In this document: positions 1-58,594 of the stretch, piece by piece
Layout: each line of letters begins with the position of its first letter
Numbering within the stretch: position 1 is the stretch's first letter
From: a virus
Lineage: Duplodnaviria; Caudoviricetes
DNA length: 58,594 nucleotides
Reading direction: 5' to 3' (one strand)
Virus record (IMG/VR): IMGVR_UViG_3300023174_000190
Location: 1-58,594 of that record
Program-made: the position numbers and the translations under genes
Notes under the pieces: generated by a model
The model's database searches: none
Seen by the model: only the letters and a program-made list of their open reading frames with translations
Told to the model about the DNA's origin: nothing

Positions 1-833
1 TAATAGCGATCCAGACCTTTGCTATAAGTTAATCGAATCTCTACTGCAGAATGCTCTTTGGTGAATCGACTCTTCTGCATTCTCGCTCTAATGATATTGC
101 CTACAACTTCAGTACCATCTTTGTCTTTCTTCTTCGAAAGGAAAACAATTGTTGAAGCCGTATACTTTAGACCAGAACCACCAGACATTTCTTTTGTTGG
201 AACATATGCACCAACAACATCGTAAACGTGATTAGTCACAAGTAAAGGAACATTGATCTTTGCAAGTTTCAAATTCAAAACTCTAAAGGTTGCTTTTAGA
301 ATTGATGATTTGGTCATGTCTTTGGTTTCTTTGCCTTCTGCTGTGTCTTCCATTTCTTTCGTAGAAGATAGCTGACCCATAGAATCGAGAACCATCATCA
401 TTGGCTTACGCTTCGCTAATGGTTGCGCTGAATACTTTTCAATGATCTGTAATGCAGTATGGCGAAACTTTTGAATCGTATCTGGTTCAGAGATAACAAC
501 TCGTTTAGTGTCAACGCCGCGAGATTCCATCATGTGCTTAGTGACTGCAGCTTCGGTATCAAAGTAAATCACACCACCTTCTGGATTGTCATCTAGGAAT
601 TGCTTTACAACACCAAGGACGAAAAACGTTTTACCTGTTGCAGATTCACCTGCAAATGCTGTGACTTTGTTGTTGGGCACTCCCCCGTATATACTTCCAC
701 TAAGGGCTGCGTTAAGAGCATATGAACCAGTGTCAATAGTACCATTAAATTCAGCACTAGCATTGCCATCAGCAAGTATTTTAGTGTCTTCATCTTTTAA
801 TTGCTCCACTAAATCAGAAAAGAAATTTCCCAT
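1..833 (-). CDS. uvsX: UvsX RecA-like recombinase, partial (3' end runs off the window)
   Basis: Absent from the ORF track; read manually from ATG at 833: MGNFFSDLVEQLKDE...DTGSYALNAALSGSIYGGVPNNKVTAFAGESATGKTFF (Walker A)...MMVLDSMGQL (Walker B)...TNHVY...MSGGSGLKY. Adjacent to gp43. Confidence 0.95.
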   Translation of the reverse strand, partial: MGNFFSDLVEQLKDEDTKILADGNASAEFNGTIDTGSYALNAALSGSIYGGVPNNKVTAFAGESATGKTFFVLGVVKQFLDDNPEGGVIYFDTEAAVTKHMMESRGVDTKRVVISEPDTIQKFRHTALQIIEKYSAQPLAKRKPMMMVLDSMGQLSSTKEMEDTAEGKETKDMTKSSILKATFRVLNLKLAKINVPLLVTNHVYDVVGAYVPTKEMSGGSGLKYTASTIVFLSKKKDKDGTEVVGNIIRARMQKSRFTKEHSAVEIRLTYSKGLDRY

Positions 834-854
834 ATTTAATTCTCCATAAAATAA

Positions 855-3377
855 TTAATCGTCACTAAAGAAACTCTTTAGCGAAGAGACTTTCTCGACA
901 TTCCAACCAATTGTATTGACGATGGTTCTAATCGGATCCAGATATGCTTTCTCAAATTGAGTTTCATAGTCAATGTACTTCTCTAGTTTAAACTCTTTTG
1001 GTAGAATTGTCAAGATTGCAAAAACGTTCTCTTGTACTGGATTTGGAACTTTCATGTAGCAGAATTTAATCTTCTCGCCATCTTTGATTGATTGATACTT
1101 CTTTGTTAGTTTCTCTTTCTCCAAAAGATGATTGTAAAGAATAGCACCACGAACATGAATTGGTGTACCCTTTGTGTAAATATCTTTTGAAGACTTGTAC
1201 TTCTTCAGATCATTAACTCCTCGAGGAAAAGCAATGTCCTCAAATGCTAGTGTTGTAAAAGTTTTTCTGAAATCTGCAACGAATTCTTGAAACTCTAATT
1301 CGTTACCATTCATAACAATCTTCAGAGATTCTTTAATCTTATCTCTGCATGACATTGGCGTCGAAGATTTAACCGCTTCAATACCCATCATCTTTAACTT
1401 CGGCTCTGCAAAACGCACACCTTCGGAATCATATACGTTTAGAATGTATCGTTTCTTTGCTGTCCAGATACCTTTGTCTGCAATCACTTCACGCTTCATC
1501 TGCATCTTCTGATCAAATGCATTCATGTATTCTGCTAATTCTTGATATGCTTTATCAATGAACGGTTCAATTTTCTCTGTGCAAGCCTTGTCGATAAAGT
1601 CAACAATTTTTTCTTTTTCAATATTCTTAGATCCGTAGACCATATGTACCAACGGACCAAGATTGACGTATACAGAATCCGTATCTGATGCGATGACATA
1701 ATCCACACTCTTCGTCTTTAATAGTTTATTGAAGAAGCCGTTTAGCTTGTCTTCAATCCAACGAATACTCAATTGCCCAGATAGTGTGATGGCTTCTGCT
1801 TGGCGAATGTCGAAGAATCGAAACCATTCATTACCAAGTGCGCCATAAGCTGAATTTAATTGAACTTTTTTTGCGAGCTGAAGATTCTTGTATTTAGATA
1901 TTTGATTGGATAAAATGCGCTTTTCTTCTGCAGTATTTGCATTCTCATATTGCTTCTGCGATTCAATCATTTTCTTTTTATACATCGAACGATCATCATA
2001 CATTCGCTGCATCATTGCAGGTAGAAAGCCTTGCTTGTCACGTTTAAAGTAATGACCATTTGCAGCCATACAATATTCGCTTGACGCTTGATATTCTTTG
2101 TTCAATAAATCATCAATAGAAATATTTGTCTTTATGCCTGGAACAATAGTCTCTGGTGAAACATTGTACTGCATGATCAGATGTGGATAAAGAGAATTTA
2201 AGTCAAAAGAAACAACCCACTGATGCATACCTACGATAGGATCTTTAACATATGCACCAGCATACTGTTCGCTTTTGATTGTCTTGACCTTTTGTGGAAC
2301 AACGATACCACGATCCATTAATTCATTATGAATAAGAACATCCCACATACGAACTTGAGAGAATACATCTTCATAATTAACCTTCGCATCATATGCAAGT
2401 GCGAGAGCCATGTCAATCAATTTCATCTTAGCATCAATACGATCAACCAATTCAACGTCATGAATATTATACTCAATAAACTTTTGAAAGTTGGTTCTAT
2501 ACAATTGATGTAGACTTTCTACTTCGGAATAATCTAGTTTCTTTTCGCCTAGTTCAACAAATGAAATATGATTAAGAGAAAAACTTTCATGCTGTGCATA
2601 TGTAAACTTCTTATAAAGTTCAAGATAGTCTAGCGTAGCAATACCAGTCAATTCATAAATTGTTTCTTTTTTGAAGTTTGAAACTGTTGTTCCCCCTGGA
2701 GTTTTACCAGACGTTCTTTCTCCAATCTTTCTCCAAGGCGACAATCGTTTAACTGTGTTCTCTCCCATCAATCGATTAATTCGATTAACAAGATAAGGAA
2801 TATCGAAAAACTTGATATTCCAACCAGTCACAATGTCAGGCGAAGTCTCTTCCCACTTTTCTAGGAAAAACATGATTAATTGATTTTCATCGCGGCATTG
2901 TGTATACGTTACATCATTCCGATCATTATTGAATTGATCGCAGCCGAACACATAAAACATTCCATCAATCTTAAATGTGATTGCTGTGATTGGTTCAGAC
3001 GCAGATGCTGGTTCTGGAAAACCATTCTCAGAACCAACCTCAATGTCAATGTTAGCGATTCGAATTACAGAAGTATCGTAATCTACTTTACCTGGATACG
3101 CTTCATTCACATAAACGTATTGATAGTTTGTCAATCCGTAAATGAAAAAGTTTTCTACATCTTCATACTTCTTGACAAACTCTGTCGCATTTGACATTGA
3201 TCCTTGGCGAACTGGTGAAACGAATTCGCCAGACAGAGTTTTGAACTCTGTCTTTTCTTTTGATGGTATGTATAGTGTCGGATCATATTCTACTTTGTCA
3301 ATGTATCGTTTGCCATTGTTGTAGCCACGAACTAGAATCTGATTGCCATATCGCGAAAAATTTGTGTAGAATTTCAT
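855..3377 (-). CDS. gp43: Family B DNA polymerase (T4 gp43-like)
   Basis: Exonuclease motifs DIEV and GWNIKFFDIPY; polymerase motifs SFDLNSLYPH, KKVQLNSAYG, ASDTDS and KKRY; C-terminal clamp-binding SLKSFF. Confidence 0.98.
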   Translation of the reverse strand: MKFYTNFSRYGNQILVRGYNNGKRYIDKVEYDPTLYIPSKEKTEFKTLSGEFVSPVRQGSMSNATEFVKKYEDVENFFIYGLTNYQYVYVNEAYPGKVDYDTSVIRIANIDIEVGSENGFPEPASASEPITAITFKIDGMFYVFGCDQFNNDRNDVTYTQCRDENQLIMFFLEKWEETSPDIVTGWNIKFFDIPYLVNRINRLMGENTVKRLSPWRKIGERTSGKTPGGTTVSNFKKETIYELTGIATLDYLELYKKFTYAQHESFSLNHISFVELGEKKLDYSEVESLHQLYRTNFQKFIEYNIHDVELVDRIDAKMKLIDMALALAYDAKVNYEDVFSQVRMWDVLIHNELMDRGIVVPQKVKTIKSEQYAGAYVKDPIVGMHQWVVSFDLNSLYPHLIMQYNVSPETIVPGIKTNISIDDLLNKEYQASSEYCMAANGHYFKRDKQGFLPAMMQRMYDDRSMYKKKMIESQKQYENANTAEEKRILSNQISKYKNLQLAKKVQLNSAYGALGNEWFRFFDIRQAEAITLSGQLSIRWIEDKLNGFFNKLLKTKSVDYVIASDTDSVYVNLGPLVHMVYGSKNIEKEKIVDFIDKACTEKIEPFIDKAYQELAEYMNAFDQKMQMKREVIADKGIWTAKKRYILNVYDSEGVRFAEPKLKMMGIEAVKSSTPMSCRDKIKESLKIVMNGNELEFQEFVADFRKTFTTLAFEDIAFPRGVNDLKKYKSSKDIYTKGTPIHVRGAILYNHLLEKEKLTKKYQSIKDGEKIKFCYMKVPNPVQENVFAILTILPKEFKLEKYIDYETQFEKAYLDPIRTIVNTIGWNVEKVSSLKSFFSDD

Positions 3378-3694
3378 TAAATAAGAATAGATGATTTCGG
3401 AGGAACAACGATTCCTGCACCGTAGATTTCATTATACTTGTTTTTGATCTCTGGTGCAACCGACACATTGTAGATAATGTGACTGAGGTTAAATTCCACA
3501 ACCTTCTGCTCAGAGAACATTAGCATGGGCATCATGTTCAATCCAGCTTTACCACTTTGGGTATATGTCAATCCTAGCAAGCAGGGATTTTCCATTCTTA
3601 CGATCTGATCGTTATCACTTGCGATAATATCACCAACAACCTCTTCACTGGTTGTTAGTTTCAAAATTCTCAAATTTGCCATTTTAATCTCCAA
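3377..3694 (-). CDS. Conserved T4-like phage hypothetical protein (possible Sm-like fold)
   Basis: LRILKLTTSEEVVG...NPCLL...YNEIYGAGIVVP pattern, typical of small proteins upstream of gp43 in aquatic T4-like phages. Stop codon overlaps the gp43 start. Confidence 0.7.
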   Translation of the reverse strand: MEIKMANLRILKLTTSEEVVGDIIASDNDQIVRMENPCLLGLTYTQSGKAGLNMMPMLMFSEQKVVEFNLSHIIYNVSVAPEIKNKYNEIYGAGIVVPPKSSILI

Positions 3695-3701
3695 AATTAA
3701 A

Positions 3702-3721
3702 TGGGGGCAATTAAGCCCCCA
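3702..3721 (-). terminator. GC-rich hairpin, probable intrinsic terminator
   Basis: Perfect 7-bp stem TGGGGGC/GCCCCCA with a 6-nt loop, followed by TTTAATTTT on the minus strand. Confidence 0.55.
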
Positions 3722-3748
3722 CGATTAATCTATCACTTCACAAATATT

Positions 3749-3916
3749 TTAAAGTAGACCTCTAGCTTTTAATGCTTTAGTTCTAGATTCAAGATCAGCA
3801 TGATCTATTGATTGTGATAGATAAAAATCAACATATCCCTTTGCACGATACATTTGACTGGCTTGAATGCCTTCAAAGATTGAACAAAAGACTTTTTTGA
3901 TTGTATTATAAACCAT
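3749..3916 (-). CDS. 55-aa protein, DUF3563-like (missed by the ORF track)
   Basis: Manual translation: MVYNTIKKVFCSIFEGIQASQMYRAKGYVDFYLSQSIDHADLESRTKALKARGLL*. YLSQSxDxxDLExR resembles the DUF3563 signature. The start overlaps the 3' end of hsp20. Confidence 0.7.
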   Translation of the reverse strand: MVYNTIKKVFCSIFEGIQASQMYRAKGYVDFYLSQSIDHADLESRTKALKARGLL

Positions 3917-4406
3917 GATTGCTATTCTCCGTTAGATACTGTTTCGAATTAGACTTTGAAGCAGAATCATTAACAGCAATTTTCTTTGGCTTGCGATGTT
4001 CTGGAATAATTCTTTCCAAGAACACTTTCAACATGCCATTAAACATCTCTGCATTCTTCACCTCAATCTGATCATTGAGTGCAAATGTGCGAGAGAATGC
4101 ACGATTAGCAATTCCTTTAAACAAGAAACCGTCAGATTCATCTGACTTTGAATTTCCACTAACAATTAATTTGCCATCATTTAGTTCAATTTCAATATCT
4201 TGCGTTCCGAAACCAGCAACAGCAATTTCAATAAGATAGGTATTCTCACCTGTCTTTTTGATATTGTATGGAGGATAGTTTGGTACATTTTTTGTAATAT
4301 CGTCATGCATTTTTGCTAAACGATTATACTGATCATCGAATCCGACATAAAACTTGTCGAAGTCTTTAAACATTTCAAATGGCGAGCGAAGGGACAAATG
4401 TGTCAT
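3906..4406 (-). CDS. hsp20: Small heat-shock protein (Hsp20/IbpA family)
   Basis: NYPPYNI, IEIAVAGF, KGIANRAFSRTFAL and AEMFNGML alpha-crystallin motifs. Confidence 0.96.
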   Translation of the reverse strand: MTHLSLRSPFEMFKDFDKFYVGFDDQYNRLAKMHDDITKNVPNYPPYNIKKTGENTYLIEIAVAGFGTQDIEIELNDGKLIVSGNSKSDESDGFLFKGIANRAFSRTFALNDQIEVKNAEMFNGMLKVFLERIIPEHRKPKKIAVNDSASKSNSKQYLTENSNHGL

Positions 4407-4410
4407 AGTA

Positions 4411-4460
4411 GTTCTCCTTAAATAAGCGAGTTTAATTTCGTTGTCCTAAAAAGGCACAAC
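4411..4460 (-). promoter_or_regulatory. ROSE-like RNA thermometer in the hsp20 5' UTR
   Basis: The mRNA reads CUCGCUU-AUUU-AAGGAG; UCGCU pairs with the SD leaving a bulged G. A second hairpin, GUUGUGCCU-UUUU-AGGACAAC, lies upstream. Confidence 0.6.
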
Positions 4461-4466
4461 TAATTG

Positions 4467-4496
4467 AAAAAGTGTCAGCAACGTGCTGACACTTTT
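4467..4496 (-). terminator. Intrinsic terminator-like hairpin downstream of the HTH gene
   Basis: AAAAGTGTCAGCA-acg-TGCTGACACTTTT inverted repeat with A/T tracts on both sides. Confidence 0.7.
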
Positions 4497-4503
4497 ATTT
4501 ATA
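4496..4503 (-). promoter_or_regulatory. T4-type late promoter TATAAATA upstream of hsp20
   Basis: Exact TATAAATA on the minus strand in an intergenic position; gp55 is encoded in the window. Confidence 0.7.
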
Positions 4504-4507
4504 CAGA

Positions 4508-4735
4508 TTAGACCTGTCCAACCTTACGGCGTGACACAAAATATACAGTATTACCAACCGTATTAATGTCGCGGCGAACTTTAAATCCAGCTTTACGAAG
4601 GTCGCTAATTCGTGCGCTTAGATTTTTGATTCCAAAGATTGCCATTGCTTGTGCTGCAGAGATTCCGCGCTTGGTGCCGCGAAGATACTTGACAAGCAAC
4701 TGAACTTGGGTTTTGGTTGAATTTACGAATGCCAT
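4508..4735 (-). CDS. Small basic (winged) helix-turn-helix protein
   Basis: ISAAQAMAIFGIKNLSARISDLRKAGFKV is an HTH-like pattern; SD GAGG; own sigma70-like promoter. Confidence 0.75.
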   Translation of the reverse strand: MAFVNSTKTQVQLLVKYLRGTKRGISAAQAMAIFGIKNLSARISDLRKAGFKVRRDINTVGNTVYFVSRRKVGQV

Positions 4736-4785
4736 AATATTACCTCATAGTTAAAAAATGTGCCTTTAATTCCTAGGCACAAAGG

Positions 4786-4814
4786 ATCATATCACGAAGG
4801 ATATTCTTTGTCAA
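4786..4814 (-). promoter_or_regulatory. Sigma70-type promoter for the HTH gene
   Basis: TTGACA-17 nt-TATGAT with an extended -10 TG. Confidence 0.75.
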
Positions 4815-4815
4815 A

Positions 4816-5250
4816 TCAACGTAGCGTGGATCTAATCATCCAGGCATGTTTTCTGAATGCGTCTTGACGTTCTGCCATGAAATTGCTAAGACCATGCTCT
4901 CCTTGCTGTTCAGCCAAGTTATAAACTCTATCAATACTTGCTTGCATTGTATCGATATCGTTTAGTAATCTTCTTAGCATGTCTTCTGACATTGGAATGG
5001 AATCATCACCTTGAATCTGTGATAGCTGAATGAATCTCTGGAAACTTCCAGGAGCATATGCATCCATTGCACGGATTTCTTCAGCAATCTTATCAACTAC
5101 ACCATATACTTCTGTATAGATGTTTTCTAAAAATTCATGATATTGAGGAAAGTTTGGACCAGTAATGTTCCAATGATAGTAGTGGGCTTTTAAATAAAAT
5201 GAATAATGATTAGCTAACAAAATTTTAGTTGCTTGAATTAACTCTTCCAT
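4816..5250 (-). CDS. dps: Dps/ferritin-like protein
   Basis: KAHYYHWNITGPNFPQYHEFLENIY and DKIAEEIR ferroxidase-centre motifs; C-terminal KHAWMIRS. Confidence 0.93.
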   Translation of the reverse strand: MEELIQATKILLANHYSFYLKAHYYHWNITGPNFPQYHEFLENIYTEVYGVVDKIAEEIRAMDAYAPGSFQRFIQLSQIQGDDSIPMSEDMLRRLLNDIDTMQASIDRVYNLAEQQGEHGLSNFMAERQDAFRKHAWMIRSTLR

Positions 5251-5251
5251 T

Positions 5252-5662
5252 TTAGTTTGCTTCCCTCTTTTTTCCGATATTGTATTTAGCTGTGAGAGTC
5301 CATTCAGATTTTTCTTTGTAAGAGATTATTTTGATTTGAGATAGTGGTGCAATTGGTTGTTGTTCATGATCTGCTTTGTTTACAATCTCAATCAATCCCC
5401 ATTCAACTAGAAGTTTAGCAATTGCATTTCTTCTGCCTAAATCATTCTCTTCAAAGTCTGTTGGCTTTCCGTCTAGTGCGAATAATTCTTTAAAGTGGAC
5501 GATATAATATTTGCCTTTCTTGTGTAGAATATGGCAAGACTGATATAGAGTTTTATCTTTCCTAGAAGCAACGCCGATTCTAGTCAATGTCTCTTTAACC
5601 TTTAGGAAATCGTCTTCTTGCTTTAATCTGACTTCCAATAAATCATCAATGTTCACCGCCAT
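5252..5662 (-). CDS. regA: RegA translational repressor
   Basis: DDFLKVKETLTRIGVAS...LYQSCHILHKKGKYYIVHFKELF...RRNAIAKLLVEWGL. Confidence 0.97.
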   Translation of the reverse strand: MAVNIDDLLEVRLKQEDDFLKVKETLTRIGVASRKDKTLYQSCHILHKKGKYYIVHFKELFALDGKPTDFEENDLGRRNAIAKLLVEWGLIEIVNKADHEQQPIAPLSQIKIISYKEKSEWTLTAKYNIGKKREAN

Positions 5663-6056
5663 TCTTTTTCTCCTTGGTTGTTTTCACACCACCTTTTTCT
5701 AATTTAGTCTTCATGATTTTTAATTGATCCGGAGTAATGATATTCTGAATTTGTTTCGCTTTAGAATAGCTGTATCCGAAGTATTCGCTAATTACGCGAA
5801 TGTCTTCAATTACTTCATTTTTAAACCACTTGCTATAACGCTTTCGTGGTCTGACAATATTTAGTAAATAGAGAAATTGTGGTTTATTATCAAGAAGATG
5901 TTTACTATTCATTTCATTTGCATAGAAGACGGTATCACTAAAGTATGATAAGCCTTTGTTTACAATGAAAGGAACGTATTCTTTTTCTGAAAGATCGTCA
6001 ACAATCAAGTTTTCTTTTGATTGATTGATTGCGTTTATGTAATCAAATGGATTCAT
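5646..6056 (-). CDS. gp62: Clamp loader small subunit
   Basis: MNPFDYINAIN...YVPFIVNKGLSYF.DTV..ANEMN...RKRYSKW; position between gp44 and regA. Confidence 0.93.
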   Translation of the reverse strand: MNPFDYINAINQSKENLIVDDLSEKEYVPFIVNKGLSYFSDTVFYANEMNSKHLLDNKPQFLYLLNIVRPRKRYSKWFKNEVIEDIRVISEYFGYSYSKAKQIQNIITPDQLKIMKTKLEKGGVKTTKEKKNGGEH

Positions 6057-6057
6057 A

Positions 6058-6534
6058 TTAATATTTAGAAGTATTATACTTCATCATCTCGTTTATTGCA
6101 TAGTCATCAATCTTATGTATTCGGGTGACTGCATCTTGTTCAATTGGAATTAAAAGCATTTCGCGAAATGTTCCGTCACCTCGAGGAACTTTCTTTGTTT
6201 TGCATTTAAATGTTTTTGGCTCTACGCTATAAAGCCAACCAGTCAAATCTGATTTAAACTTGAATGCTGGAATAGTAACGAAATACAATTCATCAACATA
6301 CCTACATTTATCCAATTGAGCCCTATGAACCGAGAATGCTCGCTCTGAGATAAATGGGACTCCAGTCTTTACTTCGACAGTTTTTGTGCCATCGACAAGT
6401 AAATCTTTTCTGGAGTCAAACTTATCCAATGAATGTTTCACTACACGATTATTTTCTGCAAGATAGTTAGCAACATATTTTTCACCAATCAATCCTAATG
6501 CTTCAATCTTCTGCTCTGTTGTCATGTGTTGCAT
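6058..6534 (-). CDS. Hypothetical protein, PD-(D/E)XK nuclease-like
   Basis: G.IGEKYV helix with E, then KDLLVDG and VEVKT, giving E...D...ExK spacing. Confidence 0.55.
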   Translation of the reverse strand: MQHMTTEQKIEALGLIGEKYVANYLAENNRVVKHSLDKFDSRKDLLVDGTKTVEVKTGVPFISERAFSVHRAQLDKCRYVDELYFVTIPAFKFKSDLTGWLYSVEPKTFKCKTKKVPRGDGTFREMLLIPIEQDAVTRIHKIDDYAINEMMKYNTSKY

Positions 6535-6546
6535 GATATACTACCT

Positions 6547-7485
6547 TCACTTAAATTCACAGTCAGCCATAGCTTCTGCAAGAAATGCTACGAAATTGAC
6601 TTCTTGATCAGCAACAAATGCGGATTTATATTGATACTCTGCAAGCAGAACAACCATTCGAGGAATGGATCTCGGCTGCATATGCTCATTGGTTGCATCG
6701 AAAATCTTTCGAAACAATGACGTTGGATCATTGTCTAAATTCTCTGCAACCCATTTACGCATGGCAGTGAAGTCTTTTTCTTTAAGAGTTTCTACAAGTT
6801 TCTTAAAGTTGTCTGATGACATGTTTGAAAGAATGCCAGTATCAATTTTACCAGTTGCAGCATAACGCTGCAGTTCATTTAGAACCCTACGCCAATCTGG
6901 AAAGTATTTTGTAATTAACTCTGCAACAACCCGTTCTTCATATTCTACTTTTTCTTGCTGTAGAATACCAAGAACTCGCTTTAGAAACTTTGTTGCGAGT
7001 TTAGCACGATTACCATTTACAATCTTGAATTGGACAACTGAGCACCGACTGTGTAGTGGTGCAATAATTCTGTTGAGAAAATTACAAGTGAGGATAAAAC
7101 CGCAATTAGCAGAAAACTCTTCCATAAAGTTTCGCAATGCTGGTTGAGTAGAATTTGGATTAAGGTAATCTGCTTCATCAAGAATGACATACTTTCTTCC
7201 GCCAGTAAACGAAACTGACGAAGCAAAGTTCTGAATCTGATTTCGAAGAGTGTCAATATTTCCATTCATCGATCCGTTAATTACAATGTAGGTGCATCCA
7301 ATTTCTTCAAGCATTGCCTTTGCTACAGTAGTCTTACCTACACCCGGACCACCAGCAAGAATTAGATTAGGAACGCTCTTATCGTCAACAAATTTCTGAA
7401 ATGCAGTTTTAAGGTCTGGAGGAAGAATTGTATCTTCAACAGTCTTTGGTCGATACTTCTCGACCCAGAGAAAATCTTCTAACAT
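6547..7485 (-). CDS. gp44: Clamp loader large subunit (AAA+)
   Basis: LWVEKYRP, GGPGVGKTT, ILDEAD, LHSRC and FPDWRRVLNELQRY motifs. Confidence 0.97.
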   Translation of the reverse strand: MLEDFLWVEKYRPKTVEDTILPPDLKTAFQKFVDDKSVPNLILAGGPGVGKTTVAKAMLEEIGCTYIVINGSMNGNIDTLRNQIQNFASSVSFTGGRKYVILDEADYLNPNSTQPALRNFMEEFSANCGFILTCNFLNRIIAPLHSRCSVVQFKIVNGNRAKLATKFLKRVLGILQQEKVEYEERVVAELITKYFPDWRRVLNELQRYAATGKIDTGILSNMSSDNFKKLVETLKEKDFTAMRKWVAENLDNDPTSLFRKIFDATNEHMQPRSIPRMVVLLAEYQYKSAFVADQEVNFVAFLAEAMADCEFK

Positions 7486-7514
7486 AGTTCGCCTTATTCA
7501 TAATATGAAGAAGC

Positions 7515-7543
7515 ATGATAGCACAACCGATGTTATCATGCAA
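7515..7543 (-). promoter_or_regulatory. Sigma70-like promoter for gp44, embedded in an inverted repeat
   Basis: TTGCAT-17 nt-TATCAT, overlapped by GCATGATAGCA/TGTTATCATGC (7513-7541, one mismatch). Confidence 0.5.
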
Positions 7544-7551
7544 GAACGGCA

Positions 7552-7827
7552 TCACTTACCAGTCACGGTTTCATATAGAGATTCAACATCATCTTGCTCT
7601 TTTTGAAATTGTGCAAAGTTTTGTTTGTGAAAAAACTTTGCAACTTTCCGAGTATACTTTTTAGGAATCTCGTAATTGTCTTCCACGGTTTGTAGAATGT
7701 CTTTAATCAAATCACGCTCGGCTTCCATGCGAGTTAGTGAAGATGAAATCTCATTCAATGCATCATTGATTTTTTTCAAATCAGCAGGCGAAGTTGGAAG
7801 TGCCCAGTTTTGATTCTTATTGCTCAT
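7552..7827 (-). CDS. dsbA: Phage double-stranded DNA-binding protein (T4 DsbA-like)
   Basis: About 90 aa, helical; EISSSLTRMEAERDLIKDI...IPKK..RKVAKFFHKQNF...ESLYE matches the T4 DsbA-family pattern. Confidence 0.75.
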   Translation of the reverse strand: MSNKNQNWALPTSPADLKKINDALNEISSSLTRMEAERDLIKDILQTVEDNYEIPKKYTRKVAKFFHKQNFAQFQKEQDDVESLYETVTGK

Positions 7828-7833
7828 AATATA

Positions 7834-8505
7834 TTAACCCTCGTATTTAGAACCAGCTTCAGTTGCAAGCCAATATTCAATTGGACTTGTTGTATTTTTA
7901 AAATGGGAGATACCCTTTGATGAAATTTGAACATCATATGATCCAGAAGTCATTTTAAGATTCTCTGTATTAAAGATGATTTTAAACTTTGCTTTAGTGT
8001 CGCCAACCTTAATTGAGAATAGATCGGAGTCGCCATTCTTTGCATCGGTTGTGCAAACTACAATCTCTGATCCATCACCAACAACAGCAATGTTTGGAAG
8101 TGCGAGCATACCTGCCAGCTTTAGAACCTTTGCATAGTTGTCTGCAGACAATTGAAATTTAATTTCAGCATTCTCTACTTTCAATTCTTTTGACGGAGGA
8201 GCAACAATCAATGATTCATCAGAAAGACCATAAACGCATTTCGAAGTTCCAGAATTGATTTGAACTTTTTTCGTTTCAGCATTGAAAACGATATCTGGAT
8301 TGTCTAGAGCAGACACTACAGATAGGAATCGATTCATATCATAGATTACGAAATCGGAATCAAATGTCTCAGAGACAGTTGCTTTACCCAAAACGTTTTG
8401 TTGTTTCGATACCGTTCGAACAATGTTTCCAGCTTTGAATTGCATACCAGGATTAATGTTTGCAAAATTTCGCAAAATATTAATCGTATTTTCACTTAGT
8501 TTCAT
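7834..8505 (-). CDS. gp45: Sliding clamp
   Basis: Start moved to MKLSENTINILRNFANIN; FVIYDMNRFL, ENLKM..GSYDV and YWLATE motifs. Confidence 0.95.
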   Translation of the reverse strand: MKLSENTINILRNFANINPGMQFKAGNIVRTVSKQQNVLGKATVSETFDSDFVIYDMNRFLSVVSALDNPDIVFNAETKKVQINSGTSKCVYGLSDESLIVAPPSKELKVENAEIKFQLSADNYAKVLKLAGMLALPNIAVVGDGSEIVVCTTDAKNGDSDLFSIKVGDTKAKFKIIFNTENLKMTSGSYDVQISSKGISHFKNTTSPIEYWLATEAGSKYEG

Positions 8506-8863
8506 TTTGTAGTTCCTCTTTAAATTTAATCGCCATCTGTCCATTACCACCAGGGTATTCTATTGGTTTGTTTAGTGTGGAAAAAGTAGACTTTTTCTTT
8601 TCTTCCTGCTCATGGACATGAAGCATCATAATAGCATAGTGAATGATTTTCATCAAGTCTTTCTTGTTCCGTCCATCTTTCTTGCCATATCGCTGTGCAT
8701 ACTTGAAAATATTTCCAATACAGAATCCTTCACCGTGACCAGCATCAATGATGAATTCTGTAGCCTGGAATTTATTTTGCGAATAGTGCTGACCGTATGT
8801 CGCATCAATATAAGACTTCAGATCCTCCAAAGTCTTATCTTCATTATATCGATATTGAATCAT
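8492..8863 (-). CDS. DUF3310-like protein (putative nucleotide kinase family)
   Basis: HY...GFCIGNIFKYAQRYGKKDG...DLMKIIHY pattern. Confidence 0.75.
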   Translation of the reverse strand: MIQYRYNEDKTLEDLKSYIDATYGQHYSQNKFQATEFIIDAGHGEGFCIGNIFKYAQRYGKKDGRNKKDLMKIIHYAIMMLHVHEQEEKKKSTFSTLNKPIEYPGGNGQMAIKFKEELQNETK

Positions 8864-9732
8864 AGCGCCTTACGTTTTCCTTTCGATCCGATTTCTTTCT
8901 TGACCACATCTTCACCTGCGGTTGGCGAAGCACCAATTGCTGCAATTGCTTGCAATGAACCACCGAAGATATAGGTACCAGCATGTTTGAGTTTGATCCA
9001 AGGCAATAGCCAAACTTTAGCACCAGCTTTACGCGCCCATTGACAGAACATATAATCTTCCGACAAATAACGCTTGGACTCTGGATCAATAACGCAATCA
9101 AAGTATGCCATGATTTCGCGTGAGCCATCAAAGTTTACTGTACGAACATGGTCTGGTTTATAACTCTGCTCTGGGAAAGCTACATCATACTTTTCCAATG
9201 CTTTGCGAGTCACTAGCATAAAGCCAGTACCACCTTCTTTAACTTCGACTGGTTCATCAATTCTGAACTGATGTGATCCGTCTGCTGGATTGAAAACGTA
9301 GTCACCAACGAATTCTTCCAATTGATTTGGATTCTCATCAGCAAAGCCTTTGTCAACAGCCATTTTGATTTTCTCCCAAGAAATTGCTTTCTTAGGATAT
9401 GGTCCGCAAATAACATCCATTTCATCATTGGTGATTGCAAAATGCATCATTACCAAAATGTCTTGGGCTTCGAAATGAATATCCGAGTCAATGAACATCA
9501 TATAATCGAATCCACTGCGAACGAATTCATCTGCAAGATAATTTCTTGCTCGCTGTACAAGTGATTCATTAAAGATAAAAAACAATTTAGCCTCGATTCC
9601 ATACTTGGTGCATAGAATCATAAGGTCAGCAATTGCTTTAGTGTATGAACCGTGACATTGACCACCATACATGGGTGTTGCAATGAATAGTTTTTTGGTT
9701 CTTAGTTTTTGTAGGTCAAGTTCAAACTGCAT
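8860..9732 (-). CDS. GT-A-fold glycosyltransferase-like protein
   Basis: LFIATPMYGG, ESLVQRARN, FIDSDI (DxD), GTGFMLV, YLSEDYMFC and LKHAG motifs. Confidence 0.75.
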   Translation of the reverse strand: MQFELDLQKLRTKKLFIATPMYGGQCHGSYTKAIADLMILCTKYGIEAKLFFIFNESLVQRARNYLADEFVRSGFDYMMFIDSDIHFEAQDILVMMHFAITNDEMDVICGPYPKKAISWEKIKMAVDKGFADENPNQLEEFVGDYVFNPADGSHQFRIDEPVEVKEGGTGFMLVTRKALEKYDVAFPEQSYKPDHVRTVNFDGSREIMAYFDCVIDPESKRYLSEDYMFCQWARKAGAKVWLLPWIKLKHAGTYIFGGSLQAIAAIGASPTAGEDVVKKEIGSKGKRKAL

Positions 9733-9775
9733 AGTATCTCCATGATATTGTAAAAGTGAATCATATTATATGTAT

Positions 9776-9803
9776 AAAAAAAGAGGCTACTTTTCGTAGC
9801 CTC
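9776..9803 (-). terminator. Intrinsic terminator after the CobS-like gene
   Basis: GAGGCTAC-gaaaa-GTAGCCTC followed by a T-tract on the minus strand. Confidence 0.85.
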
Positions 9804-9827
9804 AAAGGCATTACTGCCAGGAGAAAA

Positions 9828-11039
9828 TTAACTCTGTTCTGTTACTTCAGCTGGAGCTGCTGGAGCAACTTCGACCTTAGCATCAATTTTGCTATACAGG
9901 TCAAGGAATGCAGTCTTGGATTCTGCATCAAAGCGGTTCACGCAATACTTGATCGCCTCGAGTTTATCACCGAAGATAGTGTACGCTTCTGCGATATGCA
10001 CCAGACGGCGAGTGGAAATCAATTCATCAATTGCACCTTCTTCGAAGGTCTTGCGAATGATATCAGCCCACTTGACTAGGTTGTCTGCAAACTCTTTGTC
10101 TGCAATACCAAGACTGTCGAACACTTTCATTAGAATGCGAGTCTCGACCTTAGTGTCTGCGTACTCTTGCTCGACGGTGATTGGGAACCGCTCTAGGAAT
10201 GCATCATCAAGAATCGTCGCTGCCATGTAGCGACCAGTTTCATCACCTTTACCTTTTGTGTTGGCAGTGGCGATCACATTGAAACCAGCAACTGGTTCGA
10301 CAAATTCACCAGTCTTTTTAACGAAGATACCTTTACCTTCAAGGACTGCTTGCAGACACATCAGTTTGTTGGAACCACGATCAATTTCATCAAGGATGAG
10401 AATCGCACCAGACTTCATAGCCTGCAGGACAGGACCATCAAACCAGCGAGTCTCGCCGTCAATCAAACGGAAGCCACCGATCAGATCATCTTCATCGGTC
10501 TCTGGAGAGATATTGACTCGCAAGCATTCGGTCCGAGTAGCAGCACAAGCCTGTTCGACCATCAATGTCTTACCGTTACCAGACAAGCCAGAAACGAAGA
10601 CTGGGTAGAACCGCTTCGAAGAAACAATTTTCTTCATATGGTCGAAGAACCCGAACGGAACGAACAGTGGATTCACTTTGGGCACAATTGCGCCGTCTTG
10701 AATCCGAGCGACGGTAGAAATTTTAACTGGTGCTTTTTGAGCCACTGGCATCACCGCTGGTGCATGTGGTTCATACACAACCACGGATTCTGGGACTGAA
10801 ACAACTTTAGGAGCTGGCATCGGCACAACGTTGGAGACACCAGCAAGGCTTACACCGTACTCTTCAAGCGGAAGACGGTAGGTGCCGCGATCGACCCGAT
10901 ACTCGTCGGATTTAACCCAGTTATTACGCGCCCAGCCTTCTTCGGCCATGGACACTAACTGCTGTCGGGTTACAACAGCACCGAAACGGCGAGCAGCTTC
11001 AGTAAGAAAAGCAACCTTGTCGTTTTTCGAAATGGTCAT
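9828..11039 (-). CDS. CobS/MoxR-like AAA+ ATPase
   Basis: GLSGNGKT (Walker A), ETDEDDLIGG, LILDEID (Walker B), ATANTKGKG, AFLERF and ISTRRL motifs. Confidence 0.92.
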   Translation of the reverse strand: MTISKNDKVAFLTEAARRFGAVVTRQQLVSMAEEGWARNNWVKSDEYRVDRGTYRLPLEEYGVSLAGVSNVVPMPAPKVVSVPESVVVYEPHAPAVMPVAQKAPVKISTVARIQDGAIVPKVNPLFVPFGFFDHMKKIVSSKRFYPVFVSGLSGNGKTLMVEQACAATRTECLRVNISPETDEDDLIGGFRLIDGETRWFDGPVLQAMKSGAILILDEIDRGSNKLMCLQAVLEGKGIFVKKTGEFVEPVAGFNVIATANTKGKGDETGRYMAATILDDAFLERFPITVEQEYADTKVETRILMKVFDSLGIADKEFADNLVKWADIIRKTFEEGAIDELISTRRLVHIAEAYTIFGDKLEAIKYCVNRFDAESKTAFLDLYSKIDAKVEVAPAAPAEVTEQS

Positions 11040-11084
11040 GATATAGAAACCTCAAAAAAATCAGAAAAATCAATCAACACAATC

Positions 11085-11113
11085 AGTCTACTCTGGTTCT
11101 GGTAGGCTGTCAA
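11085..11113 (-). promoter_or_regulatory. Sigma70-type promoter for the CobS-like gene
   Basis: TTGACA-17 nt-TAGACT; the -35 box overlaps the TGA stop of the upstream gene. Confidence 0.7.
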
Positions 11114-13299
11114 GCAATTTCCTCGATTACCTTGGAAAGCAACACTCGGTTGGTCAAGCGCCCACGGTTCATGGCTAGGAACGCTGTCTTGAGTTTGCGA
11201 GCAGAGACCACACCTTCACCCAGAATATCTTCCAATGAATCATCATCCGTATTCAAATCACTTCCACCAGGAATTAAAAAGTATTGATCATATCCGTAAT
11301 TGGAAACTTGATAAAACTTTTGTGTACGGAACACTTTCAATTCGGTATCAATTTTGAAAGAAGGGATTCCAAAACGTTGGGCTGCACTACTAAAAACACT
11401 TTTACTCTTACCAAGAATGTAGAATCCAATCAAATTACATCCAGTCTTTTCTTTAAGAATCTGGAGCAATGCAGGAGTAACGCCGTTAACTCCAACTTTG
11501 TAATTCCTTTTAGTATCTTCATCTTGAATATATGATGAATCATATCGAGTCGGTGCTCCAATTCGCTCTATCGTTCCATCTGGAGTTATTGCAGTATAAA
11601 GTGTACTAGAATCTTCACCGTCAGTAATAAACGAAACGTTTACGATTTCGGTACGGGTACGCTTGCGAAAATCATTAATAACCGACGGAGCAACTTTAAT
11701 TGTAGAGTTTAAAGGAGTACCACCTAATCGCATATCATGGGCAATATTCACATAGTGAAAACGCCGAGCATACGAATAAGTTCGACTATTCGTTGGATTG
11801 TAACACCGAACATAATTCAATAGGTCATTCGCGAATTTGCGATATGAAGCATTCTTCATACTGCTTGAAAGAATATTCAGAAGACTAAAGTTTTCATAAA
11901 AAGCCAATTCGCCTGCCATTTCGGAATGGCGATCTCCTTGCGACTCATGGATATACTGAGTGGTAAATGCATAAACATCAAAAGGAATATTCACTTTACG
12001 GCAAAATGTCGTAAGAGTAAGCAATTGCTCAATTGTTCCTTCAATGTTATCTGTCATTGAACCAGACCAATCTACGAAAATTACAATACCGTGATTCTTA
12101 CCAGCTGCAACAGAACCAATCTTGCGGAAGATATCGTCATTGAATTTGTAGGTATGCAGTTTGTTAGTATCTAACTTGCCGCTATCTGCAACTGTAATGC
12201 GACGATTCTCGGTTGCTTTTTTACGCATTTCAAATTCTTTTACAAGATAATTGATTGCGTTTTTATTGCGCTGCTCAAAAGCATTCAGAAGAGTATTGTC
12301 ATAACCGCCTTTGTCGGTATAATAGTCATTCTCAAAGAATTTATTCTGCAATTCTTTCCAATGAACAATGTAATTCTTTGCTTGGAACTTAGTTTGACTT
12401 GGAAGAACACCAATAGCAATTTTGCGATCTTCGACCAATTGGCTTAAAGACTTTGCTAGACTTTCATCGGTAAGAGACTTTACTGTTCCACGATAATCCG
12501 ACAATTCTTCATCATCCGAATCATCATATGAACTATTAGAGAATCCACTACTTGAATTTTCACCATCTGTTTCTGGTTCAAAATCTTCTGGATTCTGATC
12601 CTCTACATCACCCGATTCATCTGAGTAATCATCAAAATCATCTTCATCAAAACCGCCAAGGTCTTCCTCTTCATCAATGTCACCGCGTTGGCGCTGAGCA
12701 TCAGCATTTTGTTCAGCTTCTTGCTTACGCTGCTCTAATTCACCTTTGCAATAATCGTAAAGGCGAGTGGCAATGTCTTTCACTTCACCAAAAGTCTGTG
12801 CATTCTCAATTTCTTGAACAAATGCATTCTCTTCTGCATTATTGAATCGAACATTAGCAAAAGCACCAATCTTGAAATGCAAATTGATTCGATCAATCAG
12901 CAATAGTTTGTTTACGTCTTTGCCTTTAATCTCGAAAAAATCACGCTCGACAAATTGGCGATAACCTAGAGCAAAGGATTTGCGCAGACCTGGATAACGA
13001 TCTTTAATCATCCGTTCAATTCGGGCATCTTCAACAACGTTTAAGAATGTACCGAATTCTGCACCACCAGCCTTATGACATTCAATGTATTCGACTGGCG
13101 TATCAATTGCATGGCCAATCTCATGGCCATAAAGCAATTCTTGAATCTCTGGAGTAATGTCTTGCCACATTGGCAATGTGATCTTACGATTTTTAAGATC
13201 AAACGAAGCAGTCGGAACCTTGCGGTGCTCCACAATCAGATTCTCTGTTGCGAGCAATCGAACTAAGGTAGACTTGGTAAATTGTACGTTCTCAGTCAT
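11110..13299 (-). CDS. Metallopeptidase-like + vWA protein (CobT-like partner of the AAA+ ATPase)
   Basis: Start moved to MTENVQF. HEIGH (HExxH) and NVVEDARIE; acidic linker; vWA MIDAS motifs DWSGSM, GGTPL and ITDGE. Confidence 0.88.
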   Translation of the reverse strand: MTENVQFTKSTLVRLLATENLIVEHRKVPTASFDLKNRKITLPMWQDITPEIQELLYGHEIGHAIDTPVEYIECHKAGGAEFGTFLNVVEDARIERMIKDRYPGLRKSFALGYRQFVERDFFEIKGKDVNKLLLIDRINLHFKIGAFANVRFNNAEENAFVQEIENAQTFGEVKDIATRLYDYCKGELEQRKQEAEQNADAQRQRGDIDEEEDLGGFDEDDFDDYSDESGDVEDQNPEDFEPETDGENSSSGFSNSSYDDSDDEELSDYRGTVKSLTDESLAKSLSQLVEDRKIAIGVLPSQTKFQAKNYIVHWKELQNKFFENDYYTDKGGYDNTLLNAFEQRNKNAINYLVKEFEMRKKATENRRITVADSGKLDTNKLHTYKFNDDIFRKIGSVAAGKNHGIVIFVDWSGSMTDNIEGTIEQLLTLTTFCRKVNIPFDVYAFTTQYIHESQGDRHSEMAGELAFYENFSLLNILSSSMKNASYRKFANDLLNYVRCYNPTNSRTYSYARRFHYVNIAHDMRLGGTPLNSTIKVAPSVINDFRKRTRTEIVNVSFITDGEDSSTLYTAITPDGTIERIGAPTRYDSSYIQDEDTKRNYKVGVNGVTPALLQILKEKTGCNLIGFYILGKSKSVFSSAAQRFGIPSFKIDTELKVFRTQKFYQVSNYGYDQYFLIPGGSDLNTDDDSLEDILGEGVVSARKLKTAFLAMNRGRLTNRVLLSKVIEEIA

Positions 13300-13322
13300 A
13301 TGAATTTCTCCCTTACCCACCC

Positions 13323-13351
13323 ATAGTAGCAAACCACCAACGCTATGTCAA
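13323..13351 (-). promoter_or_regulatory. Sigma70-type promoter for the peptidase-vWA gene
   Basis: TTGACA-17 nt-TACTAT; the -35 box overlaps the TGA stop of the upstream gene. Confidence 0.75.
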
Positions 13352-13953
13352 GCAGCAACTGCTTCTTCCTCGACCTGTTGCGGCTGGACAACAGAGAGAA
13401 TCTTCGGACGGCTGATCACCGTCTGAGGAGCACCACGATACTCGCGGTGGGTCTTCACCGTCGCAACCACTTGAGCCGTCTGACCCTTCGAAGGGAACTC
13501 AGCAGTGCCGCTATAAACGACAGCGTTACCGTTCTCATCCTCACAGATGCGGAGGAGGGACATTCCCGAATCGTACCAGTGATAGCGAGCCCGCTCAACT
13601 TCAATTTCTGCCTTGACCGTCAAGGTCATGGTTACTTTTTTACCTGGCTGACCGACGTGGGTCATAGTAGCAATCTTAGCAACACGTTCAGCTTCGAACT
13701 TTGCTTTACGCTCTGCTTGGGTTGCAATAGAATTCCGAAGAGCAATCACCTGCTTTTCGGTCAGCTTGCCATACTTGTCAAGAGCAGTCAACAGGCTTTG
13801 GTAGAACGAATTCTTACCAGCATTAGCCCACAGGAAATCGAACATCTCCTGCGCGTCGGGATATGTACGATTGAACGTAGTCCGAGCATTCATTACGATG
13901 TTACGCTTAATACCAGCCTCATACGCGGACGGATTGTGAATCTGTGAATGCAT
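13348..13953 (-). CDS. Hypothetical early protein with a probable C-terminal OB-fold
   Basis: Start moved to MHSQIHNP (SD-like AAGGGAG upstream). YGKLTEKQ helical part, then HVGQPGKKV...DENGNAVVY...ATVKTHREYRGAPQTVISRPK. Confidence 0.7.
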   Translation of the reverse strand: MHSQIHNPSAYEAGIKRNIVMNARTTFNRTYPDAQEMFDFLWANAGKNSFYQSLLTALDKYGKLTEKQVIALRNSIATQAERKAKFEAERVAKIATMTHVGQPGKKVTMTLTVKAEIEVERARYHWYDSGMSLLRICEDENGNAVVYSGTAEFPSKGQTAQVVATVKTHREYRGAPQTVISRPKILSVVQPQQVEEEAVAA

Positions 13954-13990
13954 TTTCGAACTCCCTTGTTTCTGTCTCACCACAAGATCA

Positions 13991-14018
13991 ATTCTACTCT
14001 GATCACCACGAAAGTCAA
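13991..14018 (-). promoter_or_regulatory. Sigma70-type early promoter
   Basis: TTGACT-16 nt-TAGAAT. Confidence 0.65.
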
Positions 14019-14025
14019 GGCTTTT

Positions 14026-14053
14026 CTTGGTGTTGCACAAAAACAACACCAAG
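14026..14053. repeat. Perfect 10-bp inverted repeat upstream of the early promoter
   Basis: CTTGGTGTTG-cacaaaaa-CAACACCAAG, plus a third TGTTG at 14056-14060. Confidence 0.75.
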
Positions 14054-14068
14054 TTTGTTGTTTTTTTG

Positions 14069-14767
14069 CTACTTTATTGCAATAAATGCTGTGAATCCAT
14101 GATTTTGCCAGAATGTATCCATGCGTTTAAAGTCAAATCCAGCACCAGCGCAAATACTCAATAATTCATTTCGAGTATTTAATTTCATCATATGTCGCAA
14201 TTCTCGCTCTTTATTTAGAATGTCATCTGATGTAAAATGCTCTCTTTTGTAATCATAATATGTAAATGTGCGAATATCTTGGATCTTTGAGCATTCGGAA
14301 ATAGTTTTCTCTGCAAAAATGAATGCACCACCATGACGCAATCCACTATAGATTTGTTTTACAATATCGCGTCTTTGATTTTCTGGAATGAATTGTAAAG
14401 TAAAGATAGAAGTAATCAATGTTGAATCTTGAAATTTAAAATCGCGAACATCACCACGATGATATTTCAAATGAAATCCAGATTCAGCATATAGTTCTTC
14501 ATCTTTGTCGAAGCCTGGAAAGAAGTCTTCTTCAATTTCAATTCCAAAGTATTTTGCGTTTGGTGCAAATGCAATGTTTTGCTCATGCATTGCTTTAAGT
14601 AGTTTACCAGTAGAGCAACCAACATCAACAACTGATGCATCATTCTCTACGAAATACTCTGAGTATTTCAATACGTCATTCCAAAGATTTGTGTATCCGC
14701 GAATAGAATGCTCAATGTGTGCATCGAAACCTTCTTCTCTTTGTGCGAATGTAAATTTTTGTGCCAT
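14069..14767 (-). CDS. cmoA: CmoA-like carboxy-S-adenosylmethionine synthase / class I methyltransferase fold
   Basis: FDAHIEHSIRGY, DVGCSTG, IFTLQFI, GGAFIFAEK and FWQNHGFTAFIAIK parallel the CmoA motifs FPDMIQRSVPGY, DLGCSLG, NFTLQFL, SEK and WFQCFNF. Confidence 0.85.
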   Translation of the reverse strand: MAQKFTFAQREEGFDAHIEHSIRGYTNLWNDVLKYSEYFVENDASVVDVGCSTGKLLKAMHEQNIAFAPNAKYFGIEIEEDFFPGFDKDEELYAESGFHLKYHRGDVRDFKFQDSTLITSIFTLQFIPENQRRDIVKQIYSGLRHGGAFIFAEKTISECSKIQDIRTFTYYDYKREHFTSDDILNKERELRHMMKLNTRNELLSICAGAGFDFKRMDTFWQNHGFTAFIAIK

Positions 14768-14768
14768 T

Positions 14769-16004
14769 TTATAATTCCTTGTACGGTTTCAATATTTTCT
14801 CATATACATTGGATGCAAGTGCAGCCATCATTTTGGGCGCAACCATTCTACCAATTCGTTCAGCCTTTTTATCGAAGTTACCAGTAAGAATAAAATCGTC
14901 AGGCATACCCATTATAATCTTTAATTCTTTGATTGTAAACTTCCGATTCTTTTCGTAGTGGAAAACACCAGACACAGACTTTTGATTACCGCGTTGTGTA
15001 ATCGTTGGAGATGGCAAATCTGGGCATGGGCGAATCATATTAAACAATGATCGTTTAGGATTGATAGAGATAAACTCTTTGTCACTAGGTTTCATATGTC
15101 TTGGCGGATTGAATGGAAGCATTTCAATCCATTTCTTTTGAAAACCATTCTGAACATAGTCATACAATTCTTTCTCTTCTTCAGGATCATTCACTACATC
15201 ACCAATTGCTGATTTAAGACTAATGTGCTTAGGAGTAGTCTTATCTGGACAAGTCATGGTATTGATGTTTAGAAAATTGATTCCAACTTTTTCTGCAACA
15301 TCAGATCGAACACAAACAAAAAACAAACGTTCTCTAGTTTGTGGAACACCATAGTCTGCAGCACTCAATACATGATATGTTGTAACATATCCAGGTTCAA
15401 TATTTTCAAATGCGTTTTTGAACTCAATCAGTTTCTTTGCAGCTTCACCCATTGTGATGCCTTTCACGTTCTCTGCAATGATAACTTTTGGCTTAATCTC
15501 TTTTGCAATTCGAATGTATTCAAAAAACAAGTCTTCAATTGCTTCTACAACTTTACCATCAGAATAGACTTTGACACCAGAACTTACTGTAGACTCAGTA
15601 ACATGTACAACTTCATCTAATTCAAAATCAAAATAGCTTTCTGCAAAATGTTTCTCTGAACCTTTCCAATTCTTTTCACGCTTACCTGCAACAGAGAATG
15701 CAGAGCACGGAGGCGAACCATCAAGAATATCTAACTCGCCTGGTTCTAAATTTGCAACTTCAAGAAAAGTTTTACCAGTCAATGTTTTAATGTCACCAGG
15801 AATAATCTTTGTGTCTGGAAAATTCATTGAATAAGTTTTGATTGCTTCTTCAACGAATTCATTGATTGCAATAACTTTACCACCAGCCAATCGATATCCA
15901 GTCGAACTTCCACCACCACCAGCAAAGGTACTAACTACCGTAAATAAATTTCTGTCTGATGATGCTTTTACATCAGCAATCGTATAGTGTTCGTATTTCG
16001 CCAT
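14769..16004 (-). CDS. C5-cytosine DNA methyltransferase homologue with variant motif X (probable carboxymethyltransferase)
   Basis: Start moved to MAKYEHY. Motif I FAGGGG, IV GSPPCSAFS, VI ENV and VIII QTRERLF are present; motif X reads GRMV instead of GN(A/S)V. Confidence 0.92.
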   Translation of the reverse strand: MAKYEHYTIADVKASSDRNLFTVVSTFAGGGGSSTGYRLAGGKVIAINEFVEEAIKTYSMNFPDTKIIPGDIKTLTGKTFLEVANLEPGELDILDGSPPCSAFSVAGKREKNWKGSEKHFAESYFDFELDEVVHVTESTVSSGVKVYSDGKVVEAIEDLFFEYIRIAKEIKPKVIIAENVKGITMGEAAKKLIEFKNAFENIEPGYVTTYHVLSAADYGVPQTRERLFFVCVRSDVAEKVGINFLNINTMTCPDKTTPKHISLKSAIGDVVNDPEEEKELYDYVQNGFQKKWIEMLPFNPPRHMKPSDKEFISINPKRSLFNMIRPCPDLPSPTITQRGNQKSVSGVFHYEKNRKFTIKELKIIMGMPDDFILTGNFDKKAERIGRMVAPKMMAALASNVYEKILKPYKEL

Positions 16005-16788
16005 AATTTTTCCAGTCCCTATAAACGTCAAGCATACGCTTGCGGTTTTTAATATTGATATCCTTACATTCTAACAGAACTTCGAATGCTTTGTCAATCC
16101 CTGCACCAAGCTGAAGGTTAATATGCGGTTTCGGTTTTCCTATCTTTTGGAACTCCGGGAACGCTTCTACAACATGATGTTTCTGGTAAGGTTTATTTAG
16201 CTGATACCAATCGTACTGCATGAAAAAATCTTTAATGGTACTATCTAAGTAAGGCGCAATGAAATCTTTTTTATATTTTAAAGAAAGGTATTGTTGTTGC
16301 ATGTAAGCAACAGGATTACTATTGCCGAAGTATTCAATACGAAACTGATCAAATAATTCTTTTGGTTCTTTGTAATGAATACATGCTTTCTTTGAAACAC
16401 CATAGTGACCGTCTGCTGCCCAGCCAGAGATAACTTCTTTCTCTTCTATTTTTGGATAGACATACAAGAATGGAAACGTACACTCATAATGTGTTTTCTT
16501 AATGCAAGCAAACTTAGTTCTTAAAGTATGAAAGTCTTCAATTAAATTATTAATTGGAACTTCAACTTTAGTGCATCTCCAACCCATTATGTTTGATGCA
16601 TCAATAGCTTTCTGAGAATCATATGTTGGATTGTTTTCTAAACAAAATGTGTATGCATGAACTTTTTTACCAAGTCTATGTGCAGTAAATGCTACAGATA
16701 AAGAATCAACTCCGCCAGAGAGTAGAACAGCAACTTCATTCTCTCTGGAAGAATCTTTTATTTTATTCTCTAGTAGTTTATCAATCAT
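15973..16788 (-). CDS. Asparagine-synthetase-like ATP-dependent amide ligase (synthetase domain only)
   Basis: PP-loop VLLSGGVDS, ISGWAADGHYG (cf. SGEGADELFG) and APYLD; no N-terminal glutaminase domain. Confidence 0.85.
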   Translation of the reverse strand: MIDKLLENKIKDSSRENEVAVLLSGGVDSLSVAFTAHRLGKKVHAYTFCLENNPTYDSQKAIDASNIMGWRCTKVEVPINNLIEDFHTLRTKFACIKKTHYECTFPFLYVYPKIEEKEVISGWAADGHYGVSKKACIHYKEPKELFDQFRIEYFGNSNPVAYMQQQYLSLKYKKDFIAPYLDSTIKDFFMQYDWYQLNKPYQKHHVVEAFPEFQKIGKPKPHINLQLGAGIDKAFEVLLECKDINIKNRKRMLDVYRDWKNYGEIRTLYDC

Positions 16789-17230
16789 GAAGCAATCTTA
16801 CTGAAATAATGCAACGCATAAGAAATTCCAATCCAGACTGATCGCGATAGTCTTCAGCATAAAAGACTTCTTTAATACCAGAAGCATATATCATTTTAGC
16901 ACAGTCCATGCATGGCGCACAAGTGACAAACATTGTAGCGCCTTCACCAGATTCATTGGATCGCGCAAGTTTACCAATTGCATTTAGTTCTGCATGAAGA
17001 ACTTCTGGTTTAGTTTTTAACATAATACGAATAAAACCTTGCGCGTCAACTTGTTGTATCTCATCTTCGCAATTATTATCCCAACCAGCAGGCATACCAT
17101 TGTAACCAATAGAAATGATTCTATCATCTTTTACAATGATTGCTCCAACTTTCTTTCTTTTTGCACTACTCAACTCTGCAAAGAGTTTTGCAGTTTTCAT
17201 GTACGAACCAAGATACTTTTCTTTAATCAT
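16781..17230 (-). CDS. cd: dCMP deaminase
   Basis: Start moved to MIKEKYL. KVGAIIVKD..IISIGYNG, HAELNAI and PCMDC zinc motifs. Confidence 0.93.
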   Translation of the reverse strand: MIKEKYLGSYMKTAKLFAELSSAKRKKVGAIIVKDDRIISIGYNGMPAGWDNNCEDEIQQVDAQGFIRIMLKTKPEVLHAELNAIGKLARSNESGEGATMFVTCAPCMDCAKMIYASGIKEVFYAEDYRDQSGLEFLMRCIISVRLLHD

Positions 17231-17471
17231 CAATAAACTCTTTTTGAAACAGGCGACGTTCTTGTATAGTTGGGATTTCAAATGTCTTTCTAGGATTAGC
17301 ACACATAACGCATTTTGGATTTCCACAACTCATTGGAGATTGTTTTGCTAACTTATGTGGTTGCTTAACTGGAACATGATTTTCTTTTGCAATTGCAACT
17401 TGTCGATTGATATGATTCTCTTTTTGTTGCAAACGGCGAGAGTGTTTGATTTTATGATCTTCATTACTCAT
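17223..17471 (-). CDS. Small basic hypothetical protein with a CxxxxCxxC motif
   Basis: SCGNPKCVMCANPRK; coupled to neighbours by overlapping start/stop codons. Confidence 0.65.
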   Translation of the reverse strand: MSNEDHKIKHSRRLQQKENHINRQVAIAKENHVPVKQPHKLAKQSPMSCGNPKCVMCANPRKTFEIPTIQERRLFQKEFIDD

Positions 17472-19180
17472 TTTGTTATCCTCGAAAAATTGTTGACCTT
17501 TTCGAACTTTATTACATTCATGAACTTATCTTGTAGCATATCTCCTTTATGTGATATTACGAATAGATTAGAACCTTCAAGCATTCCAAGAATCTTCATC
17601 AGATCTTCGGTTCCATTAGTATCTAGTGAAGAATCAAATATCTCATCAAGAATTAATATGTTTGTGCTTGCAGAATTTTTTAATTTAGCAACTGCTCTCC
17701 ACGTTAACATTAATGCCATATCGATTCGCTGTTTCTCGCCTTCACTAAATGATGCATAAGTAAAATCATCACGATGCCTGGATTTGATTGTCTCTTTGAA
17801 CGATTCATCCAAATTGAAATTCACAAAGAAGTCTAATGATGCAAGATATTTGTTTACTAACTTATTAATGATTGGAATGTATTGTCGAATGATTTTCGTT
17901 TTGATTCCAGTATCTTTAAGTAAAGTAGTCGCAACTTCATAGTATGCACGTTCTTCTGTGATTGATTTTATCTCTGTTTCAATTTGTAGTAAATTATCAT
18001 TAAGCCCAGACAGTTTCGTATTCTCTGTTTGTAAGTCACTCTTGTTTTCTTTGAGTCTTTCGATTTCCTTTTCTAATGTTTTGCTATATCTTTGATTGAC
18101 AATAATCTCACTCTGCTCTGATGTAAGATTTGAATTCACATCTTGAATCTGATCATCAATCAACTCAATATCTTTCTGTCGATTGAATAATGTATTGATT
18201 TCATTTTCAATCTCACCAATAGCTTTTTCAACTTCATTTAGTTTTTTGTTTCTCTCTTCTACAATATGTAGTTTGTGGTCTTCTGCAATTCCTTGCTTGC
18301 ATGTTGGACAATCATGATTATCATTATAAAAAGAAATATCTGTAGAAACTTTGTTGACAGTCTTTTGTAGATTGCTTCGTATACCAGTTAGTTTAATTAT
18401 TCTATCTGTGACTTTCTTTTTATCGGAAATCTTATCTCGTAATGTATTCAATTCAGTTTCGTATGAAGTACATTTGATTTGGCTTTCAGCAATCATATTA
18501 ATTGTGTTAGCTAAATCTTGTTCTTTTAGAGAAACTTGAGTAGCAGTATTCTTTTTGATGTTGTCGATCAATTGAATTTGATATTGAATCTGTTCTTTCT
18601 TCAAGTCTGATTGATACTTTGCTTGATGATGACGTTCTTTCAATAAAGCAAACTTATCTTTTAGAACTCCATTCATTCGCGAGAATATCTGAATGTCCAA
18701 CAAGTCTTCAATGATTGAGCGCCTATCGGATGCAGACAATTGCATGAACGGAACGAATGATGCAGATCCCAACAACACAATCTGAGTAAATGATTTGTAG
18801 TTAAGTTTAAGAATAAACTTTTCCAAATACTCTTGATAGTCTTTTGCTGCAGCGTCTTGATTGATTAGTTCGCCATTGCTATAAATTTCAAACACGTTCG
18901 GCTTGATACCACGAACAACTTTGAAAGACTTATTACCAATGACGAATTCAATCTCGACAACGCAATCTTTTTGATTGATTGCGTTTACAAGCTGACCCTT
19001 GTTTATGTTTCGAAATGATTTGCCAAACAATACGAAACACAATGCATCAAGCATTGTAGATTTACCAGAACCATTTGCACCTACAATTAGTGTAGTACCA
19101 TTCTCTGATAAATTAATTTCTGTATTGAAGTTGCCAGTCGAAAGAAAGTTTTTGAATCTAAGTTTATTAAAAGTAATCAT
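17468..19180 (-). CDS. gp46: Recombination endonuclease ATPase subunit (Rad50/SbcC-like)
   Basis: GANGSGKS, zinc hook CPTC, signature FSEGEKQRID, LILDEIFD and ISH motifs. Confidence 0.97.
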   Translation of the reverse strand: MITFNKLRFKNFLSTGNFNTEINLSENGTTLIVGANGSGKSTMLDALCFVLFGKSFRNINKGQLVNAINQKDCVVEIEFVIGNKSFKVVRGIKPNVFEIYSNGELINQDAAAKDYQEYLEKFILKLNYKSFTQIVLLGSASFVPFMQLSASDRRSIIEDLLDIQIFSRMNGVLKDKFALLKERHHQAKYQSDLKKEQIQYQIQLIDNIKKNTATQVSLKEQDLANTINMIAESQIKCTSYETELNTLRDKISDKKKVTDRIIKLTGIRSNLQKTVNKVSTDISFYNDNHDCPTCKQGIAEDHKLHIVEERNKKLNEVEKAIGEIENEINTLFNRQKDIELIDDQIQDVNSNLTSEQSEIIVNQRYSKTLEKEIERLKENKSDLQTENTKLSGLNDNLLQIETEIKSITEERAYYEVATTLLKDTGIKTKIIRQYIPIINKLVNKYLASLDFFVNFNLDESFKETIKSRHRDDFTYASFSEGEKQRIDMALMLTWRAVAKLKNSASTNILILDEIFDSSLDTNGTEDLMKILGMLEGSNLFVISHKGDMLQDKFMNVIKFEKVNNFSRITK

Positions 19181-20256
19181 TCTGTATTTTCAGTTGAAAG
19201 TGCTTCGACATATAATTCGCGCATTAGCATCTTTAATTTATTAGCATCGACTGGTCCAGTCAATGATTGATTCTCAATAAACTTTGAAAGAATCGTCATT
19301 GTATCTTCTGCTTGATTTACAATGTCATCATTATCTTCTGTCATTTGTGGTTCCGTAAAGTCTTCTACGATGTTAACATCTGTTGGATTTACTTTGTAGA
19401 TTTCATCTATTAGTTTTTCAAACACATAAGGATTCTGTTTGTTTAGCACTACAACTTTCACATAAGCATTTGCATATCTAGAGTAGTCTGCACCTTTTAA
19501 ATCTTCAATCTTTAATTTTGAATCGTCGTAATTGACTCTATAAAACATTCGATTTGGATTCTCGATGTAATCAACTTCCGATGTTGTTGTATCTAGAATT
19601 GCAAAATACTTTTTGTCTCGATAGTCAGACCAGAACAATTCATATGGAACTCCAAGATAAACAACGTTATCTTTTTTGGAATGTGTATGAAAGTGTCCGC
19701 TAAACACTTGATTATACTCGCTTAGAAACGAATGGTCAAGTCCTTCGTGACTTTTGATTTCTCCAATGAACGGAAAGTTTGCTAGTTCAAAGTGACCAAC
19801 ACATAGAGGAGAATTACTATTCTTGATGAATTCGAAGATTTCTTTCTCATTGCTTTTGCATATCCATGGAATCATATCAACTTTGACGCCATCTAATTCA
19901 AGTGTACCATGAGTTTGCCAAACATGAATATTGTCGTAATCTTTCAATAAAAGTCCAGGAGAATTAATATCCAGACTTTCTTTCCAAAAGATATCATGAT
20001 TGCCAACTAGTGTGTGAAGAGTGAGTCCTTCTTCAACGCAGCGATCAAAAAAGTATCTGCGACTCTCTGTCAATGATAGAAAATTGATATACTTGCGACG
20101 ATCAAACAGATCACCCAACTGAATGATCGTCTTTACATTTCGACGTTCTAGTTCTGGGAAAAATACCTCATTATAGAATTTTTCATAGAATGCATGGAAA
20201 ACTTTAGAGTCATTTCTGATTCCGAAATGCGTGTCGCCCAGTAGACATACCTTCAT
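19177..20256 (-). CDS. gp47: Recombination endonuclease subunit (Mre11/SbcD-like)
   Basis: GDTHFG, LGDLFDRRK, GNHD and SGHFH phosphoesterase motifs. Confidence 0.97.
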   Translation of the reverse strand: MKVCLLGDTHFGIRNDSKVFHAFYEKFYNEVFFPELERRNVKTIIQLGDLFDRRKYINFLSLTESRRYFFDRCVEEGLTLHTLVGNHDIFWKESLDINSPGLLLKDYDNIHVWQTHGTLELDGVKVDMIPWICKSNEKEIFEFIKNSNSPLCVGHFELANFPFIGEIKSHEGLDHSFLSEYNQVFSGHFHTHSKKDNVVYLGVPYELFWSDYRDKKYFAILDTTTSEVDYIENPNRMFYRVNYDDSKLKIEDLKGADYSRYANAYVKVVVLNKQNPYVFEKLIDEIYKVNPTDVNIVEDFTEPQMTEDNDDIVNQAEDTMTILSKFIENQSLTGPVDANKLKMLMRELYVEALSTENTE

Positions 20257-20413
20257 TATTCTTCGCCCTCATGTTTCCATTGATAGATTTATTGATTATA
20301 TCACGGACATTCGTAAGATGCAATAGCGCATGATCTTTCAAATCTTGTGGAGACTTTTTGTTTTCTAAAATCTTGATCCAATGTTCAAGCTGTACGGGCA
20401 ATGGCGTCTGCAT
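20210..20413 (-). CDS. Small hypothetical protein between gp55 and gp47
   Basis: Likely start MQTPLPVQLEHW after SD GGAGGA; overlaps both neighbours. Confidence 0.55.
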   Translation of the reverse strand: MQTPLPVQLEHWIKILENKKSPQDLKDHALLHLTNVRDIINKSINGNMRAKNNEGMSTGRHAFRNQK

Positions 20414-20984
20414 TTTGTTCTTCCTCCATAAATGAATCAAATACGGTATCTTCTTTTTTCTTCTTAGTCTTAGGCGCTTTCTTTTGCCTATTGTCTTCAA
20501 ACGTTACAATGAAGTCACGAATGAATTGTTCCGAATAAGAATCATGAAGAACATCATTCAAGTTTGAGGTAACGTATTCTTCTCCGTTATTCTCAATCAA
20601 CGAATTGATGACTTCATTCTCCATACTCTTATACTTTATGTATAAATGTTTTTTCTCTTTTTGTATCCTACGAAGAAAAGCATAATAAATTATTTGAGTG
20701 AAATATGCAAATGGGTTCTTTGATTTTTCTGGATCAAAGTTATCAATGTAAAGTAAACAATTTTCAACACCGTCAGATACCATGTCTTCTTTAAATGTGT
20801 AATTCGCGAAGTTTGGCTTTCGCGCTAAGTGCGTAGCAATCTTAAAAAGACAATCTCCAATGTATTCTGGAACTCTTGGTCTCTCGGTTTCATTTCCTTT
20901 TGATAGAGTGACTGCATTTTTGAATTTTACCATTTCAGATAAAAACTGTTCGTTGTTTACATAGTGTTTTTGTTTAGTGGTCAT
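20385..20984 (-). CDS. gp55: Late-transcription sigma factor
   Basis: HYVNN, YIGDCLFKIA.HL, NFANYT, DGVENC and NPFAYFTQIIYYAFLRRIQKEKK motifs. Start at MTTKQK (SD GAGG). Confidence 0.96.
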   Translation of the reverse strand: MTTKQKHYVNNEQFLSEMVKFKNAVTLSKGNETERPRVPEYIGDCLFKIATHLARKPNFANYTFKEDMVSDGVENCLLYIDNFDPEKSKNPFAYFTQIIYYAFLRRIQKEKKHLYIKYKSMENEVINSLIENNGEEYVTSNLNDVLHDSYSEQFIRDFIVTFEDNRQKKAPKTKKKKEDTVFDSFMEEEQNADAIARTA

Positions 20985-21001
20985 TTTCGCCTCATTGGTA
21001 C

Positions 21002-21030
21002 TTGACATTTACTTGACAGGGGTGTAGAAT
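21002..21030 (+). promoter_or_regulatory. Antisense-oriented sigma70-type promoter next to the gp55 start
   Basis: TTGACA-17 nt-TAGAAT on the plus strand, with a second TTGACA inside the spacer. Confidence 0.55.
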
Positions 21031-21044
21031 CAGCGTGTTGGGTT

Positions 21045-21419
21045 TCAATGAAATACTTTATTAATTACTTTCTCCTCTGTTGATTCTCTAGATGTTTCAT
21101 ATTCATCCTCATCTTCTTCATTGCTAAGACTTGCTAGATGCTCTTCGTAAAGTTCTTGATATGATGATACAACAACTGATGTTGGTTCTGCAACGGCGGA
21201 GATTCCGTGTTTAAATATTCTTAATGGAAGAGAATAATTCATCATTGGATCCCACTTCGTAAGTGTCAATCGATATGACGTATCGTCATTATCTGCAGAT
21301 CTAAAAGTAATTATGACTTTCATTGGAAAGTCAACTTCAACATATCCTCTGCTCTCCTGAGCAACATTGCCGATGATTGTGTCGCCATTCGACATTTTAA
21401 TTAATTTACAAATCATCAT
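21045..21419 (-). CDS. Conserved hypothetical protein (Sm-like start, acidic tail)
   Basis: KLIKMSNGDTIIG...P start; lies between uvsW and gp55, as is common in T4-like aquatic phages. Confidence 0.7.
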   Translation of the reverse strand: MMICKLIKMSNGDTIIGNVAQESRGYVEVDFPMKVIITFRSADNDDTSYRLTLTKWDPMMNYSLPLRIFKHGISAVAEPTSVVVSSYQELYEEHLASLSNEEDEDEYETSRESTEEKVINKVFH

Positions 21420-22879
21420 TTTTCCTTTAAATTTATATTATAAATTTTATATTCAAACTTTTCGTCATTGTAAATTTTTATGCGCTCAGAGAAATGATCT
21501 AGAGTGAAGTTGTTTTTACCATTATAGGATAAATCGTCGGCAATGTCAAATAATATAGCTTGCTCTTTATTTTCTCCTAAACGCAATCCTCTACCAATTG
21601 ATTGAAGAGTTCTAATCTTACTCTTGCTTGGTGAAGCAAAAACAACATTGTGCAAATTTCGTATATTTATGCCTGTCGAAAACGTTCCATAAGAAGCGAC
21701 GATGATTGCATTATTTTCTGTTTCTGTTAGTCTTCTAACTTCTTCTCTTTCTTCTGCATCAACATTACCATGTATGAAAAAGACTGGGCGAGAATCTTCA
21801 TCAAGTGTGCTTTTAATTAATTCATGCAGAACTTTACCATGCTTTTCTACGAATTGATAGAGTAGTAGAGTATTACCTTTTAAATCCATAACAAGATTTC
21901 TTATGAATCTATTTCTGGACTCTTTACTAATTATGTAATCGATTTCATCTTGATATCGATAGCCTTTGCATTGTTCGCATGATTCTTTATCGTGCTTTAG
22001 TATAAGTGCTTTAATCTTAAACTTTGCTAGTTTACCATCATCAATTAGTTTCTTTGTTGTTGTAATTTGCTTTACTCTACCAAACAATCCTTCAAGAACT
22101 AATTTATGAGTTTGTGTACCATCAAGTGTTCCAGTCAAACCAAAACGATATGCACATGTAGTCATGTTTGTTAATATTGTAGTGAGAGATTTTGCTTTAA
22201 ATAAATGCGCTTCATCACCCACAATCAAATCAAACTTATTAAACCATTCTTTTGGCATCTTGTATACAGATTGCCATGTCGATATAATGATTGGCAGATT
22301 TGTATCTTTTTTTGATCCAGCAGTGATTTGATGTACGTTAGCATTGCTATCGTATCCATAAGATTCAAAGTCTTTATATAATTGAGCAACAAGAGAGATT
22401 GTTGGAACAATGATTAATGTTTTACAATTTAAATATCTCGTAATGAGATATATGATTAGAGACTTGCCAGAAGCTGTTGGAGATATTAATAGCCCTCTTC
22501 TTGCTCTTATTGCATAGATGAATGCGTCTAATTGATAGTCTCTGACTTCAAATGGTAATCCAAGAGTGTCAATAAATTCTTTAGCATCATTAGTAGAGAA
22601 TTCATCATATAGATCGACAGACTTATCAAATACTAATTCATAATCTCTTTCTTTAGCAAAACTAATAAGATATGGTATAAGTCCATAGTATAGTTGTCTT
22701 GTTGCTAAAGTAAATAGGCGAATCTTACCATCCCATATCTTATTACGATATGCTGGCATGAATTTGTATCCTGGAACATAAAACGTAAAATATTCGTTTA
22801 GATCCATTGCGCTAGAACCTTCGCATTCGATTCTAGCGTATACTTCATTTAATTTAGAGACTACGAGTTTATTATACAC
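21416..22879 (-). CDS. uvsW: UvsW SF2 helicase
   Basis: RDYQ, SPTASGKS, GDEAH, GLTGT, STGINI and QSIGRGLR motifs. Confidence 0.97.
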   Translation of the reverse strand: MYNKLVVSKLNEVYARIECEGSSAMDLNEYFTFYVPGYKFMPAYRNKIWDGKIRLFTLATRQLYYGLIPYLISFAKERDYELVFDKSVDLYDEFSTNDAKEFIDTLGLPFEVRDYQLDAFIYAIRARRGLLISPTASGKSLIIYLITRYLNCKTLIIVPTISLVAQLYKDFESYGYDSNANVHQITAGSKKDTNLPIIISTWQSVYKMPKEWFNKFDLIVGDEAHLFKAKSLTTILTNMTTCAYRFGLTGTLDGTQTHKLVLEGLFGRVKQITTTKKLIDDGKLAKFKIKALILKHDKESCEQCKGYRYQDEIDYIISKESRNRFIRNLVMDLKGNTLLLYQFVEKHGKVLHELIKSTLDEDSRPVFFIHGNVDAEEREEVRRLTETENNAIIVASYGTFSTGINIRNLHNVVFASPSKSKIRTLQSIGRGLRLGENKEQAILFDIADDLSYNGKNNFTLDHFSERIKIYNDEKFEYKIYNINLKEK

Positions 22880-23306
22880 CTTGTGTGAACTTCTTCCATT
22901 CTATAGCATTTTTAATTTGAAAATTTCTTTGATTGATGTTTTTAATAACTTCTTCAAGAAAGAATATTTTCTCTTTTTGATTAGTCTGGCGAACGTTTGA
23001 TTGTATAATCTCTTTGTCAGAGTCTAGATACATATCAACTTCATTCTTCATTAGACGTTTCATAAAAGGTTCCCAATTCAATTCGTCCAACTCTTCTTGT
23101 GACATTTTACCATTATAATATTCGTACTTCTTTAGTCCTAACTCTTTACTTTGAAATTCAAGAGCCTTTAATTTTCTACGCTCATCAAAATAAATTTTAA
23201 GATACTTGCTATGTAGTTCTGGAATTTTGAGTGATTCTAAACCAAGTTCTGTAGAATCTACTGTAGAATCTTCTCGCCACGCATCCATAATTTGATCTAA
23301 AGTCAT
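22872..23306 (-). CDS. uvsY: UvsY recombination mediator
   Basis: ESLKIPELHSKYL...YYNGK...YLDSD...RNFQIKNAIEWKKF. Confidence 0.93.
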   Translation of the reverse strand: MTLDQIMDAWREDSTVDSTELGLESLKIPELHSKYLKIYFDERRKLKALEFQSKELGLKKYEYYNGKMSQEELDELNWEPFMKRLMKNEVDMYLDSDKEIIQSNVRQTNQKEKIFFLEEVIKNINQRNFQIKNAIEWKKFTQGV

Positions 23307-23335
23307 GCATCACCCTTTCAATGAAATGATCTAAC

Positions 23336-23364
23336 ATCATATCATAGTTTTAAACAGGTGTCAA
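23336..23364 (-). promoter_or_regulatory. Sigma70-type promoter for uvsY-uvsW
   Basis: TTGACA-17 nt-TATGAT with an extended -10 TG, overlapping the gp3 3' end. Confidence 0.7.
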
Positions 23365-23856
23365 TTCGTAGTATGTGTAATTGAATGTGGCAGTTGAAGT
23401 AACGAATTCTTGCGAATCTGTTGTTGTAAAATCAATCCCACCAAGATCTGTTGGATAGACTTCATTAAATGTAATCTTCCACATAGGATTGTTTGCATTA
23501 GATTTTATGAATAAAATAGCATCAGATGTAATGCTATTATTTGTTCCTGGTTTTTGAGTTAGAGTTCCCAACTTATCGTATGATTTTGGGTTACCCAATT
23601 GAAATATCCAATTATAGATTTCATACCACGATTGCATATCTTCATCAACAATGAATGATAGACTTAATGTTCCGAATGTTATGATATCGCCAGGAATACT
23701 TACTGCAGCAAACGGAGTATTTACTTGTGTTGATTGTAATGTGAGTCCTGGTAAATTTACACTCTGAACAAAAAATGTAAAATTTGGAATTCTTGCTAAC
23801 GAAAAGTCAAACTTATTGTTAGAAAGAAAACTCTTATTAATCGGTGGAATGTCCAT
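23350..23856 (-). CDS. gp3: Tail completion/terminator protein
   Basis: NKFDF...P.FTFFVQSVNLPG...FIVDEDM..WYEIYNW...SDA.L...PTDLGGIDF; follows gp23. Confidence 0.88.
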   Translation of the reverse strand: MDIPPINKSFLSNNKFDFSLARIPNFTFFVQSVNLPGLTLQSTQVNTPFAAVSIPGDIITFGTLSLSFIVDEDMQSWYEIYNWIFQLGNPKSYDKLGTLTQKPGTNNSITSDAILFIKSNANNPMWKITFNEVYPTDLGGIDFTTTDSQEFVTSTATFNYTYYELTPV

Positions 23857-23873
23857 AATTATCTCCTTTCACA

Positions 23874-23881
23874 TATTTATA
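23874..23881 (-). promoter_or_regulatory. Late promoter TATAAATA (gp3)
   Basis: Exact motif in the intergenic region upstream of the gene. Confidence 0.8.
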
Positions 23882-23885
23882 GGAA

Positions 23886-23913
23886 ATAAAAAAGGGAGCA
23901 TTTCTGCTCCCTT
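23886..23913 (-). terminator. Intrinsic terminator after gp23
   Basis: AAGGGAGCA-GAAA-TGCTCCCTT followed by a T-tract. Confidence 0.9.
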
Positions 23914-23942
23914 CAAAATCACTCTATGGTGATTTAATCAAA

Positions 23943-25283
23943 TTACATTAGATTTGTAATTGAAATTCTACGGTAGTAGATGTTCTTATTAGCAAATGCC
24001 AATGTTCCGTCAGCTGCAGATGTTGCGAATGGGTTTGCAACCATTCCGTAACGTGTCTTGAAACCGATCTTTGGCTGGAATGTATCCTGGCCAACTGCAC
24101 GAACCATTTGTAGAGGAACGTATGGGCAGTAGAACAAGCCAGCGTCAAAAGCTGATGTGCCTTTGTAGCCGATTGTTGCATAGTGAGTTCCAGATGTAGC
24201 TGCGAAGTATGGATCGATATAAACTTTGAAACGTCCATTTAGAACACCAGCAAATGTGTTGCCAGTATCGTCAACTTGTAGGCTATTTGCTAGAGCAGGT
24301 GTATAGTCAAGAACACCAGCCATTTGCAATGCAGAAGCAACGTCTGAAGAGCAAATTAGGATGTTACCTTTACCACGGCGTGTTGCTTTAGCAATTGCGT
24401 TAGCTTCGCGCTCTAGTTGGAACATTAAGCCCTTGAACTTCTCAACTGACCAACGACCGTTTGAGTCAACGTCTAGGTTGAAAGTACCAGCTGTTGTAAC
24501 GTTCTCTTGTGCACCAACTGTTGCTGTCAAGTTAATTGTACGAACGACTTCACGATTGATCTCAGCTAGGATCTCTGTCGAAAGAATGTTCGCCAACTCT
24601 TGCTCTGCGTCAAGACCGTGAACTGCTTTCAAGTCCTGTGCTAGTTCCATTGTGTACTCAGCTTTTAGCGCACGGCTACGAGCTGTTACAGCAATCTTTT
24701 CAATTGAGAAAGCCATTTCTTGGAACTGGTTACCAGCTGCATCGCCAAGTGCTTCAGCTTGTGCAGTTGTCATACCTGTACCGCGTGTGTACTCAGTACC
24801 AGCAGATAGATCAGCAGGAGAAGCACCAGACTGTGTAACTGCGTTTGTTGCATTAACAGACGAGAATGCTGTATTAGCTTCGTTAAACAACGCTTCTGTT
24901 TGTGCCTGACCTGTGTAACGTGAACGCATTGCGAAGATCAAGCCTGTTGGGCCTGTCATTGGCTGGACACCACAAATGTCATAAGCAATTAGATTAGGAG
25001 CAGCGCGGCGAACTAATGAAATTAGAACTGGATCGTAAATGTCGATGTTACCATCACTAGCTGTAGAAGAAGATGCGCCCATTGCGTTAGCTGGGGATGC
25101 TTCTGTTAGTAGTGATGTTTGATTACGATAACCACCAGAACCAGCTGCGTCTTCGCGACATGCACGTTCTTGGTTCTCAAGAAGTTGTGCTGTAACTGAA
25201 CGCTTGTGTGCGTCTTTGATTGAACTTAGATCAGGATGATCTAAGACTGGTGACCATTTTTTAATAAGATTTTCGATAGCCAT
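23943..25283 (-). CDS. gp23: Major capsid protein
   Basis: KWSPVLDH, LLENQE, DPVLISLVRR, GVQPMTGPTGLIFAMR, ELAQDLKAVHGLDAE and FQPKIGFKTRYG motifs. Confidence 0.99.
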   Translation of the reverse strand: MAIENLIKKWSPVLDHPDLSSIKDAHKRSVTAQLLENQERACREDAAGSGGYRNQTSLLTEASPANAMGASSSTASDGNIDIYDPVLISLVRRAAPNLIAYDICGVQPMTGPTGLIFAMRSRYTGQAQTEALFNEANTAFSSVNATNAVTQSGASPADLSAGTEYTRGTGMTTAQAEALGDAAGNQFQEMAFSIEKIAVTARSRALKAEYTMELAQDLKAVHGLDAEQELANILSTEILAEINREVVRTINLTATVGAQENVTTAGTFNLDVDSNGRWSVEKFKGLMFQLEREANAIAKATRRGKGNILICSSDVASALQMAGVLDYTPALANSLQVDDTGNTFAGVLNGRFKVYIDPYFAATSGTHYATIGYKGTSAFDAGLFYCPYVPLQMVRAVGQDTFQPKIGFKTRYGMVANPFATSAADGTLAFANKNIYYRRISITNLM

Positions 25284-25313
25284 TTTATTCTCCTTTGAGA
25301 TTTATGTTTAATT

Positions 25314-25321
25314 TATTTATA
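25314..25321 (-). promoter_or_regulatory. Late promoter TATAAATA (gp23)
   Basis: Exact motif about 30 nt upstream of the gp23 start; SD AAGGAG. Confidence 0.85.
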
Positions 25322-25326
25322 AAAAA

Positions 25327-26070
25327 TTATTTTTTGAGTGTTCTAGAAATATTCTGAACATAGTGACTCATTACTGGAGAGAATGACTCCTCTAGTGTAG
25401 ATGTTTCTTCATCCATTTGATTAGATTTTGTTACAACTTCATTGCTGTCAGACTCATCAAAATATTTCTTTTTTGTCAAAAGAAGTTTCTGCTTATAATC
25501 ATTTTCTGTGATGAACTCAATGTTCTCAGACAATGATTTAAGTTTCGCCAATTGAACTTCAGTCAATCCTTCTGAAATGTCAGCTACGATTTTTTCTTTC
25601 TTGTAGCCATTAATTTCTTCTGTTAGAGAGACATTATCTGTAATAGCTTTGTCTAATTCAGATTCTAAAATTTCAACTTGTTGTGCAAACTCTTCAACAA
25701 TTTCAACTTTGTCTTCTGGAATATCAACATAATGCTCAACAAATAAATTCTTTAGTCCAACCATAAAGTCTTCAGCTAATTCAGCTTTAATGCCTGTCTC
25801 GATAGCTAGTTGGTTCTCTTCCATCCACTCTGTAACAACGTACTCTAAATACTCATCAATTTTTGTAACTAGATTTTCGTTGATGGATTGAACTTCTTCA
25901 ACTAGTTTCGCTTCGAATTCTTCTTCTAGTCTTGCTGTTTCTTCTGAAACTTTTGCAAGAATTGCTGCTTCAAAGATTGATTTAGCATTGCTTTTGAATT
26001 CTTCAGAAAGCCCTTCGCCAGAAAAAATAGCAGCGATATCAGCATTCGTGTCTTTTAATTGTTCTGTCAT
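25327..26070 (-). CDS. gp22: Prohead core scaffolding protein
   Basis: LSEEFK..AKSIFEAA, YLEYVV.EWMEENQLAIE.GIK and GLKNLFVEHYVDIPEDK motifs; acidic coiled coil. Confidence 0.95.
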   Translation of the reverse strand: MTEQLKDTNADIAAIFSGEGLSEEFKSNAKSIFEAAILAKVSEETARLEEEFEAKLVEEVQSINENLVTKIDEYLEYVVTEWMEENQLAIETGIKAELAEDFMVGLKNLFVEHYVDIPEDKVEIVEEFAQQVEILESELDKAITDNVSLTEEINGYKKEKIVADISEGLTEVQLAKLKSLSENIEFITENDYKQKLLLTKKKYFDESDSNEVVTKSNQMDEETSTLEESFSPVMSHYVQNISRTLKK

Positions 26071-26109
26071 GACAGTCTCCTTGTAAAATGCTTTAATTTA
26101 TTGATAATG

Positions 26110-26117
26110 TATTTATA
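26110..26117 (-). promoter_or_regulatory. Late promoter TATAAATA (gp22)
   Basis: Exact intergenic motif. Confidence 0.8.
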
Positions 26118-26122
26118 AAATA

Positions 26123-26773
26123 TTATAGTTTTGAAATGAAATCTTTGAAAACTTGGATCATATTTTCTTCTAAGTTCTTCTTAGAAGATTCTTTAATGAT
26201 CTCTTGATGTTTTGCAATTTCAACTTCTTTTAGAATTCCATTATCCCAAATCCATTGTTTGTTTTCCATAACCGCTCTAACGTATGCATCAGGAGCAGAA
26301 GGATCTGCAACAATATCAGCAGCAGTAGCAAGATAGAAATCGTCCATGACTACATTGATTCCATCTTTTCTCTTTTCCATTGATCCAAGACCGCGAGTGG
26401 AGACACCTACAGTAGCACCTTCACTTAGTAGATTCTTTACAATGTTTCCATATGGTGTGTCCATGATTTTTGCTTTACCAATGAAATCATTTCCATCTTG
26501 GCGCAACTCTTTAATCATGTGAGAAACACGTTCTAAATTAATTGTTGGTCCTTCTGGATGACCTAATTCACCATATGCACGATTCTTATCAATGTATTCT
26601 GTTTTGTATCTTGTGCTTTCTTTTTGTAGAATTGAAAGTGGATACATTCTATTGTTTCTATTCTGGCGTTCAGCTTGCATGAAAACGCCTTCGATATAAT
26701 ATTGTTTACCGCCAGCTTCTGCTTGTTCGGTAAAGAATTTAATCTCTTCGTTAATTTCTTGAATTAGTTTCAT
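26123..26773 (-). CDS. gp21: Prohead protease
   Basis: YIEGVFMQ, NRNNRMYP, GELGHP, VSTRGLGS and DIVADPSAPDA motifs. Confidence 0.97.
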   Translation of the reverse strand: MKLIQEINEEIKFFTEQAEAGGKQYYIEGVFMQAERQNRNNRMYPLSILQKESTRYKTEYIDKNRAYGELGHPEGPTINLERVSHMIKELRQDGNDFIGKAKIMDTPYGNIVKNLLSEGATVGVSTRGLGSMEKRKDGINVVMDDFYLATAADIVADPSAPDAYVRAVMENKQWIWDNGILKEVEIAKHQEIIKESSKKNLEENMIQVFKDFISKL

Positions 26774-27039
26774 TTGATCCCCGCAGACTTTCGTTTTTTG
26801 ATTGACATTGCTCTTTTTCTCAACATAGTCGCAATTTTCGAAACTCTTTTTCTTGCGCCTGATACTTGACCATGTTTACGATGCATCTTTTCTTGCGAAG
26901 ACATTTTCACAAGTTTCCCATTAATAACTTTATATCCAGCCATTCTTGTCACAGCAACTCTTCTTTGAACTTTACCGCCACGAACTCTATTTACCCTAGA
27001 GATTCCAGCTTCACTCAAAAAATCCTTAAAACTTAACAT
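26770..27039 (-). CDS. Basic prohead core protein (gp68-like)
   Basis: Very Arg/Lys-rich, ending ...RKRAMSIKKRKSAGI; directly upstream of gp21; N-terminus MLSFKDFLSE. Confidence 0.65.
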   Translation of the reverse strand: MLSFKDFLSEAGISRVNRVRGGKVQRRVAVTRMAGYKVINGKLVKMSSQEKMHRKHGQVSGARKRVSKIATMLRKRAMSIKKRKSAGIK

Positions 27040-27041
27040 TT

Positions 27042-27491
27042 TTAAGGGCTAATTCCATCATCAGTAGTTTCACGACTTGTATAACCAGTCGATTTTTTGC
27101 CTTCCATAATGATTGTATATGCACAACCACTAGTGAATCCAGCCGTTGATAAAAGAATATCGCCGTTAGCACCAGCGCCAGCATTGTTTGTCAATGGCAT
27201 ACTACCTTCACCAACTAGATTCCAATAGCCAGTCCCACTCAATGTTGTAATTAGAGTGTTTGTAGTTCCACGCCAAAGCAAATTAACTCTAGTATTTGCT
27301 GCTGAAACGTTCCAAAATAACTTAGTGATTGACAATCTTTGTGTAGATGAATCGCCATTCGATGCAACTAATGTATTAGCAGAGATTTTAACTACGTTAG
27401 ACTCTCCAGTTCCATCAGAAATGTTTGTTAATTTAACTGCCCATGCAGAAGCATGGTCTTTCAATACTTGTGTGCTTACTGCATCAGCCAT
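27042..27491 (-). CDS. Conserved hypothetical virion protein
   Basis: MADAVSTQ...KLTNISDGTGES.V.K...GDILLST pattern; lies in the head gene cluster. Confidence 0.7.
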   Translation of the reverse strand: MADAVSTQVLKDHASAWAVKLTNISDGTGESNVVKISANTLVASNGDSSTQRLSITKLFWNVSAANTRVNLLWRGTTNTLITTLSGTGYWNLVGEGSMPLTNNAGAGANGDILLSTAGFTSGCAYTIIMEGKKSTGYTSRETTDDGISP

Positions 27492-27494
27492 TTT

Positions 27495-28418
27495 TTAGTC
27501 TTCCATATGTTTAGCGAATTGTAAAAGATCGTCTGCATCTTCTTCTAATCTATTCATGAACACAATTCTATTTTGCTCATTTAAATCATTATAAACTTTA
27601 TATAGAAGATCAGCATCTGCGCTTTCTTTCATTTTTGCTTTGATTGTGTTATATGCTTTTTGAGCAGCTTCTGGCTTGTTCTTTACCATTGCCGATGCAA
27701 CTGCGTATGGACCGCCTTTGTAAGTGTCGCCAACTTTTTTCTTAGCAAATTCTTTGCCAATTGTATGTGCCATCTTAGTTTGTTGTGGTGTGAAATCTTC
27801 TTCATCTAATTCATTTTGTTCTGGAAGATTTGGCTTAGGATGTCTACCTAACTGTCTTTTAATATCAGCTTTCAATTCAGGAACATTTTTCTTTGCTCTA
27901 TTCTCTTTTCCTTTCTGTGTGCTCAAAAATCTGCCTGCTTTTTTTGGATCAGTTGAGACCAATCCACGCAATGCTAAATTGTCTCCTTCACTAACTTCTT
28001 CAACTTCTTCATTTTGTTTCTTTAGATCCATTTTCAAATGACCAGCATCATGTGCAGCTTTAAGAACTGCATGACGATCTTTATAGCTTCCATTAAATGT
28101 GTCTTTTGTTAGATGGGCTTTGTATTTATTGTGATGCTCAGGTTTAATGTGCTTCAATAAAGCTGCACCTGCAGGATGTAGATTATCTTCAATCGCTTCG
28201 CCGAACGGTTGTTTATTGTCTAAACGATCCGCTGGACGCTTACCAGATGCAGTTTTAATTCCTTTCGGACCCATTTCTTCTGGACCAACATGCTCCAAAT
28301 CGCCCGGATCTTTAGTCTGTGCTAGATATGAAACACCAGAAAGTTTGTTTGCAATACCTTCTTTATATTTCGCACGTTCAACTTCATCTAATTGAATAAA
28401 AGATTTAAAGGTCTTCAT
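27495..28418 (-). CDS. Putative internal head protein
   Basis: N-terminal MKTFKSFIQLDE resembles the T4 capsid-targeting sequence; charged, low complexity; several hydrophobic-x-E sites. Confidence 0.6.
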   Translation of the reverse strand: MKTFKSFIQLDEVERAKYKEGIANKLSGVSYLAQTKDPGDLEHVGPEEMGPKGIKTASGKRPADRLDNKQPFGEAIEDNLHPAGAALLKHIKPEHHNKYKAHLTKDTFNGSYKDRHAVLKAAHDAGHLKMDLKKQNEEVEEVSEGDNLALRGLVSTDPKKAGRFLSTQKGKENRAKKNVPELKADIKRQLGRHPKPNLPEQNELDEEDFTPQQTKMAHTIGKEFAKKKVGDTYKGGPYAVASAMVKNKPEAAQKAYNTIKAKMKESADADLLYKVYNDLNEQNRIVFMNRLEEDADDLLQFAKHMED

Positions 28419-28629
28419 CTACGTTTCCTTCTGAACTAAATTGAAACTCTTGTTGTTGGTCATCTTCGTTTTGTTGTTCTTCATTACCGAAAACTGAACC
28501 TGCTAATTCCATCTTTTTAACTGCTAAAAAATTTGCAACCTTATCAGCTAAAATATCTTCAATGTAACCCTTGAATTCATGAGGCTTTCCCTCTAATGCA
28601 CTATTAATTGCAGATTGAATGTTTTCCAT
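28405..28629 (-). CDS. Small acidic prohead core protein (gp67-like)
   Basis: 74 aa with an acidic tail; first gene after a late promoter in the gp20-gp21 interval. Confidence 0.6.
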   Translation of the reverse strand: MENIQSAINSALEGKPHEFKGYIEDILADKVANFLAVKKMELAGSVFGNEEQQNEDDQQQEFQFSSEGNVDEDL

Positions 28630-28656
28630 AGTATAGCTCCTTTATAGATTTGTTAT

Positions 28657-28664
28657 TATTTATA
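28657..28664 (-). promoter_or_regulatory. Late promoter TATAAATA
   Basis: Exact intergenic motif. Confidence 0.8.
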
Positions 28665-28675
28665 CATTACAAGAT

Positions 28676-29635
28676 TTATGGATTGAAGTATGGCATCAAG
28701 AAATTGGATCCATTGATGTTTATAGAAATAAATCCTGCTGGACCAGACGGCATTACATATGGTCCACTATTAGCGCTGACTGCAATGTGTCCTGACGGAT
28801 TGATTCGAATTCCACCAGCAACAACGACCGCATCATTAGGTCCAACTTTAGAGATGTTATCATCTTTAAATATTAATGTTCTGTGATATTGTTTTAGTTC
28901 TGGAAGTCCAAATGATGCAGTAGAATCAATTGTGGTCGGCTTCATCGACCTTCTAACATTTGGATTCGGTACTACTGCAGTTGTCGTAATGCTTGTCGGC
29001 TGGTCAATCTTTTGATTGAGTTGTGCAGTACCAAACGTGACTGTCGATAGAATACTCGTATCTTCAATCTTTTCATTTAGTTTTGGTAGACCAAACGAAT
29101 TTGTTGTTCCATCAGTAATACTATCTGGATTAATCGTTTGCTTGAACGTATATCCAAAAGTTGTGTATCCAAAACTATTTGTAGAAACAAGACCATCAAA
29201 CTGATCGCTTAAATCTTGAATTGATGTTGTTGCATACGCTTGTAGTGGAGAGTTTTGAACTCTCCAAATTTGTATGTCTTGTGCAAGATTAATCGATAGT
29301 TTTAGAATTGTGGTGCCAAACGTAGCACCAGAATCTAAACTGACTGGCTTGATGCTTAAATTAAGAACATTAGTTCCGAACGAATTTGTTGTTCCAGCAC
29401 TTGTCGGATTGATTGTTAAATTAAGTGCTGTTGTTCCAAATTGATTATTAGAAAATACTCCACTACCAATAGTGACTGCTGGAGCAACACTATTCTGTCC
29501 AACTACAAAAGTTGAAGTTATGGAGTATGCATCAGCACTTATTAAATCTAATAGAGTGGTAGATGAATACGTCTGTATCGTATTACTAGCATATCTCGAT
29601 AAATCTGGATCGAGATATATCACCTGACTAGGCAT
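28676..29635 (-). CDS. Ser/Thr-rich putative structural protein with short repeats
   Basis: Recurring (T/S)xxFGxxxL units (NQFGTTAL, NSFGTNVL, ATFGTTIL, NSFGLPKL, VTFGTAQL, ASFGLPEL). Confidence 0.6.
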   Translation of the reverse strand: MPSQVIYLDPDLSRYASNTIQTYSSTTLLDLISADAYSITSTFVVGQNSVAPAVTIGSGVFSNNQFGTTALNLTINPTSAGTTNSFGTNVLNLSIKPVSLDSGATFGTTILKLSINLAQDIQIWRVQNSPLQAYATTSIQDLSDQFDGLVSTNSFGYTTFGYTFKQTINPDSITDGTTNSFGLPKLNEKIEDTSILSTVTFGTAQLNQKIDQPTSITTTAVVPNPNVRRSMKPTTIDSTASFGLPELKQYHRTLIFKDDNISKVGPNDAVVVAGGIRINPSGHIAVSANSGPYVMPSGPAGFISININGSNFLMPYFNP

Positions 29636-29656
29636 AGTTTATAAAACCAAGTAAAA

Positions 29657-30058
29657 TTACAATGAGAAGATTCTACTTGTTCCGCTAGAAAAGATAACAG
29701 AGATATCACTACCGTTTGGTGTGATTGGTAATCCAGTTGCAGTATCAACATAAGCAATCAATCTTGAAGTAGATTGAACACCAGTGTCTTGGAAGAAAAT
29801 CAATGCTTCACAATTTGATCCAGATACGCTTGTGAATACAGCATCGTCTGCATCAAATACACCGTTAGCAATTGTTTTATTTGCTAATGTTGCTGTAGAA
29901 ACTACTGCAGTATTTGATACTTCGCTTCTATACTGATGTGTATTCGCAAAAGAATAATAAGCAGTATCAACAAGTGCTACAGTAATAGTGTTAGCAAGCA
30001 TGTTGATGCTACCATTTAAAAATGCTTCTTTGCCTTTTAAATAAAGTGCGTTTGACAT
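29657..30058 (-). CDS. Putative virion structural protein
   Basis: MSNALY..GKE.FL.G.I...TITVALVD...FDADD..F...LIAYVD...LPITPNG.DI pattern, seen in phage fibre-associated small proteins. Confidence 0.65.
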   Translation of the reverse strand: MSNALYLKGKEAFLNGSINMLANTITVALVDTAYYSFANTHQYRSEVSNTAVVSTATLANKTIANGVFDADDAVFTSVSGSNCEALIFFQDTGVQSTSRLIAYVDTATGLPITPNGSDISVIFSSGTSRIFSL

Positions 30059-30076
30059 AATAGACTCCGTTTGTAG

Positions 30077-30529
30077 TTATAAAATAATTGGTGAACCGAT
30101 TTGTACTAACATTTTTGTTGAAGTCAATGCGACTCCAATTTTCATTGAAAATGTGGCTTTGTCGATGGTTGATGTTGTTACCAAATCGCCATCCGAACCT
30201 AGATATAAAATTTGATTTGGTGTCCAAGCCCAGTCAGCATTTGATAGTGTTCCAAACGTGACAGTTTTACCAGTAGCATCAATAATGCCTGCAACTTTAT
30301 TTACATGAGATATATTCGTGGCAGACGCTAATGTTGTTTCGGAGTTAGTATTCAATGAAACGACTTTAAACGAATTTACACTATTCGTTATAGTAGTTGT
30401 TAGTGATTCTGATGATCCACCGCCACCCCCGCTACCAGAGTTTGCAGTCGATTGCGTGGTTCCATCTGGGAATGTGATGAACCCATTTCGACCTAATCGT
30501 AGGCCTTGCTTTAACTTAAAATCCGACAT
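30077..30529 (-). CDS. Putative capsid-fibre/decoration-like protein
   Basis: FPDGTTQSTA motif, Gly linker, and a C-terminal ...LYLGSDG.L...IGVAL domain. Confidence 0.5.
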   Translation of the reverse strand: MSDFKLKQGLRLGRNGFITFPDGTTQSTANSGSGGGGGSSESLTTTITNSVNSFKVVSLNTNSETTLASATNISHVNKVAGIIDATGKTVTFGTLSNADWAWTPNQILYLGSDGDLVTTSTIDKATFSMKIGVALTSTKMLVQIGSPIIL

Positions 30530-30604
30530 TAACCAACTACCCCGTCCCGTTAGAAACTAACTCAGAGGTTGGTCATGCTTTTACACATGACCAATCTTTA
30601 CGCT

Positions 30605-33067
30605 TTACACCGTGCTATATGTAGCTCCAGTGATTTTCACCTTTACAGTATTTCCAGCTGTTGCTTGTGCAAGCAATCTAACATTATTTCCACTAACATC
30701 AGTTGTAAAGTCTACCAAGTCATCATTTGAATTTGTAGAAATAATTGCGAACTGAGTATTGTAAGCGGAACTTCCGTTGTGAATAACAAGAATTCTTCCT
30801 GTAACATAATGTGTTGTTCCAGATGTTACTGTTGCTGTGTATGTATATTCAGCAGAACGATAAACTAATCTAGAGAATGAATCGATTAGAACTGATGATG
30901 CGCTTGTTACACCAGTGATTTCAGTTTCTGTACTTCCTGCACCAGTAATTGTAATCGTGTTTGCATCAGTTTGAGTAACAGAAACTGTACCAGCACCAAC
31001 GAATGTGATATCATCGGTAGGTCCAAGACTATCAGTTAGTCTAATCTTTGCGCTTGTTGAAGAAACTGCAACTGCGCTAATATCATATGTGTTGACATTA
31101 TATTCTGATGGAATTGGAATATTGTAATATGTTGTTCCATCATTAGTGAATGTCCATCTATCTGTGGACTCTTTCCATATTAATCTAACGTTTTGTGCAG
31201 TTCCGCGCTCAACTTCAAGACCAGAATCTTGTGTTGGGGTGCCTGTCTCATTAGCATTAAGAATTAGAATCGTATTGCCAATGTTTACGTTAGCTGTTTG
31301 TACAGAAGTTGTAGTACCAGTAACATATAGATTTCCACTAACAATCGCATTACCATTAATTGCAATGTTTGCAGATGTAATATCATTGGAGTTTAGAGTT
31401 CCATTAATAGTTACATCATTAAATGTGACGTTAGCAGTATTCGAAACGTTCTGTCCAATAGAGATTATCGTATTGCCGGAAACCCCATTACCATTTGTAA
31501 CGGTGACACCAGTCCCAGCAGTAAACGTTCTATTTGCAACAGTTGTCGCTGAAGTCTTTACAAGATAACCATTTGCTGATAATGTGATTGCATTTAGTGA
31601 ACCATCATAGCCTTGAACGTCAGTTCCAATTGTTAATCCAAGATTTGTTCTTGCATCAAACGGAGTGTCTGCACCAGTACCACCATCAGCAACTGCTAGA
31701 TTTGTGATACCAGTAATCGAACCGCCAGTAATTGTTACTGAGTTGGAGTTTTGTGTAGAAAGTGTTCCTAGACCAAATGAGGATCTTGCAACTGTAGCAT
31801 TAGCTGACGCTATGAAATCTCTACCAAATGATGTAATTGTTGTTACATCAGCAGTGTTTGATGATGTAAAGTATGGTAGCTTATTAGTATCAGCAGCAAC
31901 AGTAGCAAGTGCGCTTAGTTGTTCGTCGTATGCTTGAACATCAGTTCCAATAACTAGACCAAGATTTGTTCTTGCTCCAGCCGCTGTAGAAGCACCAGTA
32001 CCACCATCAGCAATTGCTAGATCGGTGATTCCTGTAATTGATCCACCAGTAATGTTGACGTTATTATTAGCTTGAGTCGCCATTCCTCCAAGACCAAGAG
32101 CTGTTCTAGCAGCTGTTGAACTTGCGGTAGCAACTAATGAACGACCATATGTGGTGAATGTAGTAACAGCAAGCGTGTTTGCTGAACTAAAGTATGGTAA
32201 TTGATCTGTTCCAGATGATAGATTTGAAACGGAATCGAGTGTTGGACTATACGCTTGAACATCTGTACCAATTACAAGACCTAGATTTGTTCTTGCTTGC
32301 GCTGCAGTAGAAGCACCAGTACCACCATCTGCTACCGCTAAGTCAACGATACCTGTGATAGAACCACCAGTGATGTTAACGTCAGTATTTGACTGAGTAG
32401 CAATAGTTCCAAGTGCTAGTACGGTTCTAGCTGCGCTTGCTGTTGAAGCGCCAACTAAGTTTCTACCAAATCCAGTAAATGTTGTTACTGTTAGAGTATT
32501 AGCACCATTGAAGTATGGCAATCTATCAGCAGCGGTAGATAGACCAGAAGCTGATGTTAGAATTGGATGATATGCTTGAACATCGGTTCCAATAGCAACA
32601 CCGAGATTTGTTCTTGCATCGGATGCGTTTGATGCTCCAGTACCACCGTCTACAACTGCAAGATCGGTGATTCCAGAAATCGAACCACCAGTGATATAAA
32701 CGTTAGAAGATTCTTGTGTAGAAATCGACCCAAGACCTAATGTCGTTCTTGCATTTGATGCGCTTGTTTGTGCTAGAAGAGTTCTTGCATATGACGTTAC
32801 AGTCGAAGTTGTTACTGTATTCGCACTATTAAAGTAAATAAATTTATCGGCACCAGCAGACCCAAGAGTCGCAATCGAAGTTAGCGTATCATCATAGGGC
32901 TGAACATCAGTACCAATTGCAAGACCTAGGTTTGTTCTTGCTTGAGAGGCAGTTGTTGCACCAGTACCACCATAAGCAATCGTAATGGTATTACCTGTCC
33001 AACTACCAGACGAGTTAACAACGTCAACGCTATTAACCTTTAAACCACCTTTGACTTTAAATGTCAT
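30605..33067 (-). CDS. Fibre protein with about five 107-aa repeats
   Basis: GGTGAxxAxxARTNLGLxIGTDVQxY occurs five times; SGLEVERG domain; C-terminal IDSF...YRSAEY domain. Confidence 0.8.
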   Translation of the reverse strand: MTFKVKGGLKVNSVDVVNSSGSWTGNTITIAYGGTGATTASQARTNLGLAIGTDVQPYDDTLTSIATLGSAGADKFIYFNSANTVTTSTVTSYARTLLAQTSASNARTTLGLGSISTQESSNVYITGGSISGITDLAVVDGGTGASNASDARTNLGVAIGTDVQAYHPILTSASGLSTAADRLPYFNGANTLTVTTFTGFGRNLVGASTASAARTVLALGTIATQSNTDVNITGGSITGIVDLAVADGGTGASTAAQARTNLGLVIGTDVQAYSPTLDSVSNLSSGTDQLPYFSSANTLAVTTFTTYGRSLVATASSTAARTALGLGGMATQANNNVNITGGSITGITDLAIADGGTGASTAAGARTNLGLVIGTDVQAYDEQLSALATVAADTNKLPYFTSSNTADVTTITSFGRDFIASANATVARSSFGLGTLSTQNSNSVTITGGSITGITNLAVADGGTGADTPFDARTNLGLTIGTDVQGYDGSLNAITLSANGYLVKTSATTVANRTFTAGTGVTVTNGNGVSGNTIISIGQNVSNTANVTFNDVTINGTLNSNDITSANIAINGNAIVSGNLYVTGTTTSVQTANVNIGNTILILNANETGTPTQDSGLEVERGTAQNVRLIWKESTDRWTFTNDGTTYYNIPIPSEYNVNTYDISAVAVSSTSAKIRLTDSLGPTDDITFVGAGTVSVTQTDANTITITGAGSTETEITGVTSASSVLIDSFSRLVYRSAEYTYTATVTSGTTHYVTGRILVIHNGSSAYNTQFAIISTNSNDDLVDFTTDVSGNNVRLLAQATAGNTVKVKITGATYSTV
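31600..32975 (-). repeat. Intragenic tandem repeat, period about 321 bp
   Basis: CCAGTACCACC recurs at about 31674, 31995, 32316, 32637 and 32961. Confidence 0.85.
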
Positions 33068-33115
33068 ATTAATCTCTCCTAATTATTTGATTTTTTAAAT
33101 CTCTGACTATTTAGC

Positions 33116-35386
33116 TTAAATCATTCTTCTAAACTTAAAACTGTATAAAACTGCTGCCGTACAATTTACTGTGCCGGCAATTTGAAGTTTTAAATCATTT
33201 GTATCAGCGTGAAGGGTTCTTTGTACTCTAAGGAACAATGCACCAGATCCTGGGCCTTGTCCAGCTCTATGTAAAACAATCTCATCAAAAATTGTAGAAT
33301 TAGTATCTGATGAATACCAAGACATTAATCCAGTATAGTATTCGTTAATGTGCCCACCGCCGACTATGTTATCATTTGCTTTAATTTGTACAAGATAAGA
33401 TCCAGTTGGTAATGCTGTAGAATGAATTGGAGTATCTTGCCAATCGTCTGTGATTTGGAGAATTGCATTCAATTCATAAATCTGGTCAACGTTTGTACCA
33501 GAAGTCATTACTAATCCACCATGAGTAATGGTATTGAAAGTAACGTCTGCAGTTGTATTTAGATCCTGATCGTATGTGGCTCCTCCACCACCTCCACCAG
33601 TATTGACAAAGGTAATAGACTTTGGATTTGTATTTGCATTAGTTAAAATTGATATACCAGATCCAGCAACGAATCGAATTGTGTCTAATCCATTAGCAAC
33701 AAGATCATTTTGACCATTAACTTTCCATGTTTTGAAAGTTGAATTCATCTTAATACTTGCAAGTCCATTACCTAGACCAACAACATCAAATCCAGAATTT
33801 GTGTCAAATCTTAAAGCTGTTACATTGTTTACTGTGTTTGAAATGTTTCCGTCATCATCAATTAGACCAGTAGTGATACCAACCCATGCTGTATTTTGTA
33901 GAGTTCCGTTTGGAAATACAATGCTATTTGATGTATTGAAAGACCAAATACTATTCGCACTCTTTAATCTTATTGCATCAGTATTTGAAACAAGTGTTGT
34001 GCTATCAAAAGCAATGTTTCCTGTAGTAGAAACATTATTTCCAGAAATTGTAATTGGCTGAGAAAAATTAAGTTCGCCAGATTCATTGACAGATATCTGA
34101 ACATTACCAACATTTAAAGATGGTATGACTAAAGAGTTATTGCTACTAGATAACTGTACTCCGCCAAGATTTAATGTATTTCCGCTTAAATATAAATCTC
34201 TAAATCTTAATGATGGTGAACCTAGATCGTATGCTACGTTAGCAGTTGGGATTATGTGTCTAGTATTTGTATTTCCAGTTAATGTTATACCAGCAAATGT
34301 GACTGTATTTGATGTGTTAAGATTTTGATTATATGTTACTGAAGTATTTGCTTTAGCGAATGCTGAGTTAGCTGTAGAGAATGCGCTGTTGGCTTGTGAG
34401 TATGCTAAGTTTGCTGTGTACCATGCAGAGTTTGCTCTTGCTCTTGCTAGAGTATCTACTGTACCGCCACCACCGCCAGTCTGTTCTACGAATACAAATT
34501 TTTGTGTTGCTTCATCATACGATAAAACATAAGCATCTTGAATGCTATCTCTATCAACGTCATCTAAGTAACGTAGATTGACTTCACCACCACCATGAGA
34601 TCCGCCACCGAATCCTTGACCAATGATTGCATTGACTTTATTTTTGTATTGATTTACATCTTGTAGTAAAAACTCTTTAAACTTGTTGACTTGCTCTTCT
34701 ACTACTCTTACATCAGCATCTTGACCTGGATCGCCTTTCTCACCTTGTGGACCTTGTTCTCCTTGAGGCCCTGGCGCACCTGCTGGTCCAATGTCACCCT
34801 TTTCACCCTTTGCTCCTTGTGCGCCAGGCTTTCCATCTTTACCATCTAAACCATTTCGACCGTCAATTCCATCTCGACCATCTATACCGTCACGACCTGG
34901 AAGACCATTGATGCCGTCAATACCATCTTTACCTGCTTGACCTTCTTTGCCATCTACTCCAGCAGGACCTTGAATACCTTGCTCACCTTGTATTCCTTGC
35001 TCGCCACGATCACCTTTGTCGCCCTTGTCGCCTTTCTCACCGCGCTCGCCTTTAGGACCAGTCGCGCCCATGTATCCTTGAGGACCAACTTCACCAGTGT
35101 CGCCCTTTTCACCTTGTGGACCTTGTTCGCCAGTGTCGCCCTTTGGACCAACTGGACCTTGAGCACCAGTCTGACCAATGAATCCACGAGGACCAACGAT
35201 ACCTCGTTCTCCTTGTGGGCCTTCGACATATTCAACGAGAGTTTTCTGTTCGCTACTTTGTTCTTTAATGAAATTAAAAAGTTCTTTCTTTAATTTCTCA
35301 ATTTCTTTTTTAGTATAGGCAACTGATGTTGCAACAGAAAGTGCTTCGCTAATAATATCTTTTTGCGAATTACTCTTTGTTGTCAC
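33116..35386 (-). CDS. Collagen-like (Gly-X-Y) fibre protein
   Basis: Uninterrupted Gly-X-Y run of about 170 aa (about 34720-35220), then GGGEVNLRYLDDV and YDLGSPSLRFRDLYLSG fibre motifs. Confidence 0.9.
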   Translation of the reverse strand: MTTKSNSQKDIISEALSVATSVAYTKKEIEKLKKELFNFIKEQSSEQKTLVEYVEGPQGERGIVGPRGFIGQTGAQGPVGPKGDTGEQGPQGEKGDTGEVGPQGYMGATGPKGERGEKGDKGDKGDRGEQGIQGEQGIQGPAGVDGKEGQAGKDGIDGINGLPGRDGIDGRDGIDGRNGLDGKDGKPGAQGAKGEKGDIGPAGAPGPQGEQGPQGEKGDPGQDADVRVVEEQVNKFKEFLLQDVNQYKNKVNAIIGQGFGGGSHGGGEVNLRYLDDVDRDSIQDAYVLSYDEATQKFVFVEQTGGGGGTVDTLARARANSAWYTANLAYSQANSAFSTANSAFAKANTSVTYNQNLNTSNTVTFAGITLTGNTNTRHIIPTANVAYDLGSPSLRFRDLYLSGNTLNLGGVQLSSSNNSLVIPSLNVGNVQISVNESGELNFSQPITISGNNVSTTGNIAFDSTTLVSNTDAIRLKSANSIWSFNTSNSIVFPNGTLQNTAWVGITTGLIDDDGNISNTVNNVTALRFDTNSGFDVVGLGNGLASIKMNSTFKTWKVNGQNDLVANGLDTIRFVAGSGISILTNANTNPKSITFVNTGGGGGGATYDQDLNTTADVTFNTITHGGLVMTSGTNVDQIYELNAILQITDDWQDTPIHSTALPTGSYLVQIKANDNIVGGGHINEYYTGLMSWYSSDTNSTIFDEIVLHRAGQGPGSGALFLRVQRTLHADTNDLKLQIAGTVNCTAAVLYSFKFRRMI

Positions 35387-37037
35387 CCTTTGCCTCTTCG
35401 ACTAAAGTATCAAAAAATCTTGTCATTGATTTTGATAGTTCTTTTTGATCAGAATCATCAAAATCTCTTTCATACTCTTCGCCTTTTACTTTAATATTGA
35501 CTTGATGTGATGTTGGTGCTGGAGGTGGCGCTTCTTGTTGTGCTTGCTCTTCTTCTGGAGGAGCATTCTCTTCTTGTTGCGCAGCTTCTTCTTCCATCTC
35601 TTTATCTAGTTCTTTAATATCTTCTTCGCTCTGTTGTAGAACTTTATTACGAATATGACGAACAGAGAAATACTTTCCAACAAATGGATCGATTGCTTCT
35701 AACAAGCCAAGTCTTTCTTTTAGAATCTCAGCATCTTTAAGTTCTGCAAAATGCAAATCAGATTGATAATCATAAGAAATTTCTTCTTTCATTTGTTGCC
35801 ACTCTTTACGAGTACAAATACCTTTTAGCAACAATTGAGTTTCTAATAACTTGTCAAATAAATGTGAAAATCTTAAACGTAGACGATTGACGAATTTTGA
35901 AAACTTTAATTCATCTCTAGTGATTTCCGATGCTCTACCCAAAGAGAATCCATTCTCAGAATCCAGTCTTGTGATTGGAACGTTTAATGACTTGAATACT
36001 TTCTTTTGAAAATATAAAACATCATCAATCTCTCCTAGATTTTGACCACCCTGAAGAGTTGTGATTTCAGTTCCTTTGCCACCTTCTCTTCTTGGCAACC
36101 AGAAGTCTTCAAGCATAGTTTGGAATCTTCTATCGTCGCGAATCTCTCCAGTCTGTGCATCATATACAATCTTGTTCTTATATCTTTGCATAATATCGCG
36201 AAGATATTGTTCAGCTTTCATCTTTGGTAAATTACCAACGTCAATATAGAAAATTCTACGTTCTGGGGCTCTTGAAATTCTATAGATGACTGTTGCATCT
36301 TCAAGCATACGCAATTGATTTAGTGGCTTGATTGCTTTATGCAAATGTGAAATAATCACTTTGCCATCTTTGTCTGTGATTCCAGAGTTTATGTAACAGA
36401 TAGCGTCTGCAGCAATCTTAATGCCTTGAGATCCATCTCTAGCAAAACCTTTGTCTGAGTAAATAAAGTAATCGACATAGTTTTGTGAAGGAAGTGCATT
36501 TGCATTTATTTGAGTTTTATCTCTCTTCTGTTCTCTAACTTTACGAATCTTTCTTGGATCCACATAGCGAACTTCCTTTAATCCACTTCTTGGATTCTTT
36601 TCATCAATGACCATGTGATAGTAAAGTCTACCATCAACATACCATCTACGAAAAATATCATAGCCTTGATTATTAAAATCTAAAAGTTTCATAATGAAAT
36701 GATATTCATCACGAATTTTCTTTTTAATCGATTCTGGTTGTTCAAGTTTATCTAGTACAATTTGAACTGGATAATCACCATCTTCAAAAACTAAAGATTC
36801 GTTTACAATGTCTTCAATCGCAGCATCGCATTCTGGCTGAAGTGCCATTTCACGATATTTTTTAATTAAATCAGCATCAGATCTAATCTGACCTTCTAAA
36901 TCAATGTATGTACCGTATACTCCACCGCCAGCTATCGATACTGATGCATCATCATCATTAGCTGGAACGAATGATTTTAATTTCTCTGATTCGGCTTCTT
37001 CTTTGCCGATCTTATACCCGAAAAGTTTTATGGCCAT
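35370..37037 (-). CDS. gp20: Portal vertex protein
   Basis: YREMALQPECDAAIEDIVNE, RWYVDGR, IYRISRAPERRIFYIDVGNLP and EDFWLPRREGGKGTEI motifs. Confidence 0.98.
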   Translation of the reverse strand: MAIKLFGYKIGKEEAESEKLKSFVPANDDDASVSIAGGGVYGTYIDLEGQIRSDADLIKKYREMALQPECDAAIEDIVNESLVFEDGDYPVQIVLDKLEQPESIKKKIRDEYHFIMKLLDFNNQGYDIFRRWYVDGRLYYHMVIDEKNPRSGLKEVRYVDPRKIRKVREQKRDKTQINANALPSQNYVDYFIYSDKGFARDGSQGIKIAADAICYINSGITDKDGKVIISHLHKAIKPLNQLRMLEDATVIYRISRAPERRIFYIDVGNLPKMKAEQYLRDIMQRYKNKIVYDAQTGEIRDDRRFQTMLEDFWLPRREGGKGTEITTLQGGQNLGEIDDVLYFQKKVFKSLNVPITRLDSENGFSLGRASEITRDELKFSKFVNRLRLRFSHLFDKLLETQLLLKGICTRKEWQQMKEEISYDYQSDLHFAELKDAEILKERLGLLEAIDPFVGKYFSVRHIRNKVLQQSEEDIKELDKEMEEEAAQQEENAPPEEEQAQQEAPPPAPTSHQVNIKVKGEEYERDFDDSDQKELSKSMTRFFDTLVEEAKGDNKE

Positions 37038-37058
37038 TTTTTATTCCTAAAAAACGAA

Positions 37059-37078
37059 TGGGGGCATAATAGCCCCCA
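37059..37078 (-). terminator. Hairpin between gp19 and gp20
   Basis: TGGGGGC/GCCCCCA stem, identical to the stem at 3702-3721, followed by TTCGTTTTTT on the minus strand. Confidence 0.6.
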
Positions 37079-37134
37079 CCCTGACACTATTACGCATCTA
37101 TTTATGTATGCGTATAATTCATATTGGAATGATA

Positions 37135-37722
37135 TTAGGTTGTTGCTGACACCGCTGGTGCATCAGCATCAATATTTGCTGCAGTATCACCAAATAAAAC
37201 GTGATTATACATGAATGTTACGCTAAACTCTTGAATTGCATCAGTTGTGTCATATGATAAATCAATTGCAGAAACATCTGTGGGAAATGCATCAATTAAT
37301 TTATATCTACGACTTGCAAGACCATTAATCTTTAAGTGTGCAATGTCAATAGAAACTTTATAGTCAATATTTTGTGTAGTACGAATATCTGCAGTAGCGT
37401 CTGGATTATTGATATACTTTAACCATCTATCAAATGCTTTACGCATTAATTGTTTGTTATCGTTAACAATTGTAATTGTCCAGTCGCCATAAGTTCTATC
37501 TCCAGGAAGTTTAATTCTTCTTCCTCTATATGGAACTTCAATAACTCCAACAGATAATGCTGGAATTGCTGCAGATTTACATAATACAGTAAAATTACTT
37601 GCAATAGCATTTCCAGTATCTGCAACGCCAGTAGGCAATCTCAAATCTACTGAAAATAGATTTGGTTTTGCTCCAGCACTAAGTGCAGCTCTAAAATTTG
37701 AGATATTAAAAAATCCGGCCAT
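37135..37722 (-). CDS. gp19: Tail tube protein, copy 1
   Basis: GAKPNLF, LCKSAAIP, YRGRRIKLPGDRTYGDWTITI.ND and FPTDVSAIDLSYD...IQEFSVTF motifs. Confidence 0.93.
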   Translation of the reverse strand: MAGFFNISNFRAALSAGAKPNLFSVDLRLPTGVADTGNAIASNFTVLCKSAAIPALSVGVIEVPYRGRRIKLPGDRTYGDWTITIVNDNKQLMRKAFDRWLKYINNPDATADIRTTQNIDYKVSIDIAHLKINGLASRRYKLIDAFPTDVSAIDLSYDTTDAIQEFSVTFMYNHVLFGDTAANIDADAPAVSATT

Positions 37723-37748
37723 GATTATTCCTTATTTTGATATTTTTA

Positions 37749-38294
37749 TTATAGTTCAGTATAAACAAAATAATCGTATGACCAAGTACATGTAAATTCT
37801 TCAAGTGTATCTGTAGAGTCATATGATAAATCAATTGTCGAAATATCACTTGGCCATGCATTTCTTAGTTCACATTTATATACTGCAGTTCCACTTAAAT
37901 CGTATTGAGTTACTGTGATAGTTCCAAAGTCAGCATCAGTAGCACCAGTTCTTTTTGCATAAGCATTTACGTCACCAAGGTTAGTTGGTGCATATAGTCT
38001 TTGCAAATCTTCTAGCGACTTTCTGATTTTCTGATTCTGATCGGACATGATTGTAGTTGTCCAATCAGAGAATGTTCTATCTCCAGCAATTTTGTAGCGG
38101 CGACCAGCAATGAATGGAATTTCAATTGATCCCAGGGTTGATCCTGGAAGCTGCGCCGCTTTACACAAATATTGGAACTTTTCTATCAAACCATTGTCAT
38201 TTAAATCTGGGATTGCTAAAGTAACTGTAAATAGATTTGATCTAGCTCCAGTAGCAATCGCTGATTTTAATCTTTCTAAACTGGTGAATGCCAT
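37749..38294 (-). CDS. gp19: Tail tube protein, copy 2 (paralogue)
   Basis: GARSNLF, LCKAAQLPGS, GRRYKIAGDRTFSDWTTT and WPSDISTIDLSYD...LEEFTCTW.Y motifs. Confidence 0.92.
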   Translation of the reverse strand: MAFTSLERLKSAIATGARSNLFTVTLAIPDLNDNGLIEKFQYLCKAAQLPGSTLGSIEIPFIAGRRYKIAGDRTFSDWTTTIMSDQNQKIRKSLEDLQRLYAPTNLGDVNAYAKRTGATDADFGTITVTQYDLSGTAVYKCELRNAWPSDISTIDLSYDSTDTLEEFTCTWSYDYFVYTEL

Positions 38295-38324
38295 TTTATT
38301 CTCCGTTGTGTTTATATGCTATAT

Positions 38325-40229
38325 TTATCCGCCAGTTACTTCGGTAAACGACACAGATCCTGCAACGGAGACAAAATTAAGCTGAACAAAGTTAACAGAG
38401 CGAATTGGTTGAACGTAGATATCACAAACAAATTCATTGTTATTTACAACTGAATCTGGATTGTTTCTTTCGTCGCAAACTACGCTAAATGCCGTAATAC
38501 CTCTTCTAGCTTGTACGCTTCTTAGATATGGAACAATCAAGTTGACGAATCCACTTCTTGTTGTAGCATCGTTTTGATCAAACAATACTGCATTAGCTGC
38601 ATCAGAAATTGTTCTCTGTAATTCAATGAACAATTTACGGACGTTGATTCTATTTGTTGAAACGGGCTTTGTTGTGAAAGTCTTGTCGCCGAATAGAACT
38701 GTACCACGACCAACTTGTGTAAATACTGGATTTACTGCAGTCTTGTAAAGAGTGTCACGCTCATCTTGATTTGGATTGAATGCTAGTTTGACGATGTTTT
38801 GAACACCACCATTTGCATATCCAGCAGGCGATAACCATGGATCTCTTGTTGAATCATTTCTAGCAATGATACCAGCAGTGTCGCCATTCAATGGAACATA
38901 AACATATGTGTCATTGTATTTGTCGTACTGATACTTCCATCCACTATCTGCAACAACATATGTAGAACGTGTGATTGTATCTGCCCATGTTGCAATTGCA
39001 CTTGCTTCTGAACCAGCATTGTTAACAACGTTTGCTCTTAGTGGAGAGATACACGCAACAACGTCTTTTCTTAATTCAGCGACGTCAGAGATGATTCTAT
39101 TAACAACTGTTGCATTTGATTGACCAGCAATGATAATTGTCGCTGGAACTTCTTGCTTGTTTGCAAGTTTTCCATAAGAAGTAATGCGATCACCGTCTTG
39201 AATTGTGTTGCTATCAGCACCACCAGCTAAAGAATATGTCTTTGGCTTAGATACTGCTGTGTATGTTACTGCAGCACCAGATGTGATGAATGCGTTACCC
39301 CAGTTTGTTCCAGCATTGTCATGCGCTGCCCACCAAACATAATTTGAGCGATCATTGATAACTGTCTTATAATAGTTTGTACCACCATTGTCCGATCTAG
39401 CATTTGAACCTTTTGATAAGTATCCAAACTTTTCTAGAACGTATCCAGCTGTACCAGTAATGTCTCCTTCTTCGTCAACAATTGCAACGTGTAGTTCATC
39501 ATTAGAAGCGCCTTGTGCAGCAGCCGATGTTGATGTTCCTGGAGCTGAGTCAAACTCGCTAAAGTATTCCCATCTACGAGTTGCTGTTGCTGATGTTGCG
39601 CCAGTCAAGTGTGCTGTTGACAAGCTGAAAGCATTTGCATTGATTGTGTTGGAAACTCTAATTGTGCGTCCATTTAGAGTAACATAGTCGCCAATTGTTA
39701 GTTCTGTGTTAGCTGCAGAACCAGAACCGATAACTAATGTTCCACCAGCAGCAACTGTAAATGTTCCAGTTAGTGAAGAAGACCATGCATTTGCGCTTGG
39801 ACAAATAGAAACTTTAATTGAATTTCCTAATGAACCAGCATACTTTGCTAGCCATGGTCCAACGTTAAATGATGCTGTGTTCAAATAAACGTCTTTATTT
39901 TTAATTAGAAGTCCAGTACCAGATGTACCAGATCCTGTTGTTGCTTCCGCAGTAGCATTTAGAGGTGTGTTTGCTGTTCTAACAACGAATAGTTGATTAG
40001 AATATCCTAGAAAGTTAGCTGCTGAAAGAAAATCAACAATGTTAGTAGCATTTGGCTTTCCAAATTGAGCGACTAGATCAGTTTCAGAAGTTACTAGTGT
40101 TGGATATTCAATTGGTCCCCAACGGAACTGACCAGCAAATCCGCCAGCAGTAGAAGCAGTTACGGTTTGCGAAGTCACCAAATCTTGTTCAGTAACTTTG
40201 ATTCCTGGTGAAATTAAACTAATAGCCAT
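38325..40229 (-). CDS. gp18: Tail sheath protein
   Basis: SPGIKVTEQD, FRWGP, DSGWKYQYDKYND, PWLSPAG, GDKT and RINVRKLF motifs. Confidence 0.97.
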   Translation of the reverse strand: MAISLISPGIKVTEQDLVTSQTVTASTAGGFAGQFRWGPIEYPTLVTSETDLVAQFGKPNATNIVDFLSAANFLGYSNQLFVVRTANTPLNATAEATTGSGTSGTGLLIKNKDVYLNTASFNVGPWLAKYAGSLGNSIKVSICPSANAWSSSLTGTFTVAAGGTLVIGSGSAANTELTIGDYVTLNGRTIRVSNTINANAFSLSTAHLTGATSATATRRWEYFSEFDSAPGTSTSAAAQGASNDELHVAIVDEEGDITGTAGYVLEKFGYLSKGSNARSDNGGTNYYKTVINDRSNYVWWAAHDNAGTNWGNAFITSGAAVTYTAVSKPKTYSLAGGADSNTIQDGDRITSYGKLANKQEVPATIIIAGQSNATVVNRIISDVAELRKDVVACISPLRANVVNNAGSEASAIATWADTITRSTYVVADSGWKYQYDKYNDTYVYVPLNGDTAGIIARNDSTRDPWLSPAGYANGGVQNIVKLAFNPNQDERDTLYKTAVNPVFTQVGRGTVLFGDKTFTTKPVSTNRINVRKLFIELQRTISDAANAVLFDQNDATTRSGFVNLIVPYLRSVQARRGITAFSVVCDERNNPDSVVNNNEFVCDIYVQPIRSVNFVQLNFVSVAGSVSFTEVTGG

Positions 40230-40280
40230 TGAATTCTCCTTGTTATAATAATTTTATTATTTTTTGAGTTTACTTCAATT

Positions 40281-40288
40281 TATTTATA
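40281..40288 (-). promoter_or_regulatory. Late promoter TATAAATA (gp18)
   Basis: Exact motif overlapping the gp17 stop codon. Confidence 0.8.
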
Positions 40289-41918
40289 AAAAATCGCTTT
40301 TGTGTGTGCTTACGGTGTCCCAAACTTGCCCACCAGAATCAACAAATTGTGTTTCGTCTTTTCCGGTATTTATAAAGCCAAAAGGTGTGATTTCATCTTC
40401 AATCATCTTAATGCGAGCATCGTATAATTCTTTTCTGATGTTTATGTTTGTTAGTTCTTTGAAGTATGAGTTTGTTGTGAGCCATGAAAATAGCACTAGA
40501 GGCATTACTAAATCGTCGTGATATCCTTCATCAGCAGCAAAACTATCACGCTTTTGAATGAATGTTGAGATTTCTGAGATTGTGTCTGCGTCATGAATTA
40601 GAAGTTTCTTTTCTTCAAGCATTGATTTAAAGTTTGAGCATCCAATGCGTTTTACTTTTTTATCTGTGATAACACCAAGTTGTGTTTTTCCGTTACCAAA
40701 GCCACCATTAACGACTTGTCCTTGAGTTGTTCTGGAAACTGATATGATGTTTTCGTATTCGTATTCGCTATAAAGAATTTCTGCGACTTGTTCTGATGTG
40801 TTGATTTCAATTAGAACGTATGCTTCGTTGTATTCTTTTCCAACTTTGTTTATAATTGACGGATATAATAGTGGACTAATCTCATTGTTTCTATACTTAC
40901 CAACCATTACATAAGGCATTTTTGTAATGTCTAGAATAACGAATGCTGAGTAGTCTGCACCAACACCTTTTGCTGTATCTGCAACAATAACATAAGAATG
41001 ATCTTTTTCTACTTTTTCGTATATATCTAAACCATCCTTTGAATGAATGATTTGATTAGCTGACATTTGACCAATTGTACCAGAAGATATCAGAGTCATG
41101 CTTGAACCTAAGAAGTTGCATAGAACTTCTTGATTAAATTTAATTTCTCCTAATAGTTTTCTTTGTGTCTCTGCCCATGCATCATCTCGACCAGGAATCT
41201 CCCAATACGGAATGAATAGATTAACAAATCCATTTCTATTATTTTCAGCATCATTCCAGAATTTCCAGAAATGATTGTAACCTAGAGGAGTAGATGACAA
41301 TAGAATCTTTGTAGTTTCACCAGCAGAAATTGTAGGATAGACTGAAGTGAAAAATTGTTCTGCAATGTTGTTTGGTATGATTGCTGCTTCATCAACATAA
41401 AGTAAGTTTACTGACTTACCACGAATACCAGATGCACTTGTTGCTGCAGTAAATACGATTGATCCGTTCTCTAATGCAATGTCGCCCTTGTTCCAAGTAG
41501 TGACACCTTGCTGCAACCACTTAGGAAGATTTTCATACATGATTTGATAACGATATAAAACTTCTCTTGCTGCACTTGCTTTGTTTGCAAGAATCGCTAC
41601 AGTCTTGCTTGATTGAAATAATGTATACCAAAGAATGTATGCAGCAGATGTTGTTGTCTTGCCTTGCTGACGTCCTTCCATGAGAATAACTTTTCTATTC
41701 TCATGAATAATCTTTACTTTTTTCTTTTGACACTCATATAGTTTGAATGATTGAAGACCATGATCAAGTGTGACAATTTTACAATATGTTTCTATAAAAT
41801 ATACTGGATCATTGATACATTTCAAATACTCTTCAACTTCTTCTCTACTAAAGTTAATCTTTACATTAGATGCTTTTAGTAGAGCATTCCCTAGATACGA
41901 CTTTGGTGCATCATTCAT
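40284..41918 (-). CDS. gp17: Terminase large subunit
   Basis: YLGN, RQQGKTT, ILANK, YVDEAA, SSTPLG.NHF, ADTAKG...DYS and HDDLVM motifs. Confidence 0.98.
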   Translation of the reverse strand: MNDAPKSYLGNALLKASNVKINFSREEVEEYLKCINDPVYFIETYCKIVTLDHGLQSFKLYECQKKKVKIIHENRKVILMEGRQQGKTTTSAAYILWYTLFQSSKTVAILANKASAAREVLYRYQIMYENLPKWLQQGVTTWNKGDIALENGSIVFTAATSASGIRGKSVNLLYVDEAAIIPNNIAEQFFTSVYPTISAGETTKILLSSTPLGYNHFWKFWNDAENNRNGFVNLFIPYWEIPGRDDAWAETQRKLLGEIKFNQEVLCNFLGSSMTLISSGTIGQMSANQIIHSKDGLDIYEKVEKDHSYVIVADTAKGVGADYSAFVILDITKMPYVMVGKYRNNEISPLLYPSIINKVGKEYNEAYVLIEINTSEQVAEILYSEYEYENIISVSRTTQGQVVNGGFGNGKTQLGVITDKKVKRIGCSNFKSMLEEKKLLIHDADTISEISTFIQKRDSFAADEGYHDDLVMPLVLFSWLTTNSYFKELTNINIRKELYDARIKMIEDEITPFGFINTGKDETQFVDSGGQVWDTVSTHKSDFL

Positions 41919-42328
41919 TTAGAGTTAATTAATTTTTGTAATTCTGCTGTGCTACCAACAAATAACGAATTGTTTGTTACATTCTGTGGTTGTTGCTGTT
42001 GCACATCTTTGCCTTTAGCTTCTCTCACTTTCTTGCTCAATTCAATCAAATCTTTGTTTGTGTCAGAAAGAGTTTTAATCAATTGACCGATGACTTCATA
42101 TGCTCTTGGCGACTCACCTTCTTTAGCAAGAAAGATAATGTTTTCCATTGCAACTTTACCATTCTCAATTAGACCACGAAGATTGTCTCTTGCGTATTCA
42201 TAATCAGAATCGACAGTATGGTTTTCTTCATCTTTGACTGGTACTACATCAATGATTGCATCTTGTGCAACTGCTGTTGATGGAATTTCAAAAATGCTAT
42301 TCAATTTTTCATCTATAGTTTTTTTCAT
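41915..42328 (-). CDS. gp16: Terminase small subunit
   Basis: DYEYARDNL, PRAYEV and NNSLFVGSTAELQK motifs. Confidence 0.95.
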   Translation of the reverse strand: MKKTIDEKLNSIFEIPSTAVAQDAIIDVVPVKDEENHTVDSDYEYARDNLRGLIENGKVAMENIIFLAKEGESPRAYEVIGQLIKTLSDTNKDLIELSKKVREAKGKDVQQQQPQNVTNNSLFVGSTAELQKLINSK

Positions 42329-43056
42329 ATGCCAGTAGTAGTTTCAGTAATAGTAAAAGATTCATCTCCACTAAATGTTTGAGTGGTTACAATTGCATTT
42401 TCAATCAAAAATCCAGTATTAATTTCAGCATTAGCAATGTATTTGAATTTGTTGAGTGGTCCGAATAGATAACCCTTGACTGTGAAATTTAAATCCCATG
42501 TTTGTACTCTACGAGATTCGAAATCACCTTCATAAGAGTCTTCTGAATTTACACTTGTCAATTCAATTGGAACGTCCATTGTTATACCAAGTTCTGGAAG
42601 AACTTTCATTGTCACAGTAAAATCTGGTGTAAAGAATGGAATAATTTGCTCTACGATTTGATGACCATCTTCGGTATTCTTTACGAAAATGTTTAGCGTA
42701 AAATCCATATCATAAGGAACTGGAGTGTATGTATAATCAAAGTCAGTACCACCAGTATTGATACCTTTTACAATTCTATGTGCGCTATTTAATTTTCTTT
42801 GTCCAGCATAAGATAAATTTGTGAATTCAAATCCAAGTCTTGGAAGTGTGATTGAAATTTCTCTATTCAAAGTTGGATCAGTTAGAACTCTTGTGATAAA
42901 CTTTTGTTTTGGACCATACTCAATTGGAACATTAATGCTTTGTATCTTTGCTCCATTAGCATCATCCCGTTCAACTTGAATTTCATTGAATAGATTACCG
43001 AACATTAAAATGTATCGTCTTAATGTGCCGTGATAAAAATCGTGTCCGAACATCAT
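42325..43056 (-). CDS. gp15: Tail sheath stabiliser/completion protein
   Basis: FYH..LRRYI..FG.LFN, VPIEYGPKQKF, LPRLGFE and QIVEQIIPFF.P motifs. Confidence 0.95.
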   Translation of the reverse strand: MMFGHDFYHGTLRRYILMFGNLFNEIQVERDDANGAKIQSINVPIEYGPKQKFITRVLTDPTLNREISITLPRLGFEFTNLSYAGQRKLNSAHRIVKGINTGGTDFDYTYTPVPYDMDFTLNIFVKNTEDGHQIVEQIIPFFTPDFTVTMKVLPELGITMDVPIELTSVNSEDSYEGDFESRRVQTWDLNFTVKGYLFGPLNKFKYIANAEINTGFLIENAIVTTQTFSGDESFTITETTTGI

Positions 43057-43058
43057 GA

Positions 43059-43871
43059 TTAGAAAGTCCTTGAATCTGCGAAAGTGTTTTTCTCTGAGAA
43101 ATCTAATATATCATCTGTAATGATTTTCTGTCCAATGAATACGTTATCTGCAGAAACTTCAGAAGCGAGAACAACGTTAGATTCGTCGATAACGTAATCT
43201 CCGTCTTCTAACAATAGCAATGTATCATCTTCAAGTAGAGATTTTTCTATGTTTGTTGTAGATAGACTATACTGATCTTCAATTGCATCAATTGCAGGAA
43301 CATCAGTATCGATTCTTTCACTAGAGTATTCAAATCTATCACATCTCATTTCAAATGTGTAAAGATCGCCTAATTGAAAGAAGTTTTCAATGTTTTCTGT
43401 GAACTTGATTTCGTACATGTAGCCAAGCAAAGGAACCCAAATTAAATCGCCTTCTCGAGGTCTTAGAATTCCCGAGTAATCGTATCCTTGCTCTGCAAGA
43501 AAATAATCACCATCTTCTAAGAGAACATTATATCCATATTCATTCATCATTAAAGGCTTCAATGATTCAATGAATCTTTTTTGTGCAACTACGAAAGTGA
43601 TTGACTCATCGATTTGCAAACCAAATTTAGAAATGAAATCTTCTTGTCCCATAAAGCCATCATAGCTTTTGATATACATTTCCATTTCGAGTGCGTCATC
43701 ATAAATGATAGACCCATCTTCATTGTAAAGTTTATCTAAATTTACATGTGTTCTTGGAATGTAATATGCATCGACACCATAAATCTTTATTGACTCTACA
43801 ACTAATGATCTAATTAGTGACTGCTCCGATTTAATTGGAGAGTATTGATTAAAGAATCTATTGCGAGCCAT
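43059..43871 (-). CDS. gp14: Neck protein
   Basis: EQSLIRSLVVESIKIYG, YYIPR, SKFGL, RPREGDLI and FFQLG motifs. Confidence 0.94.
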   Translation of the reverse strand: MARNRFFNQYSPIKSEQSLIRSLVVESIKIYGVDAYYIPRTHVNLDKLYNEDGSIIYDDALEMEMYIKSYDGFMGQEDFISKFGLQIDESITFVVAQKRFIESLKPLMMNEYGYNVLLEDGDYFLAEQGYDYSGILRPREGDLIWVPLLGYMYEIKFTENIENFFQLGDLYTFEMRCDRFEYSSERIDTDVPAIDAIEDQYSLSTTNIEKSLLEDDTLLLLEDGDYVIDESNVVLASEVSADNVFIGQKIITDDILDFSEKNTFADSRTF

Positions 43872-44620
43872 TATCCAACCATGTCTAGAACTGGTAGCGA
43901 ATAAGAAGAAATCATTTCTGTTTCTAATTGATTTAATTCGTCTAGTGCTTCATCCCAAATCTTTTGCCCATTGAATGTGATGCCGCCAGGCATTGAAATG
44001 CCTTCGAACTTTTTAAGGTTCTCACCCCATTGCTTTTTGATTTGAGCTGTGCAATATCGCTGAAGCCAACGATCATTATACATGTCTGTATATGTGTCTG
44101 GATCAATTCTCTTATAGCCTTCAATGATAATGTATTCACCAGTTTTGACTTTAGTATCCCAGGACATATCAATATAAAGTTTATTAATATGACGATTGAA
44201 TCTAAGGGACTGTTTACCAACGAATAGTTCTTCAGCAAGTGCAACGTTTTGAAACGCCATGTAGTAAGGCGCAAACGGACCTGTGTTGAATGAATACAAA
44301 TCATTCAAAGAGATTTGATATCTTAGATTGAAAAGATTGTTTGTAGAATAACTATCGCCAACGTCAAGTATGCTTGTAACTCCAATGATTTCATCTGGAA
44401 TTTGAATATACTTGTTTATTTTGTCTTGGTCTGTGACTTGATGCGCTAGATAGATTTTCTCTGTTGCATCGTAATGATAATCATAATAATATGAAAACGC
44501 AATTTCAATACAATCTTCTATTTGCTCATCTGCGACGTTAATTTCTAATAGAGGTGCGCCCAATCGTCTAAGACAGAATTGCTTGAATTCTTCTCTTGAT
44601 GCTGGTTTGCTGGTACTCAT
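43871..44620 (-). CDS. gp13: Neck protein
   Basis: YCLRRLG-like FCLRRLGAP..EINV and KKQWGENLKKF.G..MPGG motifs. Confidence 0.95.
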   Translation of the reverse strand: MSTSKPASREEFKQFCLRRLGAPLLEINVADEQIEDCIEIAFSYYYDYHYDATEKIYLAHQVTDQDKINKYIQIPDEIIGVTSILDVGDSYSTNNLFNLRYQISLNDLYSFNTGPFAPYYMAFQNVALAEELFVGKQSLRFNRHINKLYIDMSWDTKVKTGEYIIIEGYKRIDPDTYTDMYNDRWLQRYCTAQIKKQWGENLKKFEGISMPGGITFNGQKIWDEALDELNQLETEMISSYSLPVLDMVG

Positions 44621-44645
44621 TTCTTCCCCTTATAAATTTCATGTT

Positions 44646-44876
44646 CTATTTATAAAATTCGGAGACTATGAATGCTACGCTATCTTTCCAAATGAGATTA
44701 CCAAAACAAGCAATGTTCCATTTAGTTTCTCCATGTTCTTCTGTACGCTCGGTGAAAGTTTCTCCACCAAGAATACGAACGTCAGATGCTAAATGTTCGA
44801 CACCATTTTCAAACACTCTCCATACTAAATTTGATCCGTTATTTTTTGTATTAAATCTGATATGATATTTGTTCAC
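44646..44876 (-). CDS. Small hypothetical protein
   Basis: KYHIRFN...VWRVFENG.E.L...KWNIAC; overlaps the upstream gene's stop. Confidence 0.65.
   Translation of the reverse strand: MNKYHIRFNTKNNGSNLVWRVFENGVEHLASDVRILGGETFTERTEEHGETKWNIACFGNLIWKDSVAFIVSEFYK
44647..44654 (-). promoter_or_regulatory. Late promoter TATAAATA (gp13 operon)
   Basis: Exact motif 26 nt upstream of the gp13 start. Confidence 0.8.
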
Positions 44877-45730
44877 GCAATTCCCAATTCTTTTCGAATC
44901 TTAGTTGCTGAGATTGAATGGATTGATTCATCAAATGTTTCTTGTTCAATTTTATATCCAACGTCGCGTCCATATGTGATGTTCACAATGTTTGGAACGA
45001 CTTGAATTTCGTATTGACCTTGAAAGATTGGATCTAAATCACGCTTGATGAAATTCTTTACTTGTTCAATTGCAAATGGATTGCTTCCTTGCCAGCCTTG
45101 ACAATCGCGAATTTGAATTACGACTTGACCAGTCTTTGCAATCGCACGTTCGAATAATGCTCTATGACCAGCATGCCACGGTTGCCATCTTCCGAGCATT
45201 TGAACTGTTTCTTTTTGCCAATCAAATGTTGGTCTACGTTTCTTTTCTAGAATGTGAGATCCAACGAAGTCCACCCACTTGTCAGCATTCTTTTCATTGA
45301 TACGAAAATCATAAACTTCTGGATCAATGAATGCTTTGTTTGTGTCTTCGTAGCGACCAGAATCAATCGTGTCCATCCAGATTGTCCAGTCAGCTTTAAA
45401 GTTATTTCGCATTTCTGGTAATGGTGCAACAAAATCGCAAATGACATAATCGCCAGATGCTCTAATTGCAAATTCAAACATGCGAAGTGACTGACGAATG
45501 CGACCTTCTTTTGAAAAGTCCCAATCGTTATATCGTTTTCGGATTTCGTCTGCGTTGAACCAATCGACTTCAGCGCTCCAGTATTGAGGAGCAACTTCAT
45601 ACTTCATCATTGTAGAATCTGGCATGTTTGAAATATTAGAATTGTTTTCTAAGTATTTCTTGAGTCTCTCTGCGAAGTATGTCTTACCAGATCCGGGAAG
45701 TCCCATGATCAAAATTCTTTGTGCTGCCAT
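44873..45730 (-). CDS. Adenylylsulfate-kinase-like domain fused to an HxGH nucleotidyltransferase domain
   Basis: N-terminal GLPGSGKT, NADEIR, DFSKEGRIRQ and DFVAP (CysC-like); C-terminal LGRWQPWHAGH...ISATKIR. Confidence 0.8.
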   Translation of the reverse strand: MAAQRILIMGLPGSGKTYFAERLKKYLENNSNISNMPDSTMMKYEVAPQYWSAEVDWFNADEIRKRYNDWDFSKEGRIRQSLRMFEFAIRASGDYVICDFVAPLPEMRNNFKADWTIWMDTIDSGRYEDTNKAFIDPEVYDFRINEKNADKWVDFVGSHILEKKRRPTFDWQKETVQMLGRWQPWHAGHRALFERAIAKTGQVVIQIRDCQGWQGSNPFAIEQVKNFIKRDLDPIFQGQYEIQVVPNIVNITYGRDVGYKIEQETFDESIHSISATKIRKELGIA

Positions 45731-45761
45731 AATATAACTCCATCATGATATAAAAAATTAT

Positions 45762-46835
45762 TTATGTTTGAACGCTACAGAAATTTGAAAGATATACATC
45801 ATCAAACCCAGTTGGAGATGAAGCTGCTTCAGCTGAACCACCAACATCCCAAGTAGCAAAAGGAAATCTTGTAAGAGACCATGGAGCATATCCTGCAGGA
45901 GAACTTCTCGTAGTGTATCCGTGAGTTTGACTCTCATTTGTTGATGCTGGTATGTCACCAATTGGTGGTGCATTATTCAGCGATCCGACAGCAATAGAAG
46001 TTGAAAGATTTGTGAAAGGAAATCTTTCAGCAAGCTGAACAGGTGAATATCCTGGAGTTGGTGTGTTTGAAGTATAAGATGCACCACCAAAAATAAATGC
46101 GTGAGTTTGACCAGAAACTCCCTTTCCAGCATATCTATAATAAATCATATCAGAAACTTGAGTTGTTGGATTATTATTTGCAAATGGAAATCTCGTCGCG
46201 GTTTTACCTCCAGAGTATTGACCAGAACTATATCCATGCGTCATTGAATTTACTTCTGAAGAAATAGACGAAGGACCCACCTTTAAGTCATTAGACTGAA
46301 TAACTGAACCAAAATCTGTTGCATATAACCATTTATAATAACTCGCTCCGGACGGTGTTGGTGAAGGTGCCGAATAGTAAGTTGCTTCTGCAGATTGATG
46401 ATGTTTTGGAGTGGATCCTGCAGCTGGAAGATTGCCACACAAAGATGCAGTTACAGAACTTGAACTTGATTCTGCAAATGGAAACTTTTTAATATTTGAT
46501 GAAAACAATGGATTGGCGGGCGGACCGCCATCACCAAATGAATATCCATGAGTTTCAGAAGAAGATCCTCCACTTCCTCTTGAGTATGCTGGATTGCCTG
46601 GACCTGACCCATAAACATATCCAACATCAACTTGATTTGAACCATTGGAAAAAATAAATCTCTTTATTCTATTAGAGACATATCCACCATAGGTATATCC
46701 AGCAACTCTACCTTGTTTGCCAGATTTATAGAATCTATCAGCTTCAACTTGACCATCGAAAACAATTCCGCTACCTGTTTCAGATAATGTGAAAGATCCA
46801 ATTTCAATGCGATCTGGATAAAGTTTGATTGTCAT
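45762..46835 (-). CDS. Kelch-like beta-propeller protein (paralogue 1)
   Basis: Repeated S.THGY..GG...(K/R)FPFA units about 50 aa apart. Confidence 0.7.
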   Translation of the reverse strand: MTIKLYPDRIEIGSFTLSETGSGIVFDGQVEADRFYKSGKQGRVAGYTYGGYVSNRIKRFIFSNGSNQVDVGYVYGSGPGNPAYSRGSGGSSSETHGYSFGDGGPPANPLFSSNIKKFPFAESSSSSVTASLCGNLPAAGSTPKHHQSAEATYYSAPSPTPSGASYYKWLYATDFGSVIQSNDLKVGPSSISSEVNSMTHGYSSGQYSGGKTATRFPFANNNPTTQVSDMIYYRYAGKGVSGQTHAFIFGGASYTSNTPTPGYSPVQLAERFPFTNLSTSIAVGSLNNAPPIGDIPASTNESQTHGYTTRSSPAGYAPWSLTRFPFATWDVGGSAEAASSPTGFDDVYLSNFCSVQT

Positions 46836-46836
46836 T

Positions 46837-47943
46837 TTAGTATTGTGCTCCTGCCGCAGATCTTCTCGATTTAACTAATGCTCCAACAGTTGTAAATGTA
46901 GTATCAGTAGCAAATTGAAATTTAAGTATTCTTGTACTATTTGTAGCTCCCCCCGGAGATGGATCTATTTGTCCACCTGCAATATATCCAGAAACTATAG
47001 AACTTATACCAGCACCATATACACCAGTTGTAGGCATTGTTCCTACATTTGATATTGCTTCTGTAGCAAATGGATATTTGTAAATATAGTCCATTCTATC
47101 TGGATTAGTTCCGCCACCACGAAGTCCGCCAAGATGATATCCACTTGTAGTTGAACTATGCCCAGTAGAATTTCGAGTACCTACTGGAACTGTTGTGAGC
47201 AATATCGTATTTCCAAATTCAGAAGCAAATGCAAATCTTTCAAAATTATTAAATCCTGCAGGAGTTGATCCGCCATAACTATATGCTCTAATTCCACTTG
47301 AAGAAGAAGAATTACTTGCAGTTATAGCAGACAAGTTTCCAATTAAAGTAGCATTTGTTGTTTCTGCTGTCAATGGGAATCTATCAATGTTTGAAATATT
47401 TTGTCCACCACCAGGCAATCTATTACTAAATCCTCCAAAGTTATACCCATAACTTTGATTCTGAGATGTTGCTTGATTATTTTCTTTATATGTGCTTAGT
47501 ACCCCAACGTTACTACCTACAGACCAAGGATTTGCAAATGGAAATCTTCCAATAGTGTCATATGTTGTATTGTCTGGCTGACTGTTTCCGCCAAGATTAT
47601 ATCCGTGTGTAGAAGATGATACTGCTGCGTTAATAATACGATATGCACCAATACCAGTATTGTCTGGATATAAAACTCCAGGTAATTGAGTAGCGTTTGT
47701 GTCTGTTGCAAATGGAAATCTTTCTACTGTTTGCGCTCCTGTTGCTAATGGAGAATTTGGTGTCGCACTTCCACCAAATGCATATCCAGCAACACTTCCT
47801 TGAGTACCAATAGTTCCTCTTCCCTGACCAGCAGAAATTTCTGGCGCATAAAAAGTTCCATGTTCAATCATGATTCCATTAGGAACAATTACGATATTCT
47901 TCGAACCTATCGTAATTCTATCTGAATTTATTGTTATTGCCAT
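46837..47943 (-). CDS. Kelch-like beta-propeller protein (paralogue 2)
   Basis: Six GY..GG...(E/D)RFPFA repeats. Confidence 0.72.
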   Translation of the reverse strand: MAITINSDRITIGSKNIVIVPNGIMIEHGTFYAPEISAGQGRGTIGTQGSVAGYAFGGSATPNSPLATGAQTVERFPFATDTNATQLPGVLYPDNTGIGAYRIINAAVSSSTHGYNLGGNSQPDNTTYDTIGRFPFANPWSVGSNVGVLSTYKENNQATSQNQSYGYNFGGFSNRLPGGGQNISNIDRFPLTAETTNATLIGNLSAITASNSSSSSGIRAYSYGGSTPAGFNNFERFAFASEFGNTILLTTVPVGTRNSTGHSSTTSGYHLGGLRGGGTNPDRMDYIYKYPFATEAISNVGTMPTTGVYGAGISSIVSGYIAGGQIDPSPGGATNSTRILKFQFATDTTFTTVGALVKSRRSAAGAQY

Positions 47944-47957
47944 GATTCTTTTTCTTT

Positions 47958-49112
47958 TTAGAAGTGATGACCAGAACCGTTTTGATGACTTGCTGTAGTA
48001 TCACCAATATATTGATGAGCAAGTTCTGCTGCAAATGGGAATTTCATGATCCAAGTTTGTGTAACTGGAGATGGACCACCTTCAGTTGCACCAGTAGCAT
48101 ATCCATATTCTGTAGATTGAAATGGTGATGCTGGTGTCCCTCTACCAAGAATTCCAGTAACTGGGTTTGATATATCTACATCTCCAACGAAATTATGAGT
48201 TGTGTCTGCAGCCCAAGTAAATTTGTATACAGATTTTTGCCACGGTGATCCTGAAGTGGAATATCCAGATGCAATAATTCCTGCAGTTGCAGTTTGATAT
48301 CCACTTCTTCCAAAATTACCGGATGCTGGAACATCTGTCCACGGATATGCCGACCAACTACCGCCACCACCAGTAAATGTTTGTGTTAAAGATATTCCAT
48401 TAAGTCCTTGACCAGAAAATGGAAATCTTAAAGTTGCGCCGGTAGTATAACTTGGTTGAGGAGAACCTGTCGTTCCTGCAATAAAATACCCATGAACTTG
48501 AGAACTAACCGCCCCACAATCTGCTCTTCCAGTGCTCATATACCCCACGGTAAATGCTGGTTGTTCAGTTACGAATTGAATTCTTTCCATTTCAGTTCTA
48601 GCCACTGAACCGGGCGGTCCAACATTAAACCCGGTACTATTAAATCCAATTTGTGAAGATGCATATACATGACTAGTTGTACTGACAGAGACCCCTCGTG
48701 ATAAATTTCCTATGTCAGACGCGCCAGCACTAGTGGTGAATGGAAATCTTTCAATTTTTGCAGAGCCTCCGATTGATCCATGATATCCGCCAAATGCATA
48801 TCCATGAGTTTTTGAAGACATTCCAGAATTGCGTCGTTGACTAATAGCTTGAACCATGTTACCAACTGACGTACTATTTTGTCCTCCAGCGGCAAATGGA
48901 ATTCTATCTATTACAGAAGTTGCATTTCCTGCTGTATTTGTTCCACCAGTTGTAAAACCAGCAATTGAACCTTGATTCAGCAAGTCTTCTGGTCTAAATG
49001 ATGTAATCGCACCATCAAAAGTAAATCCAGTAGTAGTTTCTTTTAATGTAAAAGTAGTTCCATTGTTGTCATCGACAAATTCAATGGAATCTTTTTTGAT
49101 TCTTATTGTCAT
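47958..49112 (-). CDS. Kelch-like beta-propeller protein (paralogue 3)
   Basis: Repeated GY/GF..GG...RFPF units. Confidence 0.72.
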   Translation of the reverse strand: MTIRIKKDSIEFVDDNNGTTFTLKETTTGFTFDGAITSFRPEDLLNQGSIAGFTTGGTNTAGNATSVIDRIPFAAGGQNSTSVGNMVQAISQRRNSGMSSKTHGYAFGGYHGSIGGSAKIERFPFTTSAGASDIGNLSRGVSVSTTSHVYASSQIGFNSTGFNVGPPGSVARTEMERIQFVTEQPAFTVGYMSTGRADCGAVSSQVHGYFIAGTTGSPQPSYTTGATLRFPFSGQGLNGISLTQTFTGGGGSWSAYPWTDVPASGNFGRSGYQTATAGIIASGYSTSGSPWQKSVYKFTWAADTTHNFVGDVDISNPVTGILGRGTPASPFQSTEYGYATGATEGGPSPVTQTWIMKFPFAAELAHQYIGDTTASHQNGSGHHF

Positions 49113-49244
49113 TTAAAGTTCTTCTAGTTTTTCTAAAAAGAGTTCGAATGCATATCTATCTTCCATTGCGACTTTTTTCAAAGCAATTGCTAGTTCATCT
49201 TCCGACAATTCTAAAATTCTTTTAGCAAGCATGATTTCTGGCAT
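49113..49244 (-). CDS. 43-aa hypothetical protein
   Basis: MPEIMLAKRILELSEDEL...; fills the gap between neighbours, with AAGG upstream. Confidence 0.55.
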   Translation of the reverse strand: MPEIMLAKRILELSEDELAIALKKVAMEDRYAFELFLEKLEEL

Positions 49245-49260
49245 AATATTATCGCCTTTA

Positions 49261-49608
49261 TTATGGATTATGCTGAGTATTAAAGCTAACAAAGTGGTCA
49301 TACCACTCTTCAGCATTAGTTACTACTTCAGCTTCAGTTAAATCTGGAGCAACAACGCCGTTAATTTGATCCATAATGTTTAATGGTCCTTTGATTGGAC
49401 TAACTGCATGAATTGCCAATTGTCTTGCAACAAATTGTTCTTTTGTCAAATAAACAATGGTGTCTGGAACATAGTAATCGCGAGTATCAGCAACCCAGCC
49501 AACCCATGAGTTATCTGATGGATTAAACCAATGTCCACGATCACCAACAAACTCTGGAACTTTTCTTCCAGCACCTTCTTTGACTAGCATGTATTCGATT
49601 ACTGCCAT
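49261..49608 (-). CDS. Hypothetical protein
   Basis: Intact ORF with SD GGAAG in the operon; a TATAAATA lies at 49649-49656 upstream. Confidence 0.7.
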   Translation of the reverse strand: MAVIEYMLVKEGAGRKVPEFVGDRGHWFNPSDNSWVGWVADTRDYYVPDTIVYLTKEQFVARQLAIHAVSPIKGPLNIMDQINGVVAPDLTEAEVVTNAEEWYDHFVSFNTQHNP

Positions 49609-49610
49609 TT

Positions 49611-50561
49611 TTATTCTTCCTTATTGTTGTTAGATAACAGTGCTACTTTATTTATATAAGAGTAATCCGCAACTGGTTCAGGATTGAATCCTTGCAGCTC
49701 CATTCTCTTATGGTCAACTTTATAAACGTCAGCCAACTCATCAGTAAGTTTATCAACGAATTCATATAATCCACTAACACTCCAATTGTCTTCTTCAGCT
49801 TCTGATGCAACATACTTCTGCAACAAGCCTTGAAGTTTCATTGGATTTACACCAATCTGTTCAATGTATTCTTGTTCACCTTTAGAGATTGCACCACGCT
49901 CTCTTACGTCACGAATACATTGAACTAATGATCTTTGAAGATGTGATTTAGTTTCCTCTTTTTCAACATCATGCTCAGAAAATCCTGTAACTTTTGCTTT
50001 TAATTGTTCGTATAAGTCATTGAGTGCTAGAACGTCTTTCATTGCACCTTCAATGTATAAAGTTCCAGTTGATGCACCTTCTTTCATCTTTGCAAGTTTG
50101 ATTTTCAAATCAACTTCGCGCCAATAATCAATAGTACCTTCTTCTAAACCTCTATTGAGTTCTTCTTCAATCTTACGCATCTTCATTTCACTTTCTACTT
50201 GACGCCATTTAGCTTCGCTAAGAGCAGCTTTCTTTGAAGCCATTTCTGCAGCGACTTGACGCATGTTTCGAATTGGTGAATGATACGAAAGATTTAAGTG
50301 TCTCCAAGTCCACTGAGTGTGACTATGGTTCCAAATGCTTTGTAGTTCTTCTACGTTAGCTAATGCTTGATCGACTTTAGCACTATTTTCATTCAATGTG
50401 CTTCCGCCAAAACTATCTTTATCGCCAATCAATCCTCTACCAAAAACGTAGCTTAGAGGAACATTAATTTTTGTAGCGCCAGTCGTTAAATCTCTACGAA
50501 TAGATTCGTAAATTGCAACTTCACCACCTGTTGACGATTTTTCAATTGAGTTCTTTTCCAT
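49611..50561 (-). CDS. Coiled-coil hypothetical protein
   Basis: Start moved to MEKNS (SD AGGAG). Helical; WNHSHTQW and QCIRDVR..G.I.KGEQEY motifs. Confidence 0.7.
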   Translation of the reverse strand: MEKNSIEKSSTGGEVAIYESIRRDLTTGATKINVPLSYVFGRGLIGDKDSFGGSTLNENSAKVDQALANVEELQSIWNHSHTQWTWRHLNLSYHSPIRNMRQVAAEMASKKAALSEAKWRQVESEMKMRKIEEELNRGLEEGTIDYWREVDLKIKLAKMKEGASTGTLYIEGAMKDVLALNDLYEQLKAKVTGFSEHDVEKEETKSHLQRSLVQCIRDVRERGAISKGEQEYIEQIGVNPMKLQGLLQKYVASEAEEDNWSVSGLYEFVDKLTDELADVYKVDHKRMELQGFNPEPVADYSYINKVALLSNNNKEE

Positions 50562-50562
50562 A

Positions 50563-51837
50563 TTATTTAAATCTCCTGTATCCATGAATCCATATCACTA
50601 ATGCAAATCTATCACCTTTTGTGATAGGCGTAACTTTGTGTAACATAAAACTCGGAAACAAATGAACAGATCCCTGTTCTTTAGTTCCCGTTACTTGTAC
50701 TCCATGATTATTTATAATCAATTCGCAGCCTTCATAGTCATTTTCGTCACTCAGTTGTGCAGTAAATGAAATTTTTCTTGTAGCAGCATTGCCTGGACCA
50801 GCATCAACGTGCCAATCATAGTGTCCTGGAATTTCATCTTTTGATTTATAATGAATCAATTGAATACCATGTAAAATACCACTAATATCAAAATCAAAAT
50901 GAATCGTATTTGCAATAGAAACAATTCTTGCAATCTTATCATGAATCCACGCATTTTGTTCACTATACTCTACATTATAAATTTCTGCAGAACGAACTTT
51001 TGCGTTAACTGCAGATTCTACAGTTCCAATAGAAGCATCATTTCCATAAGATTTTCTAGACAATGAAATGATTTTTTCACATTCTTCTTTTGTAAATCTC
51101 AATTCTGGGAAAATACCTTTATCAATGCACATATATCCTGGATAATGTTCGTCCGGATTTGGAATGATTACGCCGTGATGAATTGGACGACCAAAACGTC
51201 TATTTGGATCTAAACGAATCACACCATCTTCATGTCGAATTACGCCAGAATCTTGAGTGTTGTTTTGAACGTTTCCGCCCTTTAAAGTTCCAAAATTATC
51301 ACGACCATCTTTATAATGATCTTTGTATGGACCATTTGCATCTACATAATGCATGAACAATTGAACGTGCCATTGACCTTTGAATTCATTTCTCCAATGT
51401 TCAATATCACATCCTTTGTAAACAGCAAGTTCGCCGACATCCAATTCGACAACTCTGCGCTTTTCATCGTCAAAAAGAATTGGCCAAATCGGAGGCGAAT
51501 CAAATCCTAATGTCATTGTAGCACTAATTTCGCAAGCTGGTCGATCCTTATGCTTCTTTAAAACTTCTCCTGGTCTATAAATTCTTGCGTATGTATAAGT
51601 TGGAAGCAATTGTTTGCCAACTTGCTTACCAATTGGTGTAGCAAATTTTTGAAGAAGATCATCAAAAATAGGATCACCGTAAACAGCGTCAGAAAGTGGA
51701 CATTGTTCATCTTTAGTCGTTTTGCCTTGTTTTTGCAAATCGAACATGTGATCGGTTAATTTTTTACACTCTTCTTTTGATAATGCGCCACTTAAAACAA
51801 CATAACCATTTTTTTCAAAAAACTCAATAGTATCCAT
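50563..51837 (-). CDS. Tandem two-domain 2OG-Fe(II) oxygenase
   Basis: Domain 1: YARIY, HKDR..CEIS, HWR. Domain 2: YDWHVD, RKIS, FPSFMLHKVTPITKGDR. Confidence 0.88.
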   Translation of the reverse strand: MDTIEFFEKNGYVVLSGALSKEECKKLTDHMFDLQKQGKTTKDEQCPLSDAVYGDPIFDDLLQKFATPIGKQVGKQLLPTYTYARIYRPGEVLKKHKDRPACEISATMTLGFDSPPIWPILFDDEKRRVVELDVGELAVYKGCDIEHWRNEFKGQWHVQLFMHYVDANGPYKDHYKDGRDNFGTLKGGNVQNNTQDSGVIRHEDGVIRLDPNRRFGRPIHHGVIIPNPDEHYPGYMCIDKGIFPELRFTKEECEKIISLSRKSYGNDASIGTVESAVNAKVRSAEIYNVEYSEQNAWIHDKIARIVSIANTIHFDFDISGILHGIQLIHYKSKDEIPGHYDWHVDAGPGNAATRKISFTAQLSDENDYEGCELIINNHGVQVTGTKEQGSVHLFPSFMLHKVTPITKGDRFALVIWIHGYRRFK

Positions 51838-51854
51838 TTTTTAACCTCTTTTCA

Positions 51855-52454
51855 TTATAATTTAAAAGCGTTAGGAATAAAGTTTACTACAGTCAATGGA
51901 GTAAACCATCCAGTAGCAATCATTTTTTCAGTAGTAGGTGACGGAAGTCCACGATGTAGATGAGTCCATCCAGCAGGCCATACTAAAGTCAATCCTTTTT
52001 CTGGCTTGATCTTTAATTTATAAAACATAAATTCAGTCTCTCCGCCAGTGTGAACATCATTTAGAAATGTCATCCAAACGAGTTCGCGAAATGCATTTCT
52101 ATCTTCATACCCGCGATCAGCATGAATTAAATGATATGCACCTTTTAATGGATACTTCTGAATGTTCATATGTTCAATCATAGCTAATTCGGGAACGAAA
52201 GATTCTAAATTATAATATGCAAAATAGTCTGAAACTATTTGCATAATTTCATCTTGCAATAGTAGACAATGATTTGGTGGCAATGAAATATCTAAAGAAT
52301 CTTTTTTAGTTTTATCGACACCAGTACCAGTTGTTCCTGGTCTAGGACGTAAAGTTTTAAAAGTTTGTATAGCTTGCTCCACAGCAAGATCAGAAACTTT
52401 GCTTTGTGTAATGAAGGTTGTTAGACCTTGATATTCAATTGGATGTAAGTTCAT
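51855..52454 (-). CDS. 2OG-Fe(II) oxygenase (prolyl-4-hydroxylase-like)
   Basis: Start probably MNLHPIE. NIQKY, HAD, FLNDV..GGETEF, WPAGWTHLHRG and K..ATGW motifs. Confidence 0.9.
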   Translation of the reverse strand: MNLHPIEYQGLTTFITQSKVSDLAVEQAIQTFKTLRPRPGTTGTGVDKTKKDSLDISLPPNHCLLLQDEIMQIVSDYFAYYNLESFVPELAMIEHMNIQKYPLKGAYHLIHADRGYEDRNAFRELVWMTFLNDVHTGGETEFMFYKLKIKPEKGLTLVWPAGWTHLHRGLPSPTTEKMIATGWFTPLTVVNFIPNAFKL

Positions 52455-53271
52455 TTGGATAAAATCCTCTATAAAACCACTCAAAATTTTTCATAACATT
52501 AGTATGAAAATCTTCAGGTAAAGTTCTTTTTGGTTTAGAATAAGTTTGAAAAACTGGGTTTGTCACATGATCAGTTTTCTCTCTAAAGTATGCATGATCA
52601 TGTTCTACAATAAATGATTGTTGAATGTTGTCTAAATCGTGTTCGAACCAATCTTGTTCTAAGAAATTATATAGTTGCTTCAACATATAGATTGGTTCCA
52701 TTGTGAAATCTTCGTATCTAAGAAAAAACACTTTACTTCTATCTTTTTTAAAGACTTCCATCAATCTAGGAATTTCGCTTTGAATCGCAATAGAGACTGA
52801 GTTTGTTTCTTGAAAATAATATTTATATTTTTCAGCATCATGCATTGCTGTGGTCATACTCATATCATCACTAAATGAATGTAATGCTAAAGTTTTTTCA
52901 CCAACTCTTTCAAAACTTTCAACAACATCTCTTAAATCTCTAACCATGCATATGTATTTTGATTTTGGAAATAGATGAAATAGATTAGACCATGCTCTAT
53001 TTTTTGAAATTACAAAAGGTTTATCTGTGAGACCTTCAAACCATCCTTTAGCTGCTCCATGTATTGCTCCATACATTGCTTTATCAGCTTGCTCTACAGA
53101 CATTGCTTGAAATTGTTCTCTATATCTAGACTTGATAAGCATATGCTCATGCAAAAGCCCATACAACGCACATGTGGATGTTGTGAAGATTTTGGGATTT
53201 TGTTGTAGAATATTCATTAACACGGTGCTTCCTGATCTTGGAAGCCCGCCACAAAAATGTAATTGATTCAT
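52435..53271 (-). CDS. PAPS-dependent sulfotransferase
   Basis: 5'-PSB loop GLPRSGST, 3'-PB motif VRDLRDVVES, and LRYEDF. Confidence 0.9.
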   Translation of the reverse strand: MNQLHFCGGLPRSGSTVLMNILQQNPKIFTTSTCALYGLLHEHMLIKSRYREQFQAMSVEQADKAMYGAIHGAAKGWFEGLTDKPFVISKNRAWSNLFHLFPKSKYICMVRDLRDVVESFERVGEKTLALHSFSDDMSMTTAMHDAEKYKYYFQETNSVSIAIQSEIPRLMEVFKKDRSKVFFLRYEDFTMEPIYMLKQLYNFLEQDWFEHDLDNIQQSFIVEHDHAYFREKTDHVTNPVFQTYSKPKRTLPEDFHTNVMKNFEWFYRGFYPNELTSN

Positions 53272-53326
53272 ACCACCTCATTTTATATTCATCAGATATA
53301 CATTATATATGAAAGAATTTTAAATG

Positions 53327-54427
53327 TCAATCTTGAGTATTTGTATGTCCGTAAGTCGGAGTTGTCAAATTCCCAACAGAGAATGCTGAAGTCTCAGATG
53401 AGAATGGATACTTTGTAATTGTTGAAACATAAACCGCTGGTGGTGCGTATGTTGTTGCTCCACCAGCAATGTAAAAATGAGATGATGATGTTGATGAAGT
53501 CGGTCCAAGTTCTGATATAGCTGTAGCTAAATTTCCCAAACTTGTTGCATTGGTATCTGTCGCAAATGGAAATCTTTCAACTGAAGATGCCACTGTTCCA
53601 GGAATTGTAGTAACACCACCAAAAACATATCCACTAACTGTACTTCCGCCGCCACTAACACTTGTTCTTCCTGTTGCTAAGTATCCACCCAATGTTGCAT
53701 TTGCATTTGATGCAAAAGGAGCATTGCGTATTTGACCATTCGCATATGTAGAATTATCGCTTGTAGAATAAGTCCCTCCAGCAACATATCCTTTTGCTGG
53801 ACTACTTATTGCTGCGCCTTTTACTCTATTTGCCATTCCATACCCAATGTCATAAGCACTGGTACTTCCGTATGTATGAGAAAAAGCAAATCTATGTAGT
53901 CCACTATACTTTTGCGAAAACAAAGGAGATGCTGTTGCCGAATTACTTCTCCATCCACCAGAAATGAATCCATATGTTGGAGATGATAATCCAGCACTAT
54001 CTGAAAAATATGCCCTATTAAACGTTGGATTCCCAAAATTTGAAAGTGTAATACCAACGTTAAAAGAAGTTGCTGGTAAAGCAGTTGCAAATGGAAATTG
54101 CTCAATGACTTCAAATTGAGATGGGCCGTTATATCCGTTAGCTGTAAATGATGCCGTTGCTGATGAATGTCCTGACATATCGCGACGAGCATAATTTAAA
54201 TTTCCAATACTTGTTGCGTTAGTGTCTGTTGCAAATGGATACTTTTCAACTTTAGAGGTATATGATGGTACAGTTTGTCCGCCACTTGTATATGCAGCTA
54301 CGGTCCCAACTGCTGGAGGAGCAGTCAAAACTTCAATAACTCCTGTGTCTTGTGTCACATTGAATTGTGCCAAAGACATAGTTCTGGTAGCTGAAATAAG
54401 TGTATTACCTGATCTTTGAAATGCCAT
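53327..54427 (-). CDS. Kelch-like beta-propeller protein (paralogue 4)
   Basis: Six repeats of the KYPFATDTNAT / RFPFATDTNAT type. Confidence 0.72.
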   Translation of the reverse strand: MAFQRSGNTLISATRTMSLAQFNVTQDTGVIEVLTAPPAVGTVAAYTSGGQTVPSYTSKVEKYPFATDTNATSIGNLNYARRDMSGHSSATASFTANGYNGPSQFEVIEQFPFATALPATSFNVGITLSNFGNPTFNRAYFSDSAGLSSPTYGFISGGWRSNSATASPLFSQKYSGLHRFAFSHTYGSTSAYDIGYGMANRVKGAAISSPAKGYVAGGTYSTSDNSTYANGQIRNAPFASNANATLGGYLATGRTSVSGGGSTVSGYVFGGVTTIPGTVASSVERFPFATDTNATSLGNLATAISELGPTSSTSSSHFYIAGGATTYAPPAVYVSTITKYPFSSETSAFSVGNLTTPTYGHTNTQD

Positions 54428-54452
54428 TTTTAGTCTTTATATTTTAAAAAGG

Positions 54453-55520
54453 TTAATCCATGAAACATGCAGAGCCGTAACCACCAATAGTCTGATTTCC
54501 AACGTTAGTTGCGTTTCCATCGGAAGCAAAAGAAAATTTAGAATATCTTCTTTCGTGAGGAAAAGCTGCTGGGCTTGGGACTGGTGTTGCTCCACCATAA
54601 CCAGAACATCTATATCCGTATGTTGTACCACTATGACAATTGTTTGTTACAAATCCTGGAGTAAAGTCTAAATCTCCAACAAGTGTTCCAGTTGTTCCGG
54701 GTGTTGCAGCGAATGGAAATTTAGTTATTTTAGTTGTAGCGACTCCTGGAGTACCAGTATTATAACCAGCAACATATCCATGTGTTACCGATGATATTCC
54801 GTGTGGATTTCCGTTTGATGTTTGAAATAAATTTCCAATAGTAGTTGTTGGAGTTGTGCTTGCAAATGGAAATTTATCAACAGTACTAACTGCTGTGTAA
54901 CTAGTTTGTATAGCAGATCCACCCATAACAAATCCATTTCCTCCAGACTGATCACTAGCACCACAAGCGAATTCTTTAGCACTACCTAAAGATCCAGTGT
55001 TGATTCCGTTCGTATCGGACAAAAGTGAAAATCTAGTCATATCAGTTACTGTAGCTGCATTACCAGGATCTCTTCCTCCAGACATATATCCATGATCTTT
55101 AGAATTTCCTTGTGCAGCATAATGCTGTGTATTTGGTGCATTGAGTCTATAATTATCAGCTAGAGACCAAATAGAATCACTTGCAAATGAAACTTTAGCA
55201 ATTGCCGCACCATATTGCGGAACATGAAATCCATTAGTTGTTGACGAATACCCCGAGGATCGTCCAGAAAAAGATTCAAGTGACGCTCCAGCAGTTACAA
55301 AATTACTATCTGTAGCAAATGGGAATTTTTCATAAACCTGTGTTTGACCATAATTTGGACCAGGATTTCCTGAAGAGTATCCAGAAATAGTTCCACCATA
55401 ACCGTCTAGTGCAGCTGTGAAAACTAATGCGCCGCCTTGAATGCTAATGTTACTAAAAACCGTATTAGCATCAGTAGTGTCATCTGCAATAACTGTATTT
55501 CCTGATTGTAAGAATGCCAT
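54453..55520 (-). CDS. Kelch-like beta-propeller protein (paralogue 5)
   Basis: Repeated HGY..GG...KFPFA units. Confidence 0.72.
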   Translation of the reverse strand: MAFLQSGNTVIADDTTDANTVFSNISIQGGALVFTAALDGYGGTISGYSSGNPGPNYGQTQVYEKFPFATDSNFVTAGASLESFSGRSSGYSSTTNGFHVPQYGAAIAKVSFASDSIWSLADNYRLNAPNTQHYAAQGNSKDHGYMSGGRDPGNAATVTDMTRFSLLSDTNGINTGSLGSAKEFACGASDQSGGNGFVMGGSAIQTSYTAVSTVDKFPFASTTPTTTIGNLFQTSNGNPHGISSVTHGYVAGYNTGTPGVATTKITKFPFAATPGTTGTLVGDLDFTPGFVTNNCHSGTTYGYRCSGYGGATPVPSPAAFPHERRYSKFSFASDGNATNVGNQTIGGYGSACFMD

Positions 55521-55558
55521 GGTTCTATTACTTTATAGATTGAATGTTAAATGAGATT

Positions 55559-56662
55559 TCATATTTGATGGCCGCCAGTCAAATTGTTTCTTGGAATTAC
55601 TAAATTTCCAATATTAGAAGAATTTGTATCATTTACAAATGAATATTTGTCGATAATTCCAACTGAAGTTACTGCTGGGAATGCTTTTCCTCCAGCAGTA
55701 TATCCATTCGTAGTAGAAGAAGCATCACCTCCACCATATCTACCAGACGTTAAAACTGCGCTTTGTACTGTTGCATTGGTGTCTGATGCAAATGGAAACT
55801 TTGAAATCCCTGTTGTAGATGTCGACCAACTATTTGTTGTCGAACCTGCAACAACATATCCAGAAGTTGGAGAAGATCCTCCAAATGGTCTTGATCTAAC
55901 TGCAGCTAAATTTCCAATTGTGGTTGCATTAGTATCAGTTGCAAATGGGAATTTATCAATTTTAGTTTTATAATATGGAGCTGGATTTGAATCGAACGGA
56001 GTTGGCGCTAGTGCATATCCACCAGAGACATAACCACTTGTAGTAGATGATTGTCCAGATGCTGCATATACTGGAGCAGTTAGATTTCCTACTGGGAGTG
56101 AGTCTGCATCAGATGAGAACGCATATTTGTAAATTCTATTTACTGATTGATGCCAAGCACCACCAGAACTATATCCATATCCATAAGGAATTGAAGATTG
56201 TCCAACACCAACGTGTAAGTTTGGTTGACCAGTTATAGGAGATGTGTTTGGATAAGTAGCAAATCTTCCGACTGTTGTCGCTTTAACACCATAATCAACT
56301 GCAAACGGAAACTTTTGAATTGTCGCAACATATTGAGTAAATCCACCAGCCTGATATCCATTAGTAGCAGATGAACTCAATTGTCCATCTCTACTTCTCA
56401 TTTGCATATCGCCGATGATTGATGCATTCCCATCATTTACGAATGAAAATCTTTCAATAGTTGATACAGTTCCTCCAGGTATAGGATCTGAATATCCTAC
56501 GCCAATATACCCATAGCGTGTGCCTTGAAATATATTCCCGGCAGCAGTCGTATAGAAGTTTTGACCAATGTAGATTCTACTATTAGCAGTAACGGTTAAT
56601 GATGTAAATGCTCCGTTGCCAGAATCATTGATAATTGTATTGCCGTTTTCTAAAAATGCCAT
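55559..56662 (-). CDS. Kelch-like beta-propeller protein (paralogue 6)
   Basis: Repeated SS.T.GY..GG...KFPFAxDxN units. Confidence 0.72.
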   Translation of the reverse strand: MAFLENGNTIINDSGNGAFTSLTVTANSRIYIGQNFYTTAAGNIFQGTRYGYIGVGYSDPIPGGTVSTIERFSFVNDGNASIIGDMQMRSRDGQLSSSATNGYQAGGFTQYVATIQKFPFAVDYGVKATTVGRFATYPNTSPITGQPNLHVGVGQSSIPYGYGYSSGGAWHQSVNRIYKYAFSSDADSLPVGNLTAPVYAASGQSSTTSGYVSGGYALAPTPFDSNPAPYYKTKIDKFPFATDTNATTIGNLAAVRSRPFGGSSPTSGYVVAGSTTNSWSTSTTGISKFPFASDTNATVQSAVLTSGRYGGGDASSTTNGYTAGGKAFPAVTSVGIIDKYSFVNDTNSSNIGNLVIPRNNLTGGHQI

Positions 56663-56680
56663 TTTAGTTTTCTTCTAAAA

Positions 56681-58225
56681 TTAATTCTTTTTACTACGCT
56701 TTGGCTTTGATTCTAAAGAACTAATTCTTTCATTCAATTCTTTAATCGTTTCGATTAGATATGGAATGATACCAAGATAGTTAACTGTCTTATGATTCTC
56801 GCCAGTAGAAACTAGATGAGGAAGAACTTTTTCAATATCTTGAGCGATCACACCAGAACTCTTCAATCCGTTGTCTTTCCATGTGAATTGAACACCAGTA
56901 AGCTGTTCTAGAATGTTCATTGGATTTTCAAGCGTCATAATGTTATCTTTCAACGCCATGTCAGAGAGTGAGTTGAAGTTTGTTGCACTTAATGTTCCTG
57001 TGCTTGGAACATAATACAACGCATTGCCCGTAACATACGCTGTAGTTAAACTTCCTGTAGTAGCAGAAGACATTGTTGGATAGAATGTGCTACTTGAACT
57101 TGTATTGCTTACTGTTGCACCAGCGGCTGCGAATGAAAGTGTTCCAGTTCCGTTTGTGACTAGTGCTTGACCAGATGTTCCGTCTGCTGTTGGAAGAGTC
57201 CAAGTAACGTTAGCACCAACTGCTGATCCTGATCTAACTGCAACATAGTTAGCATTTGAAGATGCTAGTCTTAATGAACCAGTCGAACCGATTGTTACGT
57301 TTGCGCCGTCATAAATTAGATTTGCACTTCCACTAAATGTCGAAGATCCAGAGTTGTACTGAATCGAATTCGCAACGCCTGATGGAGGAGTTAGAACAGT
57401 AGCAAAAGAAAGTACACCAGATCCGTTAGTGACAAGACCTTGGTTTACACTTCCGTCTGTAGCTGGTAATGTCCATGTAACGTTTGCGCCAACTGCTGAA
57501 CTTGATTTCAATCCAACATAGTTTGCGTTTGCAGATGATCCAAGTCTTAGTACGTTTTGATTATTCAAGTAAACATAACTATTTGCAGTTAGAGCATTGA
57601 CTGCGAAGTCAGCATATGCAAAGTTATTTGATGCCGGGAAAATCTTTGTAGTTGGTTCTACAGAATACGCTCTAAACAGTTTCCAAACACCGTCTGTAGA
57701 ATCTCTAAAGATACCAGAGTGAACGTTTCCTGATCCAGCATTATATTGTCCAAAAACACCAATGTCAACTAGATCAGAAGTATTGTTATTAGCTAATTGT
57801 ATTAATGGGTCATTGACGTTAATTTGTGTTGTACTGATTTCTGTGTTTCCACCTAAAACAGTCAAGTTTCCAGTAATAAATGTGTTACCAGAAACATAAA
57901 GATTCTTTCCAATTCCAACACCACCAGAAACTACTAATGTTCCTGTTATAGAATTTGATGCATCAGTTCCGCCAGAAAGTGTCAATACGTCCGTTGTCGA
58001 ATTGTATGTCATTCCAGAATCGTCTTGAATTAGACCAGCAGTTCCAACTAAAGCAACGCGACCAGATGTTAAATTGTTTGCTGTAATCGTATTCGCGGTT
58101 ACTGCATTTGTAATTATACTTCCGCTTCCACCATCCGTAAGTGCCGTGATAGTGTTTGCAGCAGTATTAAATGCTGTTCTAAAATCGTTAAACGTATTGT
58201 TTAACTGTATATTTGAAATTGCCAT
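56681..58225 (-). CDS. Tail fibre protein with C-terminal intramolecular chaperone (peptidase S74-like)
   Basis: Autocleavage-type SDMALKDNI, GVIAQDIEKVLP and terminal coiled coil; ~50-aa internal duplication (VGANVTWTLP..DG...LVTNG.G.LSFA twice); GTLVVSGGVGIGKNLYV. Confidence 0.88.
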   Translation of the reverse strand: MAISNIQLNNTFNDFRTAFNTAANTITALTDGGSGSIITNAVTANTITANNLTSGRVALVGTAGLIQDDSGMTYNSTTDVLTLSGGTDASNSITGTLVVSGGVGIGKNLYVSGNTFITGNLTVLGGNTEISTTQINVNDPLIQLANNNTSDLVDIGVFGQYNAGSGNVHSGIFRDSTDGVWKLFRAYSVEPTTKIFPASNNFAYADFAVNALTANSYVYLNNQNVLRLGSSANANYVGLKSSSAVGANVTWTLPATDGSVNQGLVTNGSGVLSFATVLTPPSGVANSIQYNSGSSTFSGSANLIYDGANVTIGSTGSLRLASSNANYVAVRSGSAVGANVTWTLPTADGTSGQALVTNGTGTLSFAAAGATVSNTSSSSTFYPTMSSATTGSLTTAYVTGNALYYVPSTGTLSATNFNSLSDMALKDNIMTLENPMNILEQLTGVQFTWKDNGLKSSGVIAQDIEKVLPHLVSTGENHKTVNYLGIIPYLIETIKELNERISSLESKPKRSKKN

Positions 58226-58229
58226 CTTT

Positions 58230-58475
58230 TTATTTTCCAGTTATGGTTAACAATAGATTCTTGATCTCGCGAATATCGTTTCTGATTTGATCGACTTCAG
58301 CGTGAATTTCGTTAATCTCTTCTCTACTCTTATTTATATCAGAAAGTTTTCTCTTTTGAATTTTATATTTTAAAAGAGAATCCACATCTGTGTTCAACAA
58401 TGCTTTCGAACTTGCATCTCTTTCTGTAAACCCGTTACTGGGTTCAATGATAGCAATTTTTTCTAATATCATCAT
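58230..58475 (-). CDS. Small coiled-coil hypothetical protein
   Basis: RDASSKALLNTD...EIKNLL; overlaps the stop of the upstream structural gene. Confidence 0.75.
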   Translation of the reverse strand: MMILEKIAIIEPSNGFTERDASSKALLNTDVDSLLKYKIQKRKLSDINKSREEINEIHAEVDQIRNDIREIKNLLLTITGK

Positions 58476-58594
58476 GCTAATGCAATTCCTCTTAAATCTT
58501 TCACTTTTGCAGAGTAACTTGCTGAACTAGAAAGGAATACAATCTTAATTGCAAAATATTTAAAGCCCTGGAAAGTTCTTGCATCTGGTGTAGT
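58472..58594 (-). CDS. C-terminal fragment of a probable large virion structural protein (partial)
   Basis: Manual translation ...FQGFKYFAIKIVFLSSSASYSAKVKDLRGIALA*. The F..FAIKIV...KDLR.IAL ending resembles large structural proteins of T4-like aquatic phages. Confidence 0.7.
   Translation of the reverse strand, partial: TTPDARTFQGFKYFAIKIVFLSSSASYSAKVKDLRGIALA

What the first reader, a model, noticed from the sequence alone, without database searches (positions are those of the whole stretch)
14069..17230. Candidate DNA hypermodification pathway: carboxy-SAM synthase + Asn-to-Arg C5 methyltransferase + amide ligase
Seen: four abutting or overlapping genes encode a dCMP deaminase, an asparagine-synthetase-like PP-loop enzyme without a glutaminase domain, a C5 DNA methyltransferase homologue and a CmoA homologue. 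Known: CmoA makes carboxy-SAM from SAM and prephenate for tRNA cmo5U; asparagine-synthetase folds adenylate a carboxylate and amidate it. Inference: the phage makes carboxy-SAM, carboxymethylates cytosine C5 in its DNA, then amidates the carboxyl group or couples an amine to it, giving a hypermodified anti-restriction base. No cmoB (the tRNA partner) is present in the window. I recall similar cassettes being reported in aquatic phages, so novelty needs a literature check; the amine donor and target sequence here are unknown.
Basis: partly seen in the sequence, partly recalled or inferred. Interest (0 to 1): 0.93.

Follow-up and report, generated by a model that had tools for sequence, protein, structure and literature searches.

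The report
Phage cytosine carboxymethylation-amidation cassette (cmoA-cmoX-cmoY)
An uncultured freshwater T4-like phage carries the three-gene set recently shown in a cyanophage to put a carboxymethyl group on DNA cytosine and then attach glycine to it, so this is a new example of a published system, not a new pathway.

Summary
Four tightly packed minus-strand genes encode a dCMP deaminase, a glutaminase-less asparagine-synthetase-like PP-loop enzyme, a C5 DNA methyltransferase homologue with Arg where ordinary enzymes have Asn, and a CmoA homologue.

In Synechococcus phage S-B43, CmoA makes carboxy-SAM, CmoX makes 5-carboxymethylcytosine at GC sites, and CmoY ligates glycine to it.

The window proteins are 47%, 50% and 49% identical to those three enzymes. 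The methyltransferase's best solved match is the CmoX crystal structure 8YF3. The SPPC motif and the carboxylate-binding Arg are kept.

Among 80 related viral loci, a CmoX homologue lies beside CmoA in 78, and all 78 have the Arg. CmoY is present in 47. The dCMP deaminase adjoins the cassette in only 4, so it is a neighbour, not a pathway member.

This is a new member of a known kind. Target motif and amine remain untested. A clade-specific 28-residue insertion in CmoX and three differing polar residues in CmoY leave a variant chemistry possible.

The parts
14069..14767 (-). cmoA: carboxy-S-adenosyl-L-methionine (Cx-SAM) synthase homologue, 232 aa
   Evidence: TIGR00740 CmoA matches at E 2.9e-26 over residues 4-232, below the equivalog cut-off. 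PHROG 4752 matches at E 1e-51. E. coli CmoA 4GEK matches at E 2.4e-19. It is 47% identical to S-B43 CmoA and 49% to S-CRM01 CmoA. S-B43 CmoA was shown to make Cx-SAM from SAM and prephenate (paper).
14769..16004 (-). cmoX: DNA cytosine C5-carboxymethyltransferase homologue, 411 aa from the ATG at 16004 (the ORF is open up to a TTG at 16031). Key residues are S97-P98-P99-C100, E178-N179-V180 and R386. A clade-specific insertion of about 28 residues lies around residues 115-143.
   Evidence: Pfam DNA_methylase matches at E 3.4e-54. PDB 8yf3_A (S-B43 CmoX) matches at E 4.5e-102. It is 50% identical to S-B43 CmoX, with SPPC and GRMV conserved. The AF2 model has pLDDT 86.3. The top Foldseek hit is 8yf3 at E 4.5e-40 and TMt 0.93.
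15973..16788 (-). cmoY: ATP-dependent (AMP-forming) amide ligase homologue, 271 aa. It has the PP-loop S24-G25-G26-V27-D28-S29 and no glutaminase domain.
   Evidence: Pfam Asn_synthase matches at E 1.5e-8, N-terminal part only. PHROG 26038 matches at E 1.5e-29. It is 49% identical to S-B43 CmoY, with tblastn E 7e-75. The AF2 model has pLDDT 88.5. The best fold matches are the synthetase domains of beta-lactam synthetase, AsnB, human ASNS and carbapenam synthetase, at TMq 0.71-0.75 and TMt about 0.41.
16781..17230 (-). cd: dCMP deaminase, 149 aa from the ATG at 17230 (the ORF is open up to a GTG at 17326). It is a translationally coupled neighbour, not part of the modification pathway.
   Evidence: Pfam dCMP_cyt_deam_1 matches at E 1.1e-22. 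PHROG 174 dCMP deaminase matches at E 3.9e-49. The HAE and PCxxC zinc motifs are visible in the translation. It lies directly upstream of cmoY in only 4 of 80 related loci.
17223..17471 (-). orf82: small conserved phage ORF of unknown function. It overlaps the start of cd by 8 nt and is the first gene of the coupled string.
   Evidence: PHROG 4499 matches at E 1.2e-7. It is present upstream of cd in L005-L008 only. The junction was read.

Best explanation
The window is a fragment of an uncultured freshwater T4-like myovirus. It carries a cmoY-cmoX-cmoA cassette inside its replication and recombination gene module.

Proposed mechanism, by homology to the S-B43 system:
1. CmoA converts SAM plus host prephenate into carboxy-SAM.
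2. CmoX is a C5-methyltransferase fold in which the motif-X Asn is replaced by Arg-386, which binds the cofactor's carboxylate. It uses Cys-100 to attack C6 of a flipped-out cytosine in double-stranded phage DNA and transfers the carboxymethyl group to C5, giving 5-carboxymethylcytosine. The likely target is GC sites.
3. CmoY is a stand-alone asparagine-synthetase-type PP-loop domain. It adenylates that carboxylate with ATP and couples an amine to it. The amine is most probably glycine, giving 5-glycylcarboxymethylcytosine.
4. The modified DNA resists host restriction.

What is shown here: gene content, homology, motif conservation, fold and synteny. What is inferred by homology: every catalytic step, the target motif and the amine.

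The adjacent dCMP deaminase is the ordinary T4-type nucleotide-pool enzyme (dCMP to dUMP for thymidylate synthesis). It is not a pathway member.
For: (1) The published biochemistry of the homologous S-B43 enzymes covers every step: Cx-SAM formation; 5cxmdC at m/z 286.1 on dsDNA in vitro and in E. coli, dependent on cmoA; HhaI resistance; the GC motif; structure 8YF3 with R350 on the carboxylate; the glycine amide at m/z 343.1 requiring ATP and glycine; and 5gcxmdC in virion DNA (PMC12783734, Results).

(2) The window proteins are 47%, 50% and 49% identical over their full length to S-B43 CmoA, CmoX and CmoY. The residues the paper names for SpCmoX (F25, E47, F48, D69, S95-C98, R350) were located in my translation of S-B43. 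All of them fall in columns identical in the window protein.

(3) 8yf3 is the best sequence match (E 4.5e-102) and the best fold match (E 4.5e-40, TMt 0.93). It is far ahead of HhaI and HaeIII (E about 1e-19 to 1e-22).

(4) Synteny: the IMG/VR scan with CmoA gave 563 confirmed stretches, of which the best 80 were kept. A CmoX homologue is next to or near CmoA in 78 of 80. The 2 misses are loci cut by the contig end. All 78 of 78 carry Arg at the R350 position (76 by pattern; 2 more read as ERCGRMV). CmoY is present in 47 of 80.

(5) Natural contrast: the Melnitz phage methyltransferase is 45% identical in alignment A1 (40.0% by tblastn). It has Leu at that position, and Melnitz is not among the 48 of 50,697 phage records with a CmoA hit.

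(6) The CmoY model has the AsnB, beta-lactam-synthetase and carbapenam-synthetase synthetase fold only, and its PP-loop SGGVDS is intact. Of the 73 residues invariant in the window's CmoY clade, 65 are identical in S-B43 CmoY.

(7) No CmoB was found in the window, in a 100%-complete relative, in an 80%-complete relative or in S-B43.
Against: - There is no chemical or sequencing-signal evidence for this phage. All steps rest on about 50% identity.
- CmoA scores below the NCBIfam equivalog cut-off (92.6 against 193.3 bits).
- The window's CmoX has an insertion of about 28 residues just after the catalytic PPC loop. It also has indels in the target-recognition region relative to S-B43. The insertion is modelled with pLDDT below 50, so the specificity could differ from GC.
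- Three polar residues invariant in the window's CmoY clade differ in S-B43 CmoY: K174 is Ile, H204 is Gln and H205 is Ile.
- The paper's list of glycine-binding residues is in a supplementary figure that I could not see.
- The record is about 32% of a genome, so other modification genes may lie outside it.
Confidence: 0.85

Rival explanations
1. The pathway is the same up to 5-carboxymethylcytosine, but this clade differs in its products. CmoY couples an amine other than glycine (another amino acid, ammonia or a polyamine), and/or CmoX recognises a motif other than, or longer than, GC. That would give a variant hypermodified base or pattern.
For: The paper itself states that several ligase clusters have distinct active-site residues, and that the specificities of other CmoX enzymes are unknown. 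In the window clade, K174, H204 and H205 of CmoY are invariant in 22 sequences but differ in S-B43 CmoY. CmoX has a conserved insertion of about 28 residues after motif IV and indels in the recognition region.
Against: CmoY is 49% identical to the glycine ligase, with tblastn E 7e-75. That is well beyond the 1e-56 edge threshold at which the paper's largest cluster, predicted to bind glycine or an alpha-amino acid, holds together. I infer it would join that cluster. Also, 65 of 73 clade-invariant residues are shared with S-B43 CmoY.
Confidence: 0.2
2. All four genes form one pathway. The dCMP deaminase acts together with the modification enzymes, for example by shaping the dCTP/dTTP pool specifically for the modified genome or by acting on a modified nucleotide.
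For: cd overlaps cmoY by 8 nt and sits in one coupled gene string with it. The same arrangement is kept in the four closest relatives, L005-L008.
Against: cd lies directly upstream of the cassette in only 4 of 80 related loci, and 3.6 kb downstream in one more. S-B43 and S-CRM01 have no deaminase beside their cassettes. The paper never mentions a deaminase: 0 occurrences of 'deaminase' or 'dCMP'. CmoX and CmoY act on polymerised dsDNA in vitro. dCMP deaminase is a common T4-type nucleotide-metabolism gene (my own knowledge).
Confidence: 0.05
3. The methyltransferase is an ordinary SAM-dependent 5mC enzyme. CmoA is an auxiliary gene that boosts host tRNA cmo5U modification through the host's CmoB.
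For: The annotations 'tRNA methyltransferase' and 'DNA methyltransferase' are what PHROGs and GenBank records give for these genes.
Against: Arg replaces the motif-X Asn in the window and in all 78 of 78 CmoA-linked homologues. Wild-type S-B43 CmoX accepts only Cx-SAM, not SAM (paper). CmoA and CmoX are adjacent in 78 of 80 loci. No CmoB is found in phage relatives.
Confidence: 0.03

Closest known systems
CmoA-CmoX-CmoY system of Synechococcus phage S-B43 (Yang et al., Nat Commun 2025, PMC12783734; CmoX structure PDB 8YF3)
   Same: It has the same three enzyme families, at 47%, 50% and 49% identity over full length. It shares the SPPC motif, the ENV motif and the carboxylate-binding Arg, and the glutaminase-less PP-loop ligase. 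It also lacks CmoB, and its host phage is T4-like (Kyanoviridae-like).
   Different: - Gene order is Y-X-A here and A-Y-X in S-B43.
- The window's CmoX has an insertion of about 28 residues after motif IV and extra residues in the recognition region.
- Three clade-invariant polar CmoY residues differ.
- The host is unknown and the habitat is freshwater. S-B43's host is Synechococcus sp. MW02.
- A dCMP deaminase is coupled upstream.
Synechococcus phage S-CRM01 cmoA-cmoX pair (freshwater cyanophage, GenBank HQ615693)
   Same: CmoA is 49% identical and CmoX 51% identical, with Arg conserved. The pair sits in the T4-like replication module between clamp-loader genes and regA. That is comparable to the window, where the cassette lies between gp45/CobS/CobT-like genes and gp46/gp47.
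   Different: S-CRM01 has no CmoY within 5 kb either side. It would presumably stop at 5cxmC or use a ligase encoded elsewhere.
Engineered M.MpeI N374K carboxymethyltransferase (cited in the paper's Results and Discussion)
   Same: It has a basic residue in place of the motif-X Asn, which lets a C5-methyltransferase use Cx-SAM.
   Different: It is a laboratory variant with CG specificity and Lys rather than Arg. It has no natural CmoA or CmoY partners.
Bacterial CmoA/CmoB tRNA cmo5U pathway (E. coli; CmoA structure 4GEK)
   Same: The first step is the same: Cx-SAM is made from SAM and prephenate. The window's CmoA aligns with 4GEK over residues 5-232 at E 2.4e-19.
   Different: The acceptor enzyme here is a DNA C5-methyltransferase homologue, not CmoB. 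No CmoB gene is present.

Membership tests
CmoX (phage DNA cytosine C5-carboxymethyltransferase) | C5-methyltransferase fold, with the SPPC catalytic motif containing the Cys nucleophile | tested here: met
   Pfam DNA_methylase matches at E 3.4e-54. GSPPC is at residues 96-100 and ENV at 178-180. The model's best fold match is 8yf3 at TMt 0.93.
CmoX (phage DNA cytosine C5-carboxymethyltransferase) | Arg at the position of SpCmoX R350, replacing the motif-X Asn. The paper used this as its search criterion together with SPPC. | tested here: met
   The window's ERIGRMV aligns with S-B43's ERVGRMV. The same holds in 78 of 78 CmoA-linked homologues.
CmoX (phage DNA cytosine C5-carboxymethyltransferase) | Genomic association with a phage CmoA | tested here: met
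   The cmoX stop and the cmoA start are 1 nt apart. The two are adjacent or near each other in 78 of 80 related loci.
CmoX (phage DNA cytosine C5-carboxymethyltransferase) | Uses Cx-SAM rather than SAM, and makes 5cxmC at GC sites | not testable with these tools
   This needs an enzyme assay, LC-MS and motif mapping. Only assembled contigs of public runs were available, with no raw signal.
CmoA (carboxy-SAM synthase) | Full-length homology to structurally and biochemically defined CmoA | tested here: met
   4GEK matches at E 2.4e-19 over residues 5-232. It is 47% identical to S-B43 CmoA, which has a measured kcat of 2.33 per s.
CmoA (carboxy-SAM synthase) | Score above the NCBIfam equivalog cut-off (TIGR00740 / NF011995) | tested here: not met
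   It scores 92.6 bits against 193.3, and 68.6 against 285. These models are built for the bacterial tRNA-pathway enzyme. I did not score the active S-B43 protein against them, so this failure says little about activity.
CmoY (5cxmC amide ligase) | Asparagine-synthetase-type PP-loop synthetase domain without a glutaminase domain | tested here: met
   SGGVDS is at residues 24-29. Pfam Asn_synthase matches the N-terminal part only. Fold matches to AsnB, beta-lactam synthetase and carbapenam synthetase cover the whole query but only about 41% of the targets.
CmoY (5cxmC amide ligase) | Belongs to the sequence cluster of the characterised glycine ligase (the paper's SSN edge threshold is 1e-56) | tested here: inconclusive
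   It is 49% identical to S-B43 CmoY, with tblastn E 7e-75. That E-value is from a different database from the paper's network, so cluster membership is inferred.
CmoY (5cxmC amide ligase) | Active-site residues that bind the glycine carboxylate (paper's Supplementary Fig. 8) | not tested
As a proxy, 65 of 73 clade-invariant residues are shared with S-B43 CmoY, and K174, H204 and H205 differ.
Four-gene pathway including dCMP deaminase | Co-conservation of the deaminase with the cassette | tested here: not met
   The deaminase is directly upstream in 4 of 80 loci and 3.6 kb downstream in 1 more. It is absent beside the S-B43 and S-CRM01 cassettes.

The most novel reading that the evidence does not exclude
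This freshwater clade may make a base or pattern different from S-B43's 5-glycylcarboxymethylcytosine at GC. Its CmoX carries a conserved insertion of about 28 residues next to the catalytic loop, plus recognition-region indels, so it may read a different or longer motif. Its CmoY has invariant K174, H204 and H205 where the glycine ligase has Ile, Gln and Ile, so it may attach a different amine. Related loci with two tandem Arg-bearing CmoX paralogues suggest that specificities have diversified within the family.
Probability: 0.2. Interest if true: 0.5.

Novelty: new member of a known kind. Interest (0 to 1): 0.25.

Why it matters
The cassette marks this phage as carrying a post-replicative cytosine hypermodification that blocks restriction. 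In the S-B43 study, carboxymethylation conferred resistance to HhaI.

The same paper reports thousands of candidate CmoX sequences from databases that include IMG/VR, which is the source of this record.

What remains useful:
- A divergent freshwater clade, about 50% identical to the characterised enzymes, with a CmoX insertion and CmoY substitutions that make it a reasonable candidate for testing altered motif or amine specificity.
- Clear evidence that the neighbouring dCMP deaminase should not be annotated as part of the pathway.

Tried and rejected
- Megablast of the 3.3-kb region against 50,697 phage records found nothing. Relatives were reached only at protein level.
- PDB sequence search with CmoY found nothing at E <= 0.01. 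A fold search on an AF2 model was used instead.
- The promoter and terminator scan of 13000-18000 was not above the shuffled expectation for promoters (21 found against 16.3 +/- 4.4). It was not used.
- tRNA scan: none found in the window.
- GpC statistics give an observed/expected ratio of 1.167 and 39.5 sites per kb. They give no evidence for or against GC targeting and were not used as support.
- I looked in a SAM review (PMC10491745; passages found by term search only) for named CmoA catalytic residues to test. It names none for CmoA, so no residue-level CmoA test was made. My recollection of an E. coli Arg-199 was not used.
- Public runs: all holders are kept as assembled contigs, so no raw-signal or miscall evidence of modification could be sought. 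RNA-library contigs identical to parts of cmoA, cmoX, cd and orf82 exist in one freshwater metatranscriptome (X18). DNA carry-over cannot be excluded, so I do not count this as evidence of transcription. Parts without cover mean nothing.
- I looked for a phage-encoded source of prephenate among 28 window ORFs scanned against Pfam. None was seen. ORFs beyond 27.5 kb were not scanned.
- Literature: three searches found one paper on natural DNA carboxymethylation, PMC12783734. The other hits concern the engineered enzyme or tRNA.
- I could not verify that this very contig is among the paper's 5,615 CmoX sequences, because supplements are closed.


Full report
**What is there.** Between 14069 and 17471 the minus strand carries a string of five tightly coupled genes (junctions read).
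- orf82 (17223-17471) overlaps the next gene by 8 nt.
- A dCMP deaminase (ATG at 17230, stop at 16781) overlaps the next by 8 nt.
- A 271-aa PP-loop protein (15973-16788) overlaps the next by 32 nt.
- A C5 DNA methyltransferase homologue runs from the ATG at 16004 to 14769. The ORF is open up to a TTG at 16031, but homologues start at the ATG.
- One nucleotide later comes a 232-aa CmoA homologue (14069-14767).

Profile searches confirm each assignment.
- dCMP deaminase: Pfam dCMP_cyt_deam_1 at E 1.1e-22.
- PP-loop protein: Asn_synthase at E 1.5e-8, restricted to the N-terminal PP-loop part of the profile, with no glutaminase domain.
- Methyltransferase: DNA_methylase at E 3.4e-54.
- CmoA homologue: generic methyltransferase domains in Pfam. 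NCBIfam CmoA TIGR00740 matches at E 2.9e-26 across the whole protein, although at 92.6 bits against a cut-off of 193.3.
- PHROGs agree.

**It is a published system.** Three literature searches turned up Yang et al., Nat Commun 2025 (PMC12783734). I read its outline, the whole Results section and the Discussion, plus a term search. For Synechococcus phage S-B43 the paper shows the following.
- The phage CmoA makes carboxy-SAM from SAM and prephenate.
- The neighbouring C5-methyltransferase homologue, named CmoX, transfers the carboxymethyl group to cytosine C5 in dsDNA. The product, 5cxmdC (m/z 286.1), is dependent on cmoA in E. coli and confers HhaI resistance.
- The target is a GC motif.
- The crystal structure 8YF3 has Arg-350 on the cofactor's carboxylate, where M.HhaI has Asn-304.
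- The asparagine-synthetase homologue, named CmoY, ligates glycine to 5cxmC with ATP (m/z 343.1).
- Virion DNA contains the glycine amide.
- A survey of IMG/VR v4, UniProtKB and MGnify-derived phage sequences found 5,615 candidate CmoX sequences (SPPC plus the Arg), 4,257 CmoA and 2,251 ligases.

**How the window compares.**
- The window's methyltransferase hits 8yf3_A at E 4.5e-102. The next best solved structures, HaeIII and HhaI, are at 1e-22 to 1e-19.
- I fetched the S-B43 locus. Its three proteins align with the window's at 50% (CmoX), 49% (CmoY) and 47% (CmoA) identity over full length.
- The residues the paper names for CmoX were located at the stated numbers in my translation of S-B43. 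They lie in columns identical in the window protein.
- In 411-aa numbering the window has S97-P98-P99-C100, E178-N179-V180 and R386 in ERIGRMV.
- An AlphaFold2 model of the window's CmoX (pLDDT 86.3) matches 8yf3 best, at E 4.5e-40 and TMt 0.93.
- A model of CmoY (pLDDT 88.5) matches the synthetase domains of beta-lactam synthetase, E. coli AsnB, human ASNS and carbapenam synthetase. The matches cover the whole query (TMq 0.71-0.75) but only about 41% of each target. That confirms a stand-alone synthetase domain.
- The PP-loop SGGVDS is intact.

**Synteny.** The record is an IMG/VR viral contig, linear and estimated 32% complete. Of these, 563 were confirmed, and I kept the best 80. Using tblastn with the window's proteins:
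- A CmoX homologue lies beside or near CmoA in 78 of 80 loci. The other two are cut by the contig end (L041, L067).
- CmoY is present in 47 of 80.
- Gene orders are Y-X-A (34, of which 4 have the deaminase upstream and 9 are cut at the 5' end), X-Y-A (12, plus the cut L067) and X-A without a CmoY hit (32, of which 8 are cut at the 5' end and 1 has a deaminase 3.6 kb downstream).
- Every one of the 78 CmoX homologues has Arg at the R350 position. 76 were found by pattern and 2 more were read as ERCGRMV.
- The dCMP deaminase is directly upstream of the cassette only in the four closest relatives, L005-L008.
- S-B43 and S-CRM01 have no deaminase beside their cassettes, and the paper never mentions one.

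Because CmoX and CmoY act on polymerised DNA, the deaminase is best read as the usual T4-type nucleotide-pool gene that happens to be coupled here.

**Controls and contrasts.**
- The Melnitz phage methyltransferase is 45% identical to the window's in alignment A1 (40.0% by tblastn). It has Leu at the Arg position. Melnitz is not among the 48 of 50,697 phage records with a CmoA hit at E <= 1e-10.
- The Moraxella phage Mcat8 homologue has the Arg but no phage CmoA hit. This fits the paper's finding that a host CmoA can supply Cx-SAM.
- CmoB (TIGR00452) is absent from the window. It is also absent from a 100%-complete 155-kb relative, an 80%-complete relative, a 38%-complete relative and S-B43.

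**The phage.**
- The window encodes T4-like core genes: DNA polymerase, RegA, clamp and clamp loader, gp46/gp47-like nuclease, gp55-like sigma factor, UvsW, UvsY, and gp23, gp22 and gp21 homologues.
- The best cultured match for the gp46 homologue is only 49% identical (Synechococcus phage S-CAM3).
- The cassette region occurs in freshwater and lake metagenomes from several studies.
- The host is unknown.

**What differs from S-B43.**
- Gene order is Y-X-A here against A-Y-X.
- A conserved insertion of about 28 residues follows the PPC motif. It is shared by the longer (404-428 aa) CmoX forms, is predicted as a low-confidence beta-hairpin, and comes with extra residues in the recognition region.
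- In CmoY, 65 of 73 clade-invariant residues are shared with the glycine ligase. K174, H204 and H205 are replaced there by Ile, Gln and Ile.
- I could not compare the glycine-binding residues, because they are given only in a supplementary figure.

These differences leave a variant motif or amine possible, and I put that at about 0.2.

**Verdict.** The system is a new, divergent member of a kind that is already characterised biochemically and structurally and has been surveyed across viral metagenomes. Interest is low to moderate.

Noticed in passing
L027:3651-5998 (also L028-L030, L032-L039, L046, L051, L058; L034 lies in a 155,201-base record rated 100% complete): These relatives carry two tandem CmoX paralogues between cmoY and cmoA (order Y-X-X'-A). 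Both have SPPC and the GRMV Arg, but their recognition regions differ. This suggests two carboxymethylation specificities in one phage.
   Followed up: partly
L048:4265-7209: In a locus with cmoX-cmoA but no CmoY hit, an MT-A70 family adenine methyltransferase lies directly upstream of cmoX. An S-adenosylmethionine decarboxylase-like protein (Pfam AdoMet_dc, E 1.1e-14) lies directly downstream of cmoA. This may be the common cyanophage speD-type gene or may be linked to SAM/Cx-SAM use.
   Followed up: no
L003:4010-5227 (Methylophilales phage Melnitz): This close methyltransferase homologue is 45% identical in alignment A1 (40.0% by tblastn). It has Leu (GLMV) where CmoX has Arg and ordinary enzymes have Asn, and no CmoA hit in the Melnitz records. 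Its cofactor preference is unclear.
   Followed up: partly
L085:1387-2457 (Moraxella phage Mcat8): A temperate-size (40.7 kb) Moraxella phage encodes a CmoX-like methyltransferase with SPPC and GRMV Arg but no phage CmoA hit. It may rely on host Cx-SAM.
   Followed up: no
L086:734-3433 and 18487-20616 (Dickeya phage vB_DsoM_AD1; similar in many Erwinia jumbo phages): Jumbo phages have a cmoA-like gene, a DUF1611 gene and a CmoY-like gene in a row. A 709-aa C5-methyltransferase homologue with a large internal insertion lies about 17 kb away. Its CmoY homologue shares only 42 of the 73 residues invariant in the window clade.
   Followed up: no
window:9828-14052: A CobS-like AAA+ ATPase (403 aa), a 740-aa protein and a 234-aa protein, both without Pfam hits, sit just downstream of the cassette. 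The stretch has higher G+C (0.43-0.44) than the window's usual ~0.32-0.40 (0.355 at the cassette).
   Followed up: no
L027:2309-2842 and L009:3728-3994: In relatives without the deaminase, a peptide deformylase gene lies directly upstream of cmoY. It is full length in L027 and a short C-terminal ORF in L009.
   Followed up: no
window:14061-17650: Short contigs from a freshwater metatranscriptome library (run X18) are identical to parts of cmoA, cmoX, cd and orf82. DNA carry-over cannot be excluded.
   Followed up: partly
window:3906-5250: An Hsp20-family small heat-shock protein and a ferritin-like protein are encoded between the DNA polymerase and regA.
   Followed up: no

Follow-up and report, generated by a model that had tools for sequence, protein, structure and literature searches.

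A cmoY-cmoX-cmoA cassette encoding a predicted DNA cytosine C5-carboxymethyltransferase in an uncultured T4-like phage

The window, by which we mean the whole 58,594-nucleotide stretch of viral DNA analysed here (GC content of the contig 36.9%), carries on its minus strand a cmoX homologue flanked by homologues of cmoA and cmoY in the order cmoY-cmoX-cmoA. Judged by homology, no gene of the cassette is missing, so that the product expected of it is 5-carboxymethylcytosine (5cxmC) that is subsequently amidated, probably with glycine. The genes and features are as follows.

14069..14767, minus strand: cmoA, carboxy-SAM synthase homologue, 232 aa (homology to S-B43 CmoA)
14769..16031, minus strand: cmoX, DNA cytosine C5-carboxymethyltransferase homologue (PF00145, 8yf3_A, S-B43 BLASTP)
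14826..14861, minus strand: motif X stretch ERIGRMVAPKMM, residues 391-402 of cmoX (ORF translation)
14847..14849, minus strand: AGA codon of Arg395 (Arg386 counted from the ATG), predicted Cx-SAM carboxylate contact (alignment)
15705..15719, minus strand: GSPPC, residues 105-109, with catalytic Cys109 equivalent to SpCmoX Cys98 (alignment with SpCmoX)
15973..16788, minus strand: cmoY, ATP-dependent amide ligase homologue, 271 aa (homology to S-B43 CmoY)
16781..17326, minus strand: dCMP deaminase homologue directly upstream of cmoY (PF00383, E 1.1e-22)

Read from the TTG at 16031, the cmoX open reading frame encodes 420 aa and ends in GNFDKKAERIGRMVAPKMMAALASNVYEKILKPYKEL; because the alignments of its relatives begin at about residue 10-13, the true start is likely the ATG at 16004 (M10), giving 411 aa. 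The protein contains a C5 cytosine methyltransferase domain (PF00145, E 3.4e-54) and scores 149.4 bits against the NCBIfam model TIGR00675, above the cut-off of 100.65 bits. When searched against the PDB with phmmer, its top match was 8yf3_A, the structure of SpCmoX (E 4.5e-102, residues 16-415), and BLASTP against the S-B43 protein gave 48% identity over 400 positions (E 1e-119). The best named relatives by protein were those of S-CRM01 (46.8%), S-B43 (45%) and Melnitz (40%), with identity to E. coli Dcm at roughly 23%, and a megablast search with positions 13000-18000 found no near-identical DNA in named phages.

The labels I, IV, VI, VIII and X used for the motifs of these enzymes follow the C5-methyltransferase numbering convention. 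The first-pass annotation of this DNA had drawn attention to an arginine in motif X at 14835-14860, a span that takes in most of the full ERIGRMVAPKMM stretch, and we confirmed both the AGA codon and its minus-strand position. Its observation that the other motifs are intact also held, as FAGGGGS (G38, G40), GSPPC (C109), ENV (187-189) and Q231/R233/R235 are conserved in a 54-sequence alignment. Arg395 was found to occupy the position of the usual motif X asparagine, as had been proposed, aligning with N304 of M.HhaI, the Asn of GNAV in M.HaeIII (phmmer) and N436 of E. coli Dcm. The same residue aligns with Arg350 of SpCmoX (PDB 8YF3), with ERIGRMVAPKMM lying opposite ERVGRMVPPLMM in the phmmer alignment; the phmmer match to M.MpeI chain 4dkj spans residues 174-265 only, and the equivalence to M.MpeI N374 is the one stated in PMC12783734. 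The further SpCmoX contacts named in that paper, F25, E47, F48, D69 and C98, correspond in the BLASTP alignment to F36, E58, F59, D80 and C109 of the window enzyme, all of them identical.

Every one of the 29 close viral relatives with the C-terminus on the contig has ER[ILVC]GRMV[AP]P as motif X, and the same 29 share the cmoY-cmoX-cmoA neighbourhood, CmoA directly following CmoX and a CmoY match (partial where the contig ends) directly preceding it. Among 109 related viral ORFs, a set in which the window (L043) and S-CRM01 (L044) recur as re-fetched copies, the arginine is encoded by AGA in 54, CGT in 34, CGC in 13, CGA in 4 and AGG in 4. Because five different arginine codons are in use, the motif X arginine is no chance substitution.

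The start of cmoA lies one base past the cmoX stop codon, and its product aligns end to end with the biochemically characterised S-B43 CmoA at 45% identity (E 2e-70). Its best NCBIfam match is the CmoA model TIGR00740, which covers positions 14-239 of 239 but reaches only 92.6 bits where the cut-off is 193.3 bits; the phage CmoA clade is diverged from bacterial CmoA. The window CmoY is 49% identical to S-B43 CmoY, likewise characterised biochemically (271 aa versus 271 aa, E 6e-89), and has a Pfam Asn_synthase match at residues 15-126, an SGGVDS PP-loop and no glutaminase domain. Retention of the putative dCMP deaminase gene next to cmoY is confined to the closest relatives (L004-L007, L025, L034, L037 and L038), and we treat it as a neighbour gene whose position does not imply membership of the cassette. 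At related loci, tandem CmoX pairs and CmoY-CmoX fusions were seen. The residue alignment, the conserved cofactor contacts and the three-gene cassette are direct observations on the window.

SpCmoX, described by Yang et al. (Nat Commun 2025, PMC12783734), is the enzyme with which Synechococcus phage S-B43 carboxymethylates DNA cytosine at C5. In the crystal structure reported there, Arg350 is in contact with the carboxymethyl group of the cofactor carboxy-SAM (Cx-SAM) and, according to the authors, mirrors the engineered N374K substitution of M.MpeI; the enzyme uses only Cx-SAM, SAM being no longer accepted. In the S-B43 system the formation of 5cxmC depends on CmoA, CmoY ligates glycine, native DNA of the phage carries 5gcxmC at GC motifs, and the modification blocks restriction (HhaI in vitro; PMC12783734). 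Mining by SPPC (S95-C98 in SpCmoX) together with R350 returned 5,615 CmoX candidates and 4,257 CmoA in the candidates' contigs (PMC12783734), and the window enzyme carries the SPPC sequence as GSPPC at 105-109.

On these grounds the gene very probably specifies a DNA cytosine C5-carboxymethyltransferase of the CmoX type, acting in a CmoA/CmoX/CmoY pathway of a T4-like phage. Points that speak against this reading are the limited identity to SpCmoX (48%) with its extra residues after motif IV, the Arg-type viral loci at which CmoA is missing, and CmoA scores under the equivalog cut-off. The chemistry and the arginine-carboxylate contact are established for the S-B43 homologues only and are carried to the window by homology. 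By analogy with CmoA, the adjacent cmoA product would make carboxy-SAM from SAM and prephenate. Cys109 of CmoX would then attack cytosine C6 and the carboxymethyl group of Cx-SAM would be transferred to C5, with Arg395, at the motif X asparagine position of ordinary C5 methyltransferases, pairing with the extra carboxylate of the cofactor. The adjacent CmoY would adenylate the new carboxyl group and ligate an amine, probably glycine, to yield 5-glycylcarboxymethylcytosine, probably at GpC sites. For the window system we infer which cofactor is used, which amine is ligated and which sequence is targeted, and predict that GpC cytosines of this phage bear a carboxymethyl-amide group. With the window, a further full set of cmoY, cmoX and cmoA, carried by an uncultured T4-like phage, joins a DNA hypermodification pathway whose description dates from 2025.

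The proposal that the arginine binds the cofactor carboxylate, derived in the first-pass annotation from the letters alone, matches the crystal structure and is supported by the alignment of Arg395 with Arg350 and the contact seen there. It is a correct rediscovery of a point already in print, the window enzyme being a further member of a known family published in December 2025, and it adds little new biology. Likewise, the suggestion that a GR motif X could serve as a mining marker agrees with our own locus counts, and the arginine has already been so used together with SPPC (PMC12783734).

A modest addition of this analysis, next to the Leu clade and the related loci with tandem or fused genes, is an independent contrast between arginine and asparagine in cellular genomes. 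Across 80 bacterial and archaeal genome loci, a match to the CmoA model was present at 16 of 16 Arg-type loci versus 0 of 55 Asn-type loci (Fisher p 3e-16, uncorrected for relatedness, the loci not being phylogenetically independent); the other loci had none either (Met 0/4, Leu 0/1, Asp 0/1, motif X not visible 0/3). Ten of the 16 CmoA-like ORFs from Arg-type genome loci were scanned, and all ten had TIGR00740 as their best NCBIfam match; the bacterial-locus ORFs scanned all scored below the equivalog cut-off. A reading of the Arg-type bacterial loci as a cellular restriction-modification-like system was rejected for the two that were inspected, L148 and L154, which look like prophages because genes for a ParB-like protein, a large terminase and a head protease adjoin. 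Among 107 Arg-type viral or phage loci, scored with CmoA, CmoY and CmoX profiles built from these same viral loci, CmoA was found in 88 and CmoY in 69. In 17 of the 19 without CmoA one flank is shorter than 5 kb, but the remaining two, L061 and L079, lack it although each of their flanks extends for 6 kb or more. When five CmoA-less Arg-type loci were searched with TIGR00740 across their entire records, which are only 6-14% complete, no match was returned.

Whether the arginine by itself sets the cofactor is a separate matter. The first-pass annotation regarded it as a natural version of the one-residue Asn-to-Lys gain of function and expected an R-to-N revertant to switch to SAM; the published SpCmoX R350N is instead inactive on both SAM and Cx-SAM (PMC12783734). 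Because this mutant is inactive rather than switched, the arginine is necessary but may not be the sole determinant. With a probability that we place slightly short of even, the arginine is one required part of a co-adapted cofactor pocket, so that motif X alone would not set the cofactor. The inactive mutant is in keeping with such a pocket, as are the neighbouring residues, which differ as well (G-R-M-V versus G-N-[AS]-V in ordinary enzymes), and the non-Arg relatives in the clade around the window, which carry Leu, Asn, Lys, Met or Tyr with no single alternative. However, single substitutions at the homologous position sufficed for Cx-SAM use in M.MpeI (N374K) and M.CviPI (PMC13288465), and the residue tracks the presence of CmoA perfectly across the 80 genome loci.

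Taking the gene as a CmoX-type carboxymethyltransferase, its non-Arg relatives bear on how the motif X residue has changed. A 25-row clade unites the window CmoX with the Melnitz methylase (support 100/98), and in a tree rooted on Arg-type rows we observed a single Leu clade (94/86) and a separate Asn/Lys/Met clade (100/99), both nested among Arg-type CmoX. At the ten Leu-type phage loci neither CmoA (0/10) nor CmoY (0/10) was found, and in 10 of 10 the methylase shares its 3' end with an overlapping gene for a Tet_JBP dioxygenase. Hits to C5 methyltransferases as a whole numbered 18,582 at E<=1e-3. Natural Lys variants make up 2 of 118 aligned representatives (P0049 and P0053); P0053 had no relatives in viral contigs and two only in metagenome contigs, 47-50% identical, both Arg-type and with CmoA adjacent. 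Of the Asn variants, P0008 matched one weak viral locus and P0027 none. The nesting of the Leu and Asn/Lys/Met clades, together with the TET link of the former, leaves room for a less likely but more novel reading, in which the motif X residue acts as an evolutionary toggle that switched repeatedly inside a single clade of phage methyltransferases. If arginine is ancestral, the TET-linked GpC methyltransferases may descend from carboxymethyltransferases, with SAM use regained through leucine, a route back to SAM that would explain why SpCmoX R350N is inactive. A true toggle would mean that CmoX becomes a methyltransferase when the Arg is changed to Leu but not when it is changed to Asn, and the link between the Leu clade and a TET dioxygenase points to a specific mutation for cofactor switching. 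Neither TET nor Leu is mentioned in the main text of PMC12783734, and a literature search connecting these subjects found nothing further.

The later step of the pathway could also differ from that of S-B43. It is conceivable, though we regard it as unlikely, that CmoX makes 5cxmC while the window CmoY adds an amine other than glycine, leaving a final base that differs from that of S-B43. Such a difference would fit the identity of only 49% between the window CmoY and SpCmoY, and also the report that the ligases form several clusters, which are distinct in their active-site residues and may use other amines as substrates (PMC12783734). The equal length of the two ligases, their end-to-end alignment and the lack of a glutaminase domain argue against it, however, as does the placement of SpCmoY in the largest cluster of a ligase network drawn at about 30% identity (PMC12783734). 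That the gene encodes an ordinary SAM-dependent 5-methylcytosine methyltransferase, with cmoA and cmoY working elsewhere, for instance in the modification of RNA or small molecules, is highly improbable: Pfam and NCBIfam do name only a C5 DNA methylase or dcm superfamily and the window CmoA falls below the CmoA equivalog cut-off, but the 48%-identical SpCmoX uses Cx-SAM only (PMC12783734), all cofactor contacts are conserved, and a CmoA neighbour accompanies none of the Asn-type and all of the Arg-type genome loci.

As a predicted carboxymethyltransferase, the window enzyme shares its fold family, catalytic motifs and alignable motif X position with M.HhaI, M.HaeIII and E. coli Dcm, yet it has arginine where M.HhaI (N304) and Dcm (N436) have asparagine, and these classical enzymes have no CmoA neighbour. 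It also resembles the phage C5-MT/TET modules (Burke et al., PNAS 2021, PMC8256090), in that the Melnitz methylase is 40% identical and falls in the same 25-row clade, and GpC-type specificity is reported for both the CmoX (PMC12783734) and C5-MT/TET (PMC8256090) families; in contrast, motif X of the methylase from Methylophilales phage Melnitz has leucine (ARIGLMVAP), and cmoA and cmoY were absent from the whole Melnitz genome. The engineered M.MpeI N374K and M.CviPI variants, which use Cx-SAM to form 5cxmC (PMC13288465), likewise have a positive residue in place of the motif X asparagine (PMC13288465, PMC12783734), but they are laboratory Asn-to-Lys mutants of SAM enzymes (PMC13288465), whereas the arginine of the window is natural. 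The S-B43 system differs in its gene order, cmoA-cmoY-cmoX rather than the cmoY-cmoX-cmoA of the window, and the window enzyme, known from sequence alone, has about 17 extra residues relative to SpCmoX after motif IV, between it and the ENV motif in the BLASTP alignment. Likeness to S-B43 extends to full-length homology with SpCmoX, the SPPC sequence, an arginine at the R350 position, the other Cx-SAM contacts, an adjacent cmoA together with a 271-aa cmoY, and the T4-like myovirus background common to both.

A C5 cytosine DNA methyltransferase homologue lies on the minus strand between homologues of CmoA, the carboxy-SAM (Cx-SAM) synthase, and of CmoY, the amide ligase acting on 5-carboxymethylcytosine (5cxmC).

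The methylase cassette and its motif-X arginine
14069..14767, minus strand: CmoA homologue, directly downstream of the methylase; 45% identity end to end to the CmoA of Synechococcus phage S-B43
14769..16031, minus strand: C5 cytosine DNA methyltransferase homologue, 420 aa from a TTG; PF00145 E 3.4e-54, TIGR00675 above cut-off
14847-14849, minus strand: AGA codon of Arg395, by codon reading
15973..16788, minus strand: CmoY homologue, directly upstream of the methylase; 49% identity to S-B43 CmoY, both 271 aa

The methylase C-terminus reads ...KKAERIGRMVAPKMM..., and Arg395 sits in the C-terminal motif exactly where the first-pass annotation had read it; translation probably starts from the ATG at 16004, since alignments of relatives begin at residue 10-13. 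That annotation had also taken the arginine to replace the conserved motif-X asparagine, and the alignments bear this out: the residue falls opposite the Asn of kqfGNSV in M.HhaI (N304, counted from printed chain coordinates) and of GNAV in M.HaeIII by phmmer, and opposite the Asn of QFGNSV, residue 436, in E. coli K-12 Dcm (sequence from NC_000913.3) by MAFFT. The phmmer alignment with M.MpeI (4dkj) spans residues 174-265 only, N374 lying outside the aligned part. A phmmer search of all PDB chains gave a single outstanding match, 8yf3_A (372 aa, E 4.5e-102, residues 16-415), which places window ERIGRMVAPKMM opposite ERVGRMVPPLMM. Across 109 ORFs arginine is retained through five synonymous codons, which we read as selection on the residue.

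The 8YF3 structure is that of SpCmoX, the DNA cytosine C5-carboxymethyltransferase of S-B43 (Yang et al., Nat Commun 2025, PMC12783734), which Yang et al. report to form 5cxmC from Cx-SAM supplied by the phage CmoA. They further describe CmoY joining glycine to 5cxmC, and the glycine amide at GC motifs in native phage DNA. The proposal that the arginine engages the cofactor carboxylate was right, and the same mechanism is already published for this homologue: at 1.9 A, SpCmoX carries Arg350 in place of HhaI Asn304, in direct contact with the carboxymethyl group (PMC12783734). The authors liken Arg350 to the engineered M.MpeI N374K, a carboxymethyltransferase reported together with analogous M.CviPI variants in PMC13288465. 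The accompanying expectation that an R-to-N revertant would switch to SAM fails in the homologue: wild-type SpCmoX accepts Cx-SAM only and R350N accepts neither cofactor (PMC12783734), so the picture of a single-residue switch is too simple.

By homology, the window carries the whole cassette of cmoA, cmoX and cmoY. The best NCBIfam model for its CmoA is TIGR00740 (CmoA), at 92.6 bits and below the equivalog cut-off of 193.3 bits; its CmoY has the PP-loop and lacks the glutaminase domain. A dCMP deaminase homologue (16781-17326, minus strand) abuts cmoY, a position kept only in the closest relatives (loci L004-L007, L025, L034, L037 and L038). Just 3' of cmoA lies a 234-aa ORF (13348-14052, minus strand) whose matches are confined to PHROGs without an assigned function (phrog_27218, E 1e-21), with none in Pfam. 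Downstream of the cassette, a 403-aa and a 740-aa ORF lie next to each other (9828-13332, minus strand); read by eye, their translations resemble those of an AAA-type ATPase and a large acidic-linker protein. The window is an entire viral record of 58,594 bases with 32% estimated completeness, and its minus strand holds nearly all long ORFs. PHROG matches to DNA polymerase, major head protein, portal, tail sheath, large terminase, helicase and tail fibres mark it as a T4-like myovirus fragment, and a search with 13000-18000 found no nearly identical DNA in the named-phage collection. GpC occurs at 2,316 sites (observed/expected 1.17), i.e. without avoidance.

We classed relatives by the residue equivalent to M.HhaI Asn304. 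Among the best 150 of 18,582 matches in a library of 1.84 billion representative proteins, 118 could be read (Arg 91, Asn 18, Leu 4, Lys 2, Tyr 1, Met 1, Asp 1), the remaining 32 being fragments or unaligned at that column. Scanning with the window protein brought up 39 viral loci, of which six end before motif X and four are distant matches missed by tblastn; the other 29, with the C-terminus on the contig, all read G-R, and all have CmoA just 3' of CmoX and a CmoY match just 5' (partial at contig ends). Pooling viral and named-phage loci gave 131 rows: 107 Arg-type, 10 Leu-type, nine cut and five without a CmoX-like ORF. CmoY matches accompany 69 of the 107 Arg-type loci.

CmoA-model matches at 80 bacterial and archaeal genome loci, retrieved with an alignment of Asn/Lys variants
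Arg: 16 loci, 16 with a match
Asn: 55 loci, 0 with a match
Met: 4 loci, 0 with a match
Leu: 1 locus, 0 with a match
Asp: 1 locus, 0 with a match
Motif X not visible: 3 loci, 0 with a match

Arginine in motif X, which had been suggested as a mining marker, does track cmoA, with matches at 16/16 Arg versus 0/55 Asn genome loci (Fisher p 3e-16, relatedness ignored) and at 88/107 viral Arg-type loci. These counts include many near-copy contigs, one locus from two scans (L018) and one contig entered twice (L034 and L082), and the viral loci scored with the CmoA, CmoY and CmoX profiles were also the source of those profiles. Ten of the 16 CmoA-like ORFs at Arg-type genome loci were scanned (the eight weakest matches and two intermediate), and TIGR00740 was the best NCBIfam match in 10/10 at 43.8-103.5 bits, below cut-off. 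Among the 19 viral Arg-type loci lacking CmoA, the contig extends <5 kb to one side in 17; the other two, L061 and L079, have 6 kb or more on each side. Searched with TIGR00740, the whole records of five such loci, themselves 6-14% complete, gave no CmoA. These loci may have cmoA elsewhere on the genome or may use host Cx-SAM, the latter being possible because E. coli host CmoA can also supply it, with a delta-cmoA strain reported to lose 5cxmdC, the deoxynucleoside form (PMC12783734). A subgroup of Arg-type loci, mostly reading ERIGRMVAPLM, lacks CmoA and CmoY within up to 10 kb (L061, L062-L065, L075, L077, L079-L081, L114).

CmoX also occurs in other arrangements. Tandem paralogue pairs, with GSPPC and a G-R motif X in both copies and CmoA after the pair, are present at L058, L059, L060, L067, L120, L121, L127, L131 (1226-3560) and L132; the copies may differ in sequence specificity. 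Apparent CmoY-CmoX fusions in one open frame, the N-terminal half CmoY-like and the C-terminal half an Arg-type CmoX, occur in representative protein P0010 (681 aa; residues 24-264 match CmoY at E 1e-22, 427-679 match CmoX), L135:9017-11128 and L136:8990-11815, the last perhaps extending into CmoA; in these fusions the motif is ER[IL]CRMVPP, with Cys preceding Arg. At L148:8834-12881 (Hymenobacter) and L154:8306-18909 (Verrucosispora), Arg-type CmoX and CmoA adjoin ParB-like, large terminase and head protease genes; these neighbors make both loci look like prophages, and we rejected a cellular restriction-modification system there.

A quick tree of 71 rows and a careful one of 33 agree on the clades that follow. 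The window enzyme groups with SpCmoX and S-CRM01 (support 96/85), the Leu enzymes come together in a single clade (94/86) whose sister is a pair of Arg rows, and an Asn/Lys/Met group makes up a separate clade (100/99) in which Arg rows are basal. A clade of 25 rows (100/98), otherwise composed of Arg-type enzymes, encloses all three. The nesting of the Leu and Asn/Lys/Met clades suggests repeated switching at the motif-X position, possibly from an Arg ancestor given a root placed on chosen Arg rows.

The Leu-type enzymes include the methylase of Methylophilales phage Melnitz (40% identity to the window's; motif X ARIGLMVAPLQ) and nine viral contigs related to representative P0005. CmoA is absent from the whole 141.5-kb Melnitz genome, and neither CmoA nor CmoY was found in any of the 10 Leu-type viral loci. 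The ORF overlapping the 3' end of the Melnitz methylase encodes a Tet_JBP dioxygenase (PF12851, 43 bits against a cut-off of 34.9), and a homologue holds the same position in 10/10 Leu loci (Melnitz, L002:4010-6194, and L047-L055). Among the 107 Arg-type viral loci a TET-like ORF was seen in L088 only, and the 80 bacterial and archaeal loci had none. L088 (16001-17347) has both CmoX and CmoA, with the TET-like ORF (168 bits) ~5 kb downstream, and this phage may combine two routes of cytosine modification. In Melnitz, DNA polymerase is followed by the methylase, TET and a P-loop kinase-like gene in that order, the same layout as the clade II C5-MT/TET modules described by Burke et al. 2021 (PMC8256090), who report that methylases of these modules produce 5mC at GpC in E. 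coli. In light of the Leu/TET clade, Arg-to-Leu looks a more informative mutation than R-to-N.

The window gene is an uncharacterised CmoX-family member, probably already among the 5,615 candidate CmoX that Yang et al. mined by SPPC plus R350 from IMG/VR, UniProtKB and MGnify, on contigs with 4,257 CmoA, 2,251 ligases and 1,660 ParB-domain proteins (PMC12783734). Its discovery value is low; as a confirmed annotation with a testable side hypothesis, its value is moderate. The window methylase shares 48% identity with SpCmoX, whose cofactor contacts F25, E47, F48 and D69 correspond to the identical F36, E58, F59 and D80, and whose nucleophile C98 is likewise conserved as C109. The two systems differ in ~17 additional residues between motif IV and the ENV motif of the window enzyme, and in gene order, which is cmoY-cmoX-cmoA in the window and cmoA-cmoY-cmoX in S-B43.
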